26,473 bases of DNA. Origin: a virus (taxonomy: Duplodnaviria; Caudoviricetes). Where the stretch lies: the IMG/VR virus record IMGVR_UViG_3300020042_007512, positions 1 to 26,473 of that record; one strand, written 5' to 3'. Below, one piece after another: positions 1-26,473 of the stretch (positions are counted from its first letter, which is position 1; each line of letters starts with the position of its first letter). Under the pieces are notes generated by a model that was given only the letters and a program-made list of their open reading frames with translations, did no database searches and was not told the DNA's origin. The translations under genes were made by a program, and so were the position numbers.

Positions 1-205
1 ATTCTTTTTGTGGTGTACATTTATCCCATCCTTTAAAAACGTGTGCTTTTCTACCACCGTGACTTCCACTTGTTTTATTAGCACCATCATAACCAATACC
101 ATAAGGTGGGTCTACAATAGCCAAATCAAAATAGTTATCAGGATATCTTGCCATCAATAACATATTATCCTCGTTTGTTATTGTAATGTTTTCTGTAATT
201 TTCAT
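1..205 (-). CDS. DNA adenine/N4-cytosine methyltransferase (N6_N4_Mtase, beta class), partial, runs off the window start
   Basis: Not in ORF track; translated by hand from ATG 205: MKITENITITNEDNMLLMARYPDNYFDLAIVDPPYGIGYDG...; DPPY catalytic motif; 33 of first 36 aa identical to the MTase at 4538..5182. Confidence 0.9.
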   Translation of the reverse strand, partial: MKITENITITNEDNMLLMARYPDNYFDLAIVDPPYGIGYDGANKTSGSHGGRKAHVFKGWDKCTPQKE

Positions 206-207
206 AA

Positions 208-639
208 TTATAATTTTAAAGTTAAATCATCGTTTGGACTTGGTAAAGTAACACCAAAGTATTCAAATGTAAAGTTATTAATTTCTGCGAGTAATTCCAT
301 AAATTGACTTGTTGAAAGTTCAGTAGTAGATTTTATTCGTTCTATTACTTCGCCTGTTTGTTCGTTTACAAATAATGCTTCTTTTAAAAACTTTAGTTTA
401 ATTAAATCGTGAGTGCTTTCATTTGTCATTATATGCCCAGCTTCTTTTAAACAATTTTGCACTATTGGAATAATTACACCATAATAAAATCTGTTTTGTT
501 GTGTGCTTCTTTTCTTTTTTGACTTTTCTATTTTAATAACTATTTGCTTACCCTCAAAAGTTCCTATTGCATCTTTAATTAAATTTCTGTTGCGTGTTAA
601 ACTTCCGTTTTTAACTTCGCTAATTATTTCGTAATTCAT
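208..639 (-). CDS. NinB/Orf-like recombination accessory protein
   Basis: KRSTQQNRFYYG...HDLIK...KSTTELSTSQF...GVTLPSP matches the NinB-family pattern; ATG 639 (MNYEII), overlapping the upstream stop, preferred over 669. Confidence 0.7.
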   Translation of the reverse strand: MNYEIISEVKNGSLTRNRNLIKDAIGTFEGKQIVIKIEKSKKKRSTQQNRFYYGVIIPIVQNCLKEAGHIMTNESTHDLIKLKFLKEALFVNEQTGEVIERIKSTTELSTSQFMELLAEINNFTFEYFGVTLPSPNDDLTLKL

Positions 640-1469
640 AAAAACTCTTGTATTTCTTTTGGTAACCAATCGTTATCATCTACATTAAATTTAATTTCTT
701 TAAATGGTTGGTTACGTGAATATTCACATTTTACTATTGTAGAATTATCTTCTTGACTTTCTACAAAAACTACAGTTTCTGCTTTTTTTAATATACTACT
801 CCCAACGTGTCCTACAGGTTTTGCGGTTCCAAAGTTTTTATGTAGTATTCCTGTGCAGTGCATTTTACCTTTAGCAGTCCAATTTAGTAATTTTTCTGTT
901 AAACCTGTACTTTGTTCTAAACTATTAAAATCGGTTACTAAATCTACAAAACCATCTATTGACATTAAACCAATGTTATTTTTAAATTCACTTTCAAATA
1001 CAACCCAATCAATAAAATCGAAACGCTCTTTTGGTGTGTATCCACGTAAGCCAAATGTTTTATAAAATTCACAATTACCACCTATCAATTCTAATACTCT
1101 GCGTTGTACTCTTTGTGCGTGAAAATGTGATTGCTCTGTATCAAAAGAAAGTACAAATTTCTTATCTGCATTATGCCCTTTAATGCTTGGGTTATAAACA
1201 TTTGATTTACCACCAATAAAAGCTGCTTCAATCATAGATTTAAAAAATGTTTTACGACTTTTAGAAGCACCTACTATGCAACTAAAATCACCATAACTTC
1301 CAAATGGTATTGGGTAACTATTGCCTTTGTAAATACTTTCGCCTATGCTTAATGCAATAGGTTGCTGTTTTATTTCTTCTGCAGGATTAATTAAAGCATC
1401 TTTAAACATTTGTTTAAAATCTATTATTGGTTTTGCTTCGTTAATTAATTCGTCGAAATTTATATCCAT
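636..1469 (-). CDS. RecA-like P-loop ATPase (AAA_25 / SF4 helicase-like), probable replicative helicase
   Basis: Variant Walker A IVGASKSRKT, FDTEQS, Walker B LMSIDG, ILH and GHVGS motifs; downstream of the initiator gene. Confidence 0.75.
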   Translation of the reverse strand: MDINFDELINEAKPIIDFKQMFKDALINPAEEIKQQPIALSIGESIYKGNSYPIPFGSYGDFSCIVGASKSRKTFFKSMIEAAFIGGKSNVYNPSIKGHNADKKFVLSFDTEQSHFHAQRVQRRVLELIGGNCEFYKTFGLRGYTPKERFDFIDWVVFESEFKNNIGLMSIDGFVDLVTDFNSLEQSTGLTEKLLNWTAKGKMHCTGILHKNFGTAKPVGHVGSSILKKAETVVFVESQEDNSTIVKCEYSRNQPFKEIKFNVDDNDWLPKEIQEFL

Positions 1470-1978
1470 TATAAATAATTATTTGTGTTAGTGATAAATT
1501 CATTAATAGTTTTTTCAAATGATTTTTTAACATCGTCAAACTCCCATTTTTCTATAATATTTTTGCTAAATTCTTTTTCGTGTTTTTTAATAATATCTAA
1601 ATTATTGTTTTTAGTTTCTAAATCCTGCACTAATTCAAAAGTAATACCTTTTTCTTTCATTAAGTTTTGCAAAGATTGTAAATTTAACTCACTTGTTAAT
1701 CTTTCTATGTGAGAAATTAAAGGTAAATCTAAATCATTTTGTACTTCTTTTATTGATTCTTTAATATTTCCGTGTCTTAATAATGAAAAAAATATATTAG
1801 CTGCTACTATCTTTGCAAATAAAGTTTGTTCAGTAACTCTTAATTCAGTTAATTCGTTTATAGTTTCCTGCAAAGTTTTTAATGCTTCGAAATCTTCTTT
1901 ATAAACTTGTTTCTTTTCGTATAGTCTTTTAAAAGTATTTCCTAATCTTTTAAATGCTCCGTTTGCTTTCCAACTCAT
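1469..1978 (-). CDS. Hypothetical phage protein
   Basis: 169 aa ORF, translationally coupled to both neighbours. Confidence 0.75.
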   Translation of the reverse strand: MSWKANGAFKRLGNTFKRLYEKKQVYKEDFEALKTLQETINELTELRVTEQTLFAKIVAANIFFSLLRHGNIKESIKEVQNDLDLPLISHIERLTSELNLQSLQNLMKEKGITFELVQDLETKNNNLDIIKKHEKEFSKNIIEKWEFDDVKKSFEKTINEFITNTNNYL

Positions 1979-2559
1979 AACCTATCTAATTTAATTTGTG
2001 GTTTATTAAAGTCTTTTTGTCTACTTGCCCAAGTTGATAATCTACGTTCTATACTCCAAGTGCGTTCTAATTCAAAACGCATTTTAGTTTTTGATGGGTT
2101 TGGTTCAGTCCAATATTCAAAAAAGTTTTTAAGTAAATCTATTTGATATTTATTTTTAAAAGGTATTAATGTTTCTTTAAAAGCGAGTGTGCGAATTTCT
2201 AAATTCGCCTTACTATCTTTATTTATATCATTTACATTTACATTAACATTTACATTATCAGTAGACGAAATTGAACGCTCGTTGGTTTTCGTTGCATTTC
2301 GTTTACGAACTTCAGCACTCTTTAAACCTGCTTGTTTACGTTGTTCTAATTGGGTTTCCCACTTAATTAAGTCCCTTTTTAATTGCATTTTAATTGGTTC
2401 AAATGCAATATTTAAAAGTAATTCTTCCGCAATAGGTTGCTCATCATTTACATAAGCGTAAATATGTTTAAATAATCTACCTGCTACATCATCTGGTAAT
2501 TGATTAATCAAACCTTGACTATCTGTATATAATACAAATGATTTTTTATCTTTAGCCAT
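1975..2559 (-). CDS. Putative replication initiator / replisome organiser (DUF6291-type N-terminus)
   Basis: N-terminal KKSFVLY, low-complexity DNVNVNVNVND linker, C-terminal FFEYW...MRFE...RRLSTW helical domain; upstream of the helicase-like gene. Confidence 0.7.
   Translation of the reverse strand: MAKDKKSFVLYTDSQGLINQLPDDVAGRLFKHIYAYVNDEQPIAEELLLNIAFEPIKMQLKRDLIKWETQLEQRKQAGLKSAEVRKRNATKTNERSISSTDNVNVNVNVNDINKDSKANLEIRTLAFKETLIPFKNKYQIDLLKNFFEYWTEPNPSKTKMRFELERTWSIERRLSTWASRQKDFNKPQIKLDRL
2227..2303. repeat. Phased TCGTT repeats plus (CATTTA)n hexamers inside the initiator gene; candidate replication origin
   Basis: TCGTT at 2279, 2289 and 2299 (exact 10-bp period); imperfect CATTTA hexamer run at about 2229..2260. 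Confidence 0.45.
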
Positions 2560-2788
2560 TACTAACCTCGCTTTCTGTAATTTTATTTATTTCTGTGCGA
2601 AGTGTTTTAGCAAATTTAATTGCAGTTGATTTATCTAATACAATATTAAATAATTCATTTTCAAAAAGTCCATTAATACTTATTACATCAACTAAATTTT
2701 CTAAATTATCTTCTTGAATTGTTTTTTCAACTTTAATAAAGTCTTTGCAATTAACAAAGTCTAAAAATTTTAATTCAAATTTTGCCAT
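2552..2788 (-). CDS. Hypothetical protein, first gene of the replication operon
   Basis: 78 aa ORF, A-rich start context, overlaps the start of the initiator. Confidence 0.75.
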   Translation of the reverse strand: MAKFELKFLDFVNCKDFIKVEKTIQEDNLENLVDVISINGLFENELFNIVLDKSTAIKFAKTLRTEINKITESEVSNG

Positions 2789-2830
2789 AATAATAAAGGT
2801 TTTAAGATACCTATAAACTATTAAATTAAT

Positions 2831-2928
2831 AAAAAAATCCCATTCATTTGGTAGTGTTGTGGAACGTACCTCCTGAATAGGATTTTATATAATATTTTAA
2901 TTTTACGTAATGCGTTCCACTTCATTAC
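2831..2928 (-). ncRNA. Structured 5' leader RNA: two hairpins with complementary loops and a U-tract (candidate attenuator)
   Basis: Hairpin GTAATG/CATTAC with loop AAGTGGAACG; long hairpin AAAATCCTATTCA/TGAATGGGATTTT whose loop contains CGTTCCAC; ends in a T7 run. Confidence 0.6.
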
Positions 2929-2932
2929 TTTG

Positions 2933-2963
2933 CAAATATAATATTTTAATTTAAACCTGCAAA
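2933..2963 (-). promoter_or_regulatory. Bacteroidetes sigma70-type promoter for the replication operon
   Basis: Minus strand TTTG (2963..2960)-N19-TATATTTG (2940..2933), exact consensus and spacing. Confidence 0.8.
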
Positions 2964-2980
2964 ATTAATTGCAGGTTTTT
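2953..2980. terminator. Stem-loop after the SSB-like gene, overlapping the -33 box of the next promoter
   Basis: AAACCTGCAA-aattaa-TTGCAGGTTT; U-tract is weak on the minus strand and better on plus. Confidence 0.55.
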
Positions 2981-2989
2981 ATTAACAAT

Positions 2990-3343
2990 CTAAAAAGGCA
3001 AGTCATCTGCAGCTTGTTGTAAAACTGCTGATGGTGCTGTAAAAGTTTCAACACTTGCATTATTTACAATAGTTGCATCTTCTTTATCTATTCTCCAACC
3101 ATTTAAAGAACAATACCATTTACCATTGTAAGAATTACCTCTAATATTAATTCCAACCTTTACAGATTGCCCTACTGCGTATTTATCTAATACTTCGCAT
3201 TTGTCTTGCACAAAATCAATAGGCACTTCTTGTGGATATTGCTCATCTGTTTTAACTACTAATAATCTTTTTTTGAAAGTCCCTGCACTTCCTACTGTTT
3301 CTGTATTTCCAATGTGGATAATACTACCAATTACTTCACTCAT
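2990..3343 (-). CDS. DUF3127-family single-stranded DNA-binding-like protein
   Basis: FKKRLLVV...EQYPQ...DFVQDK...NIRG...W...L.GWRI pattern and SSB-type acidic C-terminus DDLPF. Confidence 0.85.
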   Translation of the reverse strand: MSEVIGSIIHIGNTETVGSAGTFKKRLLVVKTDEQYPQEVPIDFVQDKCEVLDKYAVGQSVKVGINIRGNSYNGKWYCSLNGWRIDKEDATIVNNASVETFTAPSAVLQQAADDLPF

Positions 3344-3362
3344 TTTTATTTAATTTAATTAA

Positions 3363-3749
3363 TTATTTACGTTTAAAATCTTCGCTTTCATCTTCGCCAA
3401 ATACTCCTAATTCATAAAACCCTGTAAGTTTTAATACTGCTCTACTCATTGCACGTTTCTCTGCCATTTCCATAACATACCAACTTTGCGTGTTACCATC
3501 TTTAAAACTATCTCCTTTTAAAGCACTACCAAAAGTTTCAATGCGTGTATTTTCTTTTAATGCAGTTGCTTTAACTACACAAAATTTAGGTTCACAAGTT
3601 ATAACATCATAAGTTATTTGTACTTTTTCTTTTGCTTGTATTTTATCAATACCACTTCTGGTAATAATAATGTAATGCTGGTGCTTGTACACATCATCTT
3701 TAGTTAATTCAAACTTAACGTAAAGCTCTTTTAATTTATCTACATTCAT
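3363..3749 (-). CDS. Putative single-strand annealing protein (Sak/Rad52-like)
   Basis: MAEKRAMSRAVLKLTG...EDE motif; adjacent to the SSB-like gene; family call is inference. Confidence 0.45.
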   Translation of the reverse strand: MNVDKLKELYVKFELTKDDVYKHQHYIIITRSGIDKIQAKEKVQITYDVITCEPKFCVVKATALKENTRIETFGSALKGDSFKDGNTQSWYVMEMAEKRAMSRAVLKLTGFYELGVFGEDESEDFKRK

Positions 3750-3752
3750 AAC

Positions 3753-4190
3753 TTAATATTTAATTGTTAAACTATCTGCTGAATATTTAATACTTACTTT
3801 AGGTACATCATTACCATAGGCATCAATTACATCTTGTTTTAACGCAAGTTTTAATAATTCTTCACGTTCTTTTAAATCTGCATTTAATTGCAACCAAATT
3901 AAATCATCTGAAAATTGTATCATTTGCCTACCATTTACAGGGTTAATTTCTATTCCGTATGCAATTTGTTTTTCACGTGGTAAACTTGCCTTTAATTCAT
4001 CTCTAACGTTGCTTATTGAAGTTGTTAAACGTTCTGCCTGTGCAAACGCTTCTACTTTGTCAATTTCACCTGCATCGATTAGATTTTTAGCGAATGTTTT
4101 AGATGATAATTCTAATTCCTTTTTGCTTGGTAAAAAATTAGACGTTGCAATTTCTTGCATTTTCATTAATTCATAAAGATTTTTACTCAT
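3753..4190 (-). CDS. Hypothetical early protein
   Basis: 145 aa ORF directly after a promoter box, with an A-rich start region. Confidence 0.8.
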   Translation of the reverse strand: MSKNLYELMKMQEIATSNFLPSKKELELSSKTFAKNLIDAGEIDKVEAFAQAERLTTSISNVRDELKASLPREKQIAYGIEINPVNGRQMIQFSDDLIWLQLNADLKEREELLKLALKQDVIDAYGNDVPKVSIKYSADSLTIKY

Positions 4191-4218
4191 AATATTTTGT
4201 TTTTAATTAATAATACTG

Positions 4219-4251
4219 CAAATATAAATATAATTTATTTAATAAAAAAAT
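4219..4251 (-). promoter_or_regulatory. Early promoter: -7 box TATATTTG with upstream ATTTTTTTATTAAA element
   Basis: CAAATATA at 4219..4226 on plus; same architecture as 6972..7004; no canonical TTTG at -33. Confidence 0.65.
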
Positions 4252-4263
4252 ATTTTATTACTT

Positions 4264-4536
4264 TTATTCAGTAATCATTGTATAATTTTTTCTAATAACT
4301 GTATCTATTTTAAAAGCCAATTCATTTAGATACGTTCCTTTTGTTATTTGCTTACTTTCAAATACTGCTTCTAACATCGGCTCAAGTGCAAGTTCTAAAT
4401 CTTTGCCTTTGTCTATAATTTCTTTTGCTAAAAAACTATTAGCACCGATATCGTTTAGCTCTGTAATTAGCAAATAAGTTAAAGTTGCTATTTTATGGCT
4501 GCTTAAATTGTGTTTTTTATTATTATTTGGTTTCAT
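4264..4536 (-). CDS. Hypothetical protein
   Basis: 90 aa ORF packed in the operon. Confidence 0.7.
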   Translation of the reverse strand: MKPNNNKKHNLSSHKIATLTYLLITELNDIGANSFLAKEIIDKGKDLELALEPMLEAVFESKQITKGTYLNELAFKIDTVIRKNYTMITE

Positions 4537-4537
4537 A

Positions 4538-5182
4538 TTAAAATAATTTAGTTTGGTTAGTGTGGTTTTTAATACGCTCTATTGCTTTGTCGTAATACTC
4601 TTTGTCTAACTCACAAGCAGTCAATTCAAATTTATAATCGTGGCAAGCTATTGCTATTGAACCTGAACCTAAATGTGTATCTAATATTTTATCGTTTTCT
4701 TTTGCGTATTTATCTAATATCCATTTATAAAGTGCTACGGGTTTTTGTGTTGGGTGTATTCTTATTTCTTTGTTCTTCATATCACCTTGTAACATTCCAT
4801 TCCAAGTGTATTCAAATATCTGTACACTTTTATGTGTAGAACATATAGCAACTTCACCTTCGCCAAATGCAGTGCCGTTTTTATTCCAAACAATTACTCC
4901 ACCACATAAACCTAAAAAATTACCCCCCCATATTATTTGATTCTTACTTACTCTTTCAAGTTCTAAATAATATTTATTATCAGGTGCTATATTCTCAAAT
5001 AAATGATACCCTTTTCTTTTAGTAGCTTGTTTGTTTTGCTTTTTATTATCAGTTAAACCTATTGCATCTATATTACCATAAGGTGGGTCTACTATTGCTA
5101 AATCAAAATAGTTATCAGGATAACGAGCCATTAAAAGCATATTATCCTCATTTGTAATTGTTATTTTATCTGTTATTTGCAT
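4538..5182 (-). CDS. DNA adenine/N4-cytosine methyltransferase (N6_N4_Mtase, beta class)
   Basis: DPPY motif IV, IIWGGN, HPTQKPVALY, SAM-binding ILDTHLGSGS, CELDKEYY. Confidence 0.95.
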   Translation of the reverse strand: MQITDKITITNEDNMLLMARYPDNYFDLAIVDPPYGNIDAIGLTDNKKQNKQATKRKGYHLFENIAPDNKYYLELERVSKNQIIWGGNFLGLCGGVIVWNKNGTAFGEGEVAICSTHKSVQIFEYTWNGMLQGDMKNKEIRIHPTQKPVALYKWILDKYAKENDKILDTHLGSGSIAIACHDYKFELTACELDKEYYDKAIERIKNHTNQTKLF

Positions 5183-5183
5183 C

Positions 5184-5465
5184 TTAATTTTGTATTGGGT
5201 GGCTAAATACTACATCTTTAACGGTAGTGTATGGCAAACTTGCACGTTTGTTAAAGTAATTACTTACGTTGTTATTTTCGTTTATTGCTTCTAATTTACG
5301 TTTACTTAATTCTTCTTCAAAATCTCTTTTTAATTCTAAAAATAAATTAATACTTTGTGCTGTATTTTTATCTCTAAATAAAATTAATTTCAAATCTAAT
5401 AATTCCTCGTTTTGGTTTTTAACTCCTGTTAAAATATTCCAATAATTTGTTAATCTATTTTTCAT
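5184..5465 (-). CDS. Hypothetical protein
   Basis: 93 aa ORF with 1-bp gaps to neighbours. Confidence 0.7.
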   Translation of the reverse strand: MKNRLTNYWNILTGVKNQNEELLDLKLILFRDKNTAQSINLFLELKRDFEEELSKRKLEAINENNNVSNYFNKRASLPYTTVKDVVFSHPIQN

Positions 5466-5466
5466 T

Positions 5467-5556
5467 TTATTGTCCTTTACTTGCTAAATAATTAAATAAC
5501 CAAATCAATTTTGGTCTTATAAATTCGTAACCTAACCATATTAATAAGTATTTCAT
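5467..5556 (-). CDS. Small hydrophobic peptide (29 aa)
   Basis: Not in track; MKYLLIWLGYEFIRPKLIWLFNYLASKGQ fills the intergenic gap exactly, A-rich start context. Confidence 0.55.
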   Translation of the reverse strand: MKYLLIWLGYEFIRPKLIWLFNYLASKGQ

Positions 5557-5560
5557 AATT

Positions 5561-5776
5561 TTAAATTTTAGTTATTATTTCGTTTTCTACTAATATCAAA
5601 TCTTTTTCAATTAAACCTTTTTGCTTTAGTAATTTAGCAAGGTGTACAGCTTCTTTTAAATTGTATTGCTTTTTCTTTTGATAGTGTATTAGTTGAGTAC
5701 TTACTCCTGTGTGCTTACTTAACCTGTATGCGGTTAAGTCTGTTTGTCTTAATAACTGTTCGATAGCGTTGCTCAT
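5561..5776 (-). CDS. Small Cro/XRE-like helix-turn-helix protein
   Basis: LTAYRLSKHTGVSTQLIHY is a typical HTH pattern. Confidence 0.65.
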   Translation of the reverse strand: MSNAIEQLLRQTDLTAYRLSKHTGVSTQLIHYQKKKQYNLKEAVHLAKLLKQKGLIEKDLILVENEIITKI

Positions 5777-6309
5777 TATATTTTGTTTTTAATAGTTAAT
5801 AATTTATTTTTATATGCAATTGATGCTTCTTCTACTGTTTTAAAATAACCTAAATGAGTATTTTTTTTATTAATAAAAATTTTAGAGCAATAATTATTAT
5901 CTCTTTTATAAAAATAAACACCAGTAGGTAAGCCACTTTTTTTAGTTCTTTCTTTAGACATATTTTCTCTATGTGATATAACTCTTAAATTATTAATATT
6001 ATTATTTGAAGTATTACTATCAATATGGTCAACTACTTGATTAGGAAAATTACCAAATTTATAATCTAAAAATGTTGCTGCCATTAATTGTTGAATTTGA
6101 ATTACTTTTATTCCAAGTCCTTTTATACTAATTCCAATTCTTTGATACCCACTTGGAAGTGATTTTAATTTACTGAAATCAATTTCTCCAATAAAAAAAT
6201 TTTTAGTATTTTTAAATAACCAATTTTTATTAATTTTTCTAACTTTTCCACAAGTTGTTACTTCTACATTTGTTTCTAATCCGTTATAATAAACTGCTTT
6301 CCATTCCAT
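5776..6309 (-). CDS. HNH homing endonuclease with C-terminal AP2 domain
   Basis: VVDHIDSNTSNNNINNLRVISHREN (HNH_3) followed by TGVYF...HLGYFKTVEEA..AY (AP2); NUMOD4-like N-terminus. Confidence 0.9.
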   Translation of the reverse strand: MEWKAVYYNGLETNVEVTTCGKVRKINKNWLFKNTKNFFIGEIDFSKLKSLPSGYQRIGISIKGLGIKVIQIQQLMAATFLDYKFGNFPNQVVDHIDSNTSNNNINNLRVISHRENMSKERTKKSGLPTGVYFYKRDNNYCSKIFINKKNTHLGYFKTVEEASIAYKNKLLTIKNKI

Positions 6310-6482
6310 TATTTTATTTGGTTTTTAAGTTGTTCAATTGTTTTTTCTAACTCGCTCATATAGTTTTCAATTTTAATAAAAGCAATACCTATTTCTGTTT
6401 GTTCTGTTACTTCATAATCTACTGCTTCACTACAATACAGCTCGTGCATTTCTGCTCTTAAATCTTCTAATTTAGTTGTCAT
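6309..6482 (-). CDS. Hypothetical protein (57 aa)
   Basis: Not in track; MTTKLEDLRAEMHELYCSE...EQLKNQIK; TAATG overlap with the HNH start. Confidence 0.65.
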   Translation of the reverse strand: MTTKLEDLRAEMHELYCSEAVDYEVTEQTEIGIAFIKIENYMSELEKTIEQLKNQIK

Positions 6483-6690
6483 AAAATAATTCCATTAAAT
6501 TGTTTATAGTAATTTCTTTTTTTGTTGTTTCTTGCAATACTCTGTACGCATTTTCTACTGATAAATTCATACAGCTAATTTCTGTTTCAAGTGTAGTAAT
6601 TAATTTTTTACCTATGTAAGGATACTGTTGTTTGTAAAGTAATAATTTACCTTTGTTTTCATCTGTTAATTTTTCATAAAGTTTTTTCAT
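6472..6690 (-). CDS. Hypothetical early protein
   Basis: 72 aa ORF with strong A-rich start region. Confidence 0.7.
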   Translation of the reverse strand: MKKLYEKLTDENKGKLLLYKQQYPYIGKKLITTLETEISCMNLSVENAYRVLQETTKKEITINNLMELFYDN

Positions 6691-6743
6691 AATATTTTGT
6701 TTTAAAGTTAATGCAGTTTATAGTATGCTGCTCCACTTTGTTT

Positions 6744-6941
6744 TTATATTTCTTTTATATTGTCAATTCTACTTTCTGTATTAACCCAATGCTCGTCATC
6801 TATATATGATGAAACTTCGTGTTCTAATTCTATATTGTATTTACCTGTTTTTAAATATTGTTGATATTCTTTTTTTGTCATTTCAACTTCTTTAGTAATT
6901 TGATATGTTATTACTTCTGTTACTGTTACATTTACTTTCAT
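6744..6941 (-). CDS. Hypothetical early protein
   Basis: 65 aa ORF immediately after a promoter box. Confidence 0.7.
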   Translation of the reverse strand: MKVNVTVTEVITYQITKEVEMTKKEYQQYLKTGKYNIELEHEVSSYIDDEHWVNTESRIDNIKEI

Positions 6942-6971
6942 AATTTCTATTTGTTATTGTTATTAGTTCAG

Positions 6972-7004
6972 CAAATATAAAACGTTTAATTTTAATAAAA
7001 AAAT
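6972..7004 (-). promoter_or_regulatory. Early promoter: -7 box TATATTTG with upstream ATTTTTTTATTAAA element
   Basis: CAAATATA at 6972..6979 on plus, just downstream of a terminator; matches 4219..4251. Confidence 0.7.
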
Positions 7005-7026
7005 TTTTTACTATATTTTTTTGCAT

Positions 7027-7055
7027 AAAAAAAGGTTAGCACTCGCCAACCCTTT
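7027..7055 (-). terminator. Rho-independent terminator
   Basis: Minus strand GGGTTGGC-GAGT-GCTAACCT followed by a T run, just after the 206 aa gene. Confidence 0.75.
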
Positions 7056-7075
7056 AAAACATTGATAAAATTAGT

Positions 7076-7696
7076 TTAAAATATTTTTAAATAATATCCT
7101 ATTCCTATTCTTTTTTCAGTATCAAATGAAGCATTTATAATATTGCCTCGTTTATTTTTAATACCAATTCCTGCAGAAAATAGCGGTTTGTCTAATAACA
7201 AAGTATTTGCTACGTTTGCGCCTATATAAAAGTTGTTTCTTACTTTGGGTGCATCTACTTCCATAGTTTGTGGTTTAATAGTGTAGTCAAACTTCATAGC
7301 GTGTATTTTACCGCTTACTTCACCGCTTACTTGAGCGTTTATATACTTATCGTCAAATGATTGCTTAAAAGCGTTTATTTCAATTGCTTTATTATAGGCT
7401 TCTATTTTCTGCAAACTATCCATTTTTAAAAATTCGTTTTGCATGCGGTTATTATCTTCAAATAGTTTGTCAATTTGTGAAACGTAAAAACCAACTCCGG
7501 CCGTGTCCCTAACTTTTTTTGTTATTGGAACGTGTACTATATTGGTTTTGATTATTGCGTCCCCTTTGACTTCTTTGGTTTGTATTTTTATCTTTTCAAC
7601 AAATTGCGCTTCAGGGTTACAACCTTTAAAAAAAAGCAAAGCAAATAATAAGGCCCACCCTAAGTAAGCTAGGTAATCAATTTTTTTGGTTTCCAT
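7076..7696 (-). CDS. Membrane-anchored protein, candidate spanin
   Basis: N-terminal hydrophobic segment ending FFKGC, central helical region, C-terminal alternating beta-strands ending IGIGYYLKIF; lies downstream of the lysis genes. Confidence 0.55.
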   Translation of the reverse strand: METKKIDYLAYLGWALLFALLFFKGCNPEAQFVEKIKIQTKEVKGDAIIKTNIVHVPITKKVRDTAGVGFYVSQIDKLFEDNNRMQNEFLKMDSLQKIEAYNKAIEINAFKQSFDDKYINAQVSGEVSGKIHAMKFDYTIKPQTMEVDAPKVRNNFYIGANVANTLLLDKPLFSAGIGIKNKRGNIINASFDTEKRIGIGYYLKIF

Positions 7697-7698
7697 TT

Positions 7699-7917
7699 TT
7701 ATTTATTTTTAAATTCTACGTTATAGCCTAATTCTTTTAATATTGCGTGTAATGCTGTTTGCACGTCTTCACCTACGTAACCGTTGTCCCAAATTTCCGG
7801 GTTTGGGTGTTCTACTTTTTTGCCGTTTAAATATAACTTTGTCCCGTAACTTGTACAGCAACCGTCAGCGCACGTGTGCGTCCATTCTTTTAAAGTTATT
7901 ATAATATTATTTTCCAT
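7699..7917 (-). CDS. Hypothetical protein with CxDGCC motif
   Basis: 72 aa ORF, WTHTCADGCCTSYG. Confidence 0.7.
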   Translation of the reverse strand: MENNIIITLKEWTHTCADGCCTSYGTKLYLNGKKVEHPNPEIWDNGYVGEDVQTALHAILKELGYNVEFKNK

Positions 7918-8104
7918 TTACAATATCTTTTAATTGGTTAAAAACACTTTCCTGTTTTTCACCCCAAAACATATCACAGCTACCGTCTTTAAATGGCGGC
8001 TTTGCAAAATAGCTTTGTTCTAAATTGTTATCAAATGTTAAATACCTTTTACAAAAAATTTTTAACGGGCAGCCAGTGCCTTGGCATTTAATTATATTAG
8101 TCAT
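7907..8104 (-). CDS. Small Cys-rich hypothetical protein (possibly Zn-binding)
   Basis: C-x4-C-x5-C...C-DMFW. Confidence 0.7.
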   Translation of the reverse strand: MTNIIKCQGTGCPLKIFCKRYLTFDNNLEQSYFAKPPFKDGSCDMFWGEKQESVFNQLKDIVNGK

Positions 8105-8261
8105 CTGCTAATTCTTTTATAGCCTCTTTAATACTTTGGCCCTGGTAACCTAATTGAACTAATAAGCCAGTAAAAATGTCAAACATTTCAGCTGTATCTA
8201 AGTCATCGTTTGGCGTTTCTACTGTATAAATAGTTTGGTAGTGTTTAATTTCTATTTTCAT
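8097..8261 (-). CDS. Hypothetical protein (54 aa)
   Basis: Not in track; MKIEIKHYQTIYTVETPNDD...KELADD; overlaps both neighbours. Confidence 0.65.
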   Translation of the reverse strand: MKIEIKHYQTIYTVETPNDDLDTAEMFDIFTGLLVQLGYQGQSIKEAIKELADD

Positions 8262-8373
8262 ATTGTAATTTTAAAATTTTATGTAATACTTTGTTTACGC
8301 TTTCCTTATTTAAACCCCTGTTATAATTGAAGTTTAAAATTCTTAAAATTCTTTGTTTGTCTGATAATGGCAT
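8245..8373 (-). CDS. Hypothetical basic protein (42 aa)
   Basis: Not in track; MPLSDKQRILRILNFNYNRGLNKESVNKVLHKILK...; starts 2 bp after the upstream stop. Confidence 0.6.
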   Translation of the reverse strand: MPLSDKQRILRILNFNYNRGLNKESVNKVLHKILKLQYENRN

Positions 8374-8375
8374 AA

Positions 8376-9578
8376 TTAAAAAATTATTGGGTTAATGCTT
8401 TTTTGTTTTTCGTAATAATTAAATATTATAAAGCTGCTGCTTGTGTTTTTGAAGTTTGTTTTAACCCAATCACTTGGCGGTGAAAATGCACCAAAGTTTT
8501 GGTATTCAAAAGCAGATGATGAAGTAAAATCTAAAAGTAATTGATGGCTATCTCCTTTGCTAAATTCTATTGTGTAATTATGCAACCTGTATTCATCAAT
8601 GTAGTTTTTAATCTTTTCAATTTGTACTGCATCTAAATGTGGTTTAAAACCAAACTTCATATTTTTATCATCTTTTCCGTGTGATAAAATAAAACATCTG
8701 TTTTCTACGATATAATGGTCGATAAATTTTCTTTGATTAGTTACCTTAACGTTATCATATTTAAGCTCTATATACGCTTTAAAAGCACTATTAACGATAT
8801 ATCCAAAACTTCCTGCGTGGTTATCATTACAAATATTAATACATTCTATACTATTGTAGTAAGGAATTAAAGTATCAATCATTTTAATTTTAAAAACTAA
8901 CCCAACATCAAACGCTTTTTGGTTATCCATATTTTGCGGTAAACTATGCCCACCACGTGTAGTAACTGCATCGTAACCATCCATAAAATCGCCTAATTCG
9001 TGAATTATTAATGTATCTGATTGCTTGTTTACTAAAGTTTGTGCAACCATAGTTTCTAAACGATTGTTTAACTCTAATTCATTCCAAGCACCATCGTATA
9101 AGCTGTAACCATTTTGGTTTACTTCCATACCTACGTGAACATCAGTATAAACTAATCTGTCAAAAATTGATAAATCTAATTTACGTTCTATTTTAGGTAA
9201 TTTAATCGGTACAACTAAATCTTTAAAAATGTTAGTAAAATCAATTTCTTTTTCTAATTCTACTTCCGTTTGTGGTTCTATGTATTCAGGGTTCTTTACA
9301 AATATGCTGCTTTGTTTTGTTTTAAGCCACATATGTTTTACCGAAGTGTTTGGTACATCTAACTCGTTTGTAGCGTTGTAAATACCCTCGTGTTGGTCTA
9401 ATAATCTGGCTCTGTGTCTTTTAATATAAGTGCGAAGTAAATCTACATCTTTATTAACATTACCACCATCGTTAGTGTTTAATAATCGTTTTGCAATTTC
9501 AGTATCAGTACAGTTTTTATTATCCTGTAATAATTCAGTTAAATTAGCATCGTAATCGTTCCATTTTGAAATTCTCAT
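8376..9578 (-). CDS. Calcineurin-like metallophosphoesterase with N-terminal extension
   Basis: Five metal-binding motifs: YTDVHVG, LGDFMDG, NDNH, SHG, GDSHQ. Confidence 0.85.
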   Translation of the reverse strand: MRISKWNDYDANLTELLQDNKNCTDTEIAKRLLNTNDGGNVNKDVDLLRTYIKRHRARLLDQHEGIYNATNELDVPNTSVKHMWLKTKQSSIFVKNPEYIEPQTEVELEKEIDFTNIFKDLVVPIKLPKIERKLDLSIFDRLVYTDVHVGMEVNQNGYSLYDGAWNELELNNRLETMVAQTLVNKQSDTLIIHELGDFMDGYDAVTTRGGHSLPQNMDNQKAFDVGLVFKIKMIDTLIPYYNSIECINICNDNHAGSFGYIVNSAFKAYIELKYDNVKVTNQRKFIDHYIVENRCFILSHGKDDKNMKFGFKPHLDAVQIEKIKNYIDEYRLHNYTIEFSKGDSHQLLLDFTSSSAFEYQNFGAFSPPSDWVKTNFKNTSSSFIIFNYYEKQKSINPIIF

Positions 9579-9602
9579 AATTTATTTGTTTAAAAGTTTC
9601 AA

Positions 9603-9633
9603 CAAATATATTAATTTTTTTTGTATAAACAAA
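9603..9633 (-). promoter_or_regulatory. Bacteroidetes sigma70-type promoter for the metallophosphoesterase operon
   Basis: Minus strand TTTG (9633..9630)-N19-TATATTTG (9610..9603). Confidence 0.8.
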
Positions 9634-9650
9634 TATTTTTGTTATATTTG
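9620..9650 (+). promoter_or_regulatory. Divergent Bacteroidetes sigma70-type promoter with no downstream ORF
   Basis: Plus strand TTTG (9620..9623)-N19-TATATTTG (9643..9650). Confidence 0.7.
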
Positions 9651-9654
9651 CATA

Positions 9655-9717
9655 TCATAATTTTGTTTTAAGTTAATAATAAGAAAAAACCCTTGCAGTA
9701 TATGTAAGGGTTTTTTT
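9655..9717 (+). ncRNA. Candidate small RNA of about 60 nt, antisense to translation-initiation regions
   Basis: Bounded by a consensus promoter and a hairpin-U7 terminator; no ORF; body CATAATTTTGTTTTAAGTTAATAAT is complementary to early-gene start regions. Confidence 0.55.
9684..9717. terminator. Bidirectional rho-independent terminator
   Basis: AAAAAACCCTTGCA-gtata-TGTAAGGGTTTTTTT, immediately after the endolysin stop. Confidence 0.85.
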
Positions 9718-9721
9718 GATT

Positions 9722-10096
9722 TTACCAACGAGCTTTTACTCCTCGAATATCATAATGTACAAAGTTTGGATATATTCCTATACCGCCCTGCTGCATTTTA
9801 CCATTTGCTATTAAACCCTCAATTATTTTTGCAACTTCTTTAGGTGTCATACCTTTTACAGTAATATCAGAAGCATTGCCTTTTAAATGTTGGCTATCTT
9901 TAACACCACCTATTTTTTTATTGTAGTCTGGCGACCTGTATGCAGAATTAATAATAATTGTTTTACCAATAGCATCACGTAAGACTTGTAAATTTTTAGC
10001 TAATTTAATAATGTTAATCATTACATCGTTTGGCATTGTAGAACCATCTTTACAATTAAATTCTTCTAAAGTAAAATTAGTCGTTATTTTTGCCAT
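9722..10096 (-). CDS. Endolysin, peptidase M15 (Zn-dependent, Peptidase_M15_3-like)
   Basis: NFTLEEFNCKDG, SAYRS..YN...GG...SQH..GNASD, GGIGIYPNFVHYDIRG..ARW; ATG 10096 (MAKITTNF) preferred over the track start. Confidence 0.93.
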   Translation of the reverse strand: MAKITTNFTLEEFNCKDGSTMPNDVMINIIKLAKNLQVLRDAIGKTIIINSAYRSPDYNKKIGGVKDSQHLKGNASDITVKGMTPKEVAKIIEGLIANGKMQQGGIGIYPNFVHYDIRGVKARW

Positions 10097-10250
10097 CGTT
10101 CCTTTTTTTAATTGTTTCAATAGTTTTTAATACTGTGTAAAAAATAGAAGCTATTAATAAAACTATTTTTAGGGTGCTTTCTATATTTGAAAAACTTAAC
10201 ATCATAGTTACTGTGTTTAGAAAATATAATTTTAAATCGTTATGCGACAT
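10077..10250 (-). CDS. Small membrane protein, holin/antiholin-like (57 aa)
   Basis: Not in track; MSHNDLKLYFLNTVTMMLSFSNIESTLKIVLLIASIFYTVLKTIETIKKR...; hydrophobic segments with a basic tail; next to the endolysin. Confidence 0.7.
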   Translation of the reverse strand: MSHNDLKLYFLNTVTMMLSFSNIESTLKIVLLIASIFYTVLKTIETIKKRNDGKNND

Positions 10251-10440
10251 TTTTAGCTTTCATTAAACGTTCAACAATATTAGTAACTCCCTCTATAGTT
10301 ATGTAAGAAGTAGCAATAATAACCCAATCAGTAGAAGTAATAACTCCAGAGAATAAACCTGCTGAAGCTATTACAAAAACAGTTAGTTTTCTACTTAACC
10401 ACTTACTTAATATAAAATCTATTTTTTCTTTACTGCTCAT
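10240..10440 (-). CDS. Putative holin
   Basis: WLSRKLTVFVIA...WVIIATSYITIEG..: SRK motif and two hydrophobic segments; in the lysis cassette. Confidence 0.75.
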   Translation of the reverse strand: MSSKEKIDFILSKWLSRKLTVFVIASAGLFSGVITSTDWVIIATSYITIEGVTNIVERLMKAKNVA

Positions 10441-10583
10441 TACTCTGTAATTTCTTCTTCTTTAGGTGCTAAAGTTTCAATAGCTTGTGCTACATAAACC
10501 GCATCGGCTAATTGTAATAAACCGCCTTTTTGTGCCAAGTGTGCTACTTGGATTAAGATTTCAATAGCTTTTCTACTTTCCAT
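10440..10583 (-). CDS. Hypothetical protein (47 aa)
   Basis: Not in track; MESRKAIEILIQVAHLAQKGGLLQLADAVYVAQAIETL...; TAATG overlap with the holin. Confidence 0.7.
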   Translation of the reverse strand: MESRKAIEILIQVAHLAQKGGLLQLADAVYVAQAIETLAPKEEEITE

Positions 10584-10586
10584 AAC

Positions 10587-11621
<1,035 letters not shown>

Positions 11622-11632
<11 letters not shown>

Positions 11633-11738
11633 TATTAGATTTTAAAGTTTCTACCTTTTTTAATTGCTCTACTTTAGCTAAATATAAATTTAGCTTTTTA
11701 AAGTTTTTTATCTTTACGTTATTATAAATACCAGCCAC
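11622..11738 (-). CDS. Small basic hypothetical protein (about 38 aa)
   Basis: Not in track; open frame VAGIYNNVKIKNFKKLNLYLAKVEQLKK...; GTG start uncertain. Confidence 0.4.
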
Positions 11739-12234
11739 TATAAAAATTTTTTTTATCAGGGTTTACATCATCATTATTATTACCAAAATATTCAGGGTAA
11801 GTAGTTTGGTTAAAACACATAAAATCAATAAATCTTTGTGTATAACTTTCTGCAATATCCCTTTCTTTTTCAACTAAAAAATCAACCTCCGCTTTATCTA
11901 CGTTAGTTGCGTTTTCAGAAGTATGTTTAAATAAACCTTTGTTACTTAATGTATATGCAGCAAATGGTAAATAGTAAACCATTGCCCAATGAATAAGCAT
12001 AGGTTTAACGTAAGTTGTTAAAAGATTTTTATAAGCTATGTTACCAGCTTGGTTAATATTACCGTTTAAAATCAATTCTTGTAACTTATTGTAAAGTTTA
12101 GAACCTAAATAATTTTGAATAGTAATATCTTGGCTGATTTTAATATACTCGATAAAATCATCAGCATCTAAATTACCATTTACTATTGTAAATTTCTTTA
12201 CATCTTCTGTACTTATTAATAGTGCGTAAGCCAT
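11722..12234 (-). CDS. Putative head-tail adaptor
   Basis: Directly after the portal; helical protein with ISQDITIQNYLGSKLY motif; function inferred from position. Confidence 0.6.
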   Translation of the reverse strand: MAYALLISTEDVKKFTIVNGNLDADDFIEYIKISQDITIQNYLGSKLYNKLQELILNGNINQAGNIAYKNLLTTYVKPMLIHWAMVYYLPFAAYTLSNKGLFKHTSENATNVDKAEVDFLVEKERDIAESYTQRFIDFMCFNQTTYPEYFGNNNDDVNPDKKNFYSGWYL

Positions 12235-12236
12235 AA

Positions 12237-13988
12237 TTAGTTTTTATAATTTGGGTGGTGTCCGTTATTTGGCATATCAATAGGTTTTATTGCCACCTCT
12301 TTTGGGTTTCTTAATCTGTAACCGTATTTTTCAGCTTTGTTAGTGCTTATTTTCGTTGCGTTTGGGTTGTTTACATCTACTTTTATATTGTCAAAAGAAA
12401 CGTAAGTTTGTCTTAACCATTTGTGATTGCAATTAACACCGCCCTTGTATAAAAATAAACTATAATTTTGTCCGTTATGCCCTTGCCCTGCATTTACAGT
12501 ATTGCTATCTGTGTTATCAATATCTTCTTTTCTATAAATTTTATTAGCACTTAACATTTTTTTGCAAAATTCTCTTTGCCCTGTTTCTGCACCGCTATAT
12601 TTATAACGTGTAATAAATCTTACACCATCAATGTTTTCATCTTGCTCACTTTTTGCATTTGGTCTACCTGTAATTGCTGTAGCAAACTTTTGTAATAAAC
12701 TTGGTTTTTTCTTATTATTTAAAGCTTCAATTTCTGCATCTAATTCTGTTTCAGTATCTAAATCTACTTCTGTTTCATCAATTAAAACCCATTCATCACC
12801 TAAAACTTCGCCTTTGTCAATTAATGCGTTTGCTAAATTTGGGTCTGTATGTGCAGATAATTGAGTTCCTGTTTCTTCTGTTACTTGGTCTGCTGTTTGT
12901 GCGTTTTCTAAATCTGTAAACTCTAAAGGTTGAATAGTTTTAAAGTATAATTTTAACTTAATATTATTAACCGCTAAAATAATATCTAACACTTCTATAA
13001 TTTCTAATTGATATGGTTTGATTACCAAGTTATCATATAACAAAGTTGCTGTTTTAATTTCATCTGCATTATTGCTAAAACCACCACCAGCATCACGAAT
13101 ACCTAAAAGCATTGGACTTGTAACTCTATGCCCTACAACTAATTTTTCGAAACATTCTTTGCTTAAATATTCATAGTGAGCAGGAGCATCGTTTAAAGGA
13201 ATATCATCTACAGTAGTTTTATTTTCTACCGAGCTGTTAAAACCTACAATTACTTTTTCACCTTTTGCACCTGTTAATTTACGTTTAACCTCGTTTGCAA
13301 TTTCTTCTCTTTTTTCTTCTGGTGGCACACCATTATTAAAATTTATAACTTTAGTACCACTAAAACCATTCATTACATCGTTAATAAGGTAATCGGACAC
13401 CTGTTCCTCAAGCATTGCGTATGGCAAAGCACCACTATAATCTATGGGCGTATAATAATGGTAACCACTAATATACGGTTTGATAACGTAAATTTCAACT
13501 TCTTTACCATCACCAAAACCGAAAGCAGGAATACGTTTTAATTCATCACTTGGTTTTTTATTTGCCCAATCAGCGTGGTAAAACCATTCTTCAATTTCGC
13601 CTTTGTAATTACATTTACCTGCTCGTAAAGTATGCATAGGGAAGTGGTCTATAAAAGATACTTCACCTTTATCGTAACCAACTTGCATAGCAGCCATACC
13701 TAATAACTTGCGTTCTAAACCTACTTTCTTTAAGCAATTAGGTTTTATTATAGAAATCATTTTAGCGTACTCATCTGGCTTTTTATTTGCGTCTAATGCT
13801 GACAAACCTTTTCCGTAAATCATATTAGCCACACCTGTAATAATAGCGTTATTAGTTGTGCTGTATAAATACCTTTCAATTAAATAATTAAAATAATTAT
13901 TATCCAATCCGTATTCTACAAACTCACCTTTTTTACTTTCGTTAATTTGTGGTGAAGTATAAGCACTTAAATTTAAAATGTGAAACAT
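12237..13988 (-). CDS. Portal protein with C-terminal MuF/gp7-like extension
   Basis: YGLDNNY, STTNNAII.G, GHRVTSPMLLGI and NNADEI portal-type motifs; acidic linker followed by REFC...YKGGVNCNHKW. Confidence 0.85.
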   Translation of the reverse strand: MFHILNLSAYTSPQINESKKGEFVEYGLDNNYFNYLIERYLYSTTNNAIITGVANMIYGKGLSALDANKKPDEYAKMISIIKPNCLKKVGLERKLLGMAAMQVGYDKGEVSFIDHFPMHTLRAGKCNYKGEIEEWFYHADWANKKPSDELKRIPAFGFGDGKEVEIYVIKPYISGYHYYTPIDYSGALPYAMLEEQVSDYLINDVMNGFSGTKVINFNNGVPPEEKREEIANEVKRKLTGAKGEKVIVGFNSSVENKTTVDDIPLNDAPAHYEYLSKECFEKLVVGHRVTSPMLLGIRDAGGGFSNNADEIKTATLLYDNLVIKPYQLEIIEVLDIILAVNNIKLKLYFKTIQPLEFTDLENAQTADQVTEETGTQLSAHTDPNLANALIDKGEVLGDEWVLIDETEVDLDTETELDAEIEALNNKKKPSLLQKFATAITGRPNAKSEQDENIDGVRFITRYKYSGAETGQREFCKKMLSANKIYRKEDIDNTDSNTVNAGQGHNGQNYSLFLYKGGVNCNHKWLRQTYVSFDNIKVDVNNPNATKISTNKAEKYGYRLRNPKEVAIKPIDMPNNGHHPNYKN

Positions 13989-13989
13989 A

Positions 13990-14319
13990 TTATGTAAATA
14001 TTTTATAATCGTTATTTGTTGCGTGTTCTATGTACTCATCTTTATTTATACTATAATCTGCAATAGTTTGATTTGTACAAAAAACTTTATCTCTATAAAC
14101 TACATTTGTACCATCTAAAATAGTAAGCGTGTAATATTTATTTTGTTTAATTGGGAATATTTTAGAAGTAGTCACGTAATATCTATCTATTGAAAACGTG
14201 CAATTTAATTCTACTTCTATGTTAGTTTCTTCATCTCTCAATACAATAGCATCAGCATTACTACCATAAATTATAGCGTATAATGTTTGTGCAGTTGCTT
14301 GTTCTCGTAAGATTATCAT
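13990..14319 (-). CDS. Hypothetical virion-associated protein
   Basis: 109 aa beta-rich ORF between a late-promoter motif and the portal. Confidence 0.7.
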   Translation of the reverse strand: MIILREQATAQTLYAIIYGSNADAIVLRDEETNIEVELNCTFSIDRYYVTTSKIFPIKQNKYYTLTILDGTNVVYRDKVFCTNQTIADYSINKDEYIEHATNNDYKIFT

Positions 14320-14324
14320 ATTCT

Positions 14325-14358
14325 TTTATTTAAAAACACAAAAGTTACGATTTTGTTA
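14325..14358 (-). promoter_or_regulatory. Phage late-promoter motif, copy 1
   Basis: TAACAA-N14-TGTTTTTAAATAAA, 5 nt before ATG 14319. Confidence 0.75.
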
Positions 14359-14369
14359 AAACAAATTAT

Positions 14370-14377
14370 TATATTTG
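14370..14377 (+). promoter_or_regulatory. -7 box for the HNH gene
   Basis: TATATTTG 22 nt upstream of ATG 14400; no correctly spaced -33 TTTG. Confidence 0.5.
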
Positions 14378-14399
14378 TCAAAACAAAAACAAAATAATT

Positions 14400-14912
14400 A
14401 TGAAAATATGTTCAAAATGTAAAGTACAAAAACCTTTTGAAGAATTTAGTTTTAGAAAAGACCAAAATAAATATAGGGCAGATTGTAAAGAATGTAAAAA
14501 AAAATCATTAATATTATGGAGAAAAAATAATATTGTAAAATTAAAAATTTATAATAAAAAATATTATAATAAAGATTATAAAAATAATAGAAAAAAAAAT
14601 GATATTTTATTCAAATTTAATTGTGGTGTAAGAAATAATATATATTTTGCTTTCAAGCGTGGCACAAATCAATTTAAAAAAACTGCTAATACCGAAACTA
14701 TATTAGGTTGCACAATAGAAGAATTTAGAAATTACATAGAAAGTAAATTTACAGATAATATGTGTTTTGAAAATCACGGAGAATGGCATTTAGACCACAT
14801 AATACCATTAGCATCAGCAAATACAGAAGAAGATATTATTAAATTAAATCATTACACTAATTTTCAACCATTGTGGGCATTTGATAATTTAAGTAAAGGT
14901 TGTAAATATTAA
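14400..14912 (+). CDS. Free-standing HNH endonuclease with N-terminal Zn ribbon
   Basis: CSKC...CKEC; WHLDHIIPLASA...LNHYTNFQPLWAFDNLSKG; the only credible plus-strand gene. Confidence 0.88.
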   Translation: MKICSKCKVQKPFEEFSFRKDQNKYRADCKECKKKSLILWRKNNIVKLKIYNKKYYNKDYKNNRKKNDILFKFNCGVRNNIYFAFKRGTNQFKKTANTETILGCTIEEFRNYIESKFTDNMCFENHGEWHLDHIIPLASANTEEDIIKLNHYTNFQPLWAFDNLSKGCKY

Positions 14913-14916
14913 AACA

Positions 14917-14947
14917 AAAAAAAAGCGTATTAGTTAAAATACGCTTT
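14917..14947. terminator. Terminator between the convergent major tail and HNH genes
   Basis: AAAGCGTATT-agttaa-AATACGCTTT with a long T run on the minus strand. Confidence 0.8.
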
Positions 14948-14970
14948 CTAAAATTTATAAAATGATTAAA

Positions 14971-15495
14971 TTAAATACCATTTACAACTGTAAACCCAGC
15001 TAAAACTAAAGTAGCATCTATAAAGTTAGCAGGTACTCTTTCCATTCCTGTTAAGCTTAAAGTGTAACCAGATAAATCTCCCATTGCTCCGCCTGTTACA
15101 ATAGTACCACCTGTTACATCCATTCCGTGTTGTAAACCTGCATAAAATAAATTTCCGTTGTTATCTTCTACAATAACTTGTGGTCTTCCGTAAGATAATA
15201 ATTTTAATTCTTTATTATCTTTTGGAGTTAATTTTTTAAATGTTAATTCTAAAACTTGCTCAAAAAACGTTGTTCCGTTCTCTCTTGAGCTGTTAATATT
15301 TTGAGTAAAGGTTGAAGCACCTTTTAACTCGTATTTGTATGCTGTTGGTGTACCAGCTACTGCATCGATTACATCAGTATTTGTAACATCGTAAGTGTAG
15401 CTTGTTGCATCTCCGTAATTTACAAAGTATACATTCTTTAAACCACCTACGCTATTTTTACATACCTCTAATCTACCTAAAGTTAAATCACACAT
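14971..15495 (-). CDS. Putative major tail tube protein
   Basis: 174 aa, beta-rich; GGLKNVYF, ENGTTFFEQ.L.L, GYTLSLTG.E..PA; follows the capsid gene. Confidence 0.7.
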   Translation of the reverse strand: MCDLTLGRLEVCKNSVGGLKNVYFVNYGDATSYTYDVTNTDVIDAVAGTPTAYKYELKGASTFTQNINSSRENGTTFFEQVLELTFKKLTPKDNKELKLLSYGRPQVIVEDNNGNLFYAGLQHGMDVTGGTIVTGGAMGDLSGYTLSLTGMERVPANFIDATLVLAGFTVVNGI

Positions 15496-15518
15496 ATCGT
15501 ATATATTTTTTAAAAGTT

Positions 15519-15553
15519 AAAAAAAAAGGTGGTGTTTATTGCACCACCTTTTT
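15519..15553. terminator. Rho-independent terminator after the major capsid gene
   Basis: GGTGGTG/CACCACC stem flanked by A9 and T5 on plus. Confidence 0.88.
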
Positions 15554-15575
15554 ATAGTTATTTATTAATTATTAA

Positions 15576-16508
15576 TTATGCAGGAGTATAAAGTACGATT
15601 TCAGAACCGAAACCATATTGTACACCAGCTAAAAATCTCATTATTACTCTAATGTTTTGAGAACCATCGATTTCTGACATATCAATTACTCTAACTTCGT
15701 TTAAGTCTGATAATAAAGAAGTACCAAAGAATAAGTTTGATTTTTCAGCAGCCATCATAAAGTTAGAAGCTAAACCGTTAGCAACAAATACTTTCACACC
15801 GTCAAATGATAATGAACCGTTGTTAAACCATTGTGTTCCTTGAGCGTTAGTACCATTGTTTGAAGTAGCTGCTACAGAAAAACCGCCTAAAGCTCTTACG
15901 TAAGCACGAGCAACGTTTTGAGAAACATAAATGTATAAATCTTCTTTTCCGTATAATGTTGCAGGGATAGCATCAACTACTTTACCCATTTCAGCAATTA
16001 CGTTTGCAGCAGTTACAGTAGTACCAACTACATCAATTACTGTAGCATCAGCAGTAGCCAAAGTTACAAGTCCGTCAAATTCTCCTGCATTAGCAGTAAC
16101 ACCTCTCCAAATGTTAGTTTCTGTTTTTTCAGCTACTTTAGCTGCTACGTGTGCGATTAAGAAATCAGCAAAAGTTTTAGGTAAAGTATCAAAAGCTGAT
16201 AAACCCATTTCCATTCCTTGCCAAGTTGCACGGAAGTCTTTAGCACAAAGCTCTAAATTTACTTGAAACTCTTCTGGTTGGATAATTCTTTCAGTTAAAG
16301 TAACTGTAGAAGTTGCGTCAAAAGCACAAGTTGCGTTTTTAACGATTGCATCAGTACCAACTCTTTGGATAACTGATTTAAATAAAATGTTTGGCATTAC
16401 TTCGATTCCACCATTCTCGATAGTTGAAGCTGATAATAATGCAGCAGATATGTATTTCTTTGAAAACTCACCTGCATAAGTTGTTGTAATACTTGTTGTA
16501 GTAGCCAT
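15576..16508 (-). CDS. Major capsid protein
   Basis: 310 aa; follows protease and scaffold; biased codon usage (TTC/AAC/GCT); terminator downstream; F.GL and G....V.NG segments consistent with an HK97 fold. Confidence 0.85.
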   Translation of the reverse strand: MATTTSITTTYAGEFSKKYISAALLSASTIENGGIEVMPNILFKSVIQRVGTDAIVKNATCAFDATSTVTLTERIIQPEEFQVNLELCAKDFRATWQGMEMGLSAFDTLPKTFADFLIAHVAAKVAEKTETNIWRGVTANAGEFDGLVTLATADATVIDVVGTTVTAANVIAEMGKVVDAIPATLYGKEDLYIYVSQNVARAYVRALGGFSVAATSNNGTNAQGTQWFNNGSLSFDGVKVFVANGLASNFMMAAEKSNLFFGTSLLSDLNEVRVIDMSEIDGSQNIRVIMRFLAGVQYGFGSEIVLYTPA

Positions 16509-16525
16509 TTTTTTTTAATTAATTA

Positions 16526-17092
16526 TTAGTTTGCTATTTTGTTCATTACTCTGTCTAAAGTATTCATTCCTCTGTTTTTTGAGAAAGTTACTTTTTCTAC
16601 GTTTGATTTTGCATCTGGGTTGTGTGTTAAAGGTTGAGCGGATAATTCTACCACTTCAGTTACCTCAACATTTTTCATAGACGCTAATTCTGTTTTTAAA
16701 CTTTCGATTTCAGCTTTTAAAGCATCTACATCTTCTTGCGAAAAGTGAGATTCTTTAACTGTGCTTTCGATTACTTTTTTAGCAGTTGCTGGTGCTTGTG
16801 CTGCCTCAACCTCAACTTCTACTTCAGGTGCAGCTTCCTCTTCAGGTGCTTCAACTTCCATTTCTTTGATTTCTTTGATTTCGCCCTCTACCTCAACTGT
16901 TAAAATCATTCCGTTATCAAGAGTGTACTCACCTACTGGTACTGCTACTCTATCTTCACCACTTACAATAAACACCGCTTGACCTGCTTCGAATAATTCC
17001 GCTTCAAGTACTGTGCCGTTGTCTAATGTCATTTGCTCTAGTTTGATTTCCATACCAAGCAATTTTTTGATTTCTGTAATTACGTTTGACAT
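16526..17092 (-). CDS. Putative scaffolding protein
   Basis: Very acidic, C-terminal coiled coil, immediately upstream of the capsid gene. Confidence 0.7.
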   Translation of the reverse strand: MSNVITEIKKLLGMEIKLEQMTLDNGTVLEAELFEAGQAVFIVSGEDRVAVPVGEYTLDNGMILTVEVEGEIKEIKEMEVEAPEEEAAPEVEVEVEAAQAPATAKKVIESTVKESHFSQEDVDALKAEIESLKTELASMKNVEVTEVVELSAQPLTHNPDAKSNVEKVTFSKNRGMNTLDRVMNKIAN

Positions 17093-17102
17093 ATTTATTA
17101 AA

Positions 17103-17136
17103 TTTATTTAAAAACAATATTATTTAATTGTTGTTA
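17103..17136 (-). promoter_or_regulatory. Phage late-promoter motif, copy 2
   Basis: TAACAA-N14-TGTTTTTAAATAAA, 10 nt before ATG 17092. Confidence 0.75.
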
Positions 17137-17143
17137 TATTTTA

Positions 17144-17494
17144 TTAAAAATTTTCAGTTTGTTTTAAAACTGTGTTAAGTACTCCAAGTGTATTTCTTGC
17201 TTGTTCAACTTCTTTAATACTATTTACATCAATACCTAAATCTTTTGCAGTACTAATAAAATCATTTAAAAATTTTTCTCCTCCATTTAAAAGTGCTTTT
17301 GAATCAGCGTTTAAAGTTTTAGATTCTTTTTGTAGAGCAGTTTTTTTATTTATAAATTCTACCCCTCTATCATAAATAGATTTTCCATCTGTAATAACTC
17401 TTTTTAAGTTATCTAATAAAGCTAATTCTACTTTATGCGTTCCTAATTCAGTTTTGAATAGTTTAGTGAACATTTTTTTTTCTTGTGAAGTCAT
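17144..17494 (-). CDS. Helical hypothetical protein, candidate internal head protein
   Basis: 116 aa in the head module; N-terminal KTELGTHKVELA. Confidence 0.7.
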   Translation of the reverse strand: MTSQEKKMFTKLFKTELGTHKVELALLDNLKRVITDGKSIYDRGVEFINKKTALQKESKTLNADSKALLNGGEKFLNDFISTAKDLGIDVNSIKEVEQARNTLGVLNTVLKQTENF

Positions 17495-17512
17495 TGTTTA
17501 TTTATTTAATTG

Positions 17513-17707
17513 TTATCCGTTTACTCTTGTTATTGTTCTTACTCCGCTTACTTCTGTAATAGTTACACTATCTACTCCGCTTGTTTTACCTACTGCTTGT
17601 TGTCTTAATTCACCTTTACAACATTCTTTGCTGTATGTATCATCATCACACAAACAACCTTTTTTGCCACCTATTGGACTTGTTTTACTTTTTGTTTTCT
17701 GACTCAT
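17513..17707 (-). CDS. Small Cys-rich hypothetical protein
   Basis: GCLC...YS..CC.G motif; ATG 17707 (MSQKTK) preferred over the track start. Confidence 0.7.
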   Translation of the reverse strand: MSQKTKSKTSPIGGKKGCLCDDDTYSKECCKGELRQQAVGKTSGVDSVTITEVSGVRTITRVNG

Positions 17708-18287
17708 TGATAAGTTTTTTAATTTGATTAATAATTTCATCTTTTTTATTTTGTGTACTCAACTGCTTTTTTTCTTCTAATTTATCTGCAAAATATCCTT
17801 CTAAACTAAAACCTTTTACTTTACCTGTTTTAACATAGTCATTCCAAATACCATCATCCTCAACTTTAACAGAAGCCATCCAAGTACCTACAGGCACACT
17901 TAAATTGTAAATAGCACTTTTGTCTTTTGCCATATCTTCAACAATCCAACTTTCAACTACGGTTAAACCTTTAATTTCTTTTCCGTGTTCTAAAGTCCAA
18001 TTGTTTTGATTACCATTTTGAAAAAATAATTGGCTTGCTTTGTTTACAGTATCTTTTGAAAAGTAAATATAATATTCATCTTCTCCGTTGCGTCTGTAAA
18101 TTGGCTTTTCAGGAATTAAAACCGCACCCATTAAAATACGTTTTTCAGTATCTACTTGTGCAAGTTTAATTTCTTCAGCTTTTAACGCTACGAAATTAGA
18201 CTCAATAGCAGGAGTTTCTACAACTGAAATTGCATCTACACCACTTAAAACATCTTTATCGTCTATTATTAATTCTATCAGGTTCAT
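17685..18287 (-). CDS. Prohead protease, XkdF-like (Peptidase_S78_2)
   Basis: GAVLIP, TLEHG, VVESWIV, GTWM, KGFSLEG motifs. Confidence 0.88.
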   Translation of the reverse strand: MNLIELIIDDKDVLSGVDAISVVETPAIESNFVALKAEEIKLAQVDTEKRILMGAVLIPEKPIYRRNGEDEYYIYFSKDTVNKASQLFFQNGNQNNWTLEHGKEIKGLTVVESWIVEDMAKDKSAIYNLSVPVGTWMASVKVEDDGIWNDYVKTGKVKGFSLEGYFADKLEEKKQLSTQNKKDEIINQIKKLINESENKK

Positions 18288-18292
18288 ATTAT

Positions 18293-18326
18293 TTTATTTA
18301 AAAACATTAATTTCTCTATTTTGTTA
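18293..18326 (-). promoter_or_regulatory. Phage late-promoter motif, copy 3
   Basis: TAACAA-N14-TGTTTTTAAATAAA, 5 nt before ATG 18287. Confidence 0.75.
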
Positions 18327-18330
18327 TTTT

Positions 18331-20397
18331 TTATCCTATACTTGCGTTGCTAATTATATTTCTATCTAACGCTTGTTGACTTGTAACTTGGTTTGCAACT
18401 ACAAACGCTTGTATTGGTTGTTGGTTACCTAAAGTACTTGCTAATTGATTAATTCCTGTATTACCTACAACGTTAAACTGTGGTGCAGCAGGCATAGATG
18501 GTGCAGCACCACCGCCACCGCCACCAACACTACCACCACCGCCACCGCCAGAAGCAGAAGCTGATTTCATTTTAGCAATTTGTAAAGCACTAAACACTCC
18601 AGCTAAACCTGCTTGAACAATAGGGTAGGCAGGGAATAAAGCAGTAATAGGTGATTTTTGTGCAGTTGTATATGCGTTTTGCACACCTTGAATACCACTT
18701 ATAATAGTTTGTGCTATTGCTGCTGCCTTTCCTATTTTAGAACCTTTACCTGCAACTTCTTGAAGTAAATTTAAACCTTGATTTGCAAAATCTGCTTTAG
18801 CATTGAATAATTGATTTTCTTTTTCAATTTCTTCATCTTTTAATTTCTTTCTGTCATCAGAATATTTCTTTTCAATAACAGCACGTTGTTCTTCGCTTAA
18901 TGCTTTATCTTCTAATAATATTCGCTCTTGTTCGTTTAATGCTGTTCTCCTTGCTTCAAATGCTAACAGTTCATTATCAATTATTATTTGTTGTTGTTCT
19001 ACTTTTTTATTTCTTTTTTCTTCTTCTATTGCATCTTCTGCTAATATAATTGCTTGGTCTATTTCTTGCTTCTTTAAAGCAAATTCATTTTCTGCGTCTA
19101 CTCTTGCTTGAGTTCCTGCATTAGCACCATCAATTACACTTTGTAAACGCTCTAACTCAATTATTTTATTTTGTTCTAAAGCATTCTTTTTAGCTTGTAA
19201 TTGTGCTTCTTCATTTTTAATACGTTCAGCATTAAAGTTAGCTTCATTAATTGCTAAAGTAGTTTCTGCTTCTTGTTTAGTTTTAGTTAAATCTATTAAC
19301 TCTTTATTTAATGCTAAATCATTTGCTTTTTGTTCAGAACGTAAACCCTCAACTTGTGCTAAAACTCCCTCACGGTTTGCTAAAGCATTTGTTAAAGCAA
19401 CTTGATTTTCAATATTATTATTTTGTGAAAGTGTAGATTGTGCTGCTGCTATTTGTGCTGCTGCTTGTGCTAACATAGCAGATTGCTGATTTTCTAAAAC
19501 ATCTTTTAATTGATTATTAGCTTTTATTCTATCTTCAACACTATTACGTTCTTCATCTCTAACTTGTCTTAATTTTTCTGCTTGTCTATCGTATTGCTCA
19601 ACTAAACGTGCTTGATTTGCTTCTGCTAATTTTGCTGTGTTTTGTAAATTAACATTTGCCTTTGCTTGTTCGTATGCACTTGCAATAGATATTTTACTAA
19701 CCCCATCAATAGTACCCTCTACAACTGCGCCTACTTCACTAATTGCTTTTCCAATATTATTACCTACTTGCTTACCAGCTTCTACTGCATCAGTTCCTAC
19801 TTTCTTTAAACTTGCTTTTGTTTCATCTATTCGCTCTGTAAGTTTCTTAATTGTCTTTGCATCTTTGTCGCCAAAAATACTTTCCTCAAAAGCTAAACGT
19901 ACTTCATCAATAACTAATTTAATTCCAAAGAATGCAGCTTTTAATGGTGTTAAACCTAACTTTAACAAACCACCTATTACAGCACTTAAACCCTCAAACC
20001 CTTTACTTGCACTGCCTACTTTTTCAACAACAGAAACTACTACGTTTGTAATTTGACTAAATACATTTGAAACAGTACCTAATACTACACTAAATAAATC
20101 TGCTACTTTTTGATTGCTTGTAAAAATTTCTTTTAGCGTTGTCATTAAACTAATAACTAAACCAATACCCATAGCTTTTAATGCTACACCTGTTGCTTTA
20201 AAACCCTCGCTTAATGATTTTGTGCTTTTCTCTGTTTCCTTAACATTTTTATCAATATTATCTAAAGACTTTTTACCTGTCTTTGCAAAATCTTCTACAG
20301 AATTTTCTAACCTTACAACCGATTTGTTTAAGTCATTAATATCTTTTTCTGCTGCGTTAGCATTTACATCAATTTCTATTGTTTTTTTAATTGCCAT
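18331..20397 (-). CDS. Tail tape measure protein
   Basis: 688 aa, helical, A/E/K/Q-rich, with hydrophobic GIGLVI segments and a Gly-rich linker near the C-terminus. Confidence 0.82.
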   Translation of the reverse strand: MAIKKTIEIDVNANAAEKDINDLNKSVVRLENSVEDFAKTGKKSLDNIDKNVKETEKSTKSLSEGFKATGVALKAMGIGLVISLMTTLKEIFTSNQKVADLFSVVLGTVSNVFSQITNVVVSVVEKVGSASKGFEGLSAVIGGLLKLGLTPLKAAFFGIKLVIDEVRLAFEESIFGDKDAKTIKKLTERIDETKASLKKVGTDAVEAGKQVGNNIGKAISEVGAVVEGTIDGVSKISIASAYEQAKANVNLQNTAKLAEANQARLVEQYDRQAEKLRQVRDEERNSVEDRIKANNQLKDVLENQQSAMLAQAAAQIAAAQSTLSQNNNIENQVALTNALANREGVLAQVEGLRSEQKANDLALNKELIDLTKTKQEAETTLAINEANFNAERIKNEEAQLQAKKNALEQNKIIELERLQSVIDGANAGTQARVDAENEFALKKQEIDQAIILAEDAIEEEKRNKKVEQQQIIIDNELLAFEARRTALNEQERILLEDKALSEEQRAVIEKKYSDDRKKLKDEEIEKENQLFNAKADFANQGLNLLQEVAGKGSKIGKAAAIAQTIISGIQGVQNAYTTAQKSPITALFPAYPIVQAGLAGVFSALQIAKMKSASASGGGGGGSVGGGGGGAAPSMPAAPQFNVVGNTGINQLASTLGNQQPIQAFVVANQVTSQQALDRNIISNASIG

Positions 20398-20519
20398 TTT
20401 ATTGCTCTTTTAAGTTCGGTTAGTGTATCTGGTAATCTGTATTTTCCTTTTGCAATATCTATTGCTTCGCTTGTGCCAAACTTTTGAAACTCAAGCATTT
20501 GTATTACTAATTTTAACAT
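20376..20519 (-). CDS. Hypothetical protein (47 aa)
   Basis: Not in track; MLKLVIQMLEFQKFGTSEAIDIAKGKYRLP...; fills the gap between the 770 aa gene and the tape measure. Confidence 0.65.
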   Translation of the reverse strand: MLKLVIQMLEFQKFGTSEAIDIAKGKYRLPDTLTELKRAIKWQLKKQ

Positions 20520-20520
20520 A

Positions 20521-22833
20521 TTATCTCGCTTGTCTTATTACTATTATATCTCCTAAATTACTTTGTACGCTATATATTTTTTCTGCACCTGAAGTATTTG
20601 ATTTTAAATCTAATTCTACATAGGTATCAGCATTTGTAATACTTATTATTTGCCCTGTTGGGTCGTTTAAAATACTCCAAGTTAAAGCTACTCTACCTAC
20701 TGTGTTTATTCTAAACGGTTTTGCTAAATTATCAATTTCAAATATTAATGAATTATTAAAATTTAAAGTTCTAAAATCTTGTATCAATTCAAACTTACTT
20801 TCGTAGGTGTCTAAATCGGTTGTAAAAGAATTTATAATATACCTTTTATCACGTATTACAATTCTGTCGTTTAAACGCAACGCTAATAGCTCTGAATAAG
20901 GTAAACGCATACTTACCTTAACCATTCTCGATTTTAAACTATATAAGTTATTCAAATAATCAAAATAATAATCTTTAAATAACGTATTGTTAATAGTTTG
21001 TAAGTTATAACTGCTGTACTCAATACCCCAATTTAATGTATGTATATTGGTTTGATATTTTACATCCTGCCCAAATACATTATAATTTGTAATATGATTT
21101 GTTGAAACGTTATTATTAAAATAAAAACTACAAGCTGCATTTTCGTATTGATATAAAATAATTGGTTTTGGTATGTATGGTTTAAATTCTTTATTAAGCG
21201 AATACCCTACCTGTAAATTAGTACCTGTAAATTTATTAAATGTTAAATTTTCAAATGGTAATTTAATTGTATAATCAGAACCATCGTTATTAAATTGATA
21301 ATTTAGATTACCATATTCTTTTGAAGCATTATCATAATAAGCACGGTTTAAAAAACTTTCGCTTTTCTCGTATTCAAAATTTACTTTTTTATATGGTTTA
21401 ATTCTTTCGTATTCAAAATCAGTTACACAATTTTCTGAAAAATCTTTTATTTGCCCTTGATAATACCAATTTTCTAACTGCTCTAAAGTATAATTTTGCT
21501 CATCAAAACTAAACGCTGTTAGGTTAAACATTTTTAAAATGCTGCTAAAGAAATCACTTACTTTAATATCTGGCATAAAACTTGGTAAATCTAAATTCGC
21601 TACAGAAGTACCACCACCTGTACCAGAAGTTGTAAGTGTGCTTAAAGTATTATTTGCATCATCATATTCATATATATTACTTGTAACAGAATTGCTATAA
21701 GTAACCGCTGTAGTTGTGCTTAAATAAACTTTATAAACACCACCTGTAAAAGGTAATTGAAAACTTGCAGCACCACCTGTACCTGTTACGTTAAAAAGAA
21801 AAGCATTATTAAGAAATACACTAACTACATAAGTAGTAGAAGCTGAAAATGTAAATTGATATAAACCACTTGCTACAAAAGAATATCCTGTTGGTGTGCT
21901 TGAATTTAACTCATTTAAAACGTTAGGGTTAATTACAAAGTTATCAGGGTTAATTGTTAGATAATCTTGTCCTACTGCATCAGGAGTATATTGCATTAAT
22001 ATCTTTGCACTTAATGGGTTAAATACATCTCTATTCTTTAACCATAAATACGCTTTTGTAAATCTGCTTTGTGTTAAAAAGTTACCATTAAAACTAACTC
22101 CATATTTATTTTCTATTGCATCAAATATACGTGCTATTTTTAAAGCAGGGAATAATTCGTAATAATGCATATGGTGTGCATTTTGGCTTATATCATTTAC
22201 ACCACCGCCACTATACTCCCAAACTCTATTACTTGAAATTAAAGGGAATGCTACATCGGTATCAGAAGTAGTTGTTATTTTAGTTTGTACAGCTGCACCT
22301 GTATAACTAATAGTGTAATCGTTTAACTCTGCAATATCTTTTAATTTATCCTCACCGAATTTATCACTCAAAGAAACTAAATTACCATAAAAAGTAATCT
22401 TGTAATCTTCAATACGATTATCTTTTACTGTTGCACTTTCTAACTGCCATTTACCTGTTCTAAATACTTGAGTATCTATTTCAATATATCCGTTATATCT
22501 AAAGTTTTGGTTGTAGCCATTGTCTAATGCGTTTTCGTACCAATGCCTAAATATTTCGTTATTGTTATCACTTGCAGGAATTGTGAAACTCTGACTATAA
22601 TCGGTAAATACTTTTGATATATCATTAACATTTTGTATAGAAGAAGTAATACTAATTTTTTCATCGTTAAATAACTCAATACGTCTTACGAGGTTTGTAA
22701 TCTCGCTTGTTTCATATTCTGTTTGGTCTGCTGTAATTAATGTGCTATCAATAGTTAATAAAGTACTATCTATTGTTAGCGGTTCTGTTGTAAAAACTCT
22801 TTCATCTACATATATGTATAATGCTGTTTCCAT
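20521..22833 (-). CDS. Large tail tip / baseplate hub-like structural protein
   Basis: 770 aa; DISKVFTDYSQSFTIPAS..NN.IF N-terminus, central S/T/G-rich beta insert, LNDRIVI...YIIN C-terminus; in the tail module. Confidence 0.7.
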   Translation of the reverse strand: METALYIYVDERVFTTEPLTIDSTLLTIDSTLITADQTEYETSEITNLVRRIELFNDEKISITSSIQNVNDISKVFTDYSQSFTIPASDNNNEIFRHWYENALDNGYNQNFRYNGYIEIDTQVFRTGKWQLESATVKDNRIEDYKITFYGNLVSLSDKFGEDKLKDIAELNDYTISYTGAAVQTKITTTSDTDVAFPLISSNRVWEYSGGGVNDISQNAHHMHYYELFPALKIARIFDAIENKYGVSFNGNFLTQSRFTKAYLWLKNRDVFNPLSAKILMQYTPDAVGQDYLTINPDNFVINPNVLNELNSSTPTGYSFVASGLYQFTFSASTTYVVSVFLNNAFLFNVTGTGGAASFQLPFTGGVYKVYLSTTTAVTYSNSVTSNIYEYDDANNTLSTLTTSGTGGGTSVANLDLPSFMPDIKVSDFFSSILKMFNLTAFSFDEQNYTLEQLENWYYQGQIKDFSENCVTDFEYERIKPYKKVNFEYEKSESFLNRAYYDNASKEYGNLNYQFNNDGSDYTIKLPFENLTFNKFTGTNLQVGYSLNKEFKPYIPKPIILYQYENAACSFYFNNNVSTNHITNYNVFGQDVKYQTNIHTLNWGIEYSSYNLQTINNTLFKDYYFDYLNNLYSLKSRMVKVSMRLPYSELLALRLNDRIVIRDKRYIINSFTTDLDTYESKFELIQDFRTLNFNNSLIFEIDNLAKPFRINTVGRVALTWSILNDPTGQIISITNADTYVELDLKSNTSGAEKIYSVQSNLGDIIVIRQAR

Positions 22834-23855
22834 TATATTACATCGTTTATTAAGCCATAGTTAAATTCAAACTCAATTTCGTAATTTATATTTTTATCTT
22901 TTAAATGTGTTTTATATTCAGAGCTTTGACTTTTTACTATTGCAGGTTTGTTATCTAATAGTACAACTCCACTCATTAATAAATCTTGTATTAAGTCAAA
23001 GTAGTTTTCATCTACCCAACCTGTGTTACATTTTATCTTTTGTTTACCTTGTTGGTTAAATACTCTTTTTTGCCCTTGTAATACATTATAATTTACGCTG
23101 CTTGGTAATAGGTTAAAGTCTTTAGAAGTTACATCTATGCTTTGTGAATTAGCTTTAAAAAATGTAAGATATTGCCAACCACCAAACCTATTTATAAACG
23201 TGCAAGTAATTGGTGTGTATTTAGGTTCGCATATTTGCTCAACTTTTAAATTAAATACTCTTGGCTGTGTGTAAGGTGAAAAGTCTAAATATGAATTACC
23301 AAAATATGGCAACTTCCATAAACTTGGTGCTGTATTATTAAAAAATTGGCTTTCATTACCATTACTCCAAACAATATCATTTGCTACTGTTTCTATAAAA
23401 GCGTTTATGTAATTATTTGCTGGGCTTTTGTAGTAAGTAATGTTTGTATTTACTAAAGGCAAAACTGCACTTGTATCATCGTTATTAAAGCCACCTGTAT
23501 AATCTGTGTAACCATTTAAACATACAAAAGTTTCAGAAGATAATAAAGTGTAAACTCCTAAAGTAGCTTCTTTATATCTTTTAACTACGCAATATGCCCA
23601 AGTTAAATCATTTTCTTGAGTAGGTGAAGTTACAGATACAGGTGCAATAGGTTTAATATATTCACTTGCGTAATTAGCTATGTTATAAATGTTTTCCGTT
23701 TGCGTTGGACTTGCTATTTTTTTACTTAAAGTATAAGTAGGTAAAATAGGCAAACCATTACTTTTATTATATAAGTATAATTCTACTTTGCTACCTAATT
23801 GGTTTGCTTCATTTATCAGTATAAAATACGGACTTCTAACAAATATCTTTTTCAT
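22833..23855 (-). CDS. Tail structural protein (distal-tail-like)
   Basis: 340 aa; FINRFGGWQ..F and NTGWV motifs; coupled to the hub-like gene. Confidence 0.6.
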   Translation of the reverse strand: MKKIFVRSPYFILINEANQLGSKVELYLYNKSNGLPILPTYTLSKKIASPTQTENIYNIANYASEYIKPIAPVSVTSPTQENDLTWAYCVVKRYKEATLGVYTLLSSETFVCLNGYTDYTGGFNNDDTSAVLPLVNTNITYYKSPANNYINAFIETVANDIVWSNGNESQFFNNTAPSLWKLPYFGNSYLDFSPYTQPRVFNLKVEQICEPKYTPITCTFINRFGGWQYLTFFKANSQSIDVTSKDFNLLPSSVNYNVLQGQKRVFNQQGKQKIKCNTGWVDENYFDLIQDLLMSGVVLLDNKPAIVKSQSSEYKTHLKDKNINYEIEFEFNYGLINDVI

Positions 23856-24367
23856 TACTTTTTATTTATTGTATATTGTAAAAATTGTTCTAAATCTAAA
23901 CCATAAGCTTCTACTAATTCATCAGGCAAACGCTCAAACGCTTTTTCAAATGGTTTGGTAAAAAATAAACTTGGCTTAATACCATTCTTTAATATTCCAC
24001 CTGCAATTAAATAAGCTGTACTTTTAAAACTCATAAATTTGCCACTCTCCCTATTACGAAATTGAAACCTACGTTTTGTAACCCAATCTTCAATAGGTTT
24101 TAATGGTGGTCGTTTACTTGAATAGCTAAATGGTGTATCGTATTTTTTTTTAGTTCCGCTAACTCCTTTGTCTTGAAACTCACCATAATTCTCCATTAAA
24201 AATTCTAACCTAAAACTATTTGCACTAACCTGTATTTGACTATCTAAACTATTGTAAAGATTTTTGTTTACATTCTTATTACCTTTAGTTAAATTACTTC
24301 TACTTTGTTGTATAACATACTTTGCAAAGTCGTTTAAGTATTTGCTTGTATTTTTGTTATCTAACAT
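23855..24367 (-). CDS. Neck / tail completion protein (HK97 gp10-like)
   Basis: Basic 170 aa; LYNSL, YGEFQDKGVSG, GIKPSLFFTKPF. Confidence 0.65.
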   Translation of the reverse strand: MLDNKNTSKYLNDFAKYVIQQSRSNLTKGNKNVNKNLYNSLDSQIQVSANSFRLEFLMENYGEFQDKGVSGTKKKYDTPFSYSSKRPPLKPIEDWVTKRRFQFRNRESGKFMSFKSTAYLIAGGILKNGIKPSLFFTKPFEKAFERLPDELVEAYGLDLEQFLQYTINKK

Positions 24368-24783
24368 ATAGTCATATCGTTTCTAACTAACACATCAAAC
24401 GTTAACGCCCAACCTGCTAAATCGTTTTCAAATCTCTCGGTAAAAGGTTCAAATGTAGGTGAACCTGTCAACTCAAAAAAATCAGTTCTTAAATCGCCTC
24501 TATTTAATCTATCCATTACTCTAACACCCAATGCCATTTGTGTATTCCAAACATCTACTTTGTTGCTTTCATCTTTTTGATTAAGCAAGTCCATTAAAAG
24601 TATTGTAATATTAAACTGAATTACATTACCTTGGTGCGTTGCGTTGTTAATCATTATATGTGACAAAGGGAATAGTGTACGTTTAGATAAATCTACTCCA
24701 AATATATCTCCCTCTGTAACTGTATTTACAAAAGGTTCGTCAAGTAACGCTTCTTTTATTTTATTTATTAAACTATATACCAT
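24361..24783 (-). CDS. Putative tail terminator protein
   Basis: 140 aa, acidic; FPLSHI and EPFTERFENDLAGW; size and position fit. Confidence 0.55.
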   Translation of the reverse strand: MVYSLINKIKEALLDEPFVNTVTEGDIFGVDLSKRTLFPLSHIMINNATHQGNVIQFNITILLMDLLNQKDESNKVDVWNTQMALGVRVMDRLNRGDLRTDFFELTGSPTFEPFTERFENDLAGWALTFDVLVRNDMTIC

Positions 24784-25034
24784 TACGTTTTAAATTTTTT
24801 ATTTCTATTTCTGTTTTTTCTTTTTCAAATACTAACCACGTCATTAATTGAGTGATGGGAAGTTTGGTAACTGCAGCAAATCGTAAAATGTCGCCTTGAG
24901 CTGCTCCGTAGATTGACTGATACCAACCCCATTTTTTTCCAAAAGCTTCTTCGCTTCCGCCGATTGTTCCACTTCGCTGTGTATAAAGTCCATCAAACCG
25001 CTCACGCAATCGTTCGTTAAAGTCGAAAAAAAAA
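24773..25034 (-). CDS. -1 frameshift extension of the tail assembly chaperone (gpGT-like)
   Basis: Frame entered at the slippery T9 run; FFFDFNERLRERF...KKWGWYQSIYGAAQGDI; its stop overlaps the next gene start. Confidence 0.75.
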
Positions 25035-25515
25035 CCAAGCAACCTAAAACTACATCTAAAGGCATATATTGTAGAAACTCTGCGTACACTTCTGATGATT
25101 GATATTCTTCTATTGTATATAAATCTTTAACTTTTGTTTTTATTGGTCTAAAAAGCACCGCCATTGCTTTGTGGTACGTTGCTACATCACTTAAATAGTT
25201 TTCCAAATCAATATACTCACCAGAAGTCATATCTTCTAACTTTGGAATAAACCCAAATTCGTATTCGCCTAACTTAAATGTTCTTATAAGTTTTGGCTTT
25301 TGACTTAACAGCTTACCTAAATGCTCTAATAAATTATCAGTATCAGCTAATCTAATACGTGCTACATCTTTTAAATCTATATTGCAAAATATCTCAATAG
25401 TCTTTTGGTTAACAAATTCACTCGCCTCGTTATCCTTAACTAACTTATCAAACTTTTGATATTGCTTAAGGTGAATTTCGTTTAGTGTTTCTGGTATGTT
25501 AATATCTATTTTCAT
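24844..25515 (-). CDS. Tail assembly chaperone (gpG-like), 0-frame product
   Basis: Contains G GTT TTT TTT TCG slippery site; ATG 25515 preferred because it keeps the 5-nt spacing from the late-promoter motif. Confidence 0.72.
   Translation of the reverse strand: MKIDINIPETLNEIHLKQYQKFDKLVKDNEASEFVNQKTIEIFCNIDLKDVARIRLADTDNLLEHLGKLLSQKPKLIRTFKLGEYEFGFIPKLEDMTSGEYIDLENYLSDVATYHKAMAVLFRPIKTKVKDLYTIEEYQSSEVYAEFLQYMPLDVVLGCLVFFSTLTNDCVSGLMDFIHSEVEQSAEAKKLLEKNGVGISQSTEQLKATFYDLLQLPNFPSLN
25026..25036 (-). other. Programmed -1 ribosomal frameshift slippery site (GGTTTTTTTTT)
   Basis: T TTT TTT fits the X XXY YYZ pattern in the 0 frame; the -1 frame is open for 84 codons. Confidence 0.75.
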
Positions 25516-25520
25516 ATTCA

Positions 25521-25552
25521 TTTATTTAAAAACATTAAAAGTTAATTTTTGT
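25521..25552 (-). promoter_or_regulatory. Phage late-promoter motif, copy 4
   Basis: ACAA-N14-TGTTTTTAAATAAA, 5 nt before ATG 25515. Confidence 0.75.
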
Positions 25553-25567
25553 ATAAAGTAAAAACAA

Positions 25568-25726
25568 CTAAATTTGATTAGTTGCTATTTTGTATGCGTG
25601 TATAAGTTTTTTTATTTCTCCTACGTTATTTGGTAAGTTAATCTTAACCTGCTTACCTGTTTTTTTTAATATGTGTACTTCTACCATATAAATCATTTCG
25701 CCATACGTTGGTTGGTTAGTATACAT
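25568..25726 (-). CDS. Hypothetical protein (52 aa)
   Basis: Not in track; MYTNQPTYGEMIYMVEVHILKKTGKQVKI...; overlaps the terminase stop. Confidence 0.65.
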   Translation of the reverse strand: MYTNQPTYGEMIYMVEVHILKKTGKQVKINLPNNVGEIKKLIHAYKIATNQI

Positions 25727-26473
25727 AATAGCTACCTTTGTTTGGATTGTCTAAATGAAAGGTAACATTATAACGTATTGCATCAATAGCGTGGTTAAAA
25801 TCATCTATGTATAATTTGCTGCCTTTGTTTAGGTATGCGTAATTGTTTAGCTCTTTTGCAATATTGCTGCTTTCGTTATCTACAATAATATCATAGTCAA
25901 GCATCATAGTAACACCACTTTCAATAGTTCCTTTTTTAATTGGTTCTATATTTAAACCTTTGTGCCTTAAATCAACTATTAACCTATTCTCTGCACTATC
26001 AGCTATTATTAATTTATTAGTTGCTTTATCTGTACATATTTTTGCGAGTTCTTCCATTCGTAAACCATTTTGATACAAATGCTCTTTAACGTAAATCTTT
26101 TTATGGTCTTTGTCTATTGCAACTTCTATTAGTGTATCAGGGTCAATACTAAAACCAAAGTCCAAACCAAATGAAGTAGGTAAATTGTGTGGGTTAAATA
26201 CTCCAAACTGCCAATTAGTAAATACAACTCCCTCTGCTTTTTCTAACCAAGCACCCATTATTTGATGATTGTACTTTTGCTTTCTGCGAGTTTTCATATC
26301 TTCTAACTGCAATATAAAAGACTCTGATAGGTTTTCGTAATTATCTAAATAGGTTGTGTGTATGTAGGTTGTATCTTTGTGTATTAAATTACTGCCATCT
26401 GCAATACCTTTGCTTTCAAAGAAACGTTTGTAAATAAAGTGTTCTTTTGTTGCAGGGTTTAAAACTAATATAA
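25716..26473 (-). CDS. terL: Terminase large subunit (PBSX/SPP1-like), partial, begins beyond the window end
   Basis: Frame open to the window end: ILVLNPAT (coupling motif), HTTYLDN, GAW, FGLDFGFSIDP, IADSAE, DDFNHAIDAIRY nuclease motifs. Confidence 0.95.
   Translation of the reverse strand, partial: ILVLNPATKEHFIYKRFFESKGIADGSNLIHKDTTYIHTTYLDNYENLSESFILQLEDMKTRRKQKYNHQIMGAWLEKAEGVVFTNWQFGVFNPHNLPTSFGLDFGFSIDPDTLIEVAIDKDHKKIYVKEHLYQNGLRMEELAKICTDKATNKLIIADSAENRLIVDLRHKGLNIEPIKKGTIESGVTMMLDYDIIVDNESSNIAKELNNYAYLNKGSKLYIDDFNHAIDAIRYNVTFHLDNPNKGSYYVY

Follow-up and report, generated by a model that had tools for sequence, protein, structure and literature searches.

A candidate anti-start-codon small RNA gene in the endolysin–phosphoesterase gap of a Flavobacteriaceae-type phage

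What is encoded in the 143-nt gap between the endolysin and phosphoesterase genes of IMG/VR virus record IMGVR_UViG_3300020042_007512? The DNA of interest (hereafter the window: all 26,473 nt analysed) is the whole 26.5-kb virus genome record, 82% complete, with a GC content of 24–36% across its length. Its protein matches point to phages of Flavobacteriaceae. Of the 44 called genes, 43 lie on the minus strand; the sole plus-strand gene (14370–14912, endonuclease VII/HNH) has its own promoter and is inserted among the head genes. Neither a sigma factor nor a clear repressor is present among the genes examined in this 82% complete genome.

The gap contains a plus-strand unit, which an initial annotation had proposed to be the gene of a trans-acting, anti-initiation small RNA (sRNA). 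Our favoured reading, held with moderate confidence, is that the unit is a stand-alone gene for a ~62-nt sRNA resembling FopS of Bacteroides, predicted to act as a delayed brake on the phage's own early genes. With phage and host target classes taken together, the unit quite probably encodes a pairing sRNA.

Anatomy of the unit

The promoter, seed and hairpin strings of the initial annotation were all found where it had placed them, and the anatomy that it described is present between 9620 and 9717: a plus-strand promoter, followed by a weakly folded anti-AUG stretch, followed by a hairpin and U7 (Table 1). Two elements had escaped it: a minus-strand promoter that overlaps the plus-strand promoter, and the place of the hairpin directly after the endolysin stop codon.

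Table 1. Coordinates of the unit, its neighbours and its leading predicted targets in the window.
Feature	Position	Strand	Details
Metallophosphoesterase-like gene	8376..9578	-	400 aa; PHROG 22398/704; calcineurin-like annotation in homologs; divergent neighbour of the unit
Divergent promoter, phosphoesterase operon	9603..9633	-	overlaps the plus promoter back-to-back; kept in close relatives
15-codon micro-ORF	9611..9658	-	rejected as a gene
Bacteroidota primary-sigma promoter	9620..9650	+	-33 TTTG at 9620-23; 19-nt spacer; -7 TATATTTG at 9643-50
Predicted sRNA, ~62 nt	9655..9717	+	5' end (9655-9656) inferred from promoter spacing; 3' end from terminator
Single-stranded seed	9655..9682	+	anti-AUG at 9656, then U-rich tract and GUUAA; from fold and pairing
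Intrinsic terminator	9684..9717	both, likely	hairpin core 9690-9710; T7 at 9711-9717 (U7 on plus)
Peptidase M15 endolysin gene	9722..10096	-	convergent neighbour of the unit
Best predicted target	4187..4215	-	promoter-proximal leader and AUG of the first gene (145 aa) in the recombination/replication block; -18.7 to -19.3 kcal/mol
Second predicted target	6687..6712	-	start region of a 72-aa presumed early gene; -17.3 kcal/mol
Third predicted target	5773..5801	-	start region of a 71-aa HTH gene (weak HTH_11 match); -16.0 kcal/mol

The -7 box fits the Bacteroidota consensus TAHHTTTG, for which transcription is described as starting 4–5 nt downstream (PMC6847099). Full -33/-7 promoter matches number five in the window, against 2.1 expected; on its own, a promoter match is weak evidence, and the case depends on comparison. 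The predicted RNA folds at -19.4 kcal/mol (z -4.7), with a stability that comes wholly from the terminator: the 5' 36 nt alone reach -0.9 kcal/mol and have an open centroid. The hairpin core is more stable on the plus strand than on the minus strand (-10.7 versus -5.1 kcal/mol; a G-U pair on the former is an A-C mismatch on the latter). Read on the minus strand, the hairpin lies 5 nt beyond the endolysin stop, so it is likely also to serve as the terminator of the late operon. RNA data come from one metatranscriptome (0.05 share), in which the contig of a relative spans 9145–10324; this contig is unstranded and uninformative on the sRNA.

A different candidate regulatory element lies elsewhere in the window. 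The minus-strand stretch 2963–2830, which precedes gene 2788 and the replication block, combines a promoter with two hairpins, one 5' and one in a terminator, that have complementary loops (fold z -4.1). It looks like an attenuator or kissing-loop leader; an Rfam search with it gave no match. The same design, in other letters, stands before many genes in related phages (loci L020, L022, L024, L027, L028, L040, L068 and L069).

Recurrence in phages and in bacterial genomes

Among the closest phosphoesterase loci (phosphoesterase at least 74% identical), 17 of 18 carry the unit; overall, once chance-looking rows had been dropped by eye, it is found in about 25 of 80. A wider search used a pattern of -7 box, anti-AUG and GTTA, and left the terminator unspecified. 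The pattern matched about 150 viral stretches, versus 25 for a permuted control; 120 of the former were listed, and the 117 new loci among them were read. Among the matches listed, a terminator follows within 45 nt for 48 of the 74 distinct hits, while a weak hairpin accompanies 1 of 17 distinct hits to the permuted control. Cassettes of promoter, anti-AUG and terminator, which the initial annotation had suggested looking for in related phages, are widespread, and terminators follow them more often than in the control. A looser pattern returned mostly chance and gene-start matches.

Alignment of 43 units revealed two points. Firstly, CATA is invariant (in part a product of selection by the pattern), and in 41 of the 43 the RNA strand forms the more stable hairpin, a count that is biased by selection. 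Secondly, the terminators are unrelated in sequence; a consensus structure over the 43 units contains no pairs, because the terminators do not align. The distance from -7 box to anti-AUG in relatives is 5–7 nt, sometimes 12–14 nt, and the predicted RNA is 57–75 nt long. Across 36 related genomes, the unit often adjoins an endolysin, phosphoesterase or lipoprotein gene, and it either opposes its neighbours or lies just behind a co-directional gene. In some phages it could therefore also be a 3' UTR product. There is one copy in the window, and one or two per phage.

The unit is also carried by cultured phages. In morran9-1, the promoter and seed lie at the start of the record and the terminator at its end, between amidase and phosphoesterase genes; 46 records of LMO6/LMO9 phages contain a match to this 150-nt stretch, and in 28 of these records the match spans at least 80% of the stretch. 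The LMO6/LMO9 Flavobacterium phages are described as lytic, with circularly assembled genomes (PMC7077304). The unit was not recognised in phage P12024S, nor in the 8.9 kb of Nekkels_1 examined.

Two further arrangements were observed at related loci. After the lysis genes of several phages (L087, L089 and L090, about 10–190 nt past the endolysin stop; L088; and G002:C1:17346-17500), small-RNA-like units stand in tandem: a second promoter-terminator RNA, of different and non-anti-AUG sequence, adjoins the seed unit. At L085, L084 and L086 the phosphoesterase is a mosaic, of which the N-terminal 150 aa are about 58% identical to those of the window and the rest is unaligned in the best match; the upstream RNA unit is near-unchanged.

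The pattern also occurs in cellular genomes. In GTDB contigs, a terminator follows 32 of 115 distinct pattern hits, and 26 of these 32 have one seed in common; 14 of the 26 are titled Sphingobacteriaceae. Five Sphingobacteriaceae genomes contain 4, 15, 22, 23 and 40 seed matches, compared with 0 control matches; inspection by eye showed 24 of 25 such matches to be flanked by a hairpin, and none to be the start of a long ORF. This multicopy family (L471, L490, L504, L489 and L507 in genomes G051–G055) has a terminator loop that is C-rich and conserved, and its predicted targets are SusC genes; it has no Rfam match. Of 201 Flavobacterium genomes, only 2 contain the strict pattern, and the unit therefore looks phage-borne in that genus. 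A search of one Flavobacterium genome with the 21-nt seed image, allowing three mismatches, gave two hits versus three for the control. No description of the unit in this phage group or in Sphingobacterium was found in the open-access literature.

Predicted targets in phage and host

The mechanism that we propose has four steps: (i) the host-type promoter would transcribe the ~62-nt RNA soon after infection, (ii) the unstructured 5' seed would pair over the AUG and A-rich leader of promoter-proximal, presumed early phage mRNAs, (iii) this pairing would block ribosome loading, and (iv) the RNA, as it builds up, would restrain early and replication genes (4190, 6690, 5776) with a delay. Host mRNAs with a like leader motif, including those of TonB-dependent receptors, would be side targets. 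Masking of the A-rich leader and AUG should be enough to repress because Bacteroidota initiate without Shine-Dalgarno pairing; that start-region pairing blocks initiation would follow the precedent of FopS and GibS (PMC11697453, PMC7366714). We infer transcription, pairing in vivo, timing and the direction of the effect.

Pairing energies were computed with ViennaRNA duplexfold (rather than IntaRNA) on simple first-ATG gene calls, such that some starts may be wrong. Genes 4190, 6690 and 5776 are the three best partners among the 44 start regions of the window. Their mean of -17.3 compares with -10.9 for dinucleotide shuffles of the seed and -11.8 for shuffles in which the anti-AUG was kept; in neither set were any of 300 as good. 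The same three lead for 5' ends of 9655–9657 and with folding counted (0 of 25 as good). Pairing no better than that of shuffled controls, which the initial annotation had named as a ground for refutation, is hence not what we find. It had also likened the seed to the start regions at 6688, 4188 and 9576: the first two are indeed top targets, while the third, that of the phosphoesterase gene, is weaker (-13.1 kcal/mol). The start region of a methyltransferase-like gene at 205 ranks fourth or fifth among the predicted targets; this gene (1–205) and a second (4538–5182), both on the minus strand, have near-identical N-termini.

The start of the 145-aa gene is the top target in several relatives too; family and function searches with this gene gave nothing. 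Its leader (4190) is short and lies directly behind a host-type promoter, so that the seed would cover nearly all of it. More generally, promoter-proximal genes pair better: 27% of 60 reach -14 or lower, versus 10% of 1055 others (p=0.0006). Early and late genes are weakly separated, with p=0.04 for the window and p=0.05 for morran9-1. Across 22 distinct seeds, the fit to the own genome is about 1 kcal/mol better than to other genomes (p=0.0002), a result that stands when each clade is represented by a single genome (13 genomes, p=0.0003). Within eight close genomes the fit is not significant (p=0.17), and for several seeds the best pairing within the own genome is poor (-13.5 to -14.4 for G027, G034 and G023). 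Covariation of cassette and target, for which the initial annotation had suggested a search, was not found in strict form in the close clade: seed and orthologous leader do not change strictly together. A leader dialect shared through the host could account for the fit across clades. The locus is a recurrent promoter-seed-terminator unit under plus-strand selection, with a complementarity to start regions that lies above chance.

For comparison with host genes, we took the 715 genes in 800 kb of a Flavobacterium genome that is not that of the known host. The best site in this sample reaches -16.9, with 1.5% of genes at -14 or lower, and the top two phage targets outpair every one of the 715 start regions. 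Six TonB receptors, from 37 of 51 large proteins classified, have a mean rank of 149/715 for the window seed (p=0.007), compared with 345 for shuffles (1 of 40 as good). TonB receptors were ranked above the midpoint by 20 of 22 phage seeds, and the Sphingobacterium seed places 14 SusC genes at rank 77/328 (p=0.0002; 2 of 60 shuffles as good). As phage early leaders and receptor leaders both rank high, the motif read by the seed is common to the two.

These ranks, together with the reported repression of SusC by FopS (PMC11697453), lend themselves to a possible, if unlikely, alternative: the RNA pairs as proposed, and the targets under selection are host mRNAs, chiefly those of SusC/TonB-dependent receptors, as for FopS. 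The cell would then make less receptor or nutrient-uptake protein, which would bring about superinfection exclusion or release ribosomes; the seed would match phage leaders incidentally, through a strong-leader motif that they share with host mRNAs. However, the receptor ranks come from six receptors, among partly classified large proteins, in a genome other than that of the known host; the phage's own top targets are predicted to bind more strongly than any sampled host gene; and a phage that braked its own early leaders perfectly would bear a cost unless the brake were of use.

It is improbable that the function resides in the DNA, the RNA being a by-product of competition between the plus promoter and the overlapping minus promoter, or of late read-through colliding at the shared terminator. 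The promoters do overlap back-to-back, and in the close clade the terminator is common to the endolysin gene, but the fixed anti-AUG seed, the result with the permuted control and the above-shuffle pairing would be left unexplained, and in many distant phages the unit is co-directional with the upstream gene and has no divergent partner. Very improbable, in our view, is mimicry of host FopS/GibS-type sRNAs, whereby the RNA would titrate a host RRM protein (RbpB-like) instead of pairing with mRNA. The resemblance of the seed to the FopS 5' region, which RbpB binds (PMC11697453), fits such a role, but the rarity of the strict pattern in Flavobacterium means that no host family to mimic was seen, and a sponge would have no need to fit the leaders of its own phage across clades. 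It is scarcely credible that a translated micro-ORF starts here on the minus strand (ATG 9658), as the initial annotation had considered against its own finding of no ORF, or that the unit is the leftover leader of a deleted gene. Read on the minus strand, the sequence does make a good Bacteroidota start region with an AUG, but frame and length shift among relatives (5, 19, 2, 12 and other numbers of codons, ranging from 2 to 45), no minus-strand promoter lies between terminator and leader, and the unit is found again in unrelated contexts, in the same direction as its neighbours or in the opposite one. A type I toxin-antitoxin system was also rejected; no conserved small hydrophobic ORF lies beside the unit, and the predicted targets are dispersed.

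Relation to known sRNAs and implications

Three results support the reading as a trans-acting, anti-initiation sRNA: the unit is conserved although its terminators are unrelated, the permuted-seed control gave few hits, and the pairing is far better than that of shuffles. The term "undescribed", which the initial annotation had added, was overstated: FopS and GibS of Bacteroides share the architecture and mechanism, repressing by masking of leader and AUG (PMC11697453, PMC7366714). FopS is a paralogous sRNA family of Bacteroides thetaiotaomicron (Rfam RF04319), and one Bacteroides-targeting phage is mentioned as a carrier (PMC11697453). Like FopS (~65–70 nt), the unit has a canonical primary-sigma (sigma-ABfr) promoter, a similar size, a single-stranded 5' seed that contains an anti-AUG and covers start regions, and an intrinsic terminator. 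Pairing with TonB/SusC start regions is predicted to be enriched, albeit in a genome other than that of the known host. The unit differs from FopS in (i) being single copy in the window, where FopS and the Sphingobacteriaceae family are multicopy, (ii) belonging to a Flavobacteriaceae-type phage, (iii) having its anti-AUG at the very 5' end, and (iv) having the phage's own genes as best predicted targets.

By eye, the window seed agrees with the published FopS 5' consensus (R1') in 18 of 23 columns, although the stretch is rich in A and U, and a likeness of this kind would be expected of any anti-start sequence. The RF04319 model (gathering cut-off 56 bits), run on the unit's own genome, does not pick up the unit at E<=10, and its best hit there (17.7 bits) is an ordinary gene start; the seed likeness can therefore be convergent. 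None of 16 other genomes has a hit above the cut-off, and three related cassettes score 17.6–20.8 bits. GibS similarly has an AU-rich, extended, unstructured 5' seed over start codons, in a phylum without Shine-Dalgarno sites, but differs in its length (145 nt), non-canonical promoter, second seed and metabolic host targets (PMC7366714). An Rfam search of the window returned no family at gathering score, c4 included.

The c4 RNA of P1/P7 is structured and forms part of temperate immunity. Along with P22 sar and lambda OOP, it resembles the unit as a short phage RNA with its own promoter and terminator that represses phage expression by pairing; sar and OOP are cis-antisense to a single gene (PMC12197685). 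The unit overlaps no conserved gene, and its predicted targets are 3–5.5 kb away and imperfectly paired. Unlike sar, OOP and c4, its one unstructured seed is predicted to read, in trans, a leader motif common to several genes; unlike c4, its cultured carriers are reported to be lytic (PMC7077304).

We offer one broader view, tentatively: that anti-start-codon sRNAs of the FopS design are a phylum-wide Bacteroidota device, present as 4–40-copy families in Sphingobacteriaceae chromosomes and adopted by many small lytic phages as a single master RNA beside the lysis genes; by reading a leader motif common to its targets, this RNA would shut the phage's own early genes without a protein repressor and at once silence host TonB receptors. 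Given that neither a sigma factor nor a clear repressor stands among the genes examined, a motif-reading sRNA would, if true, offer protein-free timing of early gene expression. It would also carry the FopS/GibS mechanism beyond gut Bacteroides hosts, into aquatic phages and Sphingobacteriaceae, and the cultured lytic Flavobacterium phages of strains LMO6/LMO9, which bear the unit, make direct testing possible.
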